Source of the DNA: Candidatus Woesearchaeota archaeon
Lineage (GTDB): Archaea > Nanobdellota > Nanobdellia > Pacearchaeales > UBA284
Assembly (NCBI GenBank): GCA_964354405.1
Contig: CAYGZP010000002.1
Location: forward strand, 5,061 to 69,060
DNA length: 64,000 nt
Direction of reading: 5' to 3'
Position 1 is the stretch's first letter. Each line of letters starts with the position of its first letter. The notes under the pieces are model-generated. The model saw nothing but the letters and a program-made list of their open reading frames with translations. It made no database searches and was not told the origin of the DNA. This document shows positions 1 to 64,000 of the stretch, piece by piece. The position numbers and the translations under genes are program-made.

Positions 1-15
1 TTTTCTCGAACATTT

Positions 16-627
16 TCAGCCACATTTCAAAATTCTTTTAATTAAATTATTGATTTTTTCAAATTGATATTTTCTTTCTACTGCGATAGTATAAATTTTC
101 TCATCTGTTACACTTCCATTTCCTCGGGGCAACCCATCTAACGCAACACAAGTCATGAAATCTGAAATTGTTTCTTGGAAAGCTCGTCTTTTTCTTAATT
201 TTTCTGTTGGTTCAGGAGCTTTATAAAAACTGATATCAAGATAGTTGAGGAAAAATTTGTGAAAGAGTCTTTTTACTCTTGGAATGTGGGTTTCAGAGCT
301 CACCACAGCAAGTTTCTTCCAACCTTGCTCTCTGGCAAGATTTTTTATCTCATAAACATTAGCCTCTGTGTTGTGGGCATATAACGCAAATGGGTGGATT
401 TGTTCAACATCATCTCCATAATTTTTTAATCTGGAATCATCATACAAGTCGCCTTCAAAACCAGGATCATGGGCTTTTTTAGAATTAAATCCGTTTAAAA
501 CAAAATTGTCCGAGAAACCTTGATAATAAAGCTCAAGCGCTTTGTCTAATCTAAGCGCAGTTGTTTCATTATCCGCGCTCAAAACAACAATCGCATCATA
601 TTTATTTGCCATTTTATCCCCGCTCAC
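16..627 (-). CDS. DUF218 / YdcF-SanA-like protein
   Basis: 203-aa ORF. 'DAIVVLSADN' and 'LAVVSSETHIPRVKRLF' resemble the conserved blocks of the DUF218 fold. The GTG start overlaps the upstream stop (GTGA); an alternative ATG lies at 612. Confidence 0.5.
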   Translation of the reverse strand: MSGDKMANKYDAIVVLSADNETTALRLDKALELYYQGFSDNFVLNGFNSKKAHDPGFEGDLYDDSRLKNYGDDVEQIHPFALYAHNTEANVYEIKNLAREQGWKKLAVVSSETHIPRVKRLFHKFFLNYLDISFYKAPEPTEKLRKRRAFQETISDFMTCVALDGLPRGNGSVTDEKIYTIAVERKYQFEKINNLIKRILKCG

Positions 628-1694
628 AAAAGTTCTAATTTATTCAATCCTCTTTCTGTTACTGTGTACTCTTCAATGGGAGTTATCTCTCCATTAGAAT
701 CTTCTATACCATAAATAACCGCTTTCTCGAATTTTTTATCCTTTCCATTCAAATCAATTATTGAAAAAGTGCAAGTCCCTTGCCCCGCTCCAAATTCTCT
801 GCTCAAACTTCCCGGATTAATTAAGACAGTTCTACCGTATTTCTTTACTCCTCTGTTCACAGCACTTGAATGCATGTGCCCGAAAAGCCACAACACCGAG
901 GGTTCTTCTTGTTTCTGTAATTCTGCAAGATAAAGATTAAGAGCATAATTCCCGCCGCGAGACGAGTCATCTCCCTGGACTTTTGCTTGTCCATTCAAGA
1001 TATAATCCAAAACTCTAAGCGGTGGCATATGAGTAATCATGATATCAGAAGGATTATCTCTGAAAAAAGTCAGTGCTTCTGAATTAATTTCAGTTAAATT
1101 TCCTTTGTCATCAAATTTATGAGTCTCATTAAAAGGAACAACAATCTCTTGAGGAATCCATATTGGGCAAACATCTGCGCCACCATATCCCGCGATTGTT
1201 AAATTTGAACTGTTGCATTTGATATCTTTTTTCTGTAAATGCAAGCTATTCTCGAATATCTCCTGCATCAATTCATTGTTGTCATAATTTCCAGGCAATT
1301 TTAATGAAGGCAATTCAAGCTCGTCAAAAACTTCTGCCATTTTTTTGTATTTTTCTGCCATTCCTTCGCGAGCAACATCGGATAAATATAAATATTCAGC
1401 CCCAATTTTTTGTAATCCCTCGCTAAGATTTTGTTCAGAAAGCTCTTTTGCAAAATCAGTTAATTTTCCCTCAAATTTTTTATTTTGAGCCTGTAGATAA
1501 AGTTCATTAAGGTTTTCCATGTATCTTTCAAAAGTTTCTCGTAAAGCCCAAGGAGTATTGATAAAATCTCCGTTAGCAATCCACAAGTCTACTTTCTGTT
1601 CCAAGCCGAACCTTCCAGCTTTTTGCAACATCGCATTATCTTCATGTGAATCGGTGGTGTATAAGATTTTCATTTTTTTATTTCCCCGCTTCAT
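624..1694 (-). CDS. calcineurin-like metallophosphoesterase
   Basis: Motifs 'TTDSHED', 'ANGDF', 'PGNYDN' and 'FGHMH' occur in canonical order. An alternative ATG (MKILYTT) lies at 1673. Confidence 0.7.
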   Translation of the reverse strand: MKRGNKKMKILYTTDSHEDNAMLQKAGRFGLEQKVDLWIANGDFINTPWALRETFERYMENLNELYLQAQNKKFEGKLTDFAKELSEQNLSEGLQKIGAEYLYLSDVAREGMAEKYKKMAEVFDELELPSLKLPGNYDNNELMQEIFENSLHLQKKDIKCNSSNLTIAGYGGADVCPIWIPQEIVVPFNETHKFDDKGNLTEINSEALTFFRDNPSDIMITHMPPLRVLDYILNGQAKVQGDDSSRGGNYALNLYLAELQKQEEPSVLWLFGHMHSSAVNRGVKKYGRTVLINPGSLSREFGAGQGTCTFSIIDLNGKDKKFEKAVIYGIEDSNGEITPIEEYTVTERGLNKLELL

Positions 1695-2004
1695 AATTTC
1701 TGCGTTTTTTTAACAATATTCTTTTAGTTGTCATCACACATTCAACTTTATCTCTTTCATCCGCCAAGACCTCCTCTATTTTCTTTGGATCTTTGGTTTT
1801 TTTAAGCAATTTAAAAGCCCTTTTTATCTGCCCCGCGGCTATAGCATAAGAATAAGCTCTTACAAAATCTCCCTTTGATTCACAAAGTCTGCTTTCGTTA
1901 GAATACACCTGTTTCTTAGCCCATTCATAGAACTTATAAGATTTTACATAATTTCCATTCTTGAATGCATTGTCCGCTTCTTTAACAAGTTCATTTATTC
2001 TCAT
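1678..2004 (-). CDS. hypothetical helical protein
   Basis: 108-aa ORF, co-directional with and overlapping the downstream gene. K/E/Y-rich, helical-repeat-like. No recognisable motif. Confidence 0.3.
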   Translation of the reverse strand: MRINELVKEADNAFKNGNYVKSYKFYEWAKKQVYSNESRLCESKGDFVRAYSYAIAAGQIKRAFKLLKKTKDPKKIEEVLADERDKVECVMTTKRILLKKRRNYEAGK

Positions 2005-2117
2005 TTTATCTCAATTTTGATAAATTACAAAGGCAAAACCCATATTTAAATCTTGCTATTTGTCACTATTTAATAGTAGTATAATAAATATATAAAACGC
2101 CCTGAGTTAAAACAATC

Positions 2118-2888
2118 ATGATTTCATTCGAACCCTTGCACACTTTATTTCAGATAGGAAGCTTCAAAGTTTTCACATGGGGTTTCATGTTTGTGATTGG
2201 TTTTCTCGTTGCTTTATTATTGATCTGGCGCGAAGCAAGGAAACAGAAAATAGAAGATAGACATATCTATAATGTTGCTTTGTTGATATTAATAGGAGCT
2301 ATTATCGGCCCTCGTTTAGTGTTTGTTCTCGAGCATCTCGCTTATTTCGTTGAAAAACCCCTCGAGATACTCATGACGTGGCAGGGAGGCATCACAAGTT
2401 ATGGCGCTTTTCTCGGTGTGTTATTTGTATGGCTCTACGCAAGGAAACAAAAAGGCATAACATTCACACAAATCTTAGATTTAGTTGCTCCTTATCTTCT
2501 GTTAGCAATTGCAATCACAAGAATAGGATGCTTCCTTAACTGGGATGATTTAGGCAGCGCGAGTTCACTGCCGTGGGCAATTCAAGCAGGCAGTGATGTC
2601 GCAAGACATCCGACACAATTATATGAAAGTTTATACTCACTTGTGTCATTTTTCATCCTTCTCGGATTCAAGAAAATAAGAGATAAAGGCCGCGAGACAA
2701 AATTCAAGAAGTTATTGGAAAAACCTGGAGCCTTGTTCCTGTTCTTTTTAATATTTTACAGCTTCTTCCGTTTCTTTAATGACTTTCTTCGGGAGTATGA
2801 AACAAGTTTCCTTGGCTTGGCATTGAGTCAGTGGATTTGTCTTTTCATATTTATTTTTAGTTTTGCAATGTTATCTAGAAAAAGATAA
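2118..2888 (+). CDS. lgt: prolipoprotein diacylglyceryl transferase (Lgt family, divergent)
   Basis: Polytopic membrane ORF with Lgt-type blocks 'GPRLVFV', 'WQGGITSYGAFLG', 'RIGCFLNWDDLG', 'PWAI' and 'RHPTQLYES'. The Asn of the RIGNF block is replaced by Cys. Confidence 0.7.
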   Translation: MISFEPLHTLFQIGSFKVFTWGFMFVIGFLVALLLIWREARKQKIEDRHIYNVALLILIGAIIGPRLVFVLEHLAYFVEKPLEILMTWQGGITSYGAFLGVLFVWLYARKQKGITFTQILDLVAPYLLLAIAITRIGCFLNWDDLGSASSLPWAIQAGSDVARHPTQLYESLYSLVSFFILLGFKKIRDKGRETKFKKLLEKPGALFLFFLIFYSFFRFFNDFLREYETSFLGLALSQWICLFIFIFSFAMLSRKR

Positions 2889-4127
2889 TTACAACAGCTC
2901 GCCCCAGCCAATCAGTCTCCAATGCCCTTGATAGTTTCTCGCTAGGCCAACCCTCTCGCTCTTGAAAGGAACAATGGGGATTTTCAATACAAGTTCAATA
3001 TCATTTCCTTTGATTCTTATAACAGTTCCGACAGTTGTTGCAGTGTTCGCGCTAAGCATAAGATATTCATTAGTTTTCAAAGGCTCAATTTTAATAGCTT
3101 CTTTTTCTTTCGCTCCCACAATTTCCTTGAACAAGTTTACTTTTACAATAATCTTGTAGACAATTTCTGGCAGCGAGCCAGTCAAACCCGCGATACATCC
3201 AGCGAGTGAATCAGCTTTTGTCAAGAATGGGTCGAGAGAAGTTTGGATTGCCAGCGAGCCTGAAGGCAAAGCTTCTTTCAAATCATTATTTCCTGCTCGC
3301 AAGGCAAGAATTTTTGTCTTTACAGTCTTGTAGATTGTCTGATCATGTTTCTTTGAAGACAAGCCAGGCTTGATTTCAATTTCATCTCCAACATGCAAAA
3401 TTCCTTGTTTCAAAGTTCCGCCTAACACTCCTCCTTGGAGCTCTCTAGGCCGAGTTCCCGGGCGATTAATATCAAATGAACGAGCCACTAAGAACAATGG
3501 TTTGGATTTTTCATCTCTTTTGGGCGCAGTCAATTGTGTTATTGCCTCGAGCAGCGCGTCAATATTAATGGCCTGCTGTCCGCAGATAGGAATTATCACT
3601 GCATTTTCCGCGCTCGAGCCCTTGATAAACTCTCTGATTTCTTTGTATTGCTTGAGAGCTTGCTCTTTTGGTATCAAATCTAATTTGTTCTGCACAATAA
3701 TTATTTGTTTGATTCCTTTTGCCTCCAAGGCCAGCAGATGTTCTTTAGTCTGTGGCTGGGGAAAAGGCTCATTAGCTGCAATGACAAGAAGCGCGGCATC
3801 GATTATTGCAGCTCCCCCTAACATCGTCGCCATCAGCATCTCATGCCCGGGAGCATCGACAAAACTTACATATTCTATGTCTTTTGCCTTGCCTCCGCAC
3901 TCACACTCTTTCTTTGCCGTAAACTTTCCACACTTCTCGCATTTCCTGATGATTATGTCAGCATATCCCAACTTGATTGTAATTCCTCTTTTCAATTCTT
4001 CAGAATGCTTGTCAGCCCAAACTCCTGTGATCTGATACATCAGGGTTGTCTTGCCATGATCTATATGCCCAACTATCCCGATGTTCAGCAATGGTTGTTT
4101 AGTAAGAGTAATTTGTTCACTCATCAC
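2889..4127 (-). CDS. eif2g: translation initiation factor aIF2 gamma subunit
   Basis: GTPase motifs 'GHIDHGKTT', 'DAPGH' and 'NKLD', plus the Cys-rich zinc knuckle 'CEKCGKFTAKKECECGG' typical of a/eIF2 gamma. Confidence 0.95.
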   Translation of the reverse strand: MMSEQITLTKQPLLNIGIVGHIDHGKTTLMYQITGVWADKHSEELKRGITIKLGYADIIIRKCEKCGKFTAKKECECGGKAKDIEYVSFVDAPGHEMLMATMLGGAAIIDAALLVIAANEPFPQPQTKEHLLALEAKGIKQIIIVQNKLDLIPKEQALKQYKEIREFIKGSSAENAVIIPICGQQAINIDALLEAITQLTAPKRDEKSKPLFLVARSFDINRPGTRPRELQGGVLGGTLKQGILHVGDEIEIKPGLSSKKHDQTIYKTVKTKILALRAGNNDLKEALPSGSLAIQTSLDPFLTKADSLAGCIAGLTGSLPEIVYKIIVKVNLFKEIVGAKEKEAIKIEPLKTNEYLMLSANTATTVGTVIRIKGNDIELVLKIPIVPFKSERVGLARNYQGHWRLIGWGELL

Positions 4128-4171
4128 AGAACAAGAATAACTTTACTTTTAAATTTTGCTTAATTATATTC

Positions 4172-5045
4172 TTAAAGAATTTCTAACCAAGGGATACAGT
4201 TTTTTTTCAAATCTACAAGCGCATTCTCCCTTATTACTCTTACTCTTTCACGGGTTACTCCTAAAACTTTGCTGATATCTTCAAGACTTTGTATTTCATA
4301 TTCTCCAATACCAAAGTTTCTCATGACCACTTCTCTTTTTTTAATATTAAGTTTAGACAGTGCTAAATTGACTTGTTCGCTCATTTTTTTCGTTTTAAAA
4401 TTTTTTTGAAGGGATGGTCGCAACTCATCAAATGCTCCTAAAATCTGATTAGTATATTGATTCAAATAATCAGGTATTGGCTCTCTACATTGGGTTAAAT
4501 ACTCGTCAGCGTCGGAGTTTGCAGCATTTTCCAAGAATTCTTCGATTTCTTCTAGCGACAATGGTTTTTTTTGATGCTTCTAATGCAAGCCATACGTAAC
4601 AAACATCTTTCTTGATCTCTTGGGCTATTTCTTCAGATGTTGGGGTTCTTCCCAAATCCTTTTGTAATTTAAAAAGTGCTTTTTTTATTTGGTTTGTAAG
4701 GGGTTTGCCTTCCTTCGTATCCGCCCTTTTTATTTCATTCAACATAGCCCATTTAATGCCAATTCCAGCATAAGTACCAAATTTAACTCGTCTTTTCCAA
4801 TCATAAGTTCTGGCAGCCTTGATCAAAGCTTCATTCCCTGCGCTTATAAGGTCTTGATAATAGATATCAGAATTTGGATGATATAGCCTATTCGCATAAT
4901 ACACAACGAGCCTCAAATTAGAAGTTATCAAAGACTCCAAGGCTTTTTCATTTCCCCTTTCAGCTCTTCTTGCCAAGTTGATTTCCTCTCTTCTAGAAAG
5001 TAAGGAATATTGCCTAATTTTTTTAATATAATCGTGAAATTTCAT
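4172..5045 (-). pseudogene. sigma-70 family RNA polymerase sigma factor, split by a 1-nt frameshift in a homopolymer
   Basis: ORF 4506..5045 carries region 2 ('DLISAGNEALIKAARTYDWKRRVKFGTYAGIGIKWAMLNEI') and region 3 ('LGRTPTSEEIAQEI'). ORF 4172..4561 carries region 4.2 ('SLEDISKVLGVTRERVRVIRENALVDLKK'). The frames meet at the T8 run 4565..4572 (A8 on the coding strand). Removing one base gives one continuous ORF of about 290 aa. Confidence 0.8.
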
Positions 5046-5068
5046 TTTTATTTTTTAAATCTTATTGA

Positions 5069-5287
5069 TTAAACTAAAAACTCCTTTACAAAATAATCAG
5101 TTGTTGTAACATATAAATCTCCTTTATATCTCAAAGCGTGAAAATAGTCTCCATTCTCATCTTTTTGGAATTCATTTTCAAAAATAATCTCGCCGCCCCA
5201 TTTAAGAGCCCCACAGAAAGTTTCGAACTCTATAGGAATCGCGCTGTTTTTGATTTCTTTAACTAGTCTCGGGTTTTCTTCTGGCAT
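5069..5287 (-). CDS. hypothetical protein
   Basis: 72-aa ORF, 23 nt upstream of the sigma-like gene on the same strand. No motif recognised. Confidence 0.35.
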   Translation of the reverse strand: MPEENPRLVKEIKNSAIPIEFETFCGALKWGGEIIFENEFQKDENGDYFHALRYKGDLYVTTTDYFVKEFLV

Positions 5288-5292
5288 TTTGT

Positions 5293-5556
5293 TTATTCGC
5301 TTTTTCGTTGAATAAATTTAATAAGAGTTTTCAACTGCTCTTCATTAATTTCTCCCTGATTAGTTTGTCTTACAATCTTCTCCAAATCTTCCTTATGATA
5401 TTTTGAATCTGGAACAATTCCAATTATTGTTCTTTTTTGGGTGTATATATTATCTATACATTTATTAGTTGCTTCAATACCCCCGCAATGGTCTAAAATA
5501 TAACTCTCACTGCCATTACTTGCCTTACTTATAACGGAATACCAAAAGTTTATCAT
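5293..5556 (-). CDS. hypothetical protein
   Basis: 87-aa ORF with a 4-nt overlap with the upstream gene, suggesting an operon. No motif recognised. Confidence 0.35.
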   Translation of the reverse strand: MINFWYSVISKASNGSESYILDHCGGIEATNKCIDNIYTQKRTIIGIVPDSKYHKEDLEKIVRQTNQGEINEEQLKTLIKFIQRKSE

Positions 5557-5963
5557 TTTTTTACTTTTTGTAAATAAGGTTCAAAGAATTTTCTAAAGGA
5601 CTTATAGATACCATTTGCTTTTCTGAAAGTCTCTGCTTTGGCCTTGTCTTTACTGTTCTTCTCGTATTTCGTATCAGTATTACGTTTTAAATTTGTAAAC
5701 CAAAAATTATCCAAATCCCCATTATTTCCATAATCAACAAAAACTCCCAGTTCTTCATCAGCTATACGCATATAAATTGCGTCATTTGCCGAATCTGCGT
5801 TAAAAAAGAGGATGCACTCTTTTGAATCATATACATCTGGTTGGTCTACCCAATATGCCTTTCCTTTTGGGAACTCCATAAGATAAATTTTAGGTTCCAT
5901 TGCGGGTTTCCCTTGCGTAAACAAGCACAATGCCAAACTTGAAACCAAAGTTGCGAGTGACAT
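5553..5963 (-). CDS. hypothetical secreted protein
   Basis: 136-aa ORF with an N-terminal hydrophobic segment 'LATLVSSLALCLF' (signal-peptide-like, LALC). Tightly packed with its neighbours. Confidence 0.4.
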   Translation of the reverse strand: MSLATLVSSLALCLFTQGKPAMEPKIYLMEFPKGKAYWVDQPDVYDSKECILFFNADSANDAIYMRIADEELGVFVDYGNNGDLDNFWFTNLKRNTDTKYEKNSKDKAKAETFRKANGIYKSFRKFFEPYLQKVKK

Positions 5964-5964
5964 T

Positions 5965-6669
5965 TTAGATAAGCTCCCTTGGTTTTAAAGCCTGATAAAA
6001 GAAAGTATTGGCATTAGGTTGGCTATGCCATTCTTTTCCGTCATACATCAAATCAATGCTTCTTGAATTTTTAAAAAGATGAATGACATGACCTTCTTTT
6101 ATTTCTAAGGTTTTGTGATATTTTTCCGGGTTTTCTAGAGAATCATATTTTATTTTTGCATCAAATGCGCGAGTGAGTTTTGGATCAAATATATTAAAGC
6201 CGAGTTTCAGGTTCTGTCGCCAGTAATCTAAAAAACTGTCATTAATGTGACAACCAAAAATATAGATGGGAAAATGACGGGGTTTAGACTGGTTATTATC
6301 AGTTAAGAAAAGCATTGGCCGAATTTTAAATCCTTCTTTAGAAAAGTCTTCTACTATTTCAGGATAAACCTCAAACATTTGGCTTTCTGTCTTATAAAAA
6401 GAAGCAATTAAAATCCCTTCTTTTTCTTCTTTATCCTTTAAACGAATCTTTTGTGGTGTCTGTTTTTTCCCAATATTAGCGTATACCGGAGAAAAACATA
6501 TTTTCTTATTGTGCCAATTCACTTGGAACCAACTTTCATCAAACTGGTTTGCTATGATAATTCTTTTCGTAAAGCCTTCTGTTTCTATTATCTCTCCTGC
6601 ATGAATTGTAAGTCCTTCCCTTAATACTCTTTCTAACTGTTTTTGTATCATAGAATCAAAAAGAACCAA
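5965..6669 (-). CDS. hypothetical protein
   Basis: 234-aa ORF, 1 nt from the downstream gene. No motif recognised. Confidence 0.4.
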   Translation of the reverse strand: MVLFDSMIQKQLERVLREGLTIHAGEIIETEGFTKRIIIANQFDESWFQVNWHNKKICFSPVYANIGKKQTPQKIRLKDKEEKEGILIASFYKTESQMFEVYPEIVEDFSKEGFKIRPMLFLTDNNQSKPRHFPIYIFGCHINDSFLDYWRQNLKLGFNIFDPKLTRAFDAKIKYDSLENPEKYHKTLEIKEGHVIHLFKNSRSIDLMYDGKEWHSQPNANTFFYQALKPRELI

Positions 6670-6713
6670 TTATATTTAAATCTTTCCTTTAAAGTGATAA
6701 CAAAATCTAAGAA

Positions 6714-7043
6714 TTACTTCTTCAATGCCTTTTCAAGAAGCTCTCGAGCTTCCTGCTCTGCTCTGATAAATAAGTTTTCATTGCTGGCATCTCTTGAAAT
6801 ATAGCCTTCTCTCCCTCCCTTAAACTCGTCAAAACTAATTTCGCCTTCCTTATAGTTTTTATCAACCCACCATCCTTTTCCATCCATGTAAATCATATTT
6901 CCTTTTATTTTTTCAAATCTTCGACCTTCAATCTCAATAGGATAATTTATCTTCGGCCTTGCAGAATAAAGGCAGTTCAAGCTCGCCGAAATAAGAAAAA
7001 TTTCCAAGCCTTTCCTTGCCCAATCAGAGATTTTACTCAACAT
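6714..7043 (-). CDS. hypothetical protein (start uncertain)
   Basis: The ORF is open up to 7184, but that version overlaps the upstream gene by 150 nt. The ATG at 7043 (MLSKISDW...) leaves only an 11-nt overlap. Hydrophobic N-terminus 'GLEIFLISASLNC'. Confidence 0.35.
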   Translation of the reverse strand: MLSKISDWARKGLEIFLISASLNCLYSARPKINYPIEIEGRRFEKIKGNMIYMDGKGWWVDKNYKEGEISFDEFKGGREGYISRDASNENLFIRAEQEARELLEKALKK

Positions 7044-7362
7044 ATTGTACTCGCCCGTTTTCTTGCGACCATTTGTACTTTGCAGCCCATTTATCCATAT
7101 ACACTTTGCCTCTTGGATTATCTTTATTAAATCCTTCTCCAGTAGCCTGTACAAAAACGCTCTCAACTGTCCCATCACAATCAAAATCCCAACCTATTCC
7201 AATAATCTGATAGTCCGTGCCTGTTGGAAAAATGTGATGAGCACCAGTTTGCTTGTCCTTGAAAGTTATAAAATCATATTCCGCCTCTTTGCCCTTTTTA
7301 CATCCGCCGATGACTGTTCCAAGAATTAATGCCACTAAACAAACTAAATTTTTAGCTTTCAT
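7033..7362 (-). CDS. putative lipoprotein
   Basis: 109-aa ORF. N-terminus 'MKAKNLVCLVALILGTVIGGCKKG' is a signal peptide ending in a lipobox-like I-G-G-C. Confidence 0.45.
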   Translation of the reverse strand: MKAKNLVCLVALILGTVIGGCKKGKEAEYDFITFKDKQTGAHHIFPTGTDYQIIGIGWDFDCDGTVESVFVQATGEGFNKDNPRGKVYMDKWAAKYKWSQENGRVQYVE

Positions 7363-7415
7363 GACTTAATGAGATAAACGCGGTTTTTAAATATTTATAG
7401 AGAAAAACATATACT

Positions 7416-8357
7416 TTACTCTTCCTTTTCTTTTTTTACTTGCACGAGTATTTCTAAAGGAAAAGCTCTTTTCAACGCGCCAGCAACTCTTGCTCTTACT
7501 TCTATGCTATCTCTTTCGGGAATATTGCGAATAATAAACTCTGGCTCTGTCCGTAATTTATCTGTCCTGATAGATTCCCATCTTGTTAGCTCGAAAGAGT
7601 AAGCATAAAGAGTTATGGGATTCTTTTGCAAACTCTTAACGAGAGGATCATTGTATGGCGCTAAACTTTCTGATGCAATCAATCCATAACAAATATTAAA
7701 AATTCTTCTTATATCCCCGTCTCTTGAGATTCCTGCAAATGATTGTTCGAGAGAGGAATTAAATAAAGCCGCAACAAATTTTTCATCTGTATGCAAATCT
7801 TTATACTCTCGCCTTAAAGGTTTTTTATCATGCTCCCCCGAGCTTGCTCTTGCTTTTTTCAATCCAATCCTATCTGTGATTAATTGAATGCTTTCTGTCA
7901 GAAGCTCATAGCGTTCTTTGTTTAGTGGACAATATATTTTTTCCTTGGCTTTTTTTACTAAATTATAAGAAAGAAGACAAATTTCATTAAAAATATCTTT
8001 ATTAACATTTGGTTTGCCAAGCTCGCGCCCATATTTTACTCTTTTAGGGACATTTGCTTCGAAAGTATTAAGATTTCTGGCTTTTTCACTTATTACCTTA
8101 GAAAAATTAGCAAGCTCGTCAACAGTATCCTCAATTACCATTATGTTAGGCCGGTCTAAGAATTCCAGTGCGTCATTTAAACTGTCTCTTGCTTCGCGTA
8201 ATTGAGCAAATTTTAGCTCCTTATAAATTCGCGCCTTGTAAATATTGTCAGTAAAGTTTTGTTGCTTAAATATGTTAGAAGTATCAGTCAAAAGTCTAGG
8301 CTCTCTTGCCACTATTTCTTTAGGACTCAAATCAATTTCCAATATGTGATTTCCCAT
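7416..8357 (-). CDS. hypothetical protein
   Basis: 313-aa ORF, first gene of the co-directional ORFan run 8357->5069. No motif recognised. Confidence 0.4.
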   Translation of the reverse strand: MGNHILEIDLSPKEIVAREPRLLTDTSNIFKQQNFTDNIYKARIYKELKFAQLREARDSLNDALEFLDRPNIMVIEDTVDELANFSKVISEKARNLNTFEANVPKRVKYGRELGKPNVNKDIFNEICLLSYNLVKKAKEKIYCPLNKERYELLTESIQLITDRIGLKKARASSGEHDKKPLRREYKDLHTDEKFVAALFNSSLEQSFAGISRDGDIRRIFNICYGLIASESLAPYNDPLVKSLQKNPITLYAYSFELTRWESIRTDKLRTEPEFIIRNIPERDSIEVRARVAGALKRAFPLEILVQVKKEKEE

Positions 8358-8419
8358 CTTAGCTCAGATTTAACATTTAATTGAAATATTTAAAGATTTA
8401 TTCAGAAACAAGGGGCTTA

Positions 8420-8899
8420 TTATTTCTTGTCTTCTTCCTTTACTTCTGGCTTGGTTTCTTTAGTCTCTTCTTTCGCCTCGGTTTTTGCCTCGCCTTCTGT
8501 TTTTGTTTCAGCCTTAGCCTCTTTCTTTCCAAAAATCTCTTCAAAACTTTTCGCGCCTTCTTTCGAGACTTTCAAGTTGATTTGAATAATGTCATCGGCG
8601 ATTGTGTTTCCCCTGACAAGTTTTCTCAATCTTAATCCTTGGGGCTTTTTTGTCTTCATTCCTTTTCCTCTAGTCAAAAGCAATCGTTTTCTTCCGACAC
8701 CTTCAACTTGTGAGAGCGCTGGGAATCCCGCCTTGTCGCTCGCCCCTGTGATTACAAACTCGTAGCCCTCTAATTTTGGCTCAAAATCTTTGCCCTCAAC
8801 TTTTTCTCCAAGCTTCTTGCCGACAAAAACATCGCTGCCCGAGTCTAAGTGCACAGTTCTCTTGCTTTTAGGATCTCCAATGTCTAATTTGAATGGCAT
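8420..8899 (-). CDS. rps6e: 30S ribosomal protein S6e
   Basis: 'ITGASDKAGFPA' and 'RKRLLLTRGKG...LRLRKLVRGN' match the S6e family. C-terminal K/E/T-rich low-complexity tail. Confidence 0.85.
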   Translation of the reverse strand: MPFKLDIGDPKSKRTVHLDSGSDVFVGKKLGEKVEGKDFEPKLEGYEFVITGASDKAGFPALSQVEGVGRKRLLLTRGKGMKTKKPQGLRLRKLVRGNTIADDIIQINLKVSKEGAKSFEEIFGKKEAKAETKTEGEAKTEAKEETKETKPEVKEEDKK

Positions 8900-8940
8900 G
8901 ATAATCTCTCGATTTGATTATTTAAAAAACTATCTAAAAA

Positions 8941-10770
8941 TTAAATCCCCCAAGTCGCTTTTGTCTTTCTCTTGATTTCTGCGACTTCCTGCAGAACTTT
9001 TATCTCGCCCGCGCTCAGATATTTTTTATTTTCTTTGAGCCTGAGAAACTCATCTCCTGTCAAATCAGCATAAAGAACATCATCTTCTTGCAATTGCCTT
9101 CCAAAAGTTATGTTTGGCAACGAGATGGCAAGTTCCATGCCTGCTTTTGCTTTTTCAACGCTTTTGCTCTCGCTCTGCATTCCTTTAATCTTAGCAATTT
9201 CCTCGCCTTTTTCATTAATTAACTGCACTCCTGGTTTCAATGAGCCAACTTCAATCTTTACCCCAAATATAGCAGGATGACTTTGCCTGAAGCAGCAATT
9301 TCTCATAACTTTTAATTTGCAAGGCCAAGTTAATCCTTCTAACCTTTGTCTTTCAACTTCTAAGGCTTTTTCAGCCCGCCACTTGACAAGTTGCTCGATA
9401 ATATGATAGATAATGTCACTCTCGATTATTTTTACTCTCTCATCAGCCACTATTCCCTCCTCTCGCGCAACATTAAACCCTACAACAACAGTTTCAAGAG
9501 GATCTGTTTCAGTGTTCGAAGCTGCAAGCGAGATATCTTGTCTTTTTATATTGCCTATCTCAGCTTTTTTCACTCTAACTCCCTCTTTTCTCAACAAGAA
9601 CAACAAAGCTTCCATCGAGCCCAAACTGTCTGCCCTCACAATAATCCCTTCTTTGTCAAGTCTCAACACTTGCTCGACTTCTTTCTGCAAAAGTTCTTTT
9701 AACTTCGCAATTTTTTCAGTTTTAGAATCTTTAACAACAATAAATGGCATGCCCGGCACAAGTTCTTCTGTTATCGGTAAGTATAATTTAATGCCAGTTG
9801 CCGCGCGCACTTCATCAACGGGTTCAAAGCCCTTTCCTAAAGGCAGCGCGCGGAACAATGCGCGAATTTTTGTCTCAACTGCTTTGCCAAGTGTCGCGAT
9901 AACAAGAGTATCTCTTTTAGTGAGAGTGCTGTCATAAAGCACAGCTTCGATTATCACAAATCCTTTTTCCTTTTTTATTTCAAGAATAGTTCCTTTACCT
10001 TCTGTTCCGATGGATAATCTTCCTTTCAAGAATCTCTGAGCTAATCCTGCAAGCATAACAATAAGCTCAGGCAAGCCCTCATGAGTCTTTGCAGAGCAAG
10101 GCACTAACGCGAGTTGTTTAGTAAAGTCGCTGATGCGATAGAACAAGTCAGAATCAAATCCTAAACTTGTAAAACCATTGATAATTCTGTAAAGTTTCTT
10201 GTCAAAATCATCTTTAGTGAACTTTGGTTGTTTCTCGATGCTTTCCATCAAGCTTTCCCCGCGTTTAGTCCATCCAGCGATATTATCAACTTTATTAAGT
10301 GCAACAATAAAAGGAACTTTATTAGCCCTGAGAACTTCAATGCTCTCTCGAGTCTGTTCCATTATTCCCTCGTTAATATCAATCACAAGAATCGCCAAGT
10401 CTGCGAGAGCTCCTCCTCTTTTCCTCAAGTTAGTGAAAGCCGCATGCCCTGGAGTGTCAATGAAAAGAAAACCAGGGATATCAAGTTTAATGTTGAATTT
10501 GTCCAAGAGTTTAGAACATCTGCCCTTAACAATTGCCGATGGAACTAAAGTAAAAGAAATTTTCTGAGTTATCTTGCCAGCTTCCTTTGCCGCAACACAG
10601 GTTCCTCGAATACTGTCGAGCAAAGTAGTCTTGCCGTGGTCGACATGTCCAGCAACTGTAACAATCGGCTGTCTTATATTTGATAGTGCGAGCGGTGCGA
10701 GAGCTGGCGCTGGCTTTTGTATTAATTTTCTTTCCTTGACTTTGACTTTAATCTCTACTCGGGTTGCCAT
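8941..10770 (-). CDS. infB: translation initiation factor aIF5B (IF2-like GTPase)
   Basis: 'VAGHVDHGKTTLLD', 'IDTPGH' and 'NKVD'. The 609-aa length and domain order are typical of aIF5B. Confidence 0.9.
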   Translation of the reverse strand: MATRVEIKVKVKERKLIQKPAPALAPLALSNIRQPIVTVAGHVDHGKTTLLDSIRGTCVAAKEAGKITQKISFTLVPSAIVKGRCSKLLDKFNIKLDIPGFLFIDTPGHAAFTNLRKRGGALADLAILVIDINEGIMEQTRESIEVLRANKVPFIVALNKVDNIAGWTKRGESLMESIEKQPKFTKDDFDKKLYRIINGFTSLGFDSDLFYRISDFTKQLALVPCSAKTHEGLPELIVMLAGLAQRFLKGRLSIGTEGKGTILEIKKEKGFVIIEAVLYDSTLTKRDTLVIATLGKAVETKIRALFRALPLGKGFEPVDEVRAATGIKLYLPITEELVPGMPFIVVKDSKTEKIAKLKELLQKEVEQVLRLDKEGIIVRADSLGSMEALLFLLRKEGVRVKKAEIGNIKRQDISLAASNTETDPLETVVVGFNVAREEGIVADERVKIIESDIIYHIIEQLVKWRAEKALEVERQRLEGLTWPCKLKVMRNCCFRQSHPAIFGVKIEVGSLKPGVQLINEKGEEIAKIKGMQSESKSVEKAKAGMELAISLPNITFGRQLQEDDVLYADLTGDEFLRLKENKKYLSAGEIKVLQEVAEIKRKTKATWGI

Positions 10771-10812
10771 ACAGAAATAATAATTAGAATATTAATAAAT
10801 CTTCCTTGTTGC

Positions 10813-11676
10813 TTATGTTTGTTTAGTCAAAATATAGCCCACCAATTTTTCTAATCTTGAATTAGATTGAATTTTTCTTATATTTTCAATAATTCTTTCT
10901 TTTCTTTTAGTGAGATGTTGCTTAACTTTGTCTGCACCAAATATATATACAGAGGTATCAGAATCTATGTGGGTCAATTTTCCTACAACTTCTGGTTTTC
11001 CTTCGAGATCTCTTAAATCATCAAACAACTGATAAGCCACGGATAAATCAACTCCTATTTCATCAAAAATCCCCATTTCTTTTTGAATATCACAGAGGTA
11101 AGCTGGTAATACAGAGGCTAAATAAAAAAATCCATTCTTTTTTTCTATTGATTTCCATAATTCTTTTTTATCTTTATTTTTTCTTAAGTCAAGCTCTTGA
11201 CCAGAAATCACTTTTCTTATTGTACTATCTATTAAAAGTTGTACTGAACTTAATTTATTTAAATTACTAAGATGTTCTTGAGCATTTTTATATAAAAGCT
11301 CTCTTCCAATATCCCAAAGATATATGCTTGCAAGAATTGCTATGTCTTCTCCAAAAGCTTTATGTGCCGTTGGTTTTCCCTTTCTTATAGGAGAATTATC
11401 CATGCAAGGAAGGTCATCTAAAATTAAAGAAGCATGATGAACAGCTTCAATTCCAACAGCGCTTTTTAAAAATTTTGATTGATCTCCCCCCAACATTTGA
11501 TAAATTTCTAATCCTATCAAACTTCTATATCTATGTCCTTCTGGATAAATAGTATAAACTGCCGCTTCACAATGGCAAAATCTTAATTTTGAAGAGAAAG
11601 TTTGTTCTAAGCAACTTTCTATTGCTTTATTAATCAATTCTTTTTGTTGATTTATATAATCCTCTATACCTTCCAT
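10813..11676 (-). CDS. idsA: polyprenyl (geranylgeranyl/farnesyl) diphosphate synthase
   Basis: First Asp-rich motif 'LILDDLPCMDNSPIRKGKPTAH' and second 'YQLFDDLRD'. Confidence 0.8.
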   Translation of the reverse strand: MEGIEDYINQQKELINKAIESCLEQTFSSKLRFCHCEAAVYTIYPEGHRYRSLIGLEIYQMLGGDQSKFLKSAVGIEAVHHASLILDDLPCMDNSPIRKGKPTAHKAFGEDIAILASIYLWDIGRELLYKNAQEHLSNLNKLSSVQLLIDSTIRKVISGQELDLRKNKDKKELWKSIEKKNGFFYLASVLPAYLCDIQKEMGIFDEIGVDLSVAYQLFDDLRDLEGKPEVVGKLTHIDSDTSVYIFGADKVKQHLTKRKERIIENIRKIQSNSRLEKLVGYILTKQT

Positions 11677-11753
11677 TTAAACTAAAAAGAGGATAGTTAT
11701 ATAAAATTTTATGTACTCAAGTGAATATTAAAGGCAAAAAGAAACAGAAACTT

Positions 11754-11990
11754 TTAAACTTTATCACCGAGAGTTGTTTTTTCAGATTGTTTAGAATTAT
11801 ATGTGCAGTGATTGGATTTATCCCTATAGCCACAAGTTATATAATAGTTTGGATTTTTTGATCCATTTGCTAAATTGCATTCGCCAGTATTTGGATTTCT
11901 TTGACTTGCGCCATGATCTACACATTTCTTAATCAAAGGCTTATACATCTCTATAAATCTTTCACGAATGTTTTCGTTTTCTTCTGGCAT
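11754..11990 (-). CDS. hypothetical small Cys-containing protein
   Basis: 78-aa ORF with 4 Cys. No motif recognised. Confidence 0.3.
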   Translation of the reverse strand: MPEENENIRERFIEMYKPLIKKCVDHGASQRNPNTGECNLANGSKNPNYYITCGYRDKSNHCTYNSKQSEKTTLGDKV

Positions 11991-12026
11991 TTTATCCTTT
12001 GTTTATTTTTTTGATTTATTTAAATT

Positions 12027-13121
12027 TTATTTCCTTTGATGGTTTCTGTTGGTGTTATTTCCGTTAAACCTGAAACCCCTTTTCCATTCATCAAAATTTC
12101 TTCCTGGATTTCTCTTGGCGAAATCTATCACAGCGTCTTTATAATGTGTATTATATCCCTTTTCCCACTCTCCAATTCTGCTAAGATATCTTTTGGCTCG
12201 GGGGGTGTAATTGCCATTTTTGTCGTAAACCCCATTAAGGCCACAATTGACGGCAGCAACAGCCGCGTCCCAATTGCCCAACCTGCCATAAAGTTCGAGC
12301 AATCTTTCAGATGTTTTAAACAAAATTTTCTTTTTATTAAAACGGTCATCATATTTGATGAGACTGTCTAGATTATAGCCCTTCTCCTTTTCCAATTTTA
12401 ATAATTCCTCGGCGTGAGATTTGCTTACTAATTTATCACAATTTTGATAAACTTTCATATCCATTTCTTGTGCTACGCTAGGTTGCGTGTGAATTAATCC
12501 CACCCCACCGTCTCCTGTATTTATCTGTAGAGGATCACCAAGGCTTTCTTCCATAATCATATAAAGAAGGGTTCCTTTTGGGGCACCAATTCTATTTTCC
12601 TCTTCTTCAGTGTCCCCTTCCCATCTCGTACTTCTCTGAATTCTGCCCTTAAGGGTATTTTTCTTTGCGAGTTTAACATCATTCAAATCTTTACCTTTAA
12701 CAACTAAAGCTTCTGCCCTTGGTCTTTTAATATCATAAATTATTGTATCTATATTATCTACAATGACTGGTGAGGTTTTGATAAGCCCAAAAGCTAATCC
12801 TGCAGTCAATATCCAATTAAGAATTCCTGCGGGCTTATTTGTCCTTGCCTTTTCCAAACTATGTTTTCTCGTTACTTTGGCAAAATATTTTAGTGGATAT
12901 CGATTTATAACATACCCAAAAGCTCCCCCACCTAATCCAATTAATATTTTTGCGGGGTCACTTAAATCGGATTCAGAGACTTTGAAAGCACCATAAAGAA
13001 GTCCTGCGTTGCCAGCTGCATAAGTTAAAACAGGCAAACCCCACGAATCTATCTTGGGTTTTACATGGTTTATCTTTTTTGTTACTTTTTTTACTACATT
13101 AAATATCTCTTTAATTACCAT
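12027..13121 (-). CDS. membrane-anchored lytic transglycosylase-like protein (SLT/GH23 domain)
   Basis: N-terminal hydrophobic helices. C-terminal 'MIMEESLGDP...GGVGLIHTQPSVAQE' (catalytic E-S and GLMQ-like block) and 'AAVAAVNCGLNGV' (AYNAG-like block). Confidence 0.55.
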   Translation of the reverse strand: MVIKEIFNVVKKVTKKINHVKPKIDSWGLPVLTYAAGNAGLLYGAFKVSESDLSDPAKILIGLGGGAFGYVINRYPLKYFAKVTRKHSLEKARTNKPAGILNWILTAGLAFGLIKTSPVIVDNIDTIIYDIKRPRAEALVVKGKDLNDVKLAKKNTLKGRIQRSTRWEGDTEEEENRIGAPKGTLLYMIMEESLGDPLQINTGDGGVGLIHTQPSVAQEMDMKVYQNCDKLVSKSHAEELLKLEKEKGYNLDSLIKYDDRFNKKKILFKTSERLLELYGRLGNWDAAVAAVNCGLNGVYDKNGNYTPRAKRYLSRIGEWEKGYNTHYKDAVIDFAKRNPGRNFDEWKRGFRFNGNNTNRNHQRK

Positions 13122-13216
13122 AATTACAAAAGCCTAGGATATTTATAAACCTTTCTATTTGTTACTCCTAAGCAGTTACAATAATACACAAAAGAAAATA
13201 TAACTAACAAATAATT

Positions 13217-14116
13217 TTATTCTATCGCAACACTCGCATATCCAACAGCATTGTTGTAATCTCCTAACACATCCCCACTAGTATAATATTTCAACAGCTC
13301 AGCCTTCTTCGCTCCGAGTTCTTTGGCAAGTTCAACAGCAATGACAATTGCAGCAGCCCCGCATATTGTTGTGCTTGTTGCTTTTTTGTAAAACTCTCGG
13401 CCATCAAGTTTGTAAAGATAAGTAATAATCTGCTTGTCAAGAGTATACAAGTTTTCCTTGACATTCTTTGTGAAAGGCACAAAACCATAACTCAAGCCGT
13501 AATGTGTAAAATCGCTCGAGGCAATCACACAGACTTTCTTTTTCATTTTTTGCTCGTCAAGGACGTTTGCTATCGCTCTAGCAAGTTTAGCGCAAGAATC
13601 ATAATCAATCGATGACACGACAATTGGCACAATCCTAAACTCTTTTTTGAACAAACTGTAGACAAACTGCAAGAAAGGAAGCTGAACTTCAATGCTGTGC
13701 TCGAGCTTGTGAGCAGCCTCATCCTGCTGCAATCCTAAAGAGCTAGCGGCTTCAATGAACGCTTGTCCAAGTTCAATATTATTTTTAACTAATCCTAAAG
13801 GAGTTTCAAAATTCTCGAGTGAAAGCGAGAATGGAGTTCTTCCGTAGCCGCTGTGACAAGGCCCGAGAATAATAAATGTCTCTGGCATATCTTCTTTCTT
13901 TACTTCCATCAGCGCTTTGTAAGCATGAGCTGCGCAAGCTCCTGAGTAAGGATAGCCCGCGTGTGGCACAATCAATCCAATCTTTCTTTGTTTCAAGTTG
14001 AAGGCCTTAGGTAGTGAGCCCGGCCCAAGTTTATTGAAGAAACACGATTCAACTTGCCCGCTCAACGCACTTTTATCGCTCAAATAGAATTGTCCCGAAA
14101 CTATAGCCTTTCTCAT
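13217..14116 (-). CDS. MEMO1 / AmmeMemoRadiSam system protein B family
   Basis: 'MRKAIVSGQFY' and 'IVPHAGYPYSGACAAHAY' are typical of the family. The ATG at 14116 is preferred over 14158 because a TATA-like box lies only about 15 nt from 14158, and a GAGG precedes 14116. Confidence 0.75.
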   Translation of the reverse strand: MRKAIVSGQFYLSDKSALSGQVESCFFNKLGPGSLPKAFNLKQRKIGLIVPHAGYPYSGACAAHAYKALMEVKKEDMPETFIILGPCHSGYGRTPFSLSLENFETPLGLVKNNIELGQAFIEAASSLGLQQDEAAHKLEHSIEVQLPFLQFVYSLFKKEFRIVPIVVSSIDYDSCAKLARAIANVLDEQKMKKKVCVIASSDFTHYGLSYGFVPFTKNVKENLYTLDKQIITYLYKLDGREFYKKATSTTICGAAAIVIAVELAKELGAKKAELLKYYTSGDVLGDYNNAVGYASVAIE

Positions 14117-14237
14117 TCTTTCTTCCCTTTGCCTCGATATGAAAATAAAGTTTTCCATTCTTTAAAAAACTTTATAAAAGCCCCATGCTACTTATAATAA
14201 GTGATAAAGATATAAAGAAACGATAAACTTGACGAAT

Positions 14238-15272
14238 ATGGCAAAAAATAACAACAGCCAATCATCTAGAAAACCAATAGCACTGGTTATTTTAATCGCA
14301 TTGTTAGTGTTAGCATTCTTTTTAATCAAGCCCTTCATTGTCGCCATACTCTTCGGATTTGTTCTTGCGTTTCTTTTAACTCCATTATACAAAAGAGTTG
14401 TCAAGATTATTAAAAGTCCGACAGCAGCTTCTCTAATCATTACAGTTATAACAGTGTTGGTTCTCGCTGTCGCGTTGTACTTTATAGCACAGATAACAAT
14501 CAAGGAAGCCTTTAACTTGTACATACAAATCCAAAGAATTGATTTCTTCACTTTGATAAACGGCTTTCTCTCTCATATTTTTGAGTCTCCAGAACTAAGC
14601 ACGCAGATTACAACGACAATCCAGCAGGCGGTTATAACAGTGACTTCGAGCTTTACAGAAACAGTTGGAAAAGTCTTGACCAACGCTCCTGCGATAATTC
14701 TGCAATTGTTTGTGATATTGTTTGTGACATATTATTCTTTGAAAAATGGAAAGAAAATAATAGAATACATCGCAGAAATCCTTCCTTTCAGCGAGGATGT
14801 TAACAACAAACTTATCAAGCGCTCCAAAGAAATTACTTCTGCAACTGTATATGGACAGGTTATTGTAGGTTTTATCCAAGGAGCTGTCGCAGGAATTGGA
14901 TTTTACATCTTCGGAGCCCCATCTCCATTATTTTTCACCCTCTTAGCAATTCTTCTTGCAGTAATTCCTTTCATCGGCCCTGCTTTTGTATGGGTTCCTG
15001 TCTCTCTTGTCATGATAGCAACAGGTAACACAACTAACGGAATCTTGATGTTCATATTCGGAATTATAGTTGTCTCGTGGATAGACAATATAATCAAGCC
15101 TTCAATAGTCGGCAAGAAAGGCAAACTCAATGAAGTTATTGTGTTAATAGGGATGTTGGGTGGAATCGCGCTCATAGGTCCAATCGGATTAGTTGTAGGC
15201 CCATTAGTATTAGAATACGTGTTAATATTCATCGAACTCTATAGAACAGGCAATATCAAATTAACCAGATAA
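14238..15272 (+). CDS. AI-2E family transporter (PerM/UPF0118)
   Basis: Polytopic membrane ORF with 'GFIQGAVAGIGFYIFGAPSPLFFTLLAILLAVIPFIGP'. The ATG at 14238 follows a TTG-initiated ORF-track start. Confidence 0.7.
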   Translation: MAKNNNSQSSRKPIALVILIALLVLAFFLIKPFIVAILFGFVLAFLLTPLYKRVVKIIKSPTAASLIITVITVLVLAVALYFIAQITIKEAFNLYIQIQRIDFFTLINGFLSHIFESPELSTQITTTIQQAVITVTSSFTETVGKVLTNAPAIILQLFVILFVTYYSLKNGKKIIEYIAEILPFSEDVNNKLIKRSKEITSATVYGQVIVGFIQGAVAGIGFYIFGAPSPLFFTLLAILLAVIPFIGPAFVWVPVSLVMIATGNTTNGILMFIFGIIVVSWIDNIIKPSIVGKKGKLNEVIVLIGMLGGIALIGPIGLVVGPLVLEYVLIFIELYRTGNIKLTR

Positions 15273-15366
15273 AAAAATCTTTTAGAAAAAGATTTAATCA
15301 AAATAAAGATTTAGAAAATCTTTAAGCAAAAGACGAAAAGAAAAAAAGAGGTTAAGTTAAAAGAAA

Positions 15367-16890
15367 ATGTTGTTGAAAGTAAAAGCTTTGCAGCTCTTGG
15401 CCGGCAGGCCCATAGTTATCTTGCATGAAAACACTGCCAAATTTCTTAACTTGCATGTAGGCGAGCGAGTCAGAATAAAAAAATATGACAAGAAACAAGA
15501 AGTTGTCGCGCCAATTGACATAACAGGCGGCACAACAATTCTTAGCAAAGAAGAAGTCGCTCTCTCGCAAGAAATCATCAAGGATTTAGGCATAAGAGAT
15601 CGTGAAGTTATTGAAGTCAATCCTGCCCTGAAGCCTTTAAGCGTTGAATATATCAAGAAAAAATTAAATGGTCACCATCTCTCATTTCCGGAGATTTTTG
15701 CTATAGTCTCTGACATAGTTAACAATGAGTTGACAGAAGTTGAGGTCGCATACTTTGTTTCAGGAGTGTATTTACATGGCATGAACATCGAAGAGATAAC
15801 CTCTCTTACTAAAGCAATGGTGAAGACAGGCAATCAGCTCAAGTTAGACAAAAAAACAGTCATAGACAAGCATGGCATTGGGGGGATAGAAGGCAACAGA
15901 ACAACTCCCATTCTCGTGAGCATAATCGCAGCCGCGATAGACGAGTTCAAGCTCAACGCGGTCATGCCTAAAACATCCTCGCGAGCAATAACAAGCGCAG
16001 CAGGAACAGCAGATGTTATAGAAACTATAGCAAAAGTTGAGTTCAATGTTGGGCAGATGAAAAAAATTGTGGAAAAAACTAAAGCTTGTTTAGTGTGGGG
16101 CGGTTCATTAAGACTTGCGCCAGCAGATGACAAGATAATCCAAATTGAGCGCGTTCTTTCATTAGATCCAGAAGCCCAGCTCATTGCCTCGATTCTCTCG
16201 AAAAAGCTCGCAGTAAACGCTTCTTATGTGTTGATAGACATCTCATATGGTCCCGGGGCCAAAGTTTCTACAGAAAAAGAAGCCAAGAATCTCAAGGATA
16301 AATTCGAGAAAGTTGCTAAGCAGTTAGGATTAAAACTGAAAGTCATGCTTACAGACGGCAGTGAGCCAGTTGGCAATGGTATTGGCTCTGTTCTCGAGAT
16401 GCTCGACATAATTAAGGTTCTTAAACAAGACGCGCACAGGCCTCTTGATCTTGAAGCCCGAGCAAGGACACTTGCTTCTGAGTTGCTCGCGCTAGTTATG
16501 AACATATCGAAAGCCAAGTCAGAAAATATTGCTCATGATATGTTAAGCTCAGGAAAAGCCTTCCAAAAGTTTCGAGATATTATAGAAGCACAGCAAGGAA
16601 CTCTGGAAAATGAGGAATTAAAAGAAAAGTTAGCCTTGGGAGAATGCAAGGCAAACATCAAGTCAGATAAACAAGGAAAGATAGAAGAGATAAGCAACAG
16701 AAAAATGGCTTACGTGGCGAAGATGGCGGGCTCTCCATCAGACAAAAGCGCAGGAATCTATCTATACAAACATGTCGGAGAAAAAGTGGACAAGGGAGAG
16801 AATCTATTTACTATCTACGCAGAAACTTCCGCAAAGCTCGATTACGCAAAAAAACTCGCCGAGAGAATCATTCCTGTTTTAGTCAAGTGA
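15367..16890 (+). CDS. deoA: AMP phosphorylase / archaeal thymidine-phosphorylase family
   Basis: 507 aa. N-terminal extra domain 'LKVKALQLLAGRPIVILHE', then glycosyl-transferase family 3 blocks 'DKHGIGG' and 'SSRAITSAAGTAD'. Confidence 0.8.
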   Translation: MLLKVKALQLLAGRPIVILHENTAKFLNLHVGERVRIKKYDKKQEVVAPIDITGGTTILSKEEVALSQEIIKDLGIRDREVIEVNPALKPLSVEYIKKKLNGHHLSFPEIFAIVSDIVNNELTEVEVAYFVSGVYLHGMNIEEITSLTKAMVKTGNQLKLDKKTVIDKHGIGGIEGNRTTPILVSIIAAAIDEFKLNAVMPKTSSRAITSAAGTADVIETIAKVEFNVGQMKKIVEKTKACLVWGGSLRLAPADDKIIQIERVLSLDPEAQLIASILSKKLAVNASYVLIDISYGPGAKVSTEKEAKNLKDKFEKVAKQLGLKLKVMLTDGSEPVGNGIGSVLEMLDIIKVLKQDAHRPLDLEARARTLASELLALVMNISKAKSENIAHDMLSSGKAFQKFRDIIEAQQGTLENEELKEKLALGECKANIKSDKQGKIEEISNRKMAYVAKMAGSPSDKSAGIYLYKHVGEKVDKGENLFTIYAETSAKLDYAKKLAERIIPVLVK

Positions 16891-16907
16891 TTACTTTTGT
16901 TTCTTTC

Positions 16908-17993
16908 TTACAATCCCAACTTGCTTCCGAACATCTCCCATAAAATAAGAATTATATCAAGGATGAACAGTGCGACGATTGCAGCTTCGAGCCATACATT
17001 CCTGCTTGTTTGCAGTCTTTCCCAGCTTTTTGTGTACAATGAATCCAAAAGTTCAAGTTTTTCCTTGACACTTGATTTCCATTTCTCAAGATAAAACTTG
17101 TTGCCCGCGGCAACATAAATCTTTCCGAGATAAGAATCGTCTATAAGCTTGATGAAATTCTCAACTTTCTCCTTGACTTCTGAAACCTCAAGCCTTATCT
17201 GTGATAATTTATCTATTATTTTGCTTCTAGCAAAAAACTTTTTCTTGCCCAATTCTTCGTAAGTTGTCTCAAGCACAGAATCAAGAAAATCATCATAAAC
17301 TCTCAACTCAGTCAACTCTATAATGGCATATTCTAACACATCAGGAACATCATAGCTTTTTCTAGGGTCATAAATCAAAGCAGACTTGAAGTCAATGATA
17401 GTCAAGTCGTCTGAATAATAAGACAGTGGAATTCTTAAAATATCTCTTATTTCGGGATCACTAAGTCTCTTGTTCTCATAACGCAGAAAATGCGCTATTT
17501 CATCGCCATTTTTCTTCACAAGTTCCTGAGGTTTCCATGCCCTGTCAAACCTCTGCACGAAAAATAAAGTGTAATTGCTGAAAGTCTTTTCAACTTCGAT
17601 AAGAGGCTTTACAATATAGTTTTTTATCTCGTTCAAAATCTTATTCAATATGTATACAGCCCTCTCTTGCAAGTCATCTTCCGCGCTCTTAAGCATCCTA
17701 GAAATTTCATTGCTCGCGCCTTTCATGTTAGTCCATAATCTAACAGTCACAACACCAAAATCATAAAGCTTGACATCTGCAAACCACTCTCTATTGTTTA
17801 TCCTCTCTATTCCAAGTCTTATGAATAATGGAGGAGTTTTATACTGAACATATTCAGGAGTTAATCTTTCATAAGTCAACAACACTTTCTCAGCCTTTTT
17901 GCCCAAGACTTTCTCAATCTCTTCGAGCTTAATCTCATTGCCCACGTCAAAGCAGAAATATCTCATGATTAAGCCTTCTTCAACTCTCAACAT
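16908..17993 (-). CDS. hypothetical protein, possibly DUF155/RMD1-like, C-terminal TM helix
   Basis: 361-aa ORF. 'VKLYDFGVVTVRLW' and the C-terminal 'WLEAAIVALFILDIILILWEMF' resemble the DUF155 layout. Weak call. Confidence 0.4.
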   Translation of the reverse strand: MLRVEEGLIMRYFCFDVGNEIKLEEIEKVLGKKAEKVLLTYERLTPEYVQYKTPPLFIRLGIERINNREWFADVKLYDFGVVTVRLWTNMKGASNEISRMLKSAEDDLQERAVYILNKILNEIKNYIVKPLIEVEKTFSNYTLFFVQRFDRAWKPQELVKKNGDEIAHFLRYENKRLSDPEIRDILRIPLSYYSDDLTIIDFKSALIYDPRKSYDVPDVLEYAIIELTELRVYDDFLDSVLETTYEELGKKKFFARSKIIDKLSQIRLEVSEVKEKVENFIKLIDDSYLGKIYVAAGNKFYLEKWKSSVKEKLELLDSLYTKSWERLQTSRNVWLEAAIVALFILDIILILWEMFGSKLGL

Positions 17994-18092
17994 CTTTCAC
18001 CTCTTTCTCTCCTCTTAATTTCCTCTTTTTATCTAATATAGGTTAGATTTATAAATTTAAAAACGTTTCCCATAACAAGAAAAGAGGACAAG

Positions 18093-19400
18093 ATGAAAAA
18101 CACAAATCAAATATTGGCAAACGTTGTAAAGAAGATAACATCTTCTTCAGAGGAAAGAACAAATATAAATAAGATTCTCTCAACCTTCGAAGCAAAGTTA
18201 AGGCCAAAGTTAAAGAAATATGGCGCAAAGATATTCATTGGTGGCTCTCTAGCCAAGCAAACTCTTGTGAAAAGAGATTCAGACACAAGCTATGACATTG
18301 ACATTTTTATCCCGTTTCCATACAGTAAGTTCAAGAACAAGTCTTCAAAATTATCTGATTTCCTACAACAATCTCTCAAAAATGCGAAAATTAATTATTC
18401 TATGTTAAAGGGCTCGAGAAATTATTTCCAAGTCAAGTTCAAAAATTTAACTCTTGAATTAATTCCTATTCTCGCAATAAAGAAAGCCAGCGAAGCATTG
18501 AATATCACAGACATCTCGCCCTTACATGTTTCCTATGTTCTAGGCAAGATTAAGAAAAATAAAAAGCTCAGTGATGAAATCAAGCTCGCAAAAGCTTTCT
18601 GTTATGCTAGCGATTGTTATGGAGCGGAGAGCTACATCAGAGGATTCTCAGGCTATGCTCTCGAAGTTCTTGTAAGTTATTATGGCTCATTCCTTAAGTT
18701 CCTCAGTAATGCGGTTAAATGGAAAATCCCGAAAAGTTTTGAAACCCGAATCATCATTGATCCAAAACATTATTACAAATTGAAACAACAGTTACTCAAA
18801 GAAATGAACGAAGCCAAGCTACACTCGCCAATAATTCTTGTTGATCCTGTCCAGAAAGAAAGAAATGCCTGCGCTGCATTAAGTTTTGAAACCCTCAAGA
18901 AATTTATAGAAGTAAGCAAGAAATTCCTCGCTCATCCATCAGAATCTTACTTTTTTAAGGAAAAAATTAACATTGATAAGTTGAAAAGCGCAGCGAAGAA
19001 ATCAAGAGCAAAGTTTATCACATTAAAAGCATCAAGCTTCAAGAATAAGATTGATGTCGCTGGCGCAAAGCTCAAAAAATTATATGAGTTTTTGTATTTC
19101 TCGCTAAAGAAAAATGGTTTTAAAGTCTTGAAAGGCGAATTTGATTTCAATGAGAAAACATATCTTGCTACATTTTACTTTATTTTGAAAGAGCCAGAGA
19201 AAAATTATATTGTTCGGGGCCCTCCATTAAATGTCCAGGAAAAATACATCAAAGCATTCAAGAAAAAATGGCCCAGGGCTTTTGTCAAGAATAATCAATT
19301 GTGGGCAAAATCCAAGAGAGATATAACAAACCTTAGAGAACTTCTCAAGTCAATTTCAAAAGCTCAGCTCAAAGAAATGGGGGTAAAAGCTATTTCTTAA
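18093..19400 (+). CDS. cca: CCA-adding enzyme (archaeal class I tRNA nucleotidyltransferase)
   Basis: 'IGGSLAKQTLVKRDSDTSYDIDIFIPF' nucleotidyltransferase motif. Size and layout match the archaeal enzyme. All six tRNA genes in the window lack an encoded CCA. Confidence 0.75.
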   Translation: MKNTNQILANVVKKITSSSEERTNINKILSTFEAKLRPKLKKYGAKIFIGGSLAKQTLVKRDSDTSYDIDIFIPFPYSKFKNKSSKLSDFLQQSLKNAKINYSMLKGSRNYFQVKFKNLTLELIPILAIKKASEALNITDISPLHVSYVLGKIKKNKKLSDEIKLAKAFCYASDCYGAESYIRGFSGYALEVLVSYYGSFLKFLSNAVKWKIPKSFETRIIIDPKHYYKLKQQLLKEMNEAKLHSPIILVDPVQKERNACAALSFETLKKFIEVSKKFLAHPSESYFFKEKINIDKLKSAAKKSRAKFITLKASSFKNKIDVAGAKLKKLYEFLYFSLKKNGFKVLKGEFDFNEKTYLATFYFILKEPEKNYIVRGPPLNVQEKYIKAFKKKWPRAFVKNNQLWAKSKRDITNLRELLKSISKAQLKEMGVKAIS

Positions 19401-19403
19401 TAA

Positions 19404-21188
19404 TTAATACAAGAACCTGTGCAAATCCTTTAGATATGTAATGTGTTGGCTGCGAATTCTCGAGAAGCGCTCTTTATTCTTTGATATTTTCTCAACATCT
19501 TTCACAATGCTCAATCCTTTCTCTCCGCTGATGACCTGAGGGAGCAAAACATAATCAGCTCCTAAGTCATATAACTTGAGAGCGTCATGGATTTTCTCAG
19601 CCGTGACTAAAACAAAAATCTTTGGATTAATTGCCTTGAGTCTTTCGATCAACAAAATGTTGTCTTTGACTTCTGGGATAGTTGATATCGCAATTTTAGC
19701 TTGTTTTACAGGCACACAATGCAAAATCTCATGGCTCATTGTGTCTCCGTAAACACAGGCGATATGCTGTACAGTGAGCGCTTTGATAATCTCTGGGTTG
19801 TAATCAATAACCATTACACTCTCCCTCAAATCGCCGAAAGCTTTCAAGAAAATTGTGCCCATTCTGTGGCATCCGAACAAGAGAATGGATTTTTGCTTGT
19901 CATGGTTGCAATGTCCCAGATTCTCTCGAGTAGAAGGCAATCCATCCAAAAAGCCGAGAACACAAGCTGTCTTGCCATAAATAGCCGCGCTAATCTTGAT
20001 TAAATAAGGTGTGAGAGCCATTGTGATTATTGCTATTAAAACAACCATATCAAATGTTGTCTGAGTCAAGATTCCAAACATCAATCCTTGTAATGCGAGG
20101 ATGAGCGAGAATTCTGAAAGCTGTCCTAAACTCAATCCAGCAAGAATGCTCGTTCTTGTCTTATAGCCGAAGATTCTTGCGAATAATGCTATGACAAAAG
20201 GCTTGATTAAAATTGTCATAACAAACAACAAGATAAACAGCAATAATTCCTTGCTTATATCAAATGAAGTGAGCCACATTCCAAGAGAGACAAAGAAAAT
20301 TATGGCGAAAAAATCATGCAAGGGTTTGATTTTGCTTTCTATCTCAAGTTTATATGGAAGGTTGGCAAGAGCAATGCCAGCGATAAATGCTCCGATGACT
20401 ATTGACAAGTTCAAGAAATATGCTAAAGCCGCGAAAGACAGGACAAATGCTATCGAGACTATGAATAAAAGTTCAGTATTTGTCGAGGCAAATTTGAAAA
20501 TTGGCCCGAGCAGAGTTTTGTTCAACAAATAAGCAATTGACATTATCAAAGCGATTTTAACTATTGCGATTAAAATAAGATTGCTAGAAAAATTCGAAGA
20601 GAGGATTGCCAAAGCAATTATTGCTGCAAAATCCTGCAGAACAAGAATTCCCACAGCTATTCTCGCATGCAAGGTGTTTAATTCTCTATTGTCAGCGAAA
20701 ACCTTCACAACAATGATAGTGGAGCTGAAAGCAATTATGAATGCCAAATAAGCAGCTTCAATAATTGCAAATCCCAAAGCCTGAGTAATGAAAAAAGTTG
20801 CAGCCCCTATGACAATAATCTGCAGCAATCCGATGATTAGAGAACTCGAGGTTTCTTTCAATTTCGAGGCTGAAATTTCCAAGCCAGCAACAAACAACAA
20901 GAAAGCTATTCCCATCTCAGCCAAAGCCGCGATTAACGAGGTGTTTTTCACGAGTCCAAGAACCAAGGGCCCGATTATGACTCCTGTTAAAATATAAGCT
21001 GGAATGAGCTCTTGTTTCAGAGCTCTCAAGATAAATGCGAATATCGCCGCGACAATGATGATAGTTGCAATGCTGATGAGAATCGATTGATTAGTGGGCA
21101 CAAGCAACAAAGATTCTTGGAAAGAAGAAATTCCATGAGATATAACAGATACAGCATTTCCAGTGATTGTTCCAAAACTCATTTTCAC
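19404..21188 (-). CDS. Kef-type cation:proton antiporter (CPA2) with C-terminal RCK/TrkA-N domain
   Basis: About 12 hydrophobic helices, followed by a Rossmann-like 'ILLFGCHRMGTIF...VMVIDYN'. Confidence 0.75.
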   Translation of the reverse strand: MKMSFGTITGNAVSVISHGISSFQESLLLVPTNQSILISIATIIIVAAIFAFILRALKQELIPAYILTGVIIGPLVLGLVKNTSLIAALAEMGIAFLLFVAGLEISASKLKETSSSLIIGLLQIIVIGAATFFITQALGFAIIEAAYLAFIIAFSSTIIVVKVFADNRELNTLHARIAVGILVLQDFAAIIALAILSSNFSSNLILIAIVKIALIMSIAYLLNKTLLGPIFKFASTNTELLFIVSIAFVLSFAALAYFLNLSIVIGAFIAGIALANLPYKLEIESKIKPLHDFFAIIFFVSLGMWLTSFDISKELLLFILLFVMTILIKPFVIALFARIFGYKTRTSILAGLSLGQLSEFSLILALQGLMFGILTQTTFDMVVLIAIITMALTPYLIKISAAIYGKTACVLGFLDGLPSTRENLGHCNHDKQKSILLFGCHRMGTIFLKAFGDLRESVMVIDYNPEIIKALTVQHIACVYGDTMSHEILHCVPVKQAKIAISTIPEVKDNILLIERLKAINPKIFVLVTAEKIHDALKLYDLGADYVLLPQVISGEKGLSIVKDVEKISKNKERFSRIRSQHITYLKDLHRFLY

Positions 21189-21306
21189 TCTTTTTTATCT
21201 CTATAAGTAAGAAAATTGTCATATAAAAAACTTGCTTTGTTTGCTTGTTTTGTTTGTCTTTCTTTACTTGCGTTAAATTTTTAATATACCCTTGCTATAT
21301 ATTATC

Positions 21307-21993
21307 ATGAAAAAAGGGGCGAGAGATAACAACAGAGACAGCAAAGATAATCATGATGGGAATCAGACAAAAGAGAAGAGGTTCGAAACATTATATCAGT
21401 TGTCAAAAGAAATCAAGACAGAGATGAAAAAACCCAAGCCAGAGGGCGCTGTTCTCGAGAGACTTTTCGATGAGCTTTACTTGTTTGCAACCAGAGATCA
21501 TCTGACAGGCGCATTCAACAGAAGAGTTCTAGATGAATTATTAGGACATGAAATGGAAAGGGCAATAAGACAGGGACTTCCTCTCAGTGTAATTATGTTT
21601 GATGTAGACAATTTCAAAGGCTATAATGATAAGTTTGGACATCTTCAAGGAGACATGGCACTCAAGACAGTTACAAATGTAGTTCAAAAACTCACAAGAA
21701 AAGAGGATTTTGTAGCGAGATATGGCGGCGAGGAGTTTCTCATTGTCTTGCCTGACACTGTAATCGAGAAAGCCAGAGAAATCGCCGAGCGCATAAGAAA
21801 AAAGATTTCAGAAGCAAGAATTCCTGCTGCCGGCAAGGAAGTCAAGGATGGTTTTGGAAAAATAACAGTTAGCATAGGAGTTTCTCAATTCGCAAAGAAA
21901 AAAGGCATTCATCACATGTTGCATCTCGCAGACATGGCATTGTACAGGGCAAAAGCTCTTGGAAAGAACAGAGTTTGCATAATGTTGGAATAA
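21307..21993 (+). CDS. GGDEF-domain diguanylate cyclase (stand-alone)
   Basis: 'DHLTGAFNRR', 'MFDVDNFKGYNDKFGHLQGD', 'RKEDFVARYGGEEFLIVLPDT' (an RxxD I-site five residues before GGEEF), 'SIGVS' and 'ADMALYRAKALGKNRV'. Confidence 0.85.
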   Translation: MKKGARDNNRDSKDNHDGNQTKEKRFETLYQLSKEIKTEMKKPKPEGAVLERLFDELYLFATRDHLTGAFNRRVLDELLGHEMERAIRQGLPLSVIMFDVDNFKGYNDKFGHLQGDMALKTVTNVVQKLTRKEDFVARYGGEEFLIVLPDTVIEKAREIAERIRKKISEARIPAAGKEVKDGFGKITVSIGVSQFAKKKGIHHMLHLADMALYRAKALGKNRVCIMLE

Positions 21994-22075
21994 AATTATA
22001 GAAAAATAGCGTAAGAACCCGCAAATGAAAATTCTATAGGAAATAAAAAGAAACCTATATTTCTTTACAATAATA

Positions 22076-22083
22076 TTTATAAA
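22076..22083 (+). promoter_or_regulatory. TATA-like box upstream of nrdR-nrdJ
   Basis: TTTATAAA lies about 125 nt upstream of the nrdR ATG and immediately upstream of the NrdR-box pair. Confidence 0.4.
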
Positions 22084-22087
22084 GCAG

Positions 22088-22133
22088 GCTCAACATATTG
22101 ATATTTGTTTCAAAAAACCACTATATGTTGTAT
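22088..22133 (+). promoter_or_regulatory. pair of NrdR-box-like operators
   Basis: The cores CAACATATTG (22091-22100) and CTATATGTTG (22121-22130) each match the CwAtATaTwG core of the NrdR box at 9 of 10 positions. They are near reverse complements of each other, with centres 30 bp apart. Confidence 0.5.
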
Positions 22134-22204
22134 GATATGTAGGGGTCCAATTTTATACTTAAAATTCAAAAAAGAGCTCAAAAAAGGAGATAAAGACTTG
22201 ACAA

Positions 22205-22642
22205 ATGAGATGCCCATATTGCGAGAGTGAGACAAAAGTTCTTGACAAGCGAGACACTCAAGAGCTGACTCGAAGAAGACGCGAATGCTTGAACAAGAAA
22301 TGCAGAAAGAGGTTTACAACATATGAGCGGGTTGAGACTAATGTTAAGATTATCAAAAAAGACAAGCGCCGAGAATCCTTCTCTAGAGAGAAATTGCTTA
22401 TGGGGATGACTAAAGCCTGTGAGAAAAGGCCTGTTAGCCAAGAGGCAATAGAAAAGGCTGTGAACGAGATTGAGGCAAGAGTTAGGGCTTACGGTCCAGA
22501 AGTTCCAAGCAAAGTCATAGGCGAGTTAGTCATGAAACATCTCAAAAAGCTCGATGATGTCGCGTATGTGAGATTCGCTTCTGTATATCGCGAATTCCAG
22601 GATGTGGGCGATTTCAAGAGAACTATAAAGGAGTTGGGTTAA
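22205..22642 (+). CDS. nrdR: transcriptional repressor NrdR
   Basis: N-terminal zinc ribbon '[18 protein letters not shown]...[22 protein letters not shown]' followed by an ATP-cone. Confidence 0.9.
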
Positions 22643-22673
22643 AAGAAGTAAGAGGAAAATAAAAAAGGCAAAA

Positions 22674-25625
22674 ATGAAAGAAAAAGGCAAGGGATTAGGA
22701 ACCGGCTTAGAAATTGAAGTTGACAAATATTTTTCAATGCCCTGTGGCAACCCTTATACTGATGAAAAAAAGATTATAGATTATGCTCCAAAAGAAGTTG
22801 TAATTACAGATGATTCTGGAAATATTGTTGAGAAAATTCCTGGGGCGATATTTCCTTCGTTCTGGAGCCAGCATGCCGCGAATACAGTGGCAACAAAATA
22901 TTTCAGACGAGCGGGTGTGCCAGAAACCAATAGAGAGATAGACATAAAGCAATTGACAGGAAGAGTTTCAAAGAAAATCGCACAATGGGCTTTAGAGCAA
23001 GGATATGTTAATGAAAAAAATGCCAAGGTTCTTGAAGATGAGATTACAGCAGCTACATTGTTTCAGTATGGCGCGTTTAATTCTCCAGTTTGGTTTAATC
23101 TAGGATTAGATTATTACGGCACAAAACAAGATGACATTGGTTATTATGTTGAAAATGGAAAAGTTGTTCAGGCAAAGAACTATGCAGAACATCCGCAAAT
23201 CTCAGCATGTTTCATAGTTTCTCCAGAGGATTCCATAGAAAGCATGATGCGGGTTGGAGCATTAACTTCTTCGAGAATATTTAAAGGGGGCTCTGGAACA
23301 GGTGGTTATTGGGGTAACGTGCGGTCTGAAGGAGAACCTGTAAGTGGTGGAGGTTATGCCTCTGGTGCAATTAGATTTATGGATGTTCAGGATTCTTGCG
23401 GGAGAGTTATAAAATCTGGAGGAAAGACAAGGCGAGCAGCGACAATGCAAATCATAGCAGTTTGGCATCCAGACATGCCCGAGATATTGAAACATAAATA
23501 CAAGGAAGAGGAAAAAGCCCGAAGGCTTATAGAAGCGGGCTCTTCAGGCAACTGGGAAAGTCACACAATCCAAGATTTGAGAGCGCAAAATGTTAATATC
23601 TCTATCAGAACAGATGACGAATTCTGGAAAGCTTATGAGAACAACGGCGTTTACGCTTTCAGACGAGTGTTAGATAATAAAACAGTCAGGGAAAAACCAG
23701 CCAGAGAAATAGCAGAATGGATGGCCTTTGCGACATACAATTGTGGCGATCCTGGCATGCAATATCACTCAACTATAAACAGATGGAACACCTGCAAAAA
23801 TTCCGGGGAGATATGGGCATCAAATCCATGTTCCGAGTACATGTTTCTGAATAACTCAGCATGCAATCTTGCCTCACTGAACTTGATGAGGTTCCGAGGC
23901 TTAGATGGAACCTTCGACAGCGAATCTTTCTGCAAAGCAGTTGATTTATATGTCACATGTCAAGATGTTTTTGTTTCAAAGGCATCTTATCCTATAGAAG
24001 AAATCGCGTTGAACAGTCATATTTTCAGACCTCTTGGCCTTGGCTATGCGAATTTAGGGGCATACATAATGTCGTTGGGATTAGCTTATGATTCAAAAGA
24101 AGCCCGAGATTTTGCAGCTGCTGTTACATCCTTAATGACTGCAGAGGCTTATTTACAGTCGACAAAACTTTCTGAGAGGCTAGGATCATTCCAGGAATTC
24201 GAAAAGAATCGAGAGCCTATGCTTGAGGTGATGGAAATGCATAGGGCCGCGGCAAAGAAGATTCCTGTGAGGAATGGTTTGGAAGACATAATCAAAACAG
24301 CAACGAAAAAATGGGATGAGGTGATTGAGCGCGGAGAAAAATATGGATTCAGAAATGCTCAAGTAACATTGCTCGCGCCGACGGGCACAATAGGATATAT
24401 GATGGGTTGCGACACTACAGGCTGCGAGCCCTCTTACGCATTAAAAGTCTACAAAGAACTTGCGGGGGGAGGTTCCATGACTATAGTAAACCAAACAGTT
24501 CCTCTCGCCTTGGAAAAATTAGGCTATAGCAAGGAAGATATCACAAAAATAGTGGATTATGTCGACAAAAATGAAACTGCCGAAGGTTGCGAGAATCTTA
24601 AAGAAGAGCATTTGCCAGTTTTTGACTGTGCAGCTGTCGCAGGAAGGGGCACAAGGGCCATCATGCCGATGGGCCACATAGAGATGCTTGGAGCAATTCA
24701 GCCGCATCTTTCAGGAGCTATTTCAAAAACAATAAACTGCCCAGCCATAACATCAGTCGAAGAGATTAAGAATATGTTTTATCAAGGATGGAGGTTAGGA
24801 ACAAAGGCTTTAGCTATATACAGAGACGGGAGCAAGGCTTCTCAGCCATTGAAAACAAAAAAATCCAGCAGTGTTGAAGTTCTTGTAAGGGGCCAGCGAG
24901 AACATGTTCCTAGATTTAGATATGCTGTAAGGGAAAAATTCAAGATAGCAGACCTTCCTATATTTTTATCAACAGGAGAATATACTGATGGCAGATTAGG
25001 GGAACTTTTCATCGACTCTTTTGAAAGAGGAAGCGAAGTCAACAGGCTATTGAACGAGCTCGCGATACAATTTTCTGAAAAAATTCAGTATGGCGTGCCT
25101 CTCGAAGAGGCTATAGAACTTTTCAATAAGGCAGGCTCGTCACAAATCTCTGGGGTAACTAATCATGAATTTATCAAGACTGCGAGAGGCATAGAGGGTT
25201 TTATCTATGACTGGCTTCGAGCACATTATCTTGGAGATATCTCATTTGTTTCGAAAAATCCAGAGATGAGACCCCTGCCTTGGGAATTAAGGGTTTATCA
25301 AAGAGTCCCCAAGCTCCATTTGATTCCTACAGTTGCCGGTGAAGGGTTTTATCCTGGTTCACCAAGCCTCGAAGAAACCATAGGTAAAATTTCTAAGATA
25401 AATTACTGGTGTGATGAGGAAGAAAACTTGGACACTCGACAGACAATAGAAAAAATAAAGAGAGATAGGGTTTGGGGCAGAGATGCTGAATTTGCCGACA
25501 GCAATCAAGCTAATAAAATTACAGGACAAACCTGCCCCCATTGCGGAATCCTTATGATACAAGATGGAAATTGCTTGAAATGTCCTAAATGTAAACAATC
25601 AACTAGTGGCTGTGGTGGTGGATAA
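22674..25625 (+). CDS. nrdJ: ribonucleotide reductase, class II (adenosylcobalamin-dependent)
   Basis: 'NPCSEYMFLNNSACNLASLNL' and 'LLAPTGTIGYMMGCDTTGCEPSYA'. C-terminal zinc ribbon 'CPHCG...CLKCPKC'. No ATP-cone. Confidence 0.85.
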   Translation: MKEKGKGLGTGLEIEVDKYFSMPCGNPYTDEKKIIDYAPKEVVITDDSGNIVEKIPGAIFPSFWSQHAANTVATKYFRRAGVPETNREIDIKQLTGRVSKKIAQWALEQGYVNEKNAKVLEDEITAATLFQYGAFNSPVWFNLGLDYYGTKQDDIGYYVENGKVVQAKNYAEHPQISACFIVSPEDSIESMMRVGALTSSRIFKGGSGTGGYWGNVRSEGEPVSGGGYASGAIRFMDVQDSCGRVIKSGGKTRRAATMQIIAVWHPDMPEILKHKYKEEEKARRLIEAGSSGNWESHTIQDLRAQNVNISIRTDDEFWKAYENNGVYAFRRVLDNKTVREKPAREIAEWMAFATYNCGDPGMQYHSTINRWNTCKNSGEIWASNPCSEYMFLNNSACNLASLNLMRFRGLDGTFDSESFCKAVDLYVTCQDVFVSKASYPIEEIALNSHIFRPLGLGYANLGAYIMSLGLAYDSKEARDFAAAVTSLMTAEAYLQSTKLSERLGSFQEFEKNREPMLEVMEMHRAAAKKIPVRNGLEDIIKTATKKWDEVIERGEKYGFRNAQVTLLAPTGTIGYMMGCDTTGCEPSYALKVYKELAGGGSMTIVNQTVPLALEKLGYSKEDITKIVDYVDKNETAEGCENLKEEHLPVFDCAAVAGRGTRAIMPMGHIEMLGAIQPHLSGAISKTINCPAITSVEEIKNMFYQGWRLGTKALAIYRDGSKASQPLKTKKSSSVEVLVRGQREHVPRFRYAVREKFKIADLPIFLSTGEYTDGRLGELFIDSFERGSEVNRLLNELAIQFSEKIQYGVPLEEAIELFNKAGSSQISGVTNHEFIKTARGIEGFIYDWLRAHYLGDISFVSKNPEMRPLPWELRVYQRVPKLHLIPTVAGEGFYPGSPSLEETIGKISKINYWCDEEENLDTRQTIEKIKRDRVWGRDAEFADSNQANKITGQTCPHCGILMIQDGNCLKCPKCKQSTSGCGGG

Positions 25626-25632
25626 TGAAAAT

Positions 25633-26154
25633 ATGATGACATTGCAAAAAATAACTGATGACAATTATTGGGATTTAATCAAGAACGCCCCCCGTTCTAT
25701 TTTAGTTATAAGCACAACATGGTGCCCGACATGCAGAACTTACAAGCCGACAATCTCATCAGTCTCAAACATGATGCCTTACATTAATTTCGGCGAGGCA
25801 ATTCTCGATCAAGGGAAGCTTATACAACTTAAGAGAGAGTATCCTGATATAGCATCATGGAGATTACCAATGACCATTCTGAAAAAGAATGGCAATGATG
25901 TTATGAAATTTAATGGAGCTCCAGCATACAATCAGCTTTACAGCAACATAAAGAACAGTTTAATCATAGGGTCAACAGTTTATTTGCCTCGCAGCCAGAA
26001 CAAGTTTGTGCCAGCGGAGATAACCCATATCCGCGAGACTCAAGGGATCAGCTCCGCGGCAATTTATGTTTTGAAATTGCTTGAGGATTCAGAAATAGGA
26101 AAAAAATATGGAACAATAGAAGTTCCAGTAGATAAATTTTCTTGGAAAATTTAA
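25633..26154 (+). CDS. thioredoxin-fold protein (WCPTC)
   Basis: 'VISTTWCPTCRTYKP' CxxC motif. The ATG lies 8 nt after the nrdJ stop. The longer GTG start at 25606 overlaps nrdJ. Confidence 0.55.
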   Translation: MMTLQKITDDNYWDLIKNAPRSILVISTTWCPTCRTYKPTISSVSNMMPYINFGEAILDQGKLIQLKREYPDIASWRLPMTILKKNGNDVMKFNGAPAYNQLYSNIKNSLIIGSTVYLPRSQNKFVPAEITHIRETQGISSAAIYVLKLLEDSEIGKKYGTIEVPVDKFSWKI

Positions 26155-26241
26155 ATAATCCAATAAAAAGAAAATAGACCATCTAAAAAACATATTTTCA
26201 ATCACATAAATTCTTTAAATACTTGAAATCATGGCTTAAAG

Positions 26242-27873
26242 ATGGAATGGGAAAAAGACGGATTGAAAGTAAGACTTCTTGGTTATTGGCCAAGATATGA
26301 AATAAAAGATGCTGAACTTCGTGAAAAACTAGGAACCGATTTTCTAGGAGCTGATACTATAGTCGCTTTTCTGCAAAAAGCTGTTTCGCAGCCAGTTTCA
26401 TTTAGCGAAGGATTAGAAACTGAAGTAAAGAATGCTCTTGAAAAAGGTGAACTTGATGATATTACTTTAAAAAAAATATGTAGCTCAGTGCTGCGAGGCC
26501 ACTCGCTTGACGGCACAGCAGGAATAGTTCTTGGAGTCGAAGGAAGTAAATTCATTGATCCCGCGCTCACAGGCTTAGTAAATGCAAGAAGTTTCACAAC
26601 AAGTGGTCGCAGAGCGCTCATTGAAGATATAATTGTGCCACAAGTTCTGAACAAAGCAGGCAATGAAGCTCTGAAAGATGAATATCTGGCAACAGCACAA
26701 GAATCCTTACGAGTTTACAGGAAAATTTTTGAGGCTTTCGGCGAAAAGCAGGGCCCGCAGATAGCAAGCAAGATGATGGCCTACAACAGCTCAGGCAACT
26801 TATACATTGTATTGCCAATCTCTGCAATAGTCACTTTATCAAACGAACTCGAGCATCAAAAACAGGAAGGAGAGATTTTCTTTCCAAGAGAAATTGAAAA
26901 TCTTGTTGATATTATTGAGAAAGAAGTTGTCAAGGAAGCTGGCATGAAAAGAATCTATGATGCCAGGAAAGCAGCATTGCGAGACACTTACTTGCACTGG
27001 AACGTTTTCAAATCTCCAAAAGAAAACTTTGCTACAGAGCTCGCGCAAGAACATGGAAATTTGACAGTGCCCATAGTTATCTCTGACAAAATAACAAAAA
27101 CAGAAGGATTCATGAAAAGCATTGCTGAACTTGAGAAAATGTTGAAAGAAACTTATTCTTTGACAAATCCAGAAGAGATAGTAAAAAGAGCAAGATTGAA
27201 TCTGCTTGCTTTCCGCGACTTGGTTGAAAGATATAATGATTCAGTTCATCTGCAGACAATAAGCTCGCTATCTTGGAGAGTCTGGGGCGAGCAGAAACGA
27301 CATAGCACATTGAAACAAGGCGTAGAGTCAATTTATTCTGCTGCAGAAAATGCCCAAGATATTACAAATTACTTTAGGTTCAAATCTAGAAGGTTAGATG
27401 AGATTGTAGAGCGTATGGAACAGGCAATAATGATTCCTCCGCCTTTGAAGCAACAAGGCAGAGAGGAATTATTGCGAGATTATATAAGTGCTTCCGCAGG
27501 CCAGATAATGCTGATGTCACATCTGACTTATAAGGGCATCGAAAGAAGAGATGCAATATATATCTTGCCAAGAAATGTCAGATTAAGAACAGTCGAAACA
27601 TATGATTTGTACAATCTAACTTCAGGTGAGCTCTCGCTCAGGCTGTGCACGACCTGCGAGCCAGAGAGGCTCGCCACGACAGAATTAAAAGCAATGCAGA
27701 TTCAAGAGCATCTTCCTGACTTGAAGAATCTTATGGGCTCAAAATGCATCCTTGGCTGCTGCACTGAGCCTAATTACTGTCAAAAGATAACCCATTTCAA
27801 TCCAAATTATAATAAAGAAATCCATGAGGGGATAAGGGGAATTCTCATAGAAGAGCTCAAGGTAAAACCATAA
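26242..27873 (+). CDS. ThyX-like (flavin-dependent thymidylate synthase family) tandem-domain protein
   Basis: The C-terminal half has 'SSLSWRVWGEQKRHSTLKQGVESIY' (compare the ThyX RHRxxSxxxxS motif) and 'ILPRNVRLRTVETYDLYNL...LRLC'. The N-terminal half has a degenerate copy, 'RGHSLDGTAGIVLGVEGSKF...ARSFTTSGRR'. Confidence 0.4.
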   Translation: MEWEKDGLKVRLLGYWPRYEIKDAELREKLGTDFLGADTIVAFLQKAVSQPVSFSEGLETEVKNALEKGELDDITLKKICSSVLRGHSLDGTAGIVLGVEGSKFIDPALTGLVNARSFTTSGRRALIEDIIVPQVLNKAGNEALKDEYLATAQESLRVYRKIFEAFGEKQGPQIASKMMAYNSSGNLYIVLPISAIVTLSNELEHQKQEGEIFFPREIENLVDIIEKEVVKEAGMKRIYDARKAALRDTYLHWNVFKSPKENFATELAQEHGNLTVPIVISDKITKTEGFMKSIAELEKMLKETYSLTNPEEIVKRARLNLLAFRDLVERYNDSVHLQTISSLSWRVWGEQKRHSTLKQGVESIYSAAENAQDITNYFRFKSRRLDEIVERMEQAIMIPPPLKQQGREELLRDYISASAGQIMLMSHLTYKGIERRDAIYILPRNVRLRTVETYDLYNLTSGELSLRLCTTCEPERLATTELKAMQIQEHLPDLKNLMGSKCILGCCTEPNYCQKITHFNPNYNKEIHEGIRGILIEELKVKP

Positions 27874-27927
27874 AAAATAAAAAGGAAAAAAGAAAATCTT
27901 TAAAAGGCTGTCATTCTACAGGAGTTT

Positions 27928-28488
27928 ATGGCAAACATCTTGCAGTATATTTTTAGGGAAATAAATTCTAACATTTATTTTCAGAGGCTTCAGGATAGTG
28001 CCTATGTTCGGGACAACTCCATGGGGGAGATGAAAATCAAATTGATGAATTCCGAGACTCATTGGCCTTATACTCCCTCAATCTTTATGAATCTCATCCA
28101 AGGAGAAGACAAAGTTATCTTACCGGTATTCAAAAAAGATATTGCCACTAGAATAGATGAACCGTTTTTAAAAGATATTGGAATCTTTGTCAATGCCCTT
28201 TCAAGCAGCAATACCCAAGTGATAATTCCTACAGACATAAATGAGATATTGCAGCGATATCCTAACAATACTATATATAGTGAAAAGAAACCCCAGAATA
28301 TCCCCGGGCTTATGAACACAATTTTCGGCCCTCCAGAGAACCCAACAGAAAAGTTGAAAAGACATTTTGTGACATATGCTCCCACACAACAAGAAAACCA
28401 CATATTACCTAAACCCTTATCGCTTAGACATAGAGTAGAAATTAATATTATGAAGATATTTGATTCTTTCCTTATTAGAATTCTGTAA
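27928..28488 (+). CDS. hypothetical protein
   Basis: 186-aa ORF. No motif recognised. Confidence 0.35.
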   Translation: MANILQYIFREINSNIYFQRLQDSAYVRDNSMGEMKIKLMNSETHWPYTPSIFMNLIQGEDKVILPVFKKDIATRIDEPFLKDIGIFVNALSSSNTQVIIPTDINEILQRYPNNTIYSEKKPQNIPGLMNTIFGPPENPTEKLKRHFVTYAPTQQENHILPKPLSLRHRVEINIMKIFDSFLIRIL

Positions 28489-28536
28489 AAGATAAAAAAA
28501 GAAAAAAAAGAAAAAAATTAACAAAAATCAAATTAT

Positions 28537-28758
28537 TTACAACAAGCCTTCTAGTTCTTCAAGCTCGCTTTCGCTCAGCTCATCCATGTTCATGTCGCTT
28601 ATCTCGTTGCTTGTCTGCTCCAAGTCATTCAACTCGGAATTAAGGGCATTTGCATCATCTTCAGCGCTTGCCTGCCCACAACCTGCTCCAGAGACAAACA
28701 ACACTAAAGCAACAAGGATTATAGCTGCCACAAATATCGCTACAATTTTCATTTCCAT
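28537..28758 (-). CDS. small secreted/lipobox-like acidic protein
   Basis: 73 aa. 'IVAIFVAAIILVALVLFVSGAGCGQ' is a signal anchor ending in G-A-G-C, followed by a D/E-rich tail. Confidence 0.4.
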   Translation of the reverse strand: MEMKIVAIFVAAIILVALVLFVSGAGCGQASAEDDANALNSELNDLEQTSNEISDMNMDELSESELEELEGLL

Positions 28759-28782
28759 TTTATATCGCCTTTATTTATGCTT

Positions 28783-29694
28783 TTAATCCTCGTTGTTCTC
28801 TGGCTGTTCTATTGGCGGGATTTCTGGATTGCCTTGCTCTTCTTCTTCCTCAGTTTGCCTGCATTCGCGCAACTCAACAATTATCTCCTTCAAGATAACA
28901 TGTGCTTCTTTTAACTTTAGCTGCGCTAATTGCATCTTCGCTTGAGCTTCTCTCAACAAGTCCTTGTCTGGCGTTCCATTCTGGACAGATTCCTTGAACT
29001 GCTTCCACAAATCTACAGACTCAGCGTAAGCTTCCCGGGCTTCTGAAACCTTGGCATTAAATTCTTCTGTCAAGTTTTCAATGCTGCAGTTTGTGATATT
29101 CCATTTTTCAATGAAACTTGCCAACTTTATCTCAAGCTTCTCAGCTCTTTGGATAACCAAGCCAACACGCTTAGCATGTACTAGCTCTCGGGCAATGCCG
29201 AACTTGACTTTGCTTTCTTGCATAAGCTGTTTCATCTCTTTGGCTATTTCCTTGAGTTCTTCAGGTGTTGCAGTTTCAATCTTGCCGCAAAGCTCAGTAA
29301 ACTTAGCAGCTTGTTCGTCAACAGTTTCCTTGAGCGCGGATTTTTCATCTTCGCTCAATTTTTCATTGTTGTCAATTCTTGTTTTGAGTCTCGCAGCAAC
29401 ATCATCATAGTTGTTGCATACTTTCTTCATAACTCCTTTGGCAACTTCCTTTACAATATCTTTCACTGCATCACACTCTTCTGTCTCGCTGCCGACACAA
29501 TTCTGGATTTTCTCCTTTAGCTGTGTCCTGAAACCCTCTTCGTCCATAAACTTCTCGCGAAGCTGTTCCCGAGTCATCTGACCCTGGCCTTCTCCTAATA
29601 CAGGCAAGATTTCATTGCCTTGCTGCATTACAGCAGTTGTGAAAGGCAATGCCAACATCAAAGCAATCACTGTTATTGCAATTAAATTTTTCAT
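28783..29694 (-). CDS. secreted coiled-coil protein
   Basis: The ATG at 29694 is preceded by GAAGGAGGTT. Signal peptide 'MKNLIAITVIALMLALPFTTAV', then a long E/K-rich helical region. Confidence 0.5.
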   Translation of the reverse strand: MKNLIAITVIALMLALPFTTAVMQQGNEILPVLGEGQGQMTREQLREKFMDEEGFRTQLKEKIQNCVGSETEECDAVKDIVKEVAKGVMKKVCNNYDDVAARLKTRIDNNEKLSEDEKSALKETVDEQAAKFTELCGKIETATPEELKEIAKEMKQLMQESKVKFGIARELVHAKRVGLVIQRAEKLEIKLASFIEKWNITNCSIENLTEEFNAKVSEAREAYAESVDLWKQFKESVQNGTPDKDLLREAQAKMQLAQLKLKEAHVILKEIIVELRECRQTEEEEEQGNPEIPPIEQPENNED

Positions 29695-29714
29695 TTTTTT
29701 AACCTCCTTCAAAT

Positions 29715-30632
29715 TTATTTTTTTATTAAATTGGTTAAGCATTTTGGATTTGATTGATATTTTGAGATGGTTTTTTTGACTAATTGATATCCTTTATCAA
29801 ACTTTTTCATATATCTCTCGTTCAATAATGAAGCTTGAGCATAATCCTGTTCTGCTATTGCATTGATAATCTCAGGTCCATGGGCTGCCCCCTTAACAAT
29901 CTCCAATCCGTCTTCATGCAATAATCTGCTAAAGCGCGGATCGCTTTTGCTAATCATAATCTCTGCAGATTTACTTTCACCTTCCCAATAATCCCCCTTT
30001 ACTGAAGCTTCGTCTTTTGCACTCATCCCCCCGATTGTCCTGCCTTCAAGTGCCTGTTCAGCAAAAGTAAATAAATCAGCGAAGAAATCAGTCTCGCAAG
30101 GGGCGCATTCTCCTTTGCTCGTTTCTTTCAGTATTTTTTCTAAGATTGAGTCTGCGAATCTTGGAATCTCATTTTCAGCCAAATTTGATAATTCATTTCT
30201 GCGTTTTATTATCTGTTCGAAAAGATGTTTTGAGGGTTCAGAAATCTCCTTGTGGCCATTTCCGATATATTTGAAGGTTTTCGTGCCTATCTTATACTGA
30301 TCCTTGGTTTCTTTTATCTTTATCACAGTGCATGGATAACATTCATTAGAATAACTGGGCCTGTCCAACTGGTCTCTAATGATCTCTATAGTATAATCAG
30401 GAGCGATTTTTCTTGCTCCATATTCAAGAACTTGCCTTATCACCCTCATTATAGGGTATTCTAGACTAACCATTCTTTCATTAAAATGCTCCTCAAGATG
30501 AATTTCTTCTTTAACAACGGGTTTACCATCACTCCCATAGTTCAAACCCATTTCCTCGGGCGTCATAAATCCTGTGATATTGGGCTTGCTTGGGGGTGTT
30601 TCTCCTTGTTCTGGTTTATTTTTGTCTGTCAT
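29715..30632 (-). CDS. hypothetical protein
   Basis: 305-aa ORF, same strand and tightly packed with its neighbours. No motif recognised. Confidence 0.4.
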   Translation of the reverse strand: MTDKNKPEQGETPPSKPNITGFMTPEEMGLNYGSDGKPVVKEEIHLEEHFNERMVSLEYPIMRVIRQVLEYGARKIAPDYTIEIIRDQLDRPSYSNECYPCTVIKIKETKDQYKIGTKTFKYIGNGHKEISEPSKHLFEQIIKRRNELSNLAENEIPRFADSILEKILKETSKGECAPCETDFFADLFTFAEQALEGRTIGGMSAKDEASVKGDYWEGESKSAEIMISKSDPRFSRLLHEDGLEIVKGAAHGPEIINAIAEQDYAQASLLNERYMKKFDKGYQLVKKTISKYQSNPKCLTNLIKK

Positions 30633-30646
30633 TTTGATTTTTAATT

Positions 30647-31417
30647 TTACATAAAATGTATGCGAGATTTATCTCTAAGCTCTGGCCTATTATTCAAATT
30701 ATCACTTAATGGCTTGCTCCCGCCTCCGATGTCTCCTGGCTTATCCGCAGATTCAGGATGCAATATCTCTTCGAACGCTTTATCTTGTTTACTTAACATC
30801 TCTCCAACCAAATCAGTCATTGGAGGGGGTGCCCCATGAGCCCCTTCGACGGGTGCTGCACTTTTTAACTCTATTTCTTTAGGTACATAAGTTTCTTTAG
30901 GTTCCTTAGGCGCATAAATTTCTTGTGAATTCTTCAATTGGAATTTTATCCCTGTTAAAGTAGAATGTTGGGCTAACTCTGACAAAAACTGCCTAGGGTT
31001 GTTATATCTCAAAATTATTTCGACAGCATCATGTTTTTTTCTGAAAGCATCAAATTCATCATCTGTCATAATCTCTTCATACGCTCCAACAACACAAACA
31101 ATTTTTTCATTACCTTCTCTAGCATAGAGTCGAGAATATGTATCTAAAGAAGATTTAGTGGATATTGTATAAACTGATTCTATCTCTTCTTTGCTGCCAA
31201 GGAATCTTTTCAACACAGCATGTTCATGTGTTTTTCCATTAAGGTTCTTATCAATAATAAAGAAAGTTACTTTGGGGATTTCTTTTGCTTTTTCTCTGCG
31301 CTGTATGACCGGCCAGCCAAAGAAAGGATCTTCTACTCTTTCTCCTTCCATGCCTTTCTCGTCTTTCAGCACAGCTTCCAAATCAATCGGCTCTATATTG
31401 ATTTTATCTTTATTCAT
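30647..31417 (-). CDS. hypothetical protein
   Basis: 256-aa ORF, first gene of the run 31417->28537. No motif recognised. Confidence 0.4.
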   Translation of the reverse strand: MNKDKINIEPIDLEAVLKDEKGMEGERVEDPFFGWPVIQRREKAKEIPKVTFFIIDKNLNGKTHEHAVLKRFLGSKEEIESVYTISTKSSLDTYSRLYAREGNEKIVCVVGAYEEIMTDDEFDAFRKKHDAVEIILRYNNPRQFLSELAQHSTLTGIKFQLKNSQEIYAPKEPKETYVPKEIELKSAAPVEGAHGAPPPMTDLVGEMLSKQDKAFEEILHPESADKPGDIGGGSKPLSDNLNNRPELRDKSRIHFM

Positions 31418-31648
31418 TTTATTTGTTTTCTTGTTGTTTGTTTTATTTTTGCTTATTTTATTTTTGTTTTGAATCGAAAAGCCAGGCGCACACTGGCCGA
31501 GTTGGCCCAGCTTTTCTTTTTATTCTAATTTACCTGAGTAAACTTAATTTATAAAGAAACTTTTTTCAGCATTTCATAAAACTCGTTATTAAGCTTTATC
31601 TCCTCGATATATGAAAAAGTATTTAAAGTATTGTTAATTTCAAACAAA

Positions 31649-32428
31649 ATGGCTAAGGTTAATGGAAGAGAGTTAGTTAAAACAAGCGCATTTTTCTTAA
31701 TCATAATTATATTTATTCTCTTGTCAACTCTTTCAACTGTTCAGGCCGCGACAATCCAAGGAAAAATATACTTGCCTGATTTGGAACTTGCAAAAAAATC
31801 ACTCGTGAACATAAACAGCGCGCCAAGACAGAACCTTGTCTCGAGCGATGGCACTTATTCTTTTATAGTTCCTCAAGGAACTTACACTATCGAGGCTTTC
31901 TACACAATTCAGGGAATTTTGCTTTATGCAAATGAAACCATCACAGTCCCTCAAGAGGGCTCGTTCAATCTTGATATAATCTTGTTTGAAACTCCAGATA
32001 TAGAAGATATAGATTTGGATGAGACAGACTTGAAATTAATAGAAGACTTGCTCAAAGAAAAGCCAAAAACAAATTGGGACTTGATTATAGGGATGATTGC
32101 GATAGTTATTGTGATTGCTGTGGCGATTTACTTGTTTTTAAAAGCAAAGAAGGAAATGAAAAAAACCAAACCCGTGAGAAAACACAAAAAATTCAGAGCA
32201 AAAACTGTAAAAGCCAATCTTGAAGAAGAAAAGCCAGTTGGCGATGAAGCCATAGAAAAAACCCTTACAATTCTCAAACGCGAGAAAAGAGTTACACAAA
32301 AAGACATCAGAAAAGAGCTGAAAATCAGCGAAGCGAAAGCCTCACTTATCATCGCAGACCTCGAGGCTCAAGGAAAAGTCAAGAAAATCAAAAGAGGAAG
32401 AGGAAATATAATTCTGTATCAAGAATAA
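31649..32428 (+). CDS. membrane-tethered winged-helix regulator with extracytoplasmic CarboxypepD_reg-like domain
   Basis: Signal anchor, then 'TIQGKIYLPD...SSDGTYSFIVPQGTYTIEAFY', a second TM 'LIIGMIAIVIVIAVAIYLFL', a K-rich linker, and a C-terminal wHTH 'RVTQKDIRKELKISEAKASLIIADLEAQGKVKK'. Confidence 0.5.
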   Translation: MAKVNGRELVKTSAFFLIIIIFILLSTLSTVQAATIQGKIYLPDLELAKKSLVNINSAPRQNLVSSDGTYSFIVPQGTYTIEAFYTIQGILLYANETITVPQEGSFNLDIILFETPDIEDIDLDETDLKLIEDLLKEKPKTNWDLIIGMIAIVIVIAVAIYLFLKAKKEMKKTKPVRKHKKFRAKTVKANLEEEKPVGDEAIEKTLTILKREKRVTQKDIRKELKISEAKASLIIADLEAQGKVKKIKRGRGNIILYQE

Positions 32429-32432
32429 ATCT

Positions 32433-32440
32433 TTTTAAAT
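32433..32440 (+). promoter_or_regulatory. TATA-like box for tRNA-Val
   Basis: TTTTAAAT centred about 27 nt upstream of tRNA position 1. Confidence 0.5.
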
Positions 32441-32462
32441 TCCCAATTCTTAACCATAACAA

Positions 32463-32535
32463 GGACCCGTAGTCCAGTGGTTAAGACGCCACTCTCACAC
32501 AGTGGAGATCGCTGGTTCAATTCCAGCCGGGTCCA
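32463..32535 (+). tRNA. tRNA-Val(CAC)
   Basis: Hand-folded cloverleaf. Acceptor GGACCCG/CGGGTCC, anticodon stem CCACT/AGTGG with loop CTCACAC, T arm GCTGG-TTCAATT-CCAGC, discriminator A. No encoded CCA. Confidence 0.85.
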
Positions 32536-32614
32536 CTCTTATTTTATATCTCAGTACAATAATTCTTAAAAAGTCTCAAGGCTCAAGAATATTGGCTAAG
32601 GTAAGGAAGATAAA

Positions 32615-33673
32615 ATGAAACTCTTTGGTTTACAAGAATCAGTTACGATAGAGTGGGCATATCCTTTAAGAATTCCTGTCCCACAATATTCTTTATTTAA
32701 GAAACTTGAAGAATATGATTCAAGTCTATCTGTTGGAATAGAGCTCGCGTTTAGGGGGAAGAAACTTAGGATTCCTCCCATCACTTTCGAAAATCAGAAA
32801 GTGTTTCTTGATCTATTTGGATGGTTTAAATCAAGAGGAAATAAAATTATCCTTTTAGAGCCAAAAGAGTCTTTATTGAAGGTAGCAGAACTTTCAAAGA
32901 AAATTCCTGAACTCGAAAAAGAATTAGAAAAAGATGGTTTGGATGAAAAAACTAAGCGTTCGTTAAGAATAGATCTTGACAAAAGTGCAATAGAATCCAA
33001 TTATATGAGTTGGATAGGAAAAGAGAACTATATTTTACAAAATATAATAAAACACAGACCTGCCCTAGTTTTTCTTGGCGATGGCCATGCCGCCACATTT
33101 TATAAAAATGGGGATTTAAAGAAACATGGAATTAAAATTGAAGAATACTGGAATGAGAGATATATCAAAAGGATAACTGAAGAGAATGTATGGAGGGCGG
33201 CTAGCCTTTCTGATAGGCACTTGACTATGGAACATATATTGGAAGATGATATGGAAATAGAATTGAAAAAAATTGAGTCTCCTGAACAAATCCCCAACAA
33301 CTTATATCCTGAACGAACATGGATTGAAAGGTTATACAAGGCAGTTAAAGAAGGACGTATAACAGATGGCAAATGCGATTATATTGGTACCTGGGACTTA
33401 GATTTAGAGCACAGAGGATTATTTGAAGTTTATATTGAATATAACTTCGGGAATGTAATAAAAGGTAAGATTTTTGATTGTTTAGGAGATGCTGTTTTTT
33501 CCGGAATAGTAGACGGAGATAGAATTACGTTTGTAAAAGAATACACCGAAGTATATGGAAACGCCGCTAAGAGAGCAATATCTTATGAAGGAGCCCTTCA
33601 AGGAGAGGAATATGTTGGGAGCTTGGAGTATAACGGCCCACAAGCTGGCTTTAAAATGAAAAAATTCCAATAA
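32615..33673 (+). CDS. hypothetical protein
   Basis: 352-aa ORF. No motif recognised. Confidence 0.4.
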   Translation: MKLFGLQESVTIEWAYPLRIPVPQYSLFKKLEEYDSSLSVGIELAFRGKKLRIPPITFENQKVFLDLFGWFKSRGNKIILLEPKESLLKVAELSKKIPELEKELEKDGLDEKTKRSLRIDLDKSAIESNYMSWIGKENYILQNIIKHRPALVFLGDGHAATFYKNGDLKKHGIKIEEYWNERYIKRITEENVWRAASLSDRHLTMEHILEDDMEIELKKIESPEQIPNNLYPERTWIERLYKAVKEGRITDGKCDYIGTWDLDLEHRGLFEVYIEYNFGNVIKGKIFDCLGDAVFSGIVDGDRITFVKEYTEVYGNAAKRAISYEGALQGEEYVGSLEYNGPQAGFKMKKFQ

Positions 33674-33674
33674 A

Positions 33675-34103
33675 ATGAAATCACTCTACGCAATCGCAAC
33701 ACTTCTCACACTTTCATGCTTTCCTTATTATAACTCAAATCCAGAATACATAACTCAATCATTTACATTGATTTTTAATAAATTAGATGATTTTACTTGG
33801 AAATCAAAGAAAACCCTAGACTCATTGGCAGAAGCCATTAAAGACATAACTCCCTTGCCAGAAATCCAGTATCATTCCTTTGTTGAAGACACTGCTCTTT
33901 TTGAAAAAGGTTATGAAAACGCCAAGAAAGTAAGAGGGGTGATAGAGGATAAGAATCCTAAAATAAAGGAAGCCAAGGGCGTTAAATGGCAAAATATAAG
34001 TGTGAATTTCACATGGGAAAATTTAAAAGAAGAAAAAGTGCGGGTTGAGATAAAATACAAGAACCCAAAGTATAAAGACAATAAAACAAAAAATGATAGA
34101 TGA
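33675..34103 (+). CDS. hypothetical secreted protein
   Basis: 142 aa. N-terminal 'MKSLYAIATLLTLSCFPY' (signal-like, LSC). Starts 2 nt after the upstream stop. Confidence 0.4.
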   Translation: MKSLYAIATLLTLSCFPYYNSNPEYITQSFTLIFNKLDDFTWKSKKTLDSLAEAIKDITPLPEIQYHSFVEDTALFEKGYENAKKVRGVIEDKNPKIKEAKGVKWQNISVNFTWENLKEEKVRVEIKYKNPKYKDNKTKNDR

Positions 34104-34365
34104 AAAAGTTGTAAGATTATTGGGGGAGATGGTCAAATATGCTAAAAAGAAAGACGCGAGCAAAGTGAGAAAATTAAATGAGAATTATAGCAAATTAGCC
34201 GTTCCGTCTTATCATAACCCCTTAACACGCTTAGAATTAATGTGCGAGAACTGCAGAACTTCTTGCGTCATGGCTTTTCACTTCTCTATGAATTATGACA
34301 AGTTCCTTGTAGACGCCAAAAAAAGATATTCTGAAATAAAAAAATCACTCAACCTTGCTTCCTAA
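34093..34365 (+). CDS. hypothetical protein
   Basis: 90-aa ORF overlapping the upstream gene by 11 nt. Its 3' end overlaps the convergent metG by 21 nt. Confidence 0.3.
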   Translation: MIDEKVVRLLGEMVKYAKKKDASKVRKLNENYSKLAVPSYHNPLTRLELMCENCRTSCVMAFHFSMNYDKFLVDAKKRYSEIKKSLNLAS

Positions 34366-36369
34366 TTCAATGTCTCTCTCGGGCGTGAGTGGAATTAATT
34401 TGCCCTTAAAATTTATTGCAGGAATAATAATTTCTTTATTATCTATTATCTGCGCCATCTTATTTCCATTAGAATCAATACCTATTTGAAAATTTATTTT
34501 CTTAAAATCATCAAATTTAACAATTCCTAATGGTTTGAACTGATGATTAATTTTTGAACCGCAAGGAACATCAATTTTTGGTTGTATTAAAACTACCTTG
34601 CTTTTGTCCTTGCTCACCGCTGCAAGTATCATGCCTTCGCTCTTCACTCCTCGGACTTCTTTAGGCTCTAAATTAGTGAAAACAATAACTTGCTTGCCTT
34701 TCAATTCTTTCTCCGAGTAGTATTGCTTTATTCCTGCCACAAGTGTTCTCTTTTCAGTGCCCAAGTCAATCTCAAGCAATATTAGCTTGTCTGCGTTAGG
34801 ATGAGCCTTGACACTCAAAATCTTTCCAACCCTCAAATCAATCTTGCTCCAGTCATTATATGGAATAGTTCCCATTTTCTTAGTTTGTTTAACCTCCTTG
34901 CCATTTATTTCTTTTGATTTTTCTCCTTTTGCTTCCTTTATCTCAATTTTTTTGAAAAGTATCTCGCTTTTCTTAATTTTGATAATTTTTAATTGGTTGT
35001 CTAATTCTTTAAGAGAAATTTTAAATCCAAACTGTTTTGCAATCTTTTCAGAAGTCTCAGGAATGAAAGGCCAAAGAAGAATAGAAACTGCTCTTATTCC
35101 TGTTGCAAGTTCAAATAAGTCTTCTTTACTTCCAGTTTCCCAAATTTTTTCTTTTTGTACCCACTGATTTAATGTGTCTATAAATGCAAATATGGAACTA
35201 AGCGCTTTATCAAATTCAAATCTATCAATTAATTTACTAACATCTTCTATAACATTTGAAATATGTATATCTACATCAATTTTTTCAAAATTAACTTCCT
35301 TCAAATCATATTGCTCAACAAGAGCCGAGACTCTTGAAACCAAGTTCCCGAGTTTGTCCGCAAGCTCTTTATTATTTCTCTCAATCAAGATATCCTCGCC
35401 ATAATCAGAATCTTCAAAAGTAGAACATCTCAATAATGAATATCTTAAGACATCCGAGCCATACTTCTCAACAAGTTCTATAGGATCTATTGTAACTCCT
35501 GAGCTTTTGCTTATCTTTCTCCCGCTCAAGTTCAAAAAACCATGAGCTAAAAGTTTCTTTGGCAAGTCATAGCCCGCAGATATTAGGATTGCAGGCCAAA
35601 TCACAGAATGGAACCAATTAATATCTTTTCCAATGACATGCAAATCAGCTGGCCAGTTCCCTCCTGCGCCCGATATATAATTGATGAGCGCATCAAACCA
35701 GACATAAATCTTGTGCTTTTTGTCAAAAGGAACATCAATGCCCCAGTCCAACCCAGTTCTCGAGACGCACAAATCTCGCAGCTCTTCTTCCTTAAGTCTT
35801 GACAAAATTTCATTCTTTCTTTTTTCTGGAACAACATAATCTTTGACAAACTTCACAATCTGATTTTTGTATTTGCTTAGCTTGAAGAAATAAACCTCTT
35901 CTTTCAGATGAGCGAGTTCTTTTGTAGGATGTTCAGAACATCTTCCATTAACTAGGTCTTTCTCAGTCTTGTAAGCCTCACATCCATAACAATACAATCC
36001 TTCATAAGTTCCTTTGTAAATGTCGCCTTTCTTGTAAACCTTTTCAAAAATTTGTTGAGCAAGCTTGACATGTCTTGTTTCTGTTGTCCTAATAAAATCA
36101 TTGTTGCTCAAATTAAGCTTTTTGCAAAGCTCTATGAAAACTTTTGAATTCTTATCCACAAATGCTTTTGTAGGAACATGAGCTTCCTTGGCAGCCTGCG
36201 CATTCTTCTGCGCATTCTCATCAGTTCCAGTCAAGAAGAAAACTTGCTTTCCAAGCAACTTTTGCCATCTCGCGAGAGCGTCAGCTAGAACTTTCTCGAA
36301 CGCATGCCCTATATGCGGCCGCGCATTCACATAGTCTATCGCAGTTGTGATATAATATTTTTTTGCCAT
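34345..36369 (-). CDS. metG: methionyl-tRNA synthetase with C-terminal tRNA-binding (Trbp111/EMAPII-like) domain
   Basis: 'ARPHIGHAFE' (HIGH), 'KISKSSG' (KMSKS) and the zinc knuckle 'CYGCEAY...CSEH'. C-terminal OB domain 'IDLRVGKILSVKAHPNADKL'. Confidence 0.9.
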   Translation of the reverse strand: MAKKYYITTAIDYVNARPHIGHAFEKVLADALARWQKLLGKQVFFLTGTDENAQKNAQAAKEAHVPTKAFVDKNSKVFIELCKKLNLSNNDFIRTTETRHVKLAQQIFEKVYKKGDIYKGTYEGLYCYGCEAYKTEKDLVNGRCSEHPTKELAHLKEEVYFFKLSKYKNQIVKFVKDYVVPEKRKNEILSRLKEEELRDLCVSRTGLDWGIDVPFDKKHKIYVWFDALINYISGAGGNWPADLHVIGKDINWFHSVIWPAILISAGYDLPKKLLAHGFLNLSGRKISKSSGVTIDPIELVEKYGSDVLRYSLLRCSTFEDSDYGEDILIERNNKELADKLGNLVSRVSALVEQYDLKEVNFEKIDVDIHISNVIEDVSKLIDRFEFDKALSSIFAFIDTLNQWVQKEKIWETGSKEDLFELATGIRAVSILLWPFIPETSEKIAKQFGFKISLKELDNQLKIIKIKKSEILFKKIEIKEAKGEKSKEINGKEVKQTKKMGTIPYNDWSKIDLRVGKILSVKAHPNADKLILLEIDLGTEKRTLVAGIKQYYSEKELKGKQVIVFTNLEPKEVRGVKSEGMILAAVSKDKSKVVLIQPKIDVPCGSKINHQFKPLGIVKFDDFKKINFQIGIDSNGNKMAQIIDNKEIIIPAINFKGKLIPLTPERDIELGSKVE

Positions 36370-36405
36370 AAATATCTAAGAACGAGTGGGCTTAAAAAAG
36401 TTATG

Positions 36406-36885
36406 TTAAATCCCTAATTTCCCTTCGAGTTTGCCTTCTATATAATTTGTTATTTCTACAGTGCCTCTTTTTGGGCTTTCATAAAGTCTATTGTCTTTCT
36501 CTATTTTTCCCCGGTAAATCCTTGCTAATCTCCCCAAATCTATTCTTACTGCGCCCCCTCTTTCTCTTTGAGTTCTTATCTGTAAGTATCTGTAATTAAG
36601 GTCTAGAACCTTACCATCTATCCTATTTTCTATAGACAATGTTCCAAACTTGACTTGTCCGTGTATCATCCCTTGTATATCTTCTATTTCTCTTTTGTCT
36701 GTATTGACAATCAAAAAGTAATACATGCTCAGAGAATCTTGGGCTTGATCTTGTCCTATGAAATTCCAGTATAAAGGCCACTCCCTCTTTCTTCCATATT
36801 TCTTATTGACTTCTTCTACTAATTTAAGTCTCTGGTTCAATTTCTTAGCTTTTTTAACATCTTCATCAGTTGGTCTGATTCTCAT
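36406..36885 (-). CDS. hypothetical protein
   Basis: 159-aa ORF. No motif recognised. Confidence 0.35.
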   Translation of the reverse strand: MRIRPTDEDVKKAKKLNQRLKLVEEVNKKYGRKREWPLYWNFIGQDQAQDSLSMYYFLIVNTDKREIEDIQGMIHGQVKFGTLSIENRIDGKVLDLNYRYLQIRTQRERGGAVRIDLGRLARIYRGKIEKDNRLYESPKRGTVEITNYIEGKLEGKLGI

Positions 36886-36905
36886 TTTCTTTTCTCCTTA
36901 GTCTT

Positions 36906-37247
36906 TTAATATATAAGTACTGGCTTTAAAATATTTTCTATGTACTTTCTGGTGTCATAGTTTGCATAGAACAATTGGGCAGTACATTGCTCTCTTCCTG
37001 TTTGAGTCTTCGGCTGTTCAAATTCTATGTGGGGCAATAAAGCGGTTTTAGACATTTTACAAAAACATTTGCATATGTAATTTGCATCAAAATCTCCTTT
37101 TGGGCTAATTTCTATGCTTTCTCCAAAAACTTTTTTTAATAAAGGACAAGTGTCTTTTGGGAGTACCATACGAACTTCTTGTATTGTTTTTCCTTCTTTC
37201 CTTAGCGCTTCTATTTCTGCGAGAACGTCTTTTCTTAATACTTCCAT
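36906..37247 (-). CDS. hypothetical protein
   Basis: 113-aa ORF with several Cys. No motif recognised. Confidence 0.35.
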   Translation of the reverse strand: MEVLRKDVLAEIEALRKEGKTIQEVRMVLPKDTCPLLKKVFGESIEISPKGDFDANYICKCFCKMSKTALLPHIEFEQPKTQTGREQCTAQLFYANYDTRKYIENILKPVLIY

Positions 37248-37305
37248 TTTTCCCTTAACCCTCTACTTTAGCCTTAAAACACTCAACAATCAAAATTTAT
37301 AAACA

Positions 37306-37313
37306 TTTATTTA
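37306..37313 (+). promoter_or_regulatory. TATA-like box for tRNA-Gly(CCC)
   Basis: TTTATTTA centred about 28 nt upstream of tRNA position 1. Confidence 0.4.
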
Positions 37314-37337
37314 TTGAAATATATATACAAAAAATAT

Positions 37338-37409
37338 GCGTCAGTAGTCCAGTAGTTAAGACCCGAGCTTCCCAAGCTCGTTACCCGGGTGCGAATCCCG
37401 GCTGACGCA
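37338..37409 (+). tRNA. tRNA-Gly(CCC)
   Basis: Acceptor GCGTCAG/CTGACGC, anticodon stem CGAGC/GCTCG with loop TTCCCAA, T arm CCGGG-TGCGAAT-CCCGG, discriminator A. No CCA. Confidence 0.85.
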
Positions 37410-37490
37410 CTTCACTATTCGCCTTTCAAAAAATATTTAAATGACTTTTGGCTATCTTTAATAGAAAAAACAGAGGAAAAAGCGACAAAA

Positions 37491-37991
37491 ATGGCAGAAA
37501 TCAGCCCAGTATACGAAGGAAAAATAGTCCACAACGGAATTTTTGATTTTAAATCGTTGTATAATTACTTGTATGATTGGTTTACTTCTTATCAGTATTT
37601 TGTCATAGAGCAGAAGTATAGCGAGAAAATCAAGCCAGATGGAAAAGAAGTAGAAATTCTATGGCTTTGTTTGAGAAAAATCAGCGACTATTTCAGATTC
37701 AGAATCAAGATTAGAATATTCATTCTTGGATTGGCGCCTGTTGAAACAACCCGCGAAGGCGTAAAAGTCAAGCGAGACAAGGGCGAGATAGAGATAAAGT
37801 TCGCAAGCTATCTTGAGCGAGATTATGAACATAGATGGGAAGTCAATCCAATAACAAAGTTTCTCCGAGGCATATACGACAAATATGTAATCAAGACAAG
37901 AATCGAAGCTTACGAAGACGCGATAGGCGCAGAAGTCGATGAGGGCTTAGCACAGGCCAAAAGCTTCTTAGCTCTAGAAGGCAAAAGATAA
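37491..37991 (+). CDS. hypothetical protein
   Basis: The ORF-track start at 37389 is a GTG inside the tRNA-Gly T arm. The ATG at 37491 (MAEISPVYEGK) is the first start clear of the tRNA. Confidence 0.4.
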   Translation: MAEISPVYEGKIVHNGIFDFKSLYNYLYDWFTSYQYFVIEQKYSEKIKPDGKEVEILWLCLRKISDYFRFRIKIRIFILGLAPVETTREGVKVKRDKGEIEIKFASYLERDYEHRWEVNPITKFLRGIYDKYVIKTRIEAYEDAIGAEVDEGLAQAKSFLALEGKR

Positions 37992-38004
37992 TTTATTTTT
38001 ATTT

Positions 38005-38340
38005 TTACTTTAACCCAGCAATTCTTTTCTTAATTTCTTGAAGTTCGTCAGAATAACTCTTCTTTTCTTTATGAGTGAGTTTTCCAGGTTTTGTTGGTTT
38101 CCCGATGATTGTTTGGGGTTTTTCATCTAAGCGCGGCAGCATCGCCCTAATCTTCTCAACCTCTGCCTCGACTTCGCGAATCTTAAGAATCATTCCTGTG
38201 TTGCTCCTTCTCTTTTGGCTGTTGACTTTCTTGTAATCCAGCGCAGCATTATGCATTTTTACAAAGCTGTTCTTGAATTCAGAAACTTGTTTCTTGGCGC
38301 GATTGTATTCATTAGGCTCAAGCCTTACATAAACCACCAT
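38005..38340 (-). CDS. hypothetical basic protein
   Basis: 111-aa K/R-rich ORF, 10 nt downstream of the preceding gene. Confidence 0.35.
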   Translation of the reverse strand: MVVYVRLEPNEYNRAKKQVSEFKNSFVKMHNAALDYKKVNSQKRRSNTGMILKIREVEAEVEKIRAMLPRLDEKPQTIIGKPTKPGKLTHKEKKSYSDELQEIKKRIAGLK

Positions 38341-38350
38341 TTTTTAACAT

Positions 38351-38929
38351 TTACTCAACTTTTTCAGAAAGATTTTTTTCAATCGAGTCTATCTTGCTCT
38401 TCAAATCTTCTATCTCATGCTGCCAGTTTTCCATGAGCGCATCTTCTCTTGATTTTATCTCTTTCAGCTTTGAGATGACATCTTCAACCTCGCTGATTCT
38501 TTTTCCAATTACATCGATGCTGGCAAGAATTTCCTTGAACTTGTCAATCTTTATGAACAATGCCTTCTTTTCCGAGTCTCTGTCCCGCGAAGGTAATTTT
38601 AATTCGCGAGCTGCAGGTTTTTCTCTTTTTGGCAGCGATTGCTTGTGTCCAAGCTCTTGAACTAATCTTCCTTTGACTCTTGGCTTTGCCTCTTCAGCTT
38701 CCTCTTTCTCCTCTTCGTCAATCTCTCCGACTATCTCTTCTGCGCTCTCTTCACCCCCAGGAAGCTCGGGCATTTCAGGAAGCTCTGGCAAACCCCCGCT
38801 ATCTTCGACAGGAACATTTTGTATAGCCTCTTTAATCTCGTCAGCTTCAGGATAAGCTTGCATTACAGGAGGCTCTGGAACAATAGCTTTAGATTTCTTC
38901 TTGAACAATGCCATTTTATATTCTTTCAA
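38351..38929 (-). CDS. hypothetical acidic coiled-coil protein
   Basis: 192 aa. An E/P-rich middle region, then C-terminal heptad-like 'FIKIDKFKEILASIDVIGKRISEVEDVISKLKEIK'. Confidence 0.4.
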   Translation of the reverse strand: MKEYKMALFKKKSKAIVPEPPVMQAYPEADEIKEAIQNVPVEDSGGLPELPEMPELPGGEESAEEIVGEIDEEEKEEAEEAKPRVKGRLVQELGHKQSLPKREKPAARELKLPSRDRDSEKKALFIKIDKFKEILASIDVIGKRISEVEDVISKLKEIKSREDALMENWQHEIEDLKSKIDSIEKNLSEKVE

Positions 38930-39040
38930 CTCTCCCCTTTTTATACAAAACTTTTAAAATGCTCTTTTCTTTAAAGCAAATGTATTATTACAAATAAAAA
39001 AGAGCAATATATAAATATTACTACTATATTCCATAACACT

Positions 39041-39838
39041 ATGCCAAAAGCCAAAGACGCACAACTTATCTTGATCCTGAAAGAGCTTGTCAGGAAAATC
39101 GCAGGCAAGACATCTGAAACAATAGTCGACGTTTTGTTTGACAAAACAAATGTCAACGAGTTCAAGATTGCTGACAAGCTTAAAATAACCATCAACCAAA
39201 CTCGAAATATCTTGTACAGAATCTCTAGTTATGGGATTCTTGATTCAACTCGCAAGAAAGACAAGAGAAAAGGATGGTATACTTATTTCTGGACTCTTAA
39301 CATTGTCAAAGCACTCGAGGCTTTCATAAAAATCAAGGCAAAAGAAATCGAGTTGTTGGAGCAGATTCTCAAGAGCCATCAAAACAAGCAGTTCTATATC
39401 TGCACTCAAGACAATATTGAGATGACTGAAGAAACTGCCATGACTCATGGTTACTTGTGCCCTGAGTGCGGCTTGTTATTACAGCCTATAGCAAAAGACA
39501 AGAAAATCAAGGAGATTACAACAAAGATAGACTCGGCAAAGCGCGAGTTAGATTTAGTCAAGGTAGAACTAGACTTGAGAAAACCAAAGCCAATAATCAA
39601 ATTGCCCAAAGTAAAGAAAGTCAAGAAAGCAAAAAAAGTGAAGAAGAAAGCGAAGAAAAAAGCCAAAAAGAAAACAAAAAAATCCAAACTTAAGAAGAAG
39701 GTCAAGAAAAAGAAAAAAGCTAAAGGAAAGAAAAAGGGCAAGGCAAAGAAGCCAAAAGCAAAGAAAAAGTTCAAGGCTAAGAAGAAAGCTAAGAAAAAAG
39801 CAAAGAGCAAGAAAAAGAAGGGAAAGAAGAAAAGATAA
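39041..39838 (+). CDS. tfe: transcription factor E (TFE alpha/TFIIE-alpha-like) with poly-lysine C-terminal tail
   Basis: N-terminal winged helix 'NEFKIADKLKITINQTRNILYRISSYGILDS...WYTYFW', a degenerate zinc ribbon ending 'YLCPECGLLL', then a 76-residue Lys-rich tail. Confidence 0.65.
   Translation: MPKAKDAQLILILKELVRKIAGKTSETIVDVLFDKTNVNEFKIADKLKITINQTRNILYRISSYGILDSTRKKDKRKGWYTYFWTLNIVKALEAFIKIKAKEIELLEQILKSHQNKQFYICTQDNIEMTEETAMTHGYLCPECGLLLQPIAKDKKIKEITTKIDSAKRELDLVKVELDLRKPKPIIKLPKVKKVKKAKKVKKKAKKKAKKKTKKSKLKKKVKKKKKAKGKKKGKAKKPKAKKKFKAKKKAKKKAKSKKKKGKKKR
39608..39835 (+). repeat. purine-rich low-complexity coding repeat (AAG/AAA/GCn) encoding (K/A/V)-rich tail
   Basis: By my count, 53 of the 76 codons are Lys. 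Irregular KKAKKK-type reiteration, with no spacer/repeat periodicity. Confidence 0.8.
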
Positions 39839-39862
39839 AAGAGGCAAGGGGAAGGAAGAAAA

Positions 39863-40528
39863 ATGTATCAAATCGTAAGAACTCAACCTAAAAAGCGTTT
39901 CTGGAATGTGACTTTAATCCTGATTGCATTAAATGTCTTGTTCTATCTCGCAATCATCGCGCTTCAGTATGCTTATGGCGATTCAATCTTCCAAAACATA
40001 GCCATACAACCTTCATTTATATTGAAAGGCGAGAGACTCTGGACAATTGTAACAAGCATGTTCATGCATGATCCCAACAATGTGATTCATCTCGCAGTCA
40101 ACATGCTTTCGCTGTTATTCCTTGGCGGATTCCTTGAAAAGCTGATTGGAAGCAAAAAGTTCCTGTCTATTTACTTAATCTCGGGCATTATCGCATCTCT
40201 TGCATTTGTTTTGTTGACATCAGCATTCGGCGAGAATCTAACCATTCCAGCTGTAGGCGCAAGCGGGGCGATATTCGGCATAGGCGGCATGTTAGCAGTG
40301 CTCACTCCTCGAGTTCCAGTATATATGATGTTTATTCCAATTCCGATGCCGATGTGGCTCGGAATAGTTCTCATGCTCATTCTAATATGGGTTGTTAGCG
40401 CTGTTGCAGGGCTTCCAATAGGCAATTTTGCTCATCTCGGGGGTTTCATCGCGGGATTAGCATATGGATTTTATCTAAGAATAAAAAACAAAAAGAAGAT
40501 GAAAATTCTCGACAGATATTTCAGATAA
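39863..40528 (+). CDS. rhomboid family intramembrane serine protease
   Basis: 'GASGAIFGIGG' (GxSG) and 'FAHLGGFIAG' (catalytic His helix) in a 6-TM ORF. Confidence 0.8.
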   Translation: MYQIVRTQPKKRFWNVTLILIALNVLFYLAIIALQYAYGDSIFQNIAIQPSFILKGERLWTIVTSMFMHDPNNVIHLAVNMLSLLFLGGFLEKLIGSKKFLSIYLISGIIASLAFVLLTSAFGENLTIPAVGASGAIFGIGGMLAVLTPRVPVYMMFIPIPMPMWLGIVLMLILIWVVSAVAGLPIGNFAHLGGFIAGLAYGFYLRIKNKKKMKILDRYFR

Positions 40529-40540
40529 AAATTTAGGTAA

Positions 40541-41227
40541 TTAGAAAATAGAAAAGTCATCATGCAACTCAAAGGAATTTATATCTTCCCCTAATTTTTC
40601 TCTAATCTTTCTTTCTAATCGCTCTAGAGTGCTAACTCCCTCCCATGCTGACCAATTTTGTCTTATTTCTTGCCCATTTACAAAATTTACAAGAAGTGTA
40701 GCATAGGGGGCAGCATCTGGGCCAACTGCATTATCTCGGTAGTCTTTTAATTCGATTTGTGCAGCAAGAGTATTGTCATAAAAAACAAGAGTTTTAGCAC
40801 TCTTTCCCATATCGAGATTTCCAATTTTATATAATTCTTGTGAATCTTTTGTTGTGTATCTTAAAGATGCAGGTTTTAATTTTCGTTTAACTCTTTCTTT
40901 CTTTTGATAAAATTCTGATGGATAAACAAAATCCCTTTTTTCTTCATCCATTTTTCCAGCCGCGTTCATCCTCCTAACTAAGTCATTATATTCATCTCTC
41001 CAACCAACTGGAGCAGAATGATTAACAATTTTTACTCTTTCTTCTAATGAAAACTTTGCTAAAAATTGTTTCCAACTCGCAGGAATTTCTTCTTGGTGTT
41101 CAAATCCTACGATGTATCTTATTGCTCTAGGAGCTTCTGTTGACCTATGAATCTTCCATTTTTCATGGGCTTTCCTACCTCTTTCAAGTTCCTCTCTTCC
41201 ATGTTGAATATAAACCACTCTTACCAT
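40541..41227 (-). CDS. hypothetical protein
   Basis: 228-aa ORF. No motif recognised. Confidence 0.4.
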   Translation of the reverse strand: MVRVVYIQHGREELERGRKAHEKWKIHRSTEAPRAIRYIVGFEHQEEIPASWKQFLAKFSLEERVKIVNHSAPVGWRDEYNDLVRRMNAAGKMDEEKRDFVYPSEFYQKKERVKRKLKPASLRYTTKDSQELYKIGNLDMGKSAKTLVFYDNTLAAQIELKDYRDNAVGPDAAPYATLLVNFVNGQEIRQNWSAWEGVSTLERLERKIREKLGEDINSFELHDDFSIF

Positions 41228-41411
41228 ACTTTTTAAATGTAAAGAACTTTATAAATCTTTCTATTTTTAACCACTCCCAAGAGACAACATAATGATGCTC
41301 ACCTTTATAAATGGATATTCGCTCGCCAACTTTCTCGCTAACGCTCGTCGAGCCTTTAAAAAGCTTTATAAAGAGTCTTGGCATTAGATATTCGGCTTAT
41401 AGCTTACAAAA

Positions 41412-41846
41412 ATGAAGATTCTTTATTATATGCGAGAAGAAAAAAGCCGAATACATGAACATTCTCACCGAGCAGAAATATTCTATATTCCAAGAAAAGG
41501 GTCAATTTTATTTATAGATAATTGCGGGGGAGCTACCCAATTTTATGCAGATTCAGATAAAAATTGTTTATTCGATGAAGTCCATAAAATATTAAAAAAT
41601 TATGAAAAAATAAAGGATAAGTCTAAAAAAAGCAGAGATTCGTATGGGGTATATAGTGGGGAGATAAATATATCCCAAAATGTAATAATCTCAAATATAA
41701 GGATGTTTAGATATGGCCCTAAATCAATAGGGAAATTAATTAAAAATATAAAAACAAAAACTACATTAGAAGGACAAATTAATAAAGAGTTAAGGTCTAT
41801 TGCTCAATTCGGCTTAAATCTTGAACTTCTCCGGGGGGATAATTAA
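41412..41846 (+). CDS. hypothetical protein
   Basis: 144-aa ORF that stops 1 nt before the tbp ATG. Confidence 0.35.
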   Translation: MKILYYMREEKSRIHEHSHRAEIFYIPRKGSILFIDNCGGATQFYADSDKNCLFDEVHKILKNYEKIKDKSKKSRDSYGVYSGEINISQNVIISNIRMFRYGPKSIGKLIKNIKTKTTLEGQINKELRSIAQFGLNLELLRGDN

Positions 41847-41847
41847 A

Positions 41848-42390
41848 ATGCGCAAGACAAATCTTAAAATTCAGAATATTGTCGCGACAACTTCTCTCAA
41901 TACTAAAGTTCCTCTAGTCAAACTAGTAAGAAGCCAAAGCAACACAGAATATAACCCAGAACAGTTTCCAGGTCTAGTGTTAAGGATAAAGAAACCAAAA
42001 TCAGCTGTTTTAGTTTTCTCATCAGGAAATCTTGTTTGTACAGGGACTAAGAGCATAAAACAAGTCAATGAAGTCATAGTTCAAGTTATCAGACAGCTCA
42101 AAAAAATAGGGGTTCATGTCAAAGAAAAGCCCAAGATAAATGTCCAGAACATTGTAGCGAGCGGCTCGATAAACATAAAAATGAACTTGAATGAGCTCGC
42201 GCTAAAGTTAGAAAACACAGAATACGAGCCAGAGCAGTTTCCAGGATTGGTTTACAAGCTCAACGAGCCAAATGCAACATTCTTGTTATTCAGCAACGGC
42301 AAGTTAGTATGCACAGGAACAAAGAACAAAAAACAGCTTGAAGAAGCCATGAAGCAGCTGTTGAAAAACACAAAAGCCGCGATGAAGTAA
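41848..42390 (+). CDS. tbp: TATA-box binding protein
   Basis: Two direct repeats: 'IQNIVATTSL...EQFPGLVLRI...SGNLVCTGTKS' and 'VQNIVASGSI...EQFPGLVYKL...NGKLVCTGTKN'. Confidence 0.95.
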   Translation: MRKTNLKIQNIVATTSLNTKVPLVKLVRSQSNTEYNPEQFPGLVLRIKKPKSAVLVFSSGNLVCTGTKSIKQVNEVIVQVIRQLKKIGVHVKEKPKINVQNIVASGSINIKMNLNELALKLENTEYEPEQFPGLVYKLNEPNATFLLFSNGKLVCTGTKNKKQLEEAMKQLLKNTKAAMK

Positions 42391-42557
42391 GGGTAAGGGA
42401 AGACAAGCCCATAAACTCAAGGTTATTCGTTTTTCTTATTATTCTTTTATCAATTTTATACCTTTACTCTTTTACAATTATATTAAAAAACAACAAACTA
42501 TAAAAAGCTGCGCGAGAATATTTTTATTACTAAGGTAAGAGGAAGGAAAAGGGGACT

Positions 42558-44564
42558 ATGGCAGAAGATTTGATGATTGAGGCAAAGGAATTTTTTGAGT
42601 ATTACAAGAAAGAGGTAGGCAAAGATATCAAAAAGGGAACAAAGGCTGTTCATGTTTCTTTTCAGGACTTGGCAAGTTTCTCACACACTTTAGCTGATCA
42701 GCTTTTGCAGAAGCCAGAGGAAATCCTCTCGATTCTAGAAATTGCATTAGATGAGACAGGCATCACAAAGAACGCGAAGATAAGGTTAACTGCCTTGCCA
42801 CAGTCTCAAGAACTAAAGATTCGTGAGATTCGCGCCAAACATCTCAATCAGTTCATTATTGTCGAAGGCCTTGTTCGACAAGCCAGTGATGTTAGGCCCC
42901 AGATAGTTAATGCCAAGTTCGAATGCCCAAGTTGCGGCACAGTCATAAGTGTTTTACAGATAGACAAAAAATTCCGCGAGCCCTCAAGATGCTCATGTGG
43001 AAGAAGAACAGGGTTCAAACTCGTGAGCAAAGACATGGTAGATGCTCAAAGAATTGTCATCGAAGAGAGCCCCGAAGCCTTGAAAGGCGGAGAGCAGCCC
43101 CGCAGAATGGGTATTTTCTTGAAAGAGGATTTAGTCGATCCGAAAATGGAAGAAAGGACAACACCTGGAGCAAAAGTAAAAGTTATGGGAGTGTTAAAAG
43201 AAGTTCCTATCCCTTTACAATCCGGAGCAGTGTCAACTCGATTTGATTTAGCAATAGAAGCCAACAATGTGATTCCTCAAGAAGAAGCTTATGAAGAGTT
43301 GGAAGTCTCGGAAGAGGAAGAGATGCAAATCAAAGAGCTGGCGAGTGACCCAGAAATTTACAACAAGCTTATTTCAAGCATTGCGCCAAGTATCTATGGT
43401 TATGAACAGATTAAGCTTGGGATAGCTCTTCAAATGTTCGGAGGCTACAGGAAAAAAAGAAGCGATGGAACTTTTTCCAGGGGAGATATACATGTTTTGC
43501 TTGTAGGCGATCCCGGAGTCGCGAAGAGTGTTATGTTAAAATTTGTTTCAACTATCGCTCCAAAGGGGCGTTATATTGTGGGCATGGCAGCTACTCGAGC
43601 CGGATTGACAGCAACAGTTGTCCGTGATGAATATTTAAGAGGATGGGCTCTTGAAGCAGGAGCAATGGTCCTCGCAAACCATGGCATCGCCTGCATTGAC
43701 GAAATGGAAAAAATGACAGAAGAGGACAGAAGCTCGATGCACGAAGCCATGGAACAGCAAACAGTTACAATAAGCAAGGCAAATGTCCAAGCTCAGCTTC
43801 GAGCCGAGACAAGTGTCTTGGGAGCAGCGAATCCAAAATTCTCTCGCTTTGATCCATATGCTCCAGTTGCTCAGCAAATTGAGATGGCTCCTACTCTTAT
43901 CAACAGGTTTGATTTAATTTTTGTCATGAAAGATATCCCAGAAAAAATAAAGGATGAGGCCATCGCAACCCATGTTCTGTTAGAATACAGAAATGCTGCA
44001 ATCAGGCCAGCAATAGAACAAGATGTCTTGAGAAAATATATTGCTTATGCCAAACAAAAAATATTTCCGAAACTAACAGACAAAGCTGTCGCAGAAATCA
44101 AAAGATTTTATGTTGATTTGAGAAACCAGCCAGCAATAAGCGAAGAAGCTGTGTATCAGAGGCCCATTCCAATTTCAGCAAGACAGTTAGAAGCACTAAT
44201 CAGATTAAGCGAGGCAAGCGCCCGAGTGAGATTGAGCCACAAGATAATGAAAGAAGATGCTCTCAGAGCAATTGAAATCATGCACTGGTATCTTCTTCAG
44301 GTTGGGATAGACAAAGAAACTGGGGCAATTGATATAGACAAGATAGCAACAGGAATCCCAGCGAGCGAGAGAAGCAAGATAGTGTTCGTGAGAGATGCCA
44401 TAGTTCGCCTTGAGTCAAGAACAGGCAAGTTAATTCCTACAGAAGAGCTCAGGATTGATCTTGCAGACAAGATTAACGAAGCAGAATTCGATGACATTTT
44501 GGACAAGTTAAAGCGTTCAGGCGATATTTTCGAGCCCAAAAGGGGTTTCATCCAAAGAATTTAA
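42558..44564 (+). CDS. mcm: MCM replicative helicase
   Basis: Zinc finger 'CPSCG...CSCG', Walker A 'GDPGVAKS', Walker B 'CIDEMEKM', 'SVLGAANP', arginine-finger region 'SARQLEALIRLSEA'. Confidence 0.95.
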   Translation: MAEDLMIEAKEFFEYYKKEVGKDIKKGTKAVHVSFQDLASFSHTLADQLLQKPEEILSILEIALDETGITKNAKIRLTALPQSQELKIREIRAKHLNQFIIVEGLVRQASDVRPQIVNAKFECPSCGTVISVLQIDKKFREPSRCSCGRRTGFKLVSKDMVDAQRIVIEESPEALKGGEQPRRMGIFLKEDLVDPKMEERTTPGAKVKVMGVLKEVPIPLQSGAVSTRFDLAIEANNVIPQEEAYEELEVSEEEEMQIKELASDPEIYNKLISSIAPSIYGYEQIKLGIALQMFGGYRKKRSDGTFSRGDIHVLLVGDPGVAKSVMLKFVSTIAPKGRYIVGMAATRAGLTATVVRDEYLRGWALEAGAMVLANHGIACIDEMEKMTEEDRSSMHEAMEQQTVTISKANVQAQLRAETSVLGAANPKFSRFDPYAPVAQQIEMAPTLINRFDLIFVMKDIPEKIKDEAIATHVLLEYRNAAIRPAIEQDVLRKYIAYAKQKIFPKLTDKAVAEIKRFYVDLRNQPAISEEAVYQRPIPISARQLEALIRLSEASARVRLSHKIMKEDALRAIEIMHWYLLQVGIDKETGAIDIDKIATGIPASERSKIVFVRDAIVRLESRTGKLIPTEELRIDLADKINEAEFDDILDKLKRSGDIFEPKRGFIQRI

Positions 44565-44613
44565 AAACACAAAAATAAATAACAACACATAGAAAAAAAA
44601 TAAAAATAAAAAA

Positions 44614-45366
44614 ATGCCAGACGAAATTAAAAAAAGATTCACAGCATTCAAGATATCTATAGGATTGCTGGGCCAGGGACAGATTGAATTTGACCAGGAG
44701 CGTTTTTCAAGGTTAATCCTCAATAACAAGGAAATTGCTCGAGTCAACACAGTTGCTACAGTTGTTGACAAGTTCATGAACGAGCAGGGCTCTTATGCTT
44801 CTGTGACAATTGATGATGGGACAGGCAATATCCGTGTCAAGGTTTTTTCAGACAATATTGGCATGTTAAAAGATTTGCAGATGGGGGACACAGTGATAGT
44901 CATCGGCCTCCTCAGACATTATAACGACGAGTTATACATCTTGCCAGAAATAATCAAACAAGTTGATGCCCGCTGGCTTTTGGCAAGAAAACTCGAGCTC
45001 CAGAAAGAATATGGCGCGAGTTATGAAACAGCCAAGCCAAAAGAACAAACAATACAATCAGGGCAAACCTCTACAATCCAACAATCCATATCTCCTGCTT
45101 CTCAATCAGAAGTAACAGAAGAAAAAATTGAGACAACCCCAACAACCCCCACAGCACCAGCAGAATCCGCAGAAATAGCCGAGAAAACTCTGCGAGACCA
45201 AGTCATGGATATAATAAAAGCGAGTGAGCAAGAAGAGGGCATTGATGTTGATAAGTTAATCATGACTTTGAAAGCGCCTGTAGACAACATCAACTCCACA
45301 ATCATCGAGCTCTTGGAAGAAGGCACAATCTTCGAGCCGAGGCCCGGGCGATTGCGAGTGCTTTAG
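44614..45366 (+). CDS. OB-fold DNA-binding protein with C-terminal winged helix (RPA32/Stn1-like)
   Basis: OB block 'VNTVATVVDKF...ASVTIDDGTGNIRVKVF...GDTVIVIGLLRHYNDELYILPE', a low-complexity linker, then C-terminal 'MDIIKASEQEEGIDVDKLI...EEGTIFEPRPGRLRV'. Lies 49 nt downstream of mcm. Confidence 0.5.
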   Translation: MPDEIKKRFTAFKISIGLLGQGQIEFDQERFSRLILNNKEIARVNTVATVVDKFMNEQGSYASVTIDDGTGNIRVKVFSDNIGMLKDLQMGDTVIVIGLLRHYNDELYILPEIIKQVDARWLLARKLELQKEYGASYETAKPKEQTIQSGQTSTIQQSISPASQSEVTEEKIETTPTTPTAPAESAEIAEKTLRDQVMDIIKASEQEEGIDVDKLIMTLKAPVDNINSTIIELLEEGTIFEPRPGRLRVL

Positions 45367-45376
45367 TTTTGTAGAA

Positions 45377-45703
45377 TCAGAAATGAGTTCTTACTATCTC
45401 TAATAACCCTTGGGGTTCTAATCTATTTTCAAGCTCTTCTTTCACAGCTTTTCTGAGGGAATCATAATATCTACCACTAATCCCCATATCAGAAGAAAGC
45501 CAAGCCATAAGGTCTTTTTTTGAGTCAACGGTGTTTTTCCCATATCTTTTGGTAAACTCTTCTTCATTTGTTATTTCAAAACCAGTTTTTGTACTCTTTG
45601 TCAAAGTTAATAATTCATGTCCGGGGTTTAATTTTTTAAGATATTCATATTCAGAACAAACCAGACTTATCGCACTATGATACTCCTCAATTTGGTCTGA
45701 CAT
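45377..45703 (-). CDS. hypothetical protein
   Basis: 108-aa ORF. No motif recognised. Confidence 0.35.
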   Translation of the reverse strand: MSDQIEEYHSAISLVCSEYEYLKKLNPGHELLTLTKSTKTGFEITNEEEFTKRYGKNTVDSKKDLMAWLSSDMGISGRYYDSLRKAVKEELENRLEPQGLLEIVRTHF

Positions 45704-45831
45704 GAAAACAAAGATGTCTTAAAGTTTATAAAGATATTTGTATTGTATCATTCTCTTTTTTTCACTCTGCAATGCACAATCAAATATTTATAGTTCTGGC
45801 GCATTAGAAACTTAAGGCAGGAGGCAAGGGC

Positions 45832-46143
45832 ATGGTAGCTATTAGTATAGAGAAAATTATAACCCCAACAGGAGAAAGCTTGGAAAATAAAGCTGTAGCT
45901 CGCAAAGGCCTGCTTTTTGCAGTAAACTCCAACAACGGCCATGGAATTGTGATGGTTATATACATAGGTTTAATTAAAAAAAGAAATTCTTATAATTATT
46001 TTTCATTAAAAAGCGGAAGTTTGGATATTCAGGGCCAAACCCATAATTTCTATCCTAACCAAGTTGTTCCTATAGCGCTTTGGGGAATTATCTCACAATT
46101 TAAAACATATCGCACTGAGAAAGTCAGGATAAGCAAGAATTAG
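45832..46143 (+). CDS. hypothetical protein
   Basis: 103-aa ORF preceded by GGCAGGAGGC, which is SD-like. Confidence 0.35.
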   Translation: MVAISIEKIITPTGESLENKAVARKGLLFAVNSNNGHGIVMVIYIGLIKKRNSYNYFSLKSGSLDIQGQTHNFYPNQVVPIALWGIISQFKTYRTEKVRISKN

Positions 46144-46202
46144 GGGCAACCAATTTAATTCCGTAACAATAAATTTAAAAGCATTTTTTCTTTAAGCCTT
46201 GT

Positions 46203-46628
46203 ATGAATAAAGAACAGGATAAGAAATATAATGAACTGCTCGAGAAGCTTTACAAGCAAGTCAAGCGAGTGGAAGTCGCTGAGAGATTCGAAGTGCCTAA
46301 AATTGAAGGCATGGTTGAAGGCGGCAAGACAATAATAACAAATTTCTCGCAGCTTTGCTCTATGCTGCGAAGAAAACCCGAACATGTTTCAAAATTCCTT
46401 TCGCGAGAGCTCGCAGCTCAATTAAGCATTGAAGGAGACAGGCTTATTTTAAACAGAAAACTACTCTCAAGCCAGATAAATGATAAGGTTCAGACATATG
46501 TCAATGAATTTGTATTATGCCCTGAATGCAAAAAACCCGACACAGAACTCATCAAAGAAAAGAGTTTCATGTTCATTCATTGCCTTGCGTGTGGGGCAAA
46601 GAAAAGTGTAAGGGCAAAGATAGTATAA
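46203..46628 (+). CDS. eif2b: translation initiation factor aIF2 beta subunit
   Basis: 'LCPECKKPDTELIKEKSFMFIHCLACGA' C4 zinc ribbon. Length is typical. Confidence 0.9.
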   Translation: MNKEQDKKYNELLEKLYKQVKRVEVAERFEVPKIEGMVEGGKTIITNFSQLCSMLRRKPEHVSKFLSRELAAQLSIEGDRLILNRKLLSSQINDKVQTYVNEFVLCPECKKPDTELIKEKSFMFIHCLACGAKKSVRAKIV

Positions 46629-46629
46629 A

Positions 46630-46971
46630 ATGTCAGAGAAAGAAGATAAAGAAAACAACAGAAAGTTTCTTGTTAAGATACACTCAGCTTATCGCGAGAT
46701 AGTTGCAGTGAGTGACATAGGATTGTTAGGCAAGCGCTTTGAGCAAGGCAACACACAGCTCGAGGTCAATGAGCACTTTTACGGGGGCAAGGACAGCAAA
46801 GTGGTGGATGAAAAGAAATTATTGAAAATTCTGCAAGAAGCTGCGGAAAATGATGCTTGTTTCAATTTTGTAGGCAAGGAATCTATAAACACAGCCATAA
46901 AGCAAGGACTAGTAGACAAAAACTCTGTAATAAAAGTCCAGGGCATTCCTCATGCACTCGCGCTGGTTTAA
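46630..46971 (+). CDS. DUF424 family protein
   Basis: 'VAVSDIGLLGKRFEQGNTQLEVNEHFYGG' and 'FNFVGKESINTAI...GIPHA' match the archaeal DUF424 pattern. Starts 2 nt after aIF2 beta. Confidence 0.55.
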   Translation: MSEKEDKENNRKFLVKIHSAYREIVAVSDIGLLGKRFEQGNTQLEVNEHFYGGKDSKVVDEKKLLKILQEAAENDACFNFVGKESINTAIKQGLVDKNSVIKVQGIPHALALV

Positions 46972-47044
46972 TCCTTGATTTAATTCTTACTTTATAGTTA
47001 TAACATTACGAAACCTTTAAATATCTCTCTCGCCTCAAAAAAAT

Positions 47045-47947
47045 ATGACAATTAAAAAGACTTTAATGACATTGCTTGCTACAGCTGGTTTAGCATCTGC
47101 AATAACTATGTATGGTTTTTTTATTAATACTCCTAACTGTAGCTTGAAAGTATATAGAATGAAAATATCTCCGGGAGGAAGAGATACTTTAAAAACGAGA
47201 ACGGGTAGTAGGGGCAACTGGGGTATTGTTACACAAAATTTTATTCCAGAAGCATTACAAGGAGAAACTCTTTATGTTGAAGACATGGCAAAAAGAGTAA
47301 AAACATTCATGATAAGAGGCCCCCCAGAATATAACTCTTTAGATTTACATCTTGACAAATTCACAGCTTGTGCAACAGAGATGGATGATTCTTCTCATCT
47401 TAATGAACAATTAAAATGTGCTTATCAATTATTGAGACATACTATTAAACCAGAAACAGTCGATGTTGATACACATGACGTAGGTTTAAATTTTTATTAT
47501 GATTTACACTTGCCATTGCCGAAAGATTCTGTTCATAATGGTGATTCAATTTATTTGAAATGTTACAAGGTTTTTGGTCCTGCAAATGAAAGCATTGCTT
47601 TTACTGAAAGAACATTTCCTTTAAACAGAGACAGAATAGATGCTCAACTTTTAACTGAAAACATTCCTTTTCCAGAAAGGAGAATGTTAGAAGTTGGAGA
47701 AGAGCCTTCTCAATCTGTAAGAAAGAGGGGGTTAGAATATAAAGTTTATCCCAGCATTGTTAAAGATGAAGTTAATGTTAAGGGAATCAATGGTTTTATT
47801 GATTTATATGACATCAGTGGCAAAAAGATTGCTGAATTGCCTGTAAGCAATGGCAAGTTGAATCTTTCTCAATACAGCAGAGGAGCTTATTTCTTAGTTC
47901 CTAAAAAAGCAGAGCTGCCAAGCAAGAAAATTGTTAAGATAAATTAA
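47045..47947 (+). CDS. secreted protein with T9SS-type (Por_Secre_tail-like) C-terminal domain
   Basis: Signal peptide 'LMTLLATAGLASAIT'. C-terminal 'YKVYPSIVKDEVNVKGINGFIDLYDISGKKIAELPVSNGKLNLSQYSRGAYFLVP' fits the yPNP...iyD..Gk.v......ldls.l..GvYfv pattern. Confidence 0.45.
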   Translation: MTIKKTLMTLLATAGLASAITMYGFFINTPNCSLKVYRMKISPGGRDTLKTRTGSRGNWGIVTQNFIPEALQGETLYVEDMAKRVKTFMIRGPPEYNSLDLHLDKFTACATEMDDSSHLNEQLKCAYQLLRHTIKPETVDVDTHDVGLNFYYDLHLPLPKDSVHNGDSIYLKCYKVFGPANESIAFTERTFPLNRDRIDAQLLTENIPFPERRMLEVGEEPSQSVRKRGLEYKVYPSIVKDEVNVKGINGFIDLYDISGKKIAELPVSNGKLNLSQYSRGAYFLVPKKAELPSKKIVKIN

Positions 47948-48007
47948 ATCTGTCTCCAATAAGCATCTTTTAACAATATTTATAAATTCATTTATTCTTA
48001 TTCAAAA

Positions 48008-48373
48008 ATGTTCAAAAATAAAGCCCGCCCAAACAAACCAAAGTTCCAAGGCTTCGGCCAGGGCGCTCCAGGGGCGCAGCAAGAGGTTATTAGGGTTCCT
48101 CTACCAAGGGGAAATCAAGTTCTAGGAATCTTGGAACAAAGGTTGGGCGCGAATCACATGTTGATAAAATGCTTGGATGGAAAGGCTCGCAATTGCAGAG
48201 TTCCAGGAAGATTGCGAAGAAAGTTATGGTTAAGAGAGGGCGATGTAGTTTTAGTTGAGCCATGGGAGATTGGCGGGGAAGAAAAAGGTGATATCTTGAT
48301 TAAATACCACCCTGCCCAAGTCGAATGGCTTAAGAGAAAAGGCATGCTTAAGACAGCAGAGCTTGAGTTTTGA
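48008..48373 (+). CDS. eif1a: translation initiation factor aIF1A
   Basis: S1-like OB 'VLGILEQRLGANHMLIKCLDGKARNCRVPGRLRRKLWLREGDVVLVEPW'. Confidence 0.9.
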   Translation: MFKNKARPNKPKFQGFGQGAPGAQQEVIRVPLPRGNQVLGILEQRLGANHMLIKCLDGKARNCRVPGRLRRKLWLREGDVVLVEPWEIGGEEKGDILIKYHPAQVEWLKRKGMLKTAELEF

Positions 48374-48397
48374 TAAGAGAAAAGGTTTCTTAAAAAA

Positions 48398-48883
48398 ATG
48401 GAAGGCTATCTTACTTATTGTTATTGCGATCAGGATTCTGAAAAGTTCGAGAGAGGATGGGTAAAGGATGAAGGAAATCTTTGGCAAAAAACTGACCCAA
48501 ACTTCCAAGAAAGAACTTATTCAGAATGTCATTTAAAGCTCAGGGAAAAAATCCAGATAGGCGATTATTTGTTCTTCAGGACAAACTGGAGAAGGGCGCC
48601 TTATATTATCGGTTATTTTTTAATAGGCGATAAGAAAAAACAAGAAGAGTTCGAAGGCCCTCGGTTAATTGCTAAAGAGCGCCTTTGCATCGATTTTAAC
48701 TTTCAAATAGATGCAGAACTTTTAACATTCTTGAGCCCCAGGTTAAAGATGGCCCCGAAACCAGAAAAAATGTCATGGGCGCAATATGTTAATAACACTT
48801 TGGGCTGCAGAAAGGATATAGTCTTGAACGAAGAAAAAACCAAAAATCTTTTAAAAATTATACACTGTAATGTGTGGGCTTGA
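48398..48883 (+). CDS. hypothetical protein
   Basis: 161-aa ORF. No motif recognised. Confidence 0.35.
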   Translation: MEGYLTYCYCDQDSEKFERGWVKDEGNLWQKTDPNFQERTYSECHLKLREKIQIGDYLFFRTNWRRAPYIIGYFLIGDKKKQEEFEGPRLIAKERLCIDFNFQIDAELLTFLSPRLKMAPKPEKMSWAQYVNNTLGCRKDIVLNEEKTKNLLKIIHCNVWA

Positions 48884-48885
48884 AA

Positions 48886-49947
48886 ATGTATAATCTTAAA
48901 CAAAAATCAGAAAAACTTTCTCGCGCAGCATTATATAATCTTTACTGGCAAGAGAACAAAAGCATACGCAAAATCGCAGAAGAGACCGGGGTTAATGAAC
49001 ATACTATTTTACGATGGATGAGAGGATATAATATAAAAAGCAAAACTCTTAGCCAATCACAATTCCATCCTGAAAACTATCCTTCTAAAGAAGAACTAAA
49101 ACAATTATATGATAAACTGAAAAGTTTAAGAGCAGTTACTAAAGAACTAAGAATGAATAGAACCACTGTAAGAGGGCTTTATAGTAGATATAATATTTCA
49201 CTCATAGACAAAGGTAAATCTATTTCTTTTGTGCTATTGAAAGGCAAAAAAATTCCTTCTAAAGAAGAGCTTCAGGAATTAATCTCTCAAGGAAAAAGTG
49301 ATAGAAAGATAGCCAGAGACTATGACTTAGACCACACAACTATAATCCGCCTTAGAAGGAAATATAATATTGTAAAAAATTTGGGGCAAACATCGCCTTC
49401 AACTCAAGTAATCACTACAAACAACTTGCTAACAAAAAAACTAATTGAGCAGCGACAAAAAACAGCAAGAGCATCTTCAATAGAAAGTTTAACAGAAGAT
49501 GTCGTATTAGAGGAGGAAACGCAAGAAACCCCAAAAGAAGATTATGAAGGAGAGGCAGTCGCAGGCAAAGAAGGGATAGATAAAAAAGAAGAACCGCCAC
49601 AAGTCAAGGACTTTAGGGGGATACCATCTCTAAAAGGCATAAATAAAACTGCATTTTACCCCCAATTATCAAAAAAGGAATTTGTTCATTATTTAAGAGA
49701 AGTCAAAAAAAGATGCGACGATGAGTGCTTAAATTATTTTATTCGAAAAGGGAATCTTTCCTTAAGCATTATAAATGAAAAAAACAACGGTTGGGATTTT
49801 AAAAAGAAGATAGATCCTTCTGACCAAGTCTTTTTATATTATTTTGTAGGTGCATTAAAAGAAGTGGGCAACACCAAGATATTAAATTTATGGGAGAAAT
49901 TTTTAGTTTCAATTCATGGGGATCTGGACAGTTCTATCAAGCGTTAA
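48886..49947 (+). CDS. protein with three tandem helix-turn-helix repeats
   Basis: Three repeats of about 60 aa: 'LYNLYWQENKSIRKIAEETGVNEHTILRWMRGYNI', 'PSKEELKQLYDKLKSLRAVTKELRMNRTTVRGLYSRYNI' and 'PSKEELQELISQGKSDRKIARDYDLDHTTIIRLRRKYNI'. Confidence 0.5.
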   Translation: MYNLKQKSEKLSRAALYNLYWQENKSIRKIAEETGVNEHTILRWMRGYNIKSKTLSQSQFHPENYPSKEELKQLYDKLKSLRAVTKELRMNRTTVRGLYSRYNISLIDKGKSISFVLLKGKKIPSKEELQELISQGKSDRKIARDYDLDHTTIIRLRRKYNIVKNLGQTSPSTQVITTNNLLTKKLIEQRQKTARASSIESLTEDVVLEEETQETPKEDYEGEAVAGKEGIDKKEEPPQVKDFRGIPSLKGINKTAFYPQLSKKEFVHYLREVKKRCDDECLNYFIRKGNLSLSIINEKNNGWDFKKKIDPSDQVFLYYFVGALKEVGNTKILNLWEKFLVSIHGDLDSSIKR

Positions 49948-49977
49948 CTATTTAACTCACAGCTTTTTCTTTTATCT

Positions 49978-50544
49978 ATGAGAAAATTGTTTTTAATTGA
50001 GAGAGAACTCGGCAGAGTCCTCAAAAACATGCACGATATAAAGAAACTCGAAAAAAAGCTGAAGGCAGATATAAAAATCTCGAAGCAGGGCGAGATAAGT
50101 ATAAGCACCCAAGATCATTTTCAAGAGTATCTGATAGAGACTATCATCGAAGCTGTAGCTATGGGTTTCTCGTCCCATATAGCACTTCAGCTCGAAAACA
50201 CAGATTATGAGTTCAAGAAACTCAATGTTAAGACCTATACAAAAGCGCAGAATCAAGCGCGAGCAAAAGCAAGGCTGATAGGCCCGCAAGGAAAGACAAA
50301 AACAACGATTGAGGAATTAAGCGGCTGCAGCATCGCTCTGAGCGATCACACTGTAGCGATAATCGGCCATAGCAATAATGTTGAAACAGCCTCGAGAGCC
50401 ATCGAGTCTCTATTGCGGGGCTCAAAACAAGCAAACATCTTCAAATTCTTAGAAAGAAGCCAGGCAAGATTGAAAGCTCTCGAGGAAGAAAATATCGAAG
50501 AGCTCATTGAAATGCCCAAGGAAGATAAAAAGGAAAACTTATAA
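49978..50544 (+). CDS. KH-domain RNA-binding protein (archaeal Dim2/Pno1-like)
   Basis: Two KH-like modules. 'LIGPQGKTKTTIEELSGCSIALSDHTVAIIG' carries the GxxG loop. Confidence 0.6.
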   Translation: MRKLFLIERELGRVLKNMHDIKKLEKKLKADIKISKQGEISISTQDHFQEYLIETIIEAVAMGFSSHIALQLENTDYEFKKLNVKTYTKAQNQARAKARLIGPQGKTKTTIEELSGCSIALSDHTVAIIGHSNNVETASRAIESLLRGSKQANIFKFLERSQARLKALEEENIEELIEMPKEDKKENL

Positions 50545-50545
50545 A
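50539..50545 (+). promoter_or_regulatory. TATA-like box for the intron-containing tRNA
   Basis: TTATAAA centred 27 nt upstream of tRNA position 1. It overlaps the stop codon of the KH gene. Confidence 0.5.
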
Positions 50546-50602
50546 TCACTTTTTCTTTTCTCTCATATGCCCTGGTAGCTCAGTGGTAGAGCACGCGGCT
50601 GT

Positions 50603-51108
50603 AAACGGAGTTTAACATGAAGAAAGAAACAAGGACTTACAACGATAGGAGAAGATATATCATTGAAGCAGTGGCCAAGAGAAGAAAGAAAATCCGTCTA
50701 AAAGCAGTAGAACATTTGGGCGGGAAATGTATACGATGTGGATATAATAAATATCCAGAAGTGCTTGAATTTCACCATAGAGATCCTTTGAAGAAGGAGT
50801 TCAACGTTTCAAGCAAAGGCCATTGTCGAAGTTGGGAGAGAGTCCAAAAAGAAATAGAAAAATGCGATTTGTTTTGTGCAAATTGCCACAGAGAAGTTCA
50901 TGTTAAGCTAAATAAGTTAGCAGCTTCTCAAGGAAACTTGGGAATGAACAGCGAGTAAATTCAGGGAAACCCTAACGTAAAGTCGAGGGCAATCCTGAGC
51001 CAAGCCTCGAAAGAGGAAGGTGCAGAGACTAGACACTCGCCACCTAAAACTTAGAAATAAGTAATGGTGAAGGTATAGTCCTACCCTCTAAGAAATTGGA
51101 GAAGGTCG
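50603..51108 (+). mobile_element. group I intron (IC3-like core) with HNH endonuclease ORF
   Basis: P3 GCGAGT (50951-56) pairs with ACTCGC (51035-40). P4 CAGG (50962-65) pairs with CCTG (50994-97). 'GGGAAACCCTAA' and 'AATCCTGAGCCAAGCC' are present. P6 is CCTC-GAAA-GAGG (51005-16). 'GGAAGGTGCAGAGACTAGAC' contains P7 GACTA (51027-31), which pairs with TAGTC (51076-80). P8 is ACTTA-GAAA-TAAGT (51049-62). The intron ends ..TCG (terminal G at 51108) and follows a U. Confidence 0.8.
50617..50958 (+). CDS. HNH homing-endonuclease-like protein (intron-encoded)
   Basis: 'GGKCIRCGYNKYPEVLEFHHRDP...KCDLFCANCHREVH' is the CxxC...HH...N...CxxCH HNH zinc-finger layout. The stop codon lies at the P3/J3-4 boundary of the intron core. 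Confidence 0.75.
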   Translation: MKKETRTYNDRRRYIIEAVAKRRKKIRLKAVEHLGGKCIRCGYNKYPEVLEFHHRDPLKKEFNVSSKGHCRSWERVQKEIEKCDLFCANCHREVHVKLNKLAASQGNLGMNSE

Positions 51109-51246
51109 TAACCGCGGGGTCGCAAGTTCGAACCTTGCCCGGGGCGTTTTTATCTTCCCCCTTCCTTCTTTTTATATTATATTGATTGTATTTTTTCACA
51201 TAAATGTTTTTATATCTTCAAATCTTGATGTTGAAGGCTAAAGAAA

Positions 51247-51522
51247 ATGACATGCACAGTAAGTGAGGCTTTGGAAAAGATAAGAGAAAGTGTGGATAAA
51301 GAAAATCCTCGTCATGAATACAGAATCCACGATATCAACCACAAATACGGATCCTGCTGGCTTGATCGCGAGCTTGTGGAAGAAACACTTAGAAAAGATC
51401 CAGGAGTAATGATACATGAGGAAGGAAGAGCCATAGTCAGCAAACTTATAGAAATAGTAACATCGCAAGAGAATGAAGTGGAAAGTAAGTGGAAAAAATA
51501 TCTGAATGGTTCGCAAAATTAG
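51247..51522 (+). CDS. hypothetical protein
   Basis: 91-aa E/K-rich ORF. The antisense ORF 51238..51528 is F/L-rich and looks like a shadow. Confidence 0.35.
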   Translation: MTCTVSEALEKIRESVDKENPRHEYRIHDINHKYGSCWLDRELVEETLRKDPGVMIHEEGRAIVSKLIEIVTSQENEVESKWKKYLNGSQN

Positions 51523-51803
51523 CCCCACAAATCTTCAACTCGAATGATATGCCAACCGAACTGAGTTTTGATTGGCCCGATAATCTGTCCTTTCTTTGCT
51601 GAAAAAACAGCCTTTTCAAATTCTCTAACCATCTGCCCTCTTCCGAACTCGCCGAGCGAGCCTCCACGCTTTCTCGAGGGGCATTGCGAGAATTCCTGAG
51701 CGAGCTTCTCGAAGCTTTCTCCCAAATTAAGTTTGCGCAATAGTTCCTTTGCCTGTTCCTCTGTCTTTACAAGAATATGGCTTGCTTTAGCTTTGTTTGC
51801 CAT
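51519..51803 (-). CDS. parvulin-type peptidyl-prolyl cis-trans isomerase
   Basis: 'ASHILVKTEEQA', 'SQCPSRKRGGSLGEFGRGQMVREFE' and 'GPIKTQFGWHIIRVE' match the Par10/PpiC pattern. Confidence 0.85.
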   Translation of the reverse strand: MANKAKASHILVKTEEQAKELLRKLNLGESFEKLAQEFSQCPSRKRGGSLGEFGRGQMVREFEKAVFSAKKGQIIGPIKTQFGWHIIRVEDLWG

Positions 51804-51833
51804 AATTTTATATCGCTGAAGACTTTAAAAAAC

Positions 51834-51841
51834 TTTATAAA
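51834..51841 (+). promoter_or_regulatory. TATA-like box for tRNA-Ile
   Basis: TTTATAAA centred 27 nt upstream of tRNA position 1. Confidence 0.55.
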
Positions 51842-51864
51842 TTATCATCTCGTTACAGAGCTAC

Positions 51865-52029
51865 GGGCCCGTAGCTCAGCCTGGCTTAGAGCACTGCTCT
51901 GATATTGGTTACAGCCTCTTCAAGAGGTGAGGAAACTGGAGCACCTTGTGCTTCACTGTAACTATATGACAAATCGCGAGATTTGTTTCAGACAGGCAGG
52001 GGTCCTGTGTTCAAATCACAGCGGGCCCA
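51865..52029 (+). tRNA. tRNA-Ile(GAT) with 89-nt canonical-position (37/38) BHB intron (51905..51993)
   Basis: Acceptor GGGCCCG/CGGGCCC, D arm GCTC..GAGC, anticodon stem CTGCT/GGCAG, loop CTGATA|intron|A, T arm CTGTG-TTCAAAT-CACAG. Exon CTGA pairs with intron TCAG (51988-91), flanked by 3-nt bulges. Intron helix GTTACAG/CTGTAAC. Confidence 0.85.
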
Positions 52030-52078
52030 TTTTCAATAATTTCAATAAAGAGGTAAAAAAGTTAAAAGAGATGATAAA

Positions 52079-52816
52079 ATGAATGAGTTATCTCGAAAGT
52101 TCTTTATATTTGTCTCGATAATTGTAGGTGTTCTTGTCATTATGACTTCCCTCACTTTAATCTTGACCAGCACAATCACTCTTTCGACGACAAAACCCAC
52201 ACTAACAAAACAAGAAAATGCACAACAAGTTACTATCCCAGTTCCGCATGCTCCTGTTACAGGCAGCGCATCTTATGGATATGTAACCATTACAATCCTC
52301 TCCCGCTGCGCTTTTGACTTGCTTACAGGATGGAGTTTCTTCTCATTATGCGCTGACCCAGATGACAAAGACATCGATTCTGTTCTCAACAACACAGACT
52401 TTCGCTATGTCCTGAGATGGAACACAACAAGAATGGAATGGGATATTTTCTCCCCGAGAGCAACTGAAAACTCATTCGATAACTTTTCAGTAAACGAATC
52501 TTATTTCACTTTACTTTATGCTAACAAAGTTTTATCAGTGGGCGGAGATGAAAATGATGACATGAACATAACAATGATTACAGGTTGGGACGCGCCATCA
52601 TGGCCTTATGTGTTCGAAGTCAATGTCACAAAATACCTCAACGAGTCCCAACACCGTTACATGCTGAAATGGAATAAAACCGCCCAGGAATTTTTGATAT
52701 ATTCTCCGAGGGCAGCATCAAATCCATTCACAAAAATATATAAGGCAGAAGGACAAATGATGTATGCTTACATTAATCACACTTTAGTCTATAACAAAAC
52801 ATATTTACAAAGTTAA
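52079..52816 (+). CDS. secreted/membrane-anchored glycoprotein candidate
   Basis: N-terminal anchor 'FFIFVSIIVGVLVIMTSLTLILT'. Many N-x-S/T sequons. Internal duplication ('RYVLRWNTTRMEWDIFSPRA' / 'RYMLKWNKTAQEFLIYSPRA'). Confidence 0.45.
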   Translation: MNELSRKFFIFVSIIVGVLVIMTSLTLILTSTITLSTTKPTLTKQENAQQVTIPVPHAPVTGSASYGYVTITILSRCAFDLLTGWSFFSLCADPDDKDIDSVLNNTDFRYVLRWNTTRMEWDIFSPRATENSFDNFSVNESYFTLLYANKVLSVGGDENDDMNITMITGWDAPSWPYVFEVNVTKYLNESQHRYMLKWNKTAQEFLIYSPRAASNPFTKIYKAEGQMMYAYINHTLVYNKTYLQS

Positions 52817-52847
52817 AAGCATAATAAAAGTATAAAGACAAGTAAAA

Positions 52848-54629
52848 ATGAAAAAAGAGGGAATGAAAGAAGCAAGAGATGTAAGAAAAGCGATTTTGCT
52901 TGGGATACTGCTTGGAACATTGTTATTATTATTTATTCCACTAATAAAAGCAGACATTTACATGGGGACTTGTGAGGGCTATGTGAAATGGACAAATGGC
53001 ACTGTCATTCCTGGGGCAAATGTGACTGTAACAGTGATAGGATGCACATCTCCTCCTGCGAACTGCAATAAAAGTGCATTGACAGATTCAGGAGGATATT
53101 ATGTCATAGCAAATTTGAACTTGCCCCCATATGGCAATGTTACTGCGAATGCGATACTCGGCTCAAACTACGGAACAAACACCGGCCAAGCTGACGGGTA
53201 TCAGGCAGCCTATGTCAACATAACAATGTGCGAATCTCCTTCGGCAGCGACCCTGACTCCTGTAGCTGATTCACACTATCCAGACATAACTTTCTGGTTT
53301 AACTGGACTTCTGGTGCAAGTCCCTATGCAACCTTTGATCAAATGTTATGGGGAGGCTCTTGGAGCAATAAATCCTCGCCGCAGAACGATACAAACTTGG
53401 CATTCGACATTTACACATGGGGCGCAAGAACTTGCCTGAGTTCTTTGATTACATGCTGCTCTGCTCCATCATATGATGTCTTCGAGGTTTATAACACAGC
53501 TCCATGCGAGCCGATTCTGCAGGACCAGGGAGACACAAACAATAACACAGTAACTTTGAACTGGAGCGCAAACACAACAGCCCCTTGTCCCGATGCTGAC
53601 AACGATTCCATTTATTATAATTTTAAGATAGACTCAACACTTGTTTCTAATGCAACATCTCCTCAAACAGTTCCGGGATTAAGCTTTGGCCCGCACACAT
53701 GGTATGTTCAGGCCTGCGACCCTTGGGAATGCTCTGACTGGGCTTCTGATTCATTCAGTGTCACGAACGAGGCATGCGCCGAGCCCAATTTAACAGCAGA
53801 GGATAATGTCTGCAGCGGGGATGGAGGAAGCATAACATTAGAATGGGACTCAGACACAATTGACCCCGATGGTGATCCCTGCCACGACGAGTTTGTTATC
53901 AACGGAACAATCCAAGATCCCGCGACATCTCCAATTACAGTTATATTAACAGATACTTATGATTACGAATGGGCGGTGAGAAGCTGCGATAACAGTAGTG
54001 CATGTTCAGACTGGGCCAACAGCAGTTTCATCTATTGTGATTGCGAGGGAGTAGAAGGAGGAGAATGTGATGAACGCGGAGGGGGCGGCGGAGGTGGAGG
54101 AATAATAATCGGCGGCGGCTACGAACTTGTTATAGCCATGCCAAAAGAAGTCTATCCCGGCGAGAGTTTCAAAATAAAGCTAAACTTGAAGCCATTCAGC
54201 AATCTAAATAACTTGAGCATAGAAGCCTTTTCCAAAGATATCACATTCAAATCAGTTGATTACGGCGCTGTTCAATCGCGAACTGAGGCAAACATTGAGC
54301 TTAAAGGAAAAGTTTCTGACACAGCTAAATATGGCACTCGCACAATAACAATCAAGGCATATGAAAATCAAAAATTGACAATAGAAAAGCCAGTTGAGAT
54401 AAAAATTACATCTCAAGTTCCTTTGATAAGCTTGTTCACTCCAGGGGTCTCATGTTGTCTATGGTTATGGTTGTTGATATTGCTCATAATTACAGCAATA
54501 ACGATATGGCTTGGCAGAAAAGCCTATAAGAAATACAAGGAACACAAACACAACAAGGTAAGAGATAAAGAAAGTAAGGATATTCATGCTCTTCACAAGC
54601 AAAGACAAGAAACAATAAAAAAATTATAA
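52848..54629 (+). CDS. Cys-rich cell-surface glycoprotein candidate with C-terminal TM anchor
   Basis: Signal peptide. At least 15 N-x-S/T sequons by eye. Repeated modules ending 'C..W.CSDWA..SF'. A G8 run (54078-54101). C-terminal TM 'CCLWLWLLILLIITAITIWL' plus a basic tail. Confidence 0.5.
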   Translation: MKKEGMKEARDVRKAILLGILLGTLLLLFIPLIKADIYMGTCEGYVKWTNGTVIPGANVTVTVIGCTSPPANCNKSALTDSGGYYVIANLNLPPYGNVTANAILGSNYGTNTGQADGYQAAYVNITMCESPSAATLTPVADSHYPDITFWFNWTSGASPYATFDQMLWGGSWSNKSSPQNDTNLAFDIYTWGARTCLSSLITCCSAPSYDVFEVYNTAPCEPILQDQGDTNNNTVTLNWSANTTAPCPDADNDSIYYNFKIDSTLVSNATSPQTVPGLSFGPHTWYVQACDPWECSDWASDSFSVTNEACAEPNLTAEDNVCSGDGGSITLEWDSDTIDPDGDPCHDEFVINGTIQDPATSPITVILTDTYDYEWAVRSCDNSSACSDWANSSFIYCDCEGVEGGECDERGGGGGGGGIIIGGGYELVIAMPKEVYPGESFKIKLNLKPFSNLNNLSIEAFSKDITFKSVDYGAVQSRTEANIELKGKVSDTAKYGTRTITIKAYENQKLTIEKPVEIKITSQVPLISLFTPGVSCCLWLWLLILLIITAITIWLGRKAYKKYKEHKHNKVRDKESKDIHALHKQRQETIKKL

Positions 54630-54641
54630 GGCAAAAGGAGA

Positions 54642-55469
54642 ATGGTAAAGAAAAAAGTTAAGGGGAAAGCAGAGAAAAAAGATAAGCAAGATAAAAGGAA
54701 AAACAAGAATACAATTATCATTGCAATATTGATTGGCATAGCATTATTCATAATTCTCTTTATTTTTGCCTACACACAGACTGAAAAAATAATAGATGAT
54801 ATAGAACAAGAGCAGGAAAAATCAGACATTGAATTTACAGTAAAACAACCATTGGCAAACTCAACCCAAGCCATTGCATATCTGCCAGCAGTAGACGAAG
54901 AGAACAATGGAGTCATTACAACCTTGGTTGTGGAGGCTGTCAAGGGCTCTGGAAGAACTCTTGTTGATATCGATAATTTGTTGTTTTGGGGCGACACCCA
55001 ACATTCAATTCGCATCGCAAAAAATGTCGCGAAAAACATTACAGGAATCGACGCGAACAAGTATGATTTAGTTTACAACATTTATGCCAACGCAAGTGTC
55101 ATCGGAGGCGAGAGTGCAGGAGCTGCGCTAACTCTGGCTACAATCGCAGTTCTACAGAATAAATCTCTACGCGAGGATATCGTAATCACAGGAACAATCA
55201 ACCATGATGGCACAATAGGCCCTGTCTTAGCAATCCTCCCCAAAGCAAAAGCAGCTAAGGCTCATAATGCAACAATATTTCTCGTTCCTCTGCTGCAAAG
55301 CCGCGAGATAACTTACGAAACCCGCAAACACTGTGAGGATTTTGGGCCAACAGAGTTCTGCACAGAAGAGCAAGTCCCGAAGAGAGTTAATATCTCAGAA
55401 GAAGCCGGCATCGAAGTAATAGAAGTAGAAAATATCCAAGACGCCATGAAATATTTCTTTGAAAAATAA
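54642..55469 (+). CDS. membrane-anchored Lon-protease C-terminal (S16) domain protein
   Basis: N-terminal TM. 'GGESAGAALTLATIAVL' (catalytic Ser block) and 'ITGTINHDGTIGPVLAILPKAKAAK' (catalytic Lys block). Confidence 0.65.
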   Translation: MVKKKVKGKAEKKDKQDKRKNKNTIIIAILIGIALFIILFIFAYTQTEKIIDDIEQEQEKSDIEFTVKQPLANSTQAIAYLPAVDEENNGVITTLVVEAVKGSGRTLVDIDNLLFWGDTQHSIRIAKNVAKNITGIDANKYDLVYNIYANASVIGGESAGAALTLATIAVLQNKSLREDIVITGTINHDGTIGPVLAILPKAKAAKAHNATIFLVPLLQSREITYETRKHCEDFGPTEFCTEEQVPKRVNISEEAGIEVIEVENIQDAMKYFFEK

Positions 55470-55471
55470 AA

Positions 55472-56515
55472 ATGAAAACTAAATTTGCCTCTTATTGCCT
55501 GAAGGCAAATGGAATTCCCGAAGGCTGCAGATATTGTGTCAAGGGACAAAAACTTGTTCTCTTCATCACAGGCAAATGCTCCCGAGCCTGTTTCTACTGC
55601 TCGCTCAGCAATAAAAGAAAAAACCGCGATATAGTATGGGCAAATGAACGCGAGTGCCAGAAAGTCAAGGATATGATAGAAGAAGTCAAGGCATCTAGGG
55701 CAAGGGGTGCAGGCATAACAGGCGGCGATCCTTTACTTTATTTAGGCAGAACAATAAAATATGCAAAAGCCCTGAAAAAAGAATTTGGAAAATCGTTCCA
55801 CATACATATCTATCTTCCGACAAAACTCGTGACAAGAAACAAACTAAAGAAACTCTCTCCTTACATCGATGAAATCCGCTTTCACCCTAATTTTCTTACA
55901 AGCGATATTAAAGTCATAAAAGAAGAGATAGCAAAAGTAAGGCTTGCTTCTCAACTCTGGCCAAGAGAGAGCATTGGACTCGAGCTTCCATTGTTGCCTG
56001 ATAAATATATAGAAACATTGAGAATAATCCGAGCATGCTCGCATTTCATAGGCTTCGTCAATCTAAACGAGCTCGAAATCTCAGATACAAATTTTAATTA
56101 TATAACTCGCCACTACAAACTCAATAAAGATACTTACACAATCAAGGGTTCGAAAGAAACCGGCTTGAAAATCATGAACGAGTTGATGAATTCAAAACTA
56201 AAAATCCATCTATGCACAGCCAAGACAAAAAATCTTTATCAGTACAAGAATCGCCTCAAGCTCAGAAAAATCCTGCCTTTCGGCTTCAAGACAAGTGAAG
56301 GAAGCGTGAGATATTTTGTGATTTACAGCAAAGACACAAAGAAATTGGGCAAGATAAAAAATAAGTTTAAAAATCAGACATATCTTGATCAGAATAACCG
56401 AAGGCTTATCATTTCAGAGAAACTGGCCTCGCAACTTATCAACAAATATAAAATCGCGAGAGTCGAGGAACTTCCGACAGCTGATTCAACTCTTATTTCG
56501 CTCGAATATTTATAA
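55472..56515 (+). CDS. radical SAM protein
   Basis: 'ITGKCSRACFYCS' (CX3CX2C) and 'GITGGDPLL'. Three additional N-terminal Cys (C9, C19, C22). Confidence 0.65.
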   Translation: MKTKFASYCLKANGIPEGCRYCVKGQKLVLFITGKCSRACFYCSLSNKRKNRDIVWANERECQKVKDMIEEVKASRARGAGITGGDPLLYLGRTIKYAKALKKEFGKSFHIHIYLPTKLVTRNKLKKLSPYIDEIRFHPNFLTSDIKVIKEEIAKVRLASQLWPRESIGLELPLLPDKYIETLRIIRACSHFIGFVNLNELEISDTNFNYITRHYKLNKDTYTIKGSKETGLKIMNELMNSKLKIHLCTAKTKNLYQYKNRLKLRKILPFGFKTSEGSVRYFVIYSKDTKKLGKIKNKFKNQTYLDQNNRRLIISEKLASQLINKYKIARVEELPTADSTLISLEYL

Positions 56516-56542
56516 AATTTTAAAAATATAAAAAACTGAAAA

Positions 56543-57304
56543 ATGGCGCACATTTCATTCGATGTTATAGGGAATATAGCAATTCTACAAGCAAAAGACA
56601 AAAAAGAAAGCTATATGAGAAAGTTCGCCCAGAAATTGCTAAAAGAACAGAGAAATATCCATGGAGTTTTCTTGCGAGGCAAAATTCAAGGAAGAATCCG
56701 CGTTCCAAGACTAAAATGGCTTGCTGGCTCGAGAGACTTGGAAACAATCCACAAAGAATCAGGAGTGTTTTACAAGCTTAATGTTGCTACATGTTACTTC
56801 TCGCCTCGATTAGGCACAGATCGCGTTGAACTTGCAAAAAAAGTTAAGAAAGGCGAGCGAGTATTGGTGATGTTCTCTGGAATCGCGCCTTATGGCATCA
56901 TAATCGCAAAATACAGCAGCGCCAAAGAAATTTATTGCATCGAATTAGGCAAAGAAGCTTCGCGATATGCAAGAGAGAATGTAAAGTTAAACAAATTGAA
57001 TAATGTAAAGACTATCCAAGGCGATGTCAAGAAAAAAATCCCAGAATTAAAAATCAAATTTGACAGGATTGTCATGGCCCGCGCCCAATTAAAAGAAGAT
57101 TTTCTCAAACAGGCCTTTCTTGCCTCAAAAAAAGGAACAATAATTCATTTCTACGACTTTGTTAAAAACTTAAACGAGTCTGTAGAGAAGATAAACAATG
57201 CAGCAAAGAAATCCTCGAGAGCGATAGAGATACTCGGTTTCAAGAAAGTGCGCGAAATCGCGCCTTACAAATATCACATAAGGATAGATTTTAAAATACT
57301 CTGA
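56543..57304 (+). CDS. trm5: Trm5/Taw2-family (Met-10+ like) SAM-dependent tRNA methyltransferase
   Basis: 'FDVIGNIAILQ' N-terminal signature and the SAM motif 'VLVMFSGIAPYGIIIAK'. The NLP-type motif is replaced ('DRIVMARAQ'). Confidence 0.6.
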   Translation: MAHISFDVIGNIAILQAKDKKESYMRKFAQKLLKEQRNIHGVFLRGKIQGRIRVPRLKWLAGSRDLETIHKESGVFYKLNVATCYFSPRLGTDRVELAKKVKKGERVLVMFSGIAPYGIIIAKYSSAKEIYCIELGKEASRYARENVKLNKLNNVKTIQGDVKKKIPELKIKFDRIVMARAQLKEDFLKQAFLASKKGTIIHFYDFVKNLNESVEKINNAAKKSSRAIEILGFKKVREIAPYKYHIRIDFKIL

Positions 57305-57340
57305 ACTTAAATTTAATAATAAAAGTTTGACAACAAAAAG

Positions 57341-57904
57341 ATGTGGCTAAAGAAAGTATGGGACTTTTTATGGAATAGCAACTCTATATGGAGTTGGATA
57401 GTTGATATAGTCCTTATGTTTCTTATAGTAAAATTTGTTCTGCTGCCTTTATGTGGGTTGATTCTTGCTACTTCAACTCCCTTGATGATTATCGAATCAG
57501 GGAGCATGACTCACGAAGGCAATTTTGACTCATGGTTTTCAGTTCATGGCCAGTGGTACTTGGATAATAATATAACAAAGGCAGAGATAGAAAAATGGCC
57601 ATGGCACAATGGGCTTTACAAGGGAGACATAATGATAATCAAAGGTTTGAAAGATTATAATTACAAGAAAGGCGATGTCATTGTATTCAGAGTTCAAAAT
57701 CAAGGCACTCCAATCATCCACAGGCTTATGGACATCAAAACTGATGAGAATAATGAGACAATTTTTATTACAAAGGGGGATCACAACGACGGACAGCTGC
57801 CTTACGAGCTTAATGTTGAAAAATCTCAAGTTACTGGCAAAGCAGTAGTCCAGATTCCAAAGCTCGGATGGGTGAAACTTTTCTTCGTCGAGCTTTTCAG
57901 ATAA
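57341..57904 (+). CDS. signal peptidase I (archaeal/eukaryal S26B, Sec11-like)
   Basis: TM anchor, then 'ESGSMTHEG' (catalytic Ser), 'GDVIVFR...PIIHRL' (His) and 'TKGDHND'. Confidence 0.75.
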   Translation: MWLKKVWDFLWNSNSIWSWIVDIVLMFLIVKFVLLPLCGLILATSTPLMIIESGSMTHEGNFDSWFSVHGQWYLDNNITKAEIEKWPWHNGLYKGDIMIIKGLKDYNYKKGDVIVFRVQNQGTPIIHRLMDIKTDENNETIFITKGDHNDGQLPYELNVEKSQVTGKAVVQIPKLGWVKLFFVELFR

Positions 57905-58020
57905 ACAAGAGCATTTTGCCTTTACTCCCAAGTTTAAACTGTAAGAGCACAAGGTTTTTAAATGATAAAACTGTAAAACCATAACCTTAAAATAAGGGAG
58001 AAAATAACAAAAGGTGAAAA

Positions 58021-58329
58021 ATGCAATTTTGTCCGAAGTGTGGAACAATTTTAGTGCAGAAGAAAAGCAAGTTTTGTTGCCCTAAATGCAATTACTGTAC
58101 AAAAGAGAAAGTCAAAATTATTTCAAGTGAGAAAATGGAGAAGGGCGCTAAAATCAATGTGTTGCATGAAAAAGATGCGAATGTTTGGCCAACAGTAACT
58201 GAAACATGCCCGAAGTGCGGAAATGAAAAAGCATATACATTCTCAGCGCAGATGAGAGCTGGAGACGAAGCAGAGACAAGATTTTTCAAGTGCACGAAAT
58301 GCAAATACTCTTGGCGAGACTATAGTTAA
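58021..58329 (+). CDS. tfs: transcription factor S (TFS / RpoM, TFIIS C-terminal zinc ribbon)
   Basis: N-terminal ribbon 'CPKCGTILV...CPKC'. C-terminal 'CPKCGNEKAYTFSAQMRAGDEAETRFFKCTKCKYSWR'. Confidence 0.9.
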   Translation: MQFCPKCGTILVQKKSKFCCPKCNYCTKEKVKIISSEKMEKGAKINVLHEKDANVWPTVTETCPKCGNEKAYTFSAQMRAGDEAETRFFKCTKCKYSWRDYS

Positions 58330-58424
58330 TTTGTTTTTGTCAATTCTTTCTTTTTTTCTTTTAATTTTTAAACATTCTAATCTATCACTATAATTATTTT
58401 AAACACTATTTTTCTCAAGGACAT

Positions 58425-58901
58425 ATGGAATATATTAAAGCGCACGAAGAAGTAGAAAAAACAAAATATTTTATGGAAAAGGCAGCAGAAGAAGCTAGAA
58501 AATCTACATGCAAGAAATCTCAGAGAGGAGCTGTAATCGTAAGAGATAGTAAAATAATAGGATTGGGGCACAATAAACCACTACTCGAAGAGTTTTGTAA
58601 TCCTTGCATCCGAGAGGATATTAAGGATAATAGTAGAGTCGAATTATGTTCTGCAATCCACGCTGAACAGATGGCAATTTTAGATGCTATTAAAAAAGGT
58701 AATTTATTAGGAGGTTCAAGAATGTATCATGTTAAAGTTAAAAATGGAGAGATGCGGCCTTCTGGAAAGCCTTCCTGCACAGTATGTAGTAGAATAATTG
58801 ATTTTGCGGGCATCGAATTTGTTTTATGGCATAAAGAAGGTTATGCTCTTTATAGCCCAGCAGAATTTAATATGCTATCTTTCTACTATTTTAAAAAATA
58901 A
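58425..58901 (+). CDS. dCMP / cytidine deaminase family zinc enzyme
   Basis: 'CSAIHAEQMAI' (HAE) and 'PSCTVCSRII' (PCxxC). Confidence 0.75.
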   Translation: MEYIKAHEEVEKTKYFMEKAAEEARKSTCKKSQRGAVIVRDSKIIGLGHNKPLLEEFCNPCIREDIKDNSRVELCSAIHAEQMAILDAIKKGNLLGGSRMYHVKVKNGEMRPSGKPSCTVCSRIIDFAGIEFVLWHKEGYALYSPAEFNMLSFYYFKK

Positions 58902-58919
58902 TTTTTAGGTTTCTAAATC

Positions 58920-58927
58920 TTTATAAA
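58920..58927 (+). promoter_or_regulatory. TATA-like box for tRNA-Lys
   Basis: TTTATAAA centred 27 nt upstream of tRNA position 1. Confidence 0.55.
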
Positions 58928-58950
58928 TAATAAATCTTTTATGGAGTTAC

Positions 58951-59026
58951 GGGTCCGTAGCTCAGTCTGGTTTAGAGCACAGCACTCTTAATGCTGGTGT
59001 CGGGGGTTCAAATCCCCTCGGGCTCA
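58951..59026 (+). tRNA. tRNA-Lys(CTT)
   Basis: Acceptor GGGTCCG/CGGGCTC (two G-U pairs), anticodon stem CAGCA/TGCTG with loop CTCTTAA, T arm GGGGG-TTCAAAT-CCCCT, discriminator A. No CCA. Confidence 0.85.
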
Positions 59027-59059
59027 TTCGTTTAATTTATTTTTCAAGGGGAAAACAAT

Positions 59060-59740
59060 ATGAAAAGCGCAATTTTATTCTCAGGAGGCAAGGATTCTTG
59101 CTTAGCTCTGCATTATGCTCTCAAGAACAGCGAAGTCAAATGTTTAATCACTCTCATTTCAGAGAACAAAGCAAGTTACATGTTCCACACTCCTAACATC
59201 TCCCTTGCTGAAAAGCAGGCTGAAATCATTGGACTTCCGATAATAGTAAAGAAAACAAAAGGTGAGAAGGAAAAAGAGCTTGAAGATTTGAAAGCCGCGA
59301 TTATAGAAACCAAAGCCAAATATCGCATTGAAGAAATCTTCACTGGCGCGATAGCAAGTTTTTATCAAAAATCAAGAGTTGAGCAAATTTGCGAGGAGTT
59401 AGGATTAAAATGCTCGAGTCCTTTATGGCAGCGCGACCAATTCGAACTGCTCCAAGAAATAATCAACTTAAACTTCGAAGTCATTATCACAGGAGCTTTT
59501 GCTTTAGGCTTGGACAGTTTCATAGGAAAAAAGATAGATGCAAAATTCCTTGAAGACATAAGGAAAGTCCATGAAAAATATAAAATCAACCCTGCTGGCG
59601 AGGGCGGCGAGTTTGAAACCTTCACTCTAAACGCACCTTTCTTCAAAAAAGCATTGAAAATAGAGAAAAGCCACATTGAGCAAGACAAAGAAGGCTGTAA
59701 AATTCTTGTGATTGAGCAAGTTTCTCTAAAGGATAAATAA
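59060..59740 (+). CDS. PP-loop ATP pyrophosphatase, diphthine-ammonia ligase (Dph6/MJ0570) family
   Basis: 'LFSGGKDSCLAL' PP-loop and 'NPAGEGGEFETF'. Confidence 0.75.
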   Translation: MKSAILFSGGKDSCLALHYALKNSEVKCLITLISENKASYMFHTPNISLAEKQAEIIGLPIIVKKTKGEKEKELEDLKAAIIETKAKYRIEEIFTGAIASFYQKSRVEQICEELGLKCSSPLWQRDQFELLQEIINLNFEVIITGAFALGLDSFIGKKIDAKFLEDIRKVHEKYKINPAGEGGEFETFTLNAPFFKKALKIEKSHIEQDKEGCKILVIEQVSLKDK

Positions 59741-59816
59741 CATTAATAGTGTCAAAAATCACAGAAAACCTTTTAAATTCAAGCCACGCAATAAACTATA
59801 ATAAATCAAATAAAAA

Positions 59817-61448
59817 ATGACAGACAACAAACAGCCAGTTTATATTTTGCCAGAAAATGTTCAAAGAATGTTAGGTAGAGATGCCCAAAGAAACAACATT
59901 CTTGCGGCGCGCATAGTCGCAGAGACAATTAAAACTACTCTTGGGCCAAAAGGCATGGACAAGATGTTAGTTGATAGTATCGGAAATATCACTGTAACAA
60001 ATGATGGTGTAACAATCTTAGAAGAGATGGAGATAGAACATCCTGCTGCAAAGATGATGGTTGAAATTGCCAAAACTCAGGAAGCTGAAGTCGGCGATGG
60101 CACCACAACCGCTGTAATTTTGGCAGGCAAGCTTCTAGAAAACGCCGAGAAGCTTCTTGATGAGAAGATTCATCCGACTGTCATAACAAAGGGCTACAGA
60201 ATCGCAGCTGAGAAAGCACAGCAGATTGCCCGAGAATTAGCAATAGGTGTCTCGCCAGAAAAAGAAGTGCTGTTAAAACAGATTGTCATGACAGCAATGA
60301 CTGGCAAAGGTGCAGAATCAGCAAAGGAAAAGTTGAGCGATGTTGTAGTCAAGGCAGTCAAGCAAGTCTTAGAAAGAACAGAAGAAGGACTTTCAATTGA
60401 CAAGAATAATATTAAGCTTGAAAAGAAAAAAGGCGAAGGTATAGAAGACACTGAGCTTATTTCAGGGATAGTTCTTGACAAGCAGCGAGTTTCTCAAGAC
60501 ATGCCATCACAAGTAAGAAATGCTAAAATTGCCTTGTTAGACATGGCAATGGAAGTCAAGGGCCCTGAAACCGAAGCCAAGATTCAAATCACAGCTCCTG
60601 AACAACTTCAAGCGTTCATAGATCAGGAAGACAAAATTCTAAGAAGTATGGTTGAAAAAATTAAGAAAGTAGGCGCTAATGTAATCTTGTGCCAGAAAGG
60701 CATTGACGATGTCGCGCAATATTATCTATCAAAGTTAGGCATATTTGCGGCAAGAAGAATAAAAAAGAGCGACATTGATTTGATAGCAAAAGCCACTGGA
60801 GCAAAAATAGTTAGCAATTTGAATGAACTCACTCCAGAAGACTTGGGCAAAGCCAGACTTGTCAAAGAAGTCAAGGAAGGCAATGAAGAGGGCATGACTT
60901 ATATTACGGGCTGTGACAATCCAAAAGCGCTCACAATCCTTATTCGCGGAGGCACAGAACATGTTATTGACGAGTTGGAAAGAGCAATCAAGGATGGAAT
61001 CGGAGATGTTATAGTTGCCTTGGAGAAAGGTTTTGTTGTTGCCGGCGGCGGCGCCTTTGAAATGGAACTGTCAAAAAGACTCCAAGAATTCTCGCAAAGT
61101 GTCAAAGGCCGCGAGCAGCTTGCAATCAAAGCATTCGCAGAATCTTTAGAAGTCATCCCAAGAACACTCGCTGAGAATGCAGGCTTGGATCCTATAGACA
61201 TTTTAACAGAACTCAAAGCAAGACATGACAGGAAAGAAGTTACCATTGGCTTAGATTTGACAACAAGCTCAAAAGAAAGCGCGATATGCAACACCCTAGA
61301 CAGAGGAATTATCGAGCCTCTTGAGATAAAGAATCAAGCTCTTAAGTCAGCAAGTGAAGTTGCAATGATGATTCTAAGGATAGATGATGTCATAGCCTCC
61401 AACAGGGGCTCGGGCAAGATGCCCCAGATGTCCCAGGAAGAATATTAA
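59817..61448 (+). CDS. ths: thermosome subunit (group II chaperonin)
   Basis: '[12 protein letters not shown]', '[13 protein letters not shown]' and '[12 protein letters not shown]'. Confidence 0.95.
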
Positions 61449-61450
61449 AA

Positions 61451-61458
61451 TTTAAATA
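61451..61458 (+). promoter_or_regulatory. TATA-like box for tRNA-Gly(GCC)
   Basis: TTTAAATA centred about 27 nt upstream of tRNA position 1. Confidence 0.5.
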
Positions 61459-61481
61459 TCCTTTTTTCTTTTATCTTGCGT

Positions 61482-61553
61482 GCGCGGGTAGTATAGTGGT
61501 TAGTATTCGACGTTGCCAACGTTGTGACCCGAGTTCGAATCTCGGCCCGCGCA
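61482..61553 (+). tRNA. tRNA-Gly(GCC)
   Basis: Acceptor GCGCGGG/CCCGCGC, anticodon stem CGACG/CGTTG with loop TTGCCAA, T arm CCGAG-TTCGAAT-CTCGG, discriminator A. No CCA. Confidence 0.85.
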
Positions 61554-61567
61554 TTTCAGGAATTAAG

Positions 61568-61843
61568 ATGAAAGAAGAAGTTAATAAAACACTATTGAAG
61601 GATGCAGAGGAATTATTTAATCGTCCTGACGTAGAAATAATGGCTCTTTCGTTAGGTAAAAATGAAAAGTGGGCGGAGAATCTTCAGATGGCTATGACTA
61701 TTAAATTGAGAAGAACCTTACTTTCTCTTAATGAAAATATAGAAAAATTTAATTTAGCGAGTAAGATTAGTTCAGGAATTATGATTGTATTAACTATAAT
61801 CCTTGCTATTTTGACTACTATTTTAGTGTGTAAAGGATTATAA
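61568..61843 (+). CDS. hypothetical protein with C-terminal TM helix
   Basis: The ATG at 61568 is the first start clear of the tRNA; the track start at 61496 lies inside tRNA-Gly. C-terminal 'IMIVLTIILAILTTILV'. Confidence 0.35.
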   Translation: MKEEVNKTLLKDAEELFNRPDVEIMALSLGKNEKWAENLQMAMTIKLRRTLLSLNENIEKFNLASKISSGIMIVLTIILAILTTILVCKGL

Positions 61844-61901
61844 TTTCTGTTTAAAAAAGTCAAGGCAATAGATATAAATAGTTTTGATTTTTATATTTTA
61901 T

Positions 61902-62114
61902 ATGGCAGGAATTAATTTTAACCCAAAAAGTTTACTTTCATTTTTAACAGCGGTCAGCTTTCTTGGTTGGTTAGGTGGAATTGCATTAAAATCAACTAAT
62001 GAATCAGTTGGTTCTCAAATTGTAAGTGTTTCCATTCCAATTTTTATTATATGTTTTGCAATATGGTTGATTTTTGTACTTATAACTATCGCAAGAAATA
62101 TTAAAAAGTTCTAA
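61902..62114 (+). CDS. hypothetical small membrane protein
   Basis: Two predicted TM helices. The ATG at 61902 lies downstream of the TTG track start. Confidence 0.3.
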   Translation: MAGINFNPKSLLSFLTAVSFLGWLGGIALKSTNESVGSQIVSVSIPIFIICFAIWLIFVLITIARNIKKF

Positions 62115-62124
62115 CGAAAATAAA

Positions 62125-62352
62125 ATGACAATTACTTTAAACGGTTTTGGAGAAATTGAAAATAAAGTTTATAAAGTAAAAGGAATAAAAATCAAATGGT
62201 GGAAAACCCCCACTACAGAACTTAAGGTTGTTTTTGAAAAAATACACGACGTTGAACCTATGACCGATGAAGAATGTAAAGAAATAATAACCAGTTTAGA
62301 AAATCTCAGTAAGTGGGACGAATATAAGAAATTAAAAAAAGAATTGGATTAA
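62125..62352 (+). CDS. hypothetical protein
   Basis: 75-aa ORF. Its stop lies 1 nt before the next ATG. Confidence 0.3.
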   Translation: MTITLNGFGEIENKVYKVKGIKIKWWKTPTTELKVVFEKIHDVEPMTDEECKEIITSLENLSKWDEYKKLKKELD

Positions 62353-62353
62353 A

Positions 62354-63184
62354 ATGAAAAAAGAAAATAAACCGAAGGTAGATAAAGAGTACAAGTGGTG
62401 GGGCATAGGGGCTATTATAGGTGGATTGATTCTTATGTATTTTACTAATATAATTGTAGGGGCTATTGTATTAATGTTCGGAATTGTTACTTTAATACTT
62501 AGAAAAGATTGGAATTTATTAGTGATAGGGATTTTGGTTATTTTATTAGGTGGAACATATTTCATAGATGAATTAATGTCCAAACAAAGTTTTTCTTATA
62601 TTAGTGTTATACTAATTCTAATTGGTGTATATGCTTTAATAAGGTACTACAAGTCAGGTGAAAAAGAAGTTTCAAATAAAAAGAAACTTCTAATAATTGG
62701 GTTAGTATTGTTAGTTTTAATTATGTTAGTTTCAACATTCCTTTTCGAATCAACAATAAGCACAGAAAATATAAAAATAAAGATTTATGGAGAATATTTT
62801 ACTTCGAATGATTCTTTATATAGCGAGTATTCGTTAAACAAGGGATTGGCAGATGGAACTTATACTACTGAATACGCATACAATGAACTTACTAAAATTG
62901 AAAAAGAAATAAATGAAAGTGAGACAAAAATCAACGAGGCTTCAAAATATAGTCTTATAACCTATATTAGATGGAGCGGTTTCAGTGAGCGTAAGGAATA
63001 TACAGAAATATATCCTAATGGTTATAGAAGTATGATAGATTTTGAAAGAACATTGATAAGTGCAGGTGCATTTGAAGAGAAATGTGATTCTTCCGGCTGT
63101 AATGATGGGTGGTGCAAAGTAGAAGGAACAGATTATTGTTGTCCAAAGCCAAACATGAAGATTGTTGATGGTTATTGTTATTAG
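62354..63184 (+). CDS. hypothetical membrane protein with Cys-rich C-terminus
   Basis: Four or five TM helices, then a soluble region ending 'CDSSGCNDGWCKVEGTDYCCPKPNMKIVDGYCY'. Confidence 0.4.
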   Translation: MKKENKPKVDKEYKWWGIGAIIGGLILMYFTNIIVGAIVLMFGIVTLILRKDWNLLVIGILVILLGGTYFIDELMSKQSFSYISVILILIGVYALIRYYKSGEKEVSNKKKLLIIGLVLLVLIMLVSTFLFESTISTENIKIKIYGEYFTSNDSLYSEYSLNKGLADGTYTTEYAYNELTKIEKEINESETKINEASKYSLITYIRWSGFSERKEYTEIYPNGYRSMIDFERTLISAGAFEEKCDSSGCNDGWCKVEGTDYCCPKPNMKIVDGYCY

Positions 63185-63197
63185 AAAACCTTAAAAT

Positions 63198-64000
63198 CTA
63201 ACTCTCTCTTTCTTCCGGTTCGAGATATCTCAATCCTAACTTTTTGTAAACTTCTTCCTCGCTCTTGCCTGCTATCATTTTATTGGTTTTTCTGTCGAAT
63301 AATCCATACTCATTCAATTTGAAACCCTTTCTAATCGCAATCTCTCTCAACTTTATATTATGTTCTTTGCTTCCGGTAAAATACATTAGCGCAGCTCCGT
63401 AAGAGTTTTTTGAAACAACTCTAACATCTGCTTGAATTTCATTTTTTAATATCACAGCAGATTTTGTCTTGCCCTTAGCCAAAACTCGCGAAACTTCAGG
63501 CATCGAGGTGAAAACACTCATAACTTTCTCCGCGTTCTTGGAAACAACAAGAATGTCTATGTCGCGCACAGTTTCTTTTCTTCTTCTGATTGAGCCCGCG
63601 ACATCAATCTTTTCAATAACTTTTGTTTTCTTGAGCTGCTTGACAATATTTTCTGCAACAGGCAGAACTTCTTCAATAGGATATCGCTTGTCTTTTTTCA
63701 TTGATAATCCTTTTAATATTTCTTGCTCAGATTTCTCGCCGAATCCCGGAAGTTTTGCAATCTTGTGTTGCTTGATTGCTTTTTCCAAGTCTTTCAAATT
63801 TTTAATCCCAAGAATTTCATTCAATTTCTTGATTTTCTTCGGCCCTATTCCAGGAATTTCCATGAGCTCGCCAACATCTGCGCTTATACTTGCTTTGAGT
63901 TTTTCATGCGCGATGATTTTTCCTGTTTGCAAGTATTCTACAATCTTCTTGGCAAGAGCCTCTCCGACTCCAGGCAGATCTTCCAATCCTTTCAGTCCTC
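63198..64000 (-). CDS. DNA polymerase X family core (partial, N-terminus beyond window; no PHP domain)
   Basis: HhH 'LPGVGEALAKKI' and 'IPGIGPKKIKKL'. Nucleotidyltransferase 'VAGSIRRRKETVRDIDILV'. 'FTGSKEHNIKLREIA'. The frame stays open to the window edge. The protein ends at '..LEPEERES', where PolX-PHP fusions normally continue. Confidence 0.75.
   Translation of the reverse strand, partial: GLKGLEDLPGVGEALAKKIVEYLQTGKIIAHEKLKASISADVGELMEIPGIGPKKIKKLNEILGIKNLKDLEKAIKQHKIAKLPGFGEKSEQEILKGLSMKKDKRYPIEEVLPVAENIVKQLKKTKVIEKIDVAGSIRRRKETVRDIDILVVSKNAEKVMSVFTSMPEVSRVLAKGKTKSAVILKNEIQADVRVVSKNSYGAALMYFTGSKEHNIKLREIAIRKGFKLNEYGLFDRKTNKMIAGKSEEEVYKKLGLRYLEPEERES

What the first reader, a model, noticed from the sequence alone, without database searches (positions are those of the whole stretch)
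50594..51116. The intron disguises tRNA identity: the gene reads as Tyr(GTA) but should splice to Asn(GTT)
In the genomic sequence, the 5' anticodon-stem strand CGCGG is followed by CTGTAAA. A scanner would take this as a Tyr(GTA) loop with a 37/38 intron. That reading would make the intron end in ...GTCGTA. It would then lack both a terminal G and any BHB helix that I can build. Applying group I rules (5' exon ends in U at 50602, intron ends in G at 51108) joins CTGT to TAA. This gives the 7-nt loop CTGTTAA, anticodon GTT (Asn), with the intron between positions 35 and 36. Independent support comes from G1-C72 and discriminator G73. Archaeal tRNA-Tyr characteristically has C1-G72 and A73, while G73 is an Asn identity element.
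Basis: inference. Interest (0 to 1): 0.6.

Follow-up and report, generated by a model that had tools for sequence, protein, structure and literature searches.

The report
Self-splicing intron in archaeal tRNA-Asn

Summary
Window 50569-51146 is a tRNA gene split by a 506-nt group I intron (50603-51108; Rfam RF00028, 79.3 bits).

- **Junction:** the intron's guide sequence GUUA/GCAGC (50916-50924) pairs with both exon ends. This fixes the splice at CTGT|TAA, giving anticodon GTT (Asn), not GTA (Tyr).
- **Relatives:** uninterrupted tRNA-Asn genes read CTGTTAA. One same-genus pair (G012/G023) has identical exons.
- **Inventory:** the genome has no other tRNA-Asn, and it has a proper tRNA-Tyr elsewhere.
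- **Host:** the contig is archaeal (LSU rRNA, MCM, thermosome, aIF-2).

Beyond the finding:
- The intron interrupts tRNA-Asn in 23 Woesearchaeota/Pacearchaeota-type genomes.
- The same intron, with a related HNH gene, sits at the same site in bacterial tRNA-Asn genes, some from Omnitrophota-like hosts. Trees fit a single crossing between domains.
- Published surveys place archaeal group I introns only in rRNA. One earlier archaeal tRNA case was dismissed as mis-binning.
- The endonuclease also occurs free-standing just downstream of tRNA-Asn genes.

Splicing itself was not tested.

The parts
50539..50546 (+). TATA-like box (TTATAAAT) about 27 nt upstream of the tRNA start; archaeal-type promoter
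   Evidence: Read directly from the sequence. A similar A/T box starts at -30 to -34 in 18 of 22 homologous archaeal loci.
50569..50602 (+). tRNA-Asn 5' exon (positions 1-35), ending in U35. Its last 5 nt, GCUGU (50598-50602), form the exon strand of P1.
50603..51108 (+). Group I intron, 506 nt, IC3-like, inserted between anticodon positions 35 and 36
   Evidence: RF00028 at 79.3 bits. Covariation test on homologues: 96.5% of cells paired, against 33-46% with slid partners.
50617..50958 (+). Intron ORF of 113 aa, an HNH-type homing endonuclease, lying in loop L1. Its last 14 codons overlap the guide sequence, P2 and the 5' strand of P3.
50916..50924 (+). Internal guide sequence. GUUA (50916-50919) pairs with the 3' exon UAAC to form P10. 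GCAGC (50920-50924) pairs with the 5' exon GCUGU to form P1, with a U.G pair.
   Evidence: P10 covariation.
50925..50944 (+). P2 hairpin (8 bp) with a GAAA tetraloop
   Evidence: All 8 pairs show compensatory changes.
50951..51106 (+). Catalytic core. P3 50951-56 with 51035-40; P4 50961-66 with 50993-98; P5 50970-73 with 50986-89; P6 50999-51001 with 51019-21; P7 51025-31 with 51076-81; P8 51041-44 with 51066-69; P9.0 51083-85 with 51104-06; P9 51086-51101 with a GAAA loop.
   Evidence: Coordinates verified; pair counts.
51108..51108 (+). Omega-G, the last intron nucleotide
   Evidence: Invariant in alignments of the homologues.
51109..51146 (+). tRNA-Asn 3' exon (positions 36-73), starting U36 A37 A38 and ending in discriminator G73. 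No encoded CCA. Followed by a run of T.

Best explanation
The locus is the sole tRNA-Asn(GUU) gene of a Pacearchaeota/Woesearchaeota-type (DPANN) archaeon. A mobile group I intron of IC3-like architecture interrupts it between anticodon nucleotides U35 and U36.

Inferred mechanism:
1. The precursor is transcribed from an archaeal TATA-box promoter.
2. The guide sequence 5'-GUUAGCAGC-3' pairs with the last five nucleotides of the 5' exon (P1, with U35.G at the cleavage site).
3. After attack by free guanosine, the guide pairs with the first four nucleotides of the 3' exon (P10). Omega-G (51108) then occupies the G-binding site in P7.
4. The exons are ligated, giving the loop CUGUUAA.

The 113-aa HNH protein encoded in L1 is a homing endonuclease. 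It is presumed to cut uninterrupted tRNA-Asn genes near the insertion site, so that repair copies the intron in.

What is shown: the ribozyme architecture, the guide pairings and their covariation, filled and empty alleles, gene inventory, archaeal host and distribution. What is inferred: catalysis, endonuclease activity and target, and the direction of the transfer between domains (probably bacteria to archaea).
For: - **Ribozyme:** RF00028 at 79.3 bits against a cut-off of 50.
- **Structure test:** on 10 ORF-less homologues, 62 pairs were 96.5% paired against 33-46% for slid partners. 18 pairs have compensatory changes. U.G is 10/10. One P10 pair reads GC:6, AU:3.
- **Splice signals:** P1, P10, U-1 and omega-G are conserved in 22 genomes.
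- **Product:** the in-silico spliced sequence folds as tRNA-Asn(gtt). ARAGORN with intron search calls Asn(gtt) with a 506-nt intron.
- **Inventory:** there is no second tRNA-Asn in a 98%-complete genome. A separate tRNA-Tyr has C1-G72 and A73.
- **Orthology:** the spliced tRNA matches the same-genus tRNA-Asn at 68 of 72 positions, against 52 of 72 for the genome's own tRNA-Tyr. The uninterrupted G012 gene is identical to the joined G023 exons.
- **Archaeal host:** the same contig carries archaeal LSU rRNA. The window carries aIF-2, MCM, thermosome, archaeal CCA enzyme and a KH/Pno1-like protein. EndA is in the genome.
- **Distribution:** 21 of 401 genomes sampled from the order, plus 2 from other orders of the class. 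The host is always tRNA-Asn.
- **Mobility:** intact, truncated and absent ORF forms all occur.
- **HNH:** conserved CxxC, HH, N and CxxCH...H residues. Fold matches are almost all HNH nucleases, though with weak scores.
Against: - No RNA data, so splicing and the mature junction are unobserved.
- Pfam HNH scores are below the curated cut-off (17.4 against 21.4 bits; 9 of 16 family members match at E <= 0.01). Foldseek E-values are all above 0.1.
- P1 loses its fifth pair (an A.C mismatch) in 6 of 22 genomes, and P10 has only 2-3 bp in 5.
- At the canonical 37/38 geometry a weak central helix (1 Watson-Crick pair plus 2 G.U pairs) can be drawn. A very relaxed endonuclease substrate cannot be ruled out formally.
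- My junction parsing of the metagenome hits presupposed CTGT...G|TAA, so those counts are not independent tests.
Confidence: 0.93

Rival explanations
1. The gene is tRNA-Tyr(GUA) with a long intron at the canonical 37/38 position, removed by the archaeal splicing endonuclease EndA and a ligase.
For: The genomic loop reads CTGTAAA. The genome encodes EndA, and 9 other tRNA genes carry short protein-spliced introns. ARAGORN called 2 of 20 homologues Tyr.
Against: - The central BHB helix scores 2.0 of 4 at that geometry, against 3-4 in the genome's own short-intron tRNAs.
- The base after U35 is A, G or T in homologues, so the 'anticodon' would be GUA, GUG or GUU.
- The gene has G1-C72 and G73, not C1-G72 and A73. 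A proper tRNA-Tyr exists on C9.
- This reading would leave the genome without any tRNA-Asn.
- Orthologues without an intron are Asn.
Confidence: 0.02
2. The intron-bearing tRNA lies on a bacterial scaffold wrongly binned with an archaeal genome. This is how Williams (2020) explained the single archaeal case seen then.
For: [quoted passage not shown] The same intron family does occur in bacterial tRNA-Asn genes. Other contigs of this bin look phage-like, according to earlier unchecked notes.
Against: - The gene sits about 8 kb from MCM and 9 kb from a thermosome subunit, on a contig that also carries archaeal LSU rRNA.
- It has an archaeal-type body (G1-C72, no encoded CCA), a TATA box and neighbouring tRNAs with BHB introns.
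- 22 further archaeal genomes from independent studies carry the intron in archaeal-type tRNA-Asn.
Confidence: 0.01
3. The intron is a decaying, non-splicing insertion and the gene is dead. Asn decoding would depend on something else, for example tRNA taken from a host cell or an unassembled gene copy.
For: DPANN archaea are host-dependent. The assembly has 51 contigs. No expression data exist.
Against: - The ribozyme core is strongly conserved, with compensatory changes across genomes that differ in their exons.
- Exons remain intact and cloverleaf-competent in all 22 genomes.
- The genome is 98% complete and all other 19 amino acids have tRNA genes.
- The promoter box and T-run are kept.
Confidence: 0.04

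Closest known systems
Bacterial and plastid IC3 group I introns in tRNA anticodon loops (tRNA-Leu(UAA) of cyanobacteria, Azoarcus tRNA-Ile, Agrobacterium tRNA-Arg; seed alignment of Williams 2020, bioRxiv 10.1101/2020.01.27.920355)
   Same: Same order of elements and near-identical core motifs: AAAUUC-P4-GAAA, CAAUCC.GA-GCC-AAG, GGU-G.AGAGACUA-GA-C, CACC...GGUG-AAGG.AUAGUCC. P2 and P9 are capped by GAAA. There is no P2.1, P5abc or P7.1/7.2. The minimal size is about 200 nt. P1 and P10 are built from anticodon-loop nucleotides.
   Different: The host is an archaeon. The insertion is between positions 35 and 36 of tRNA-Asn. An HNH gene sits in L1 and overlaps the guide sequence.
[quoted passage not shown]
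   Same: Same host tRNA and same insertion position, after the fourth loop nucleotide, with U-1 and omega-G. The dismissed Pacearchaeota case may be this very intron family; I could not check it.
   Different: The Pam37 seed intron has an extra hairpin between P7 and P3', and its P2 region differs. Here the archaeal host is shown by same-contig markers. Bacterial members of this exact family were found by me in metagenomes.
Archaeal group I introns in rRNA genes (Nawrocki, Jones & Eddy 2018, PMC6125680)
   Same: Same host lineages (Woesearchaeota, Pacearchaeota and other DPANN). This genome's own LSU rRNA also has one.
   Different: All 39 reported introns are in rRNA and belong to subgroups IA3 and IB4. 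This one is in a tRNA and is IC3-like.
Archaeal bulge-helix-bulge (BHB) tRNA introns cut by EndA
   Same: Located in the anticodon loop. Sister genomes carry such an intron in the same tRNA-Asn gene, two nucleotides downstream at 37/38.
   Different: BHB introns have no ribozyme and are removed by proteins. The BHB motif is not met here.
Free-standing homing endonucleases that act together with ORF-less introns (cyanophage psbA / T4-like systems; Bonocora & Shub, Zeng et al. 2009; recalled from memory, not checked here)
   Same: In G281 and G097 the intron lacks an ORF, and a closely related HNH gene lies 57-71 nt downstream of the tRNA gene.
   Different: Here the same endonuclease family is also found inside the intron, and beside tRNA-Asn genes that have no group I intron (G078, G198). 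No activity was tested.

Membership tests
Group I intron (Rfam RF00028) | Covariance-model score above the curated gathering score | tested here: met
   79.3 bits against 50, over model positions 1-253.
Group I intron (Rfam RF00028) | P1 helix between the end of the 5' exon and an internal guide sequence, with a U.G pair at the splice site | tested here: met
   GCUGU pairs with GCAGC. U.G in 22 of 22 genomes.
Group I intron (Rfam RF00028) | Terminal guanosine (omega-G), and P10 pairing of the guide with the 3' exon | tested here: met
   The G column is invariant. P10 UAAC/GUUA has 4 bp in 17 of 22 genomes, with a compensatory G-C to A-U change.
Group I intron (Rfam RF00028) | Conserved P3-P9 core with the P3/P7 pseudoknot, supported by covariation | tested here: met
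   62 pairs, 96.5% paired, 18 with changes on both sides; slid controls 33-46%.
Group I intron (Rfam RF00028) | Guanosine-dependent self-splicing | not testable with these tools
   Needs in-vitro transcription and a splicing assay.
Subgroup IC3 (bacterial tRNA type) | P2 present; no P2.1, P5abc or P7.1/7.2; GNRA loops on P2 and P9; core motifs shared with known IC3 tRNA introns | tested here: met
   Element-by-element comparison of alignment A1 with the published seed alignment. No formal subgroup classifier was available.
tRNA-Asn(GUU) | Cloverleaf with anticodon GUU after exon ligation | tested here: met
   ARAGORN on the in-silico spliced sequence, and on the genomic sequence with intron search on.
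tRNA-Asn(GUU) | Orthology to uninterrupted tRNA-Asn genes; discriminator G73 | tested here: met
   68 of 72 positions identical to the same-genus tRNA-Asn. G012 equals spliced G023. G73 is present in every archaeal and bacterial host gene classified.
tRNA-Asn(GUU) | Isotype-specific model score (tRNAscan-SE), and charging by AsnRS or non-discriminating AspRS | not testable with these tools
   tRNAscan-SE was not available; charging needs an assay.
Archaeal tRNA-Tyr(GUA) | C1-G72 pair, A73 discriminator and a conserved A36 | tested here: not met
   The gene has G1-C72 and G73. The base after U35 varies (A, G or T) among homologues. The C9 gene meets all three features.
Archaeal BHB intron | Two 3-nt bulges separated by a 4-bp helix at the splice sites | tested here: not met
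   The central helix scores at most 2.5 of 4 in 22 genes, against 3-4 of 4 in 8 control tRNAs of this genome. By hand, the short introns in the G001 and G003 tRNA-Asn genes score 3.5.
HNH (beta-beta-alpha-Me) homing endonuclease | Catalytic H...N...H motif with zinc-binding cysteine pairs | tested here: met
   Invariant C38, C41, H53, H54, C87, N89, C90, H91 and H95 in 16 homologues.
HNH (beta-beta-alpha-Me) homing endonuclease | Significant match to a family profile or to the fold | tested here: inconclusive
   Pfam PF01844 at 17.4 bits, below the cut-off of 21.4; 9 of 16 members match at E <= 0.01. The model has pLDDT 80.9. Top Foldseek hits are nearly all HNH nucleases, but with E >= 0.27. 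The PDB sequence profile search found nothing.
HNH (beta-beta-alpha-Me) homing endonuclease | Cleavage of the intron-less allele near the insertion site | not testable with these tools
   Needs protein expression and a cleavage assay.

The most novel reading that the evidence does not exclude
The tRNA-Asn anticodon arm is a battleground shared by two domains. One intron-plus-endonuclease element moves between Omnitrophota-like bacteria and Woese/Pacearchaeota archaea, because its roughly 11-nt target (GGCTGT|TAACC) is the same in both. The short protein-spliced introns found at 37/38 in sister archaeal tRNA-Asn genes would then persist because they split that target, making the gene immune to the endonuclease. 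The four genomes with a free-standing endonuclease all have an interrupted target (2 by the group I intron, 2 by a BHB intron). If true, this gives a selective reason for archaeal tRNA introns. It would also point to physical contact, or shared viruses, between ultra-small bacteria and DPANN archaea.
Probability: 0.2. Interest if true: 0.8.

Novelty: new member of a known kind. Interest (0 to 1): 0.62.

Why it matters
Archaeal tRNA introns are taken to be protein-spliced BHB introns. The one survey of archaeal group I introns found all 39 in rRNA (PMC6125680). The one large survey of tRNA group I introns set aside its single archaeal hit as a binning error (bioRxiv 10.1101/2020.01.27.920355).

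- **Domain range:** this locus, with 22 further archaeal genomes and 45 archaeal-type metagenome copies, shows that self-splicing introns do live in archaeal tRNA genes. They sit next to BHB introns, in cells that also have EndA.
- **Annotation:** standard tRNA finders miss the gene or give it the wrong identity, so such genomes appear to lack tRNA-Asn.
- **Evolution:** the same intron and endonuclease occupy the same site in bacterial tRNA-Asn genes, and trees fit a single crossing. This is a clean example of a mobile element crossing between domains by targeting a universally conserved sequence.
- **Natural series:** one gene is found uninterrupted, with a group I intron carrying the nuclease gene, with an ORF-less group I intron (in two genomes with the nuclease gene free-standing alongside), or with a BHB intron (again in two genomes with the free-standing nuclease). 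That series can be used to study how introns and homing endonucleases associate.

Tried and rejected
- **First BHB scan:** searching whole genes was too permissive. Controls and test genes scored alike, so I replaced it with a fixed-length sliding test. My automatic handling of the G001 and G003 controls in that test was off by one base, and I corrected it by hand.
- **The look-up of encoding contigs:** The context of the more distant HNH homologues (P0022, P0071, P0112, P0117) could not be read, so I used the genome search with the HNH profile instead.
- **Rfam on several loci at once:** failed internally. I classified the other group I hits by BLAST against this genome's rRNA region. L064 and L069 stayed unplaced.
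- **Outgroups for rooting:** plasmid and phage collections gave only partial matches to the generic P3-P6 core, in phage protein-gene introns. The direction of transfer therefore rests on midpoint rooting and on IC3 tRNA introns being otherwise bacterial.
- **PDB sequence profile search with the HNH alignment:** no hit.
- **Similarity between BHB and group I introns:** the short 37/38 introns of G001 and G003 show no similarity to the group I intron and sit at a different position. They are not decayed copies of it.
- **Immunity idea:** BHB introns occur in 6 of 17 non-group-I tRNA-Asn genes, against 9 of 43 tRNA genes overall in this genome. Interrupted targets in 4 of 4 genomes with a free-standing nuclease are expected by chance about 27% of the time. 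There is no statistical support.
- **One script returned unrun:** it held a leftover typed protein fragment. I reran it reading only from loci.

Full report
**What is in the window**

Positions 50569-50602 and 51109-51146 are the two halves of a tRNA gene. A 506-nt insert (50603-51108) separates them. The anticodon stem CGCGG/CCGCG spans the insert. The 5' half ends in CTGT and the 3' half begins with TAA. The insert matches the Rfam group I intron model over its whole length (RF00028, 79.3 bits, cut-off 50). It holds a 113-codon ORF at 50617-50958. ARAGORN in default mode and the Rfam tRNA model do not see the gene. With intron search on, ARAGORN reports tRNA-Asn(gtt) with a 506-nt intron.

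**Where the splice sites are**

Only one of the possible junctions obeys the group I rules: U at 50602 before the 5' splice site and G at 51108 before the 3' splice site. The intron supplies the matching guide sequence.
- GCAGC (50920-50924) pairs with exon GCUGU (50598-50602) to form P1. It puts the required U.G pair at the cleavage site.
- GUUA (50916-50919), directly upstream, pairs with the first four bases of the 3' exon, UAAC, to form P10.

The guide is therefore complementary to the ligated product GCUGU|UAAC. The loop becomes CUGUUAA and the anticodon GUU. Each of the three alternative 'Tyr' junctions also folds as a cloverleaf, so folding alone does not decide the question. The guide pairing does.

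**Comparative test of the structure**

The intron occurs in 21 of 401 sampled genomes of the same order, counting this genome and one copy truncated by a contig end. It also occurs in 2 genomes from other orders of the class. Named relatives are 'Candidatus Woesearchaeota archaeon' MAGs from several studies.

In all 22 genes with both junctions present:
- the 5' exon ends in CTGT;
- the intron ends in G;
- the 3' exon starts with TAA.

The first intron base is A, G or T. The apparent GTA of this window is therefore an accident of one intron sequence.

I aligned ten ORF-less precursors (A1) and counted pairs for a hand-built structure holding P1, P10, P2-P9 and the P3/P7 pseudoknot.
- 96.5% of 620 cells form standard pairs, against 33-46% when partners are slid by 1-3 columns.
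- 18 of 62 pairs change on both sides.
- All eight P2 pairs covary.
- Where the last anticodon-stem pair is A31-U39 instead of G31-C39, the P10 pair changes from G-C to A-U.

The element order and core motifs match published bacterial IC3 tRNA introns segment by segment. There is no P2.1, P5abc or P7.1/7.2.

**Identity of the tRNA**

- The spliced product has G1-C72 and G73.
- It matches the same-genus (G001) tRNA-Asn at 68 of 72 positions. It matches this genome's own tRNA-Tyr at only 52 of 72.
- Relatives carry uninterrupted tRNA-Asn genes reading CTGTTAA (11 genomes). Others have a short canonical 37/38 intron (6 genomes).
- In one genus the uninterrupted G012 gene is letter for letter the joined exons of the intron-bearing G023 gene.
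- The 98%-complete genome has no other tRNA-Asn, by ARAGORN, BLAST and a pattern search.
- A separate tRNA-Tyr(GTA) on contig 9 has C1-G72 and A73.
- With this gene counted as Asn, all 20 amino acids are covered.

A BHB motif is not present. At the canonical geometry the central helix scores 2.0 of 4. At any placement in the loop it reaches at most 2.5. Eight short-intron tRNAs of this genome score 3-4.

**The host is an archaeon**

- The window encodes archaeal IF-2, MCM, a thermosome subunit, the archaeal CCA-adding enzyme and a Pno1-like KH protein.
- The same contig begins with an archaeal LSU rRNA gene, which has its own group I intron.
- The genome encodes EndA.
- A TATA-like box lies about 27 nt upstream, and a run of T follows the gene. 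The box recurs in 18 of 22 homologous loci.

This rules out the mis-binning explanation given for the single archaeal hit in the 2020 survey. In 151 relatives, every other group I hit that could be placed lies in the rRNA operon. tRNA-Asn is thus the only tRNA host found.

**The intron ORF**

- The protein keeps two CxxC pairs, HH, N and H...H in all homologues.
- Its Pfam HNH score is just below the cut-off.
- A confident model (pLDDT 80.9) finds almost only HNH nucleases among its best fold matches, though with weak scores.
- At least 385 clusters at 90% identity exist. All named members come from Pacearchaeota, Woesearchaeota or Nanoarchaeota.
- The ORF always lies in L1, and its last codons overlap the guide, P2 and P3.
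- Seven of the 22 genomes have an intact ORF. Others have truncated remnants or none, with minimal introns of 192-225 nt. This is the usual life cycle of a homing endonuclease.
- In G281 and G097 the intron has no ORF, and a close HNH homologue lies 57-71 nt downstream of the tRNA gene. In G078 and G198 the same free-standing gene follows a tRNA-Asn with only a short 37/38 intron.

**The same element in bacteria**

I scanned metagenomes with an invariant 22-nt core motif that contains no exon sequence. This gave 110 occurrences.
- 45 lie in archaeal-type tRNA-Asn genes: G1-C72, no encoded CCA, median locus GC 0.335.
- 56 lie in bacterial-type tRNA-Asn genes: U1-A72, G73, mostly with encoded CCA, median locus GC 0.45.
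- All sit at the same site.

The bacterial contigs carry dnaX, an RND permease and PEP carboxylase. The PEP carboxylase beside L078 is 69-71% identical to proteins of 'Candidatus Omnitrophica' bacteria. Long bacterial-host introns carry a homologous HNH ORF, 53-62% identical, at the same L1 position.

In a tree of 95 distinct ribozyme cores, all 49 archaeal-host introns lie on one side of a branch (support 89/77; 90% of bootstrap trees). Under midpoint rooting they are nested among bacterial-host introns. The HNH tree splits the domains with 100/99 support and puts the free-standing copies inside the archaeal side. One crossing between domains fits both trees. Transfer from bacteria to archaea is the more economical direction but is not proven, because no outgroup could be obtained.

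**Literature**

- Nawrocki et al. 2018 (PMC6125680) report 39 archaeal group I introns, all in rRNA.
- Williams 2020 (bioRxiv 10.1101/2020.01.27.920355) lists 21 types of bacterial tRNA group I introns. These include an 'Asn.4Ug' type at this position with a different architecture. The paper dismisses its one archaeal hit.
- Searches of the held library found no report of a group I intron in an archaeal tRNA gene.
- The tRNAscan-SE 2.0 paper states that the program is not designed to find such introns.

**Verdict**

The intron is a new member of a known kind, the IC3 tRNA group I introns with a homing endonuclease. Its interest lies in three things:
- the archaeal host;
- the cross-domain distribution;
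- the coexistence of group I introns, BHB introns and free-standing nuclease genes at one gene.

Splicing, endonuclease activity and the idea that BHB introns protect the target all remain untested.

Noticed in passing
G000 contig C2:5-249 (-), outside the window (locus L002:1-249): The archaeal LSU rRNA gene at the start of the same contig carries its own group I intron (48 bits, cut off by the contig end). This is the known archaeal rRNA type. The genome therefore has group I introns in both rRNA and tRNA.
   Followed up: partly
window 51865-52029 (+): tRNA-Ile(GAT) lies 719 nt downstream of tRNA-Asn and has an 89-nt intron, which ARAGORN places at 40/41. The Asn-Ile gene pair is syntenic in several relatives (G022, G026 C16, G043, G633).
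   Followed up: no
G000 contig C9:6390-6514; also L012, L208, L210, L212, L214, L216: tRNA-Tyr(GTA) genes of this order nearly always carry an intron of about 51-71 nt. ARAGORN places it at 35-37, i.e. within or next to the anticodon rather than cleanly at 37/38. The exact junction was not resolved.
   Followed up: no
L017:1336-1659 (+), L188:1501-1809 (-), L186:1501-1806 (+), L187:1501-1821 (-): Free-standing HNH genes of the intron-endonuclease family lie 57-71 nt downstream of tRNA-Asn genes. Two of those tRNA genes have an ORF-less group I intron and two have only a short 37/38 intron. These copies lack the C-terminal 'KLAAS..MNSE' tail, which the ribozyme's guide/P2/P3 region encodes in intron-borne copies.
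   Followed up: partly
L128:2233-2254 (+) and 5799-5820 (-): One bacterial metagenome contig carries two inverted, near-identical copies of the intron-bearing tRNA-Asn gene about 3.5 kb apart.
   Followed up: no
L178 (IMG/VR contig IMGVR_UViG_3300035537_000177), intron core at 1336-1357: A contig classed as viral carries a bacterial-type tRNA-Asn with a 566-nt intron plus HNH, next to a P4-family primase gene. It may be an integrative element sitting at tRNA-Asn, or a phage-borne tRNA.
   Followed up: no
G026 contigs C24:64-647 and C16:15640-15829: This MAG has two copies of the intron-bearing tRNA-Asn. One is complete, on a 2-kb contig. The other is cut by a contig end and lies next to tRNA-Ile, as in this window. 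This could be strain mixture or a true duplication.
   Followed up: no
L213 (G051:C1:590087-590245): ARAGORN calls a gene with C1-G72 and A73 'Asn(gtt) with an 86-nt intron'. It is probably a tRNA-Tyr. Asn/Tyr confusion by junction choice therefore happens in both directions in this lineage.
   Followed up: no
window 48874-49947 (+): A 357-aa ORF two genes upstream of the tRNA has several helix-turn-helix matches (HTH_50, HTH_23, HTH_38, transposase-type HTH) and no other recognised domain.
   Followed up: no
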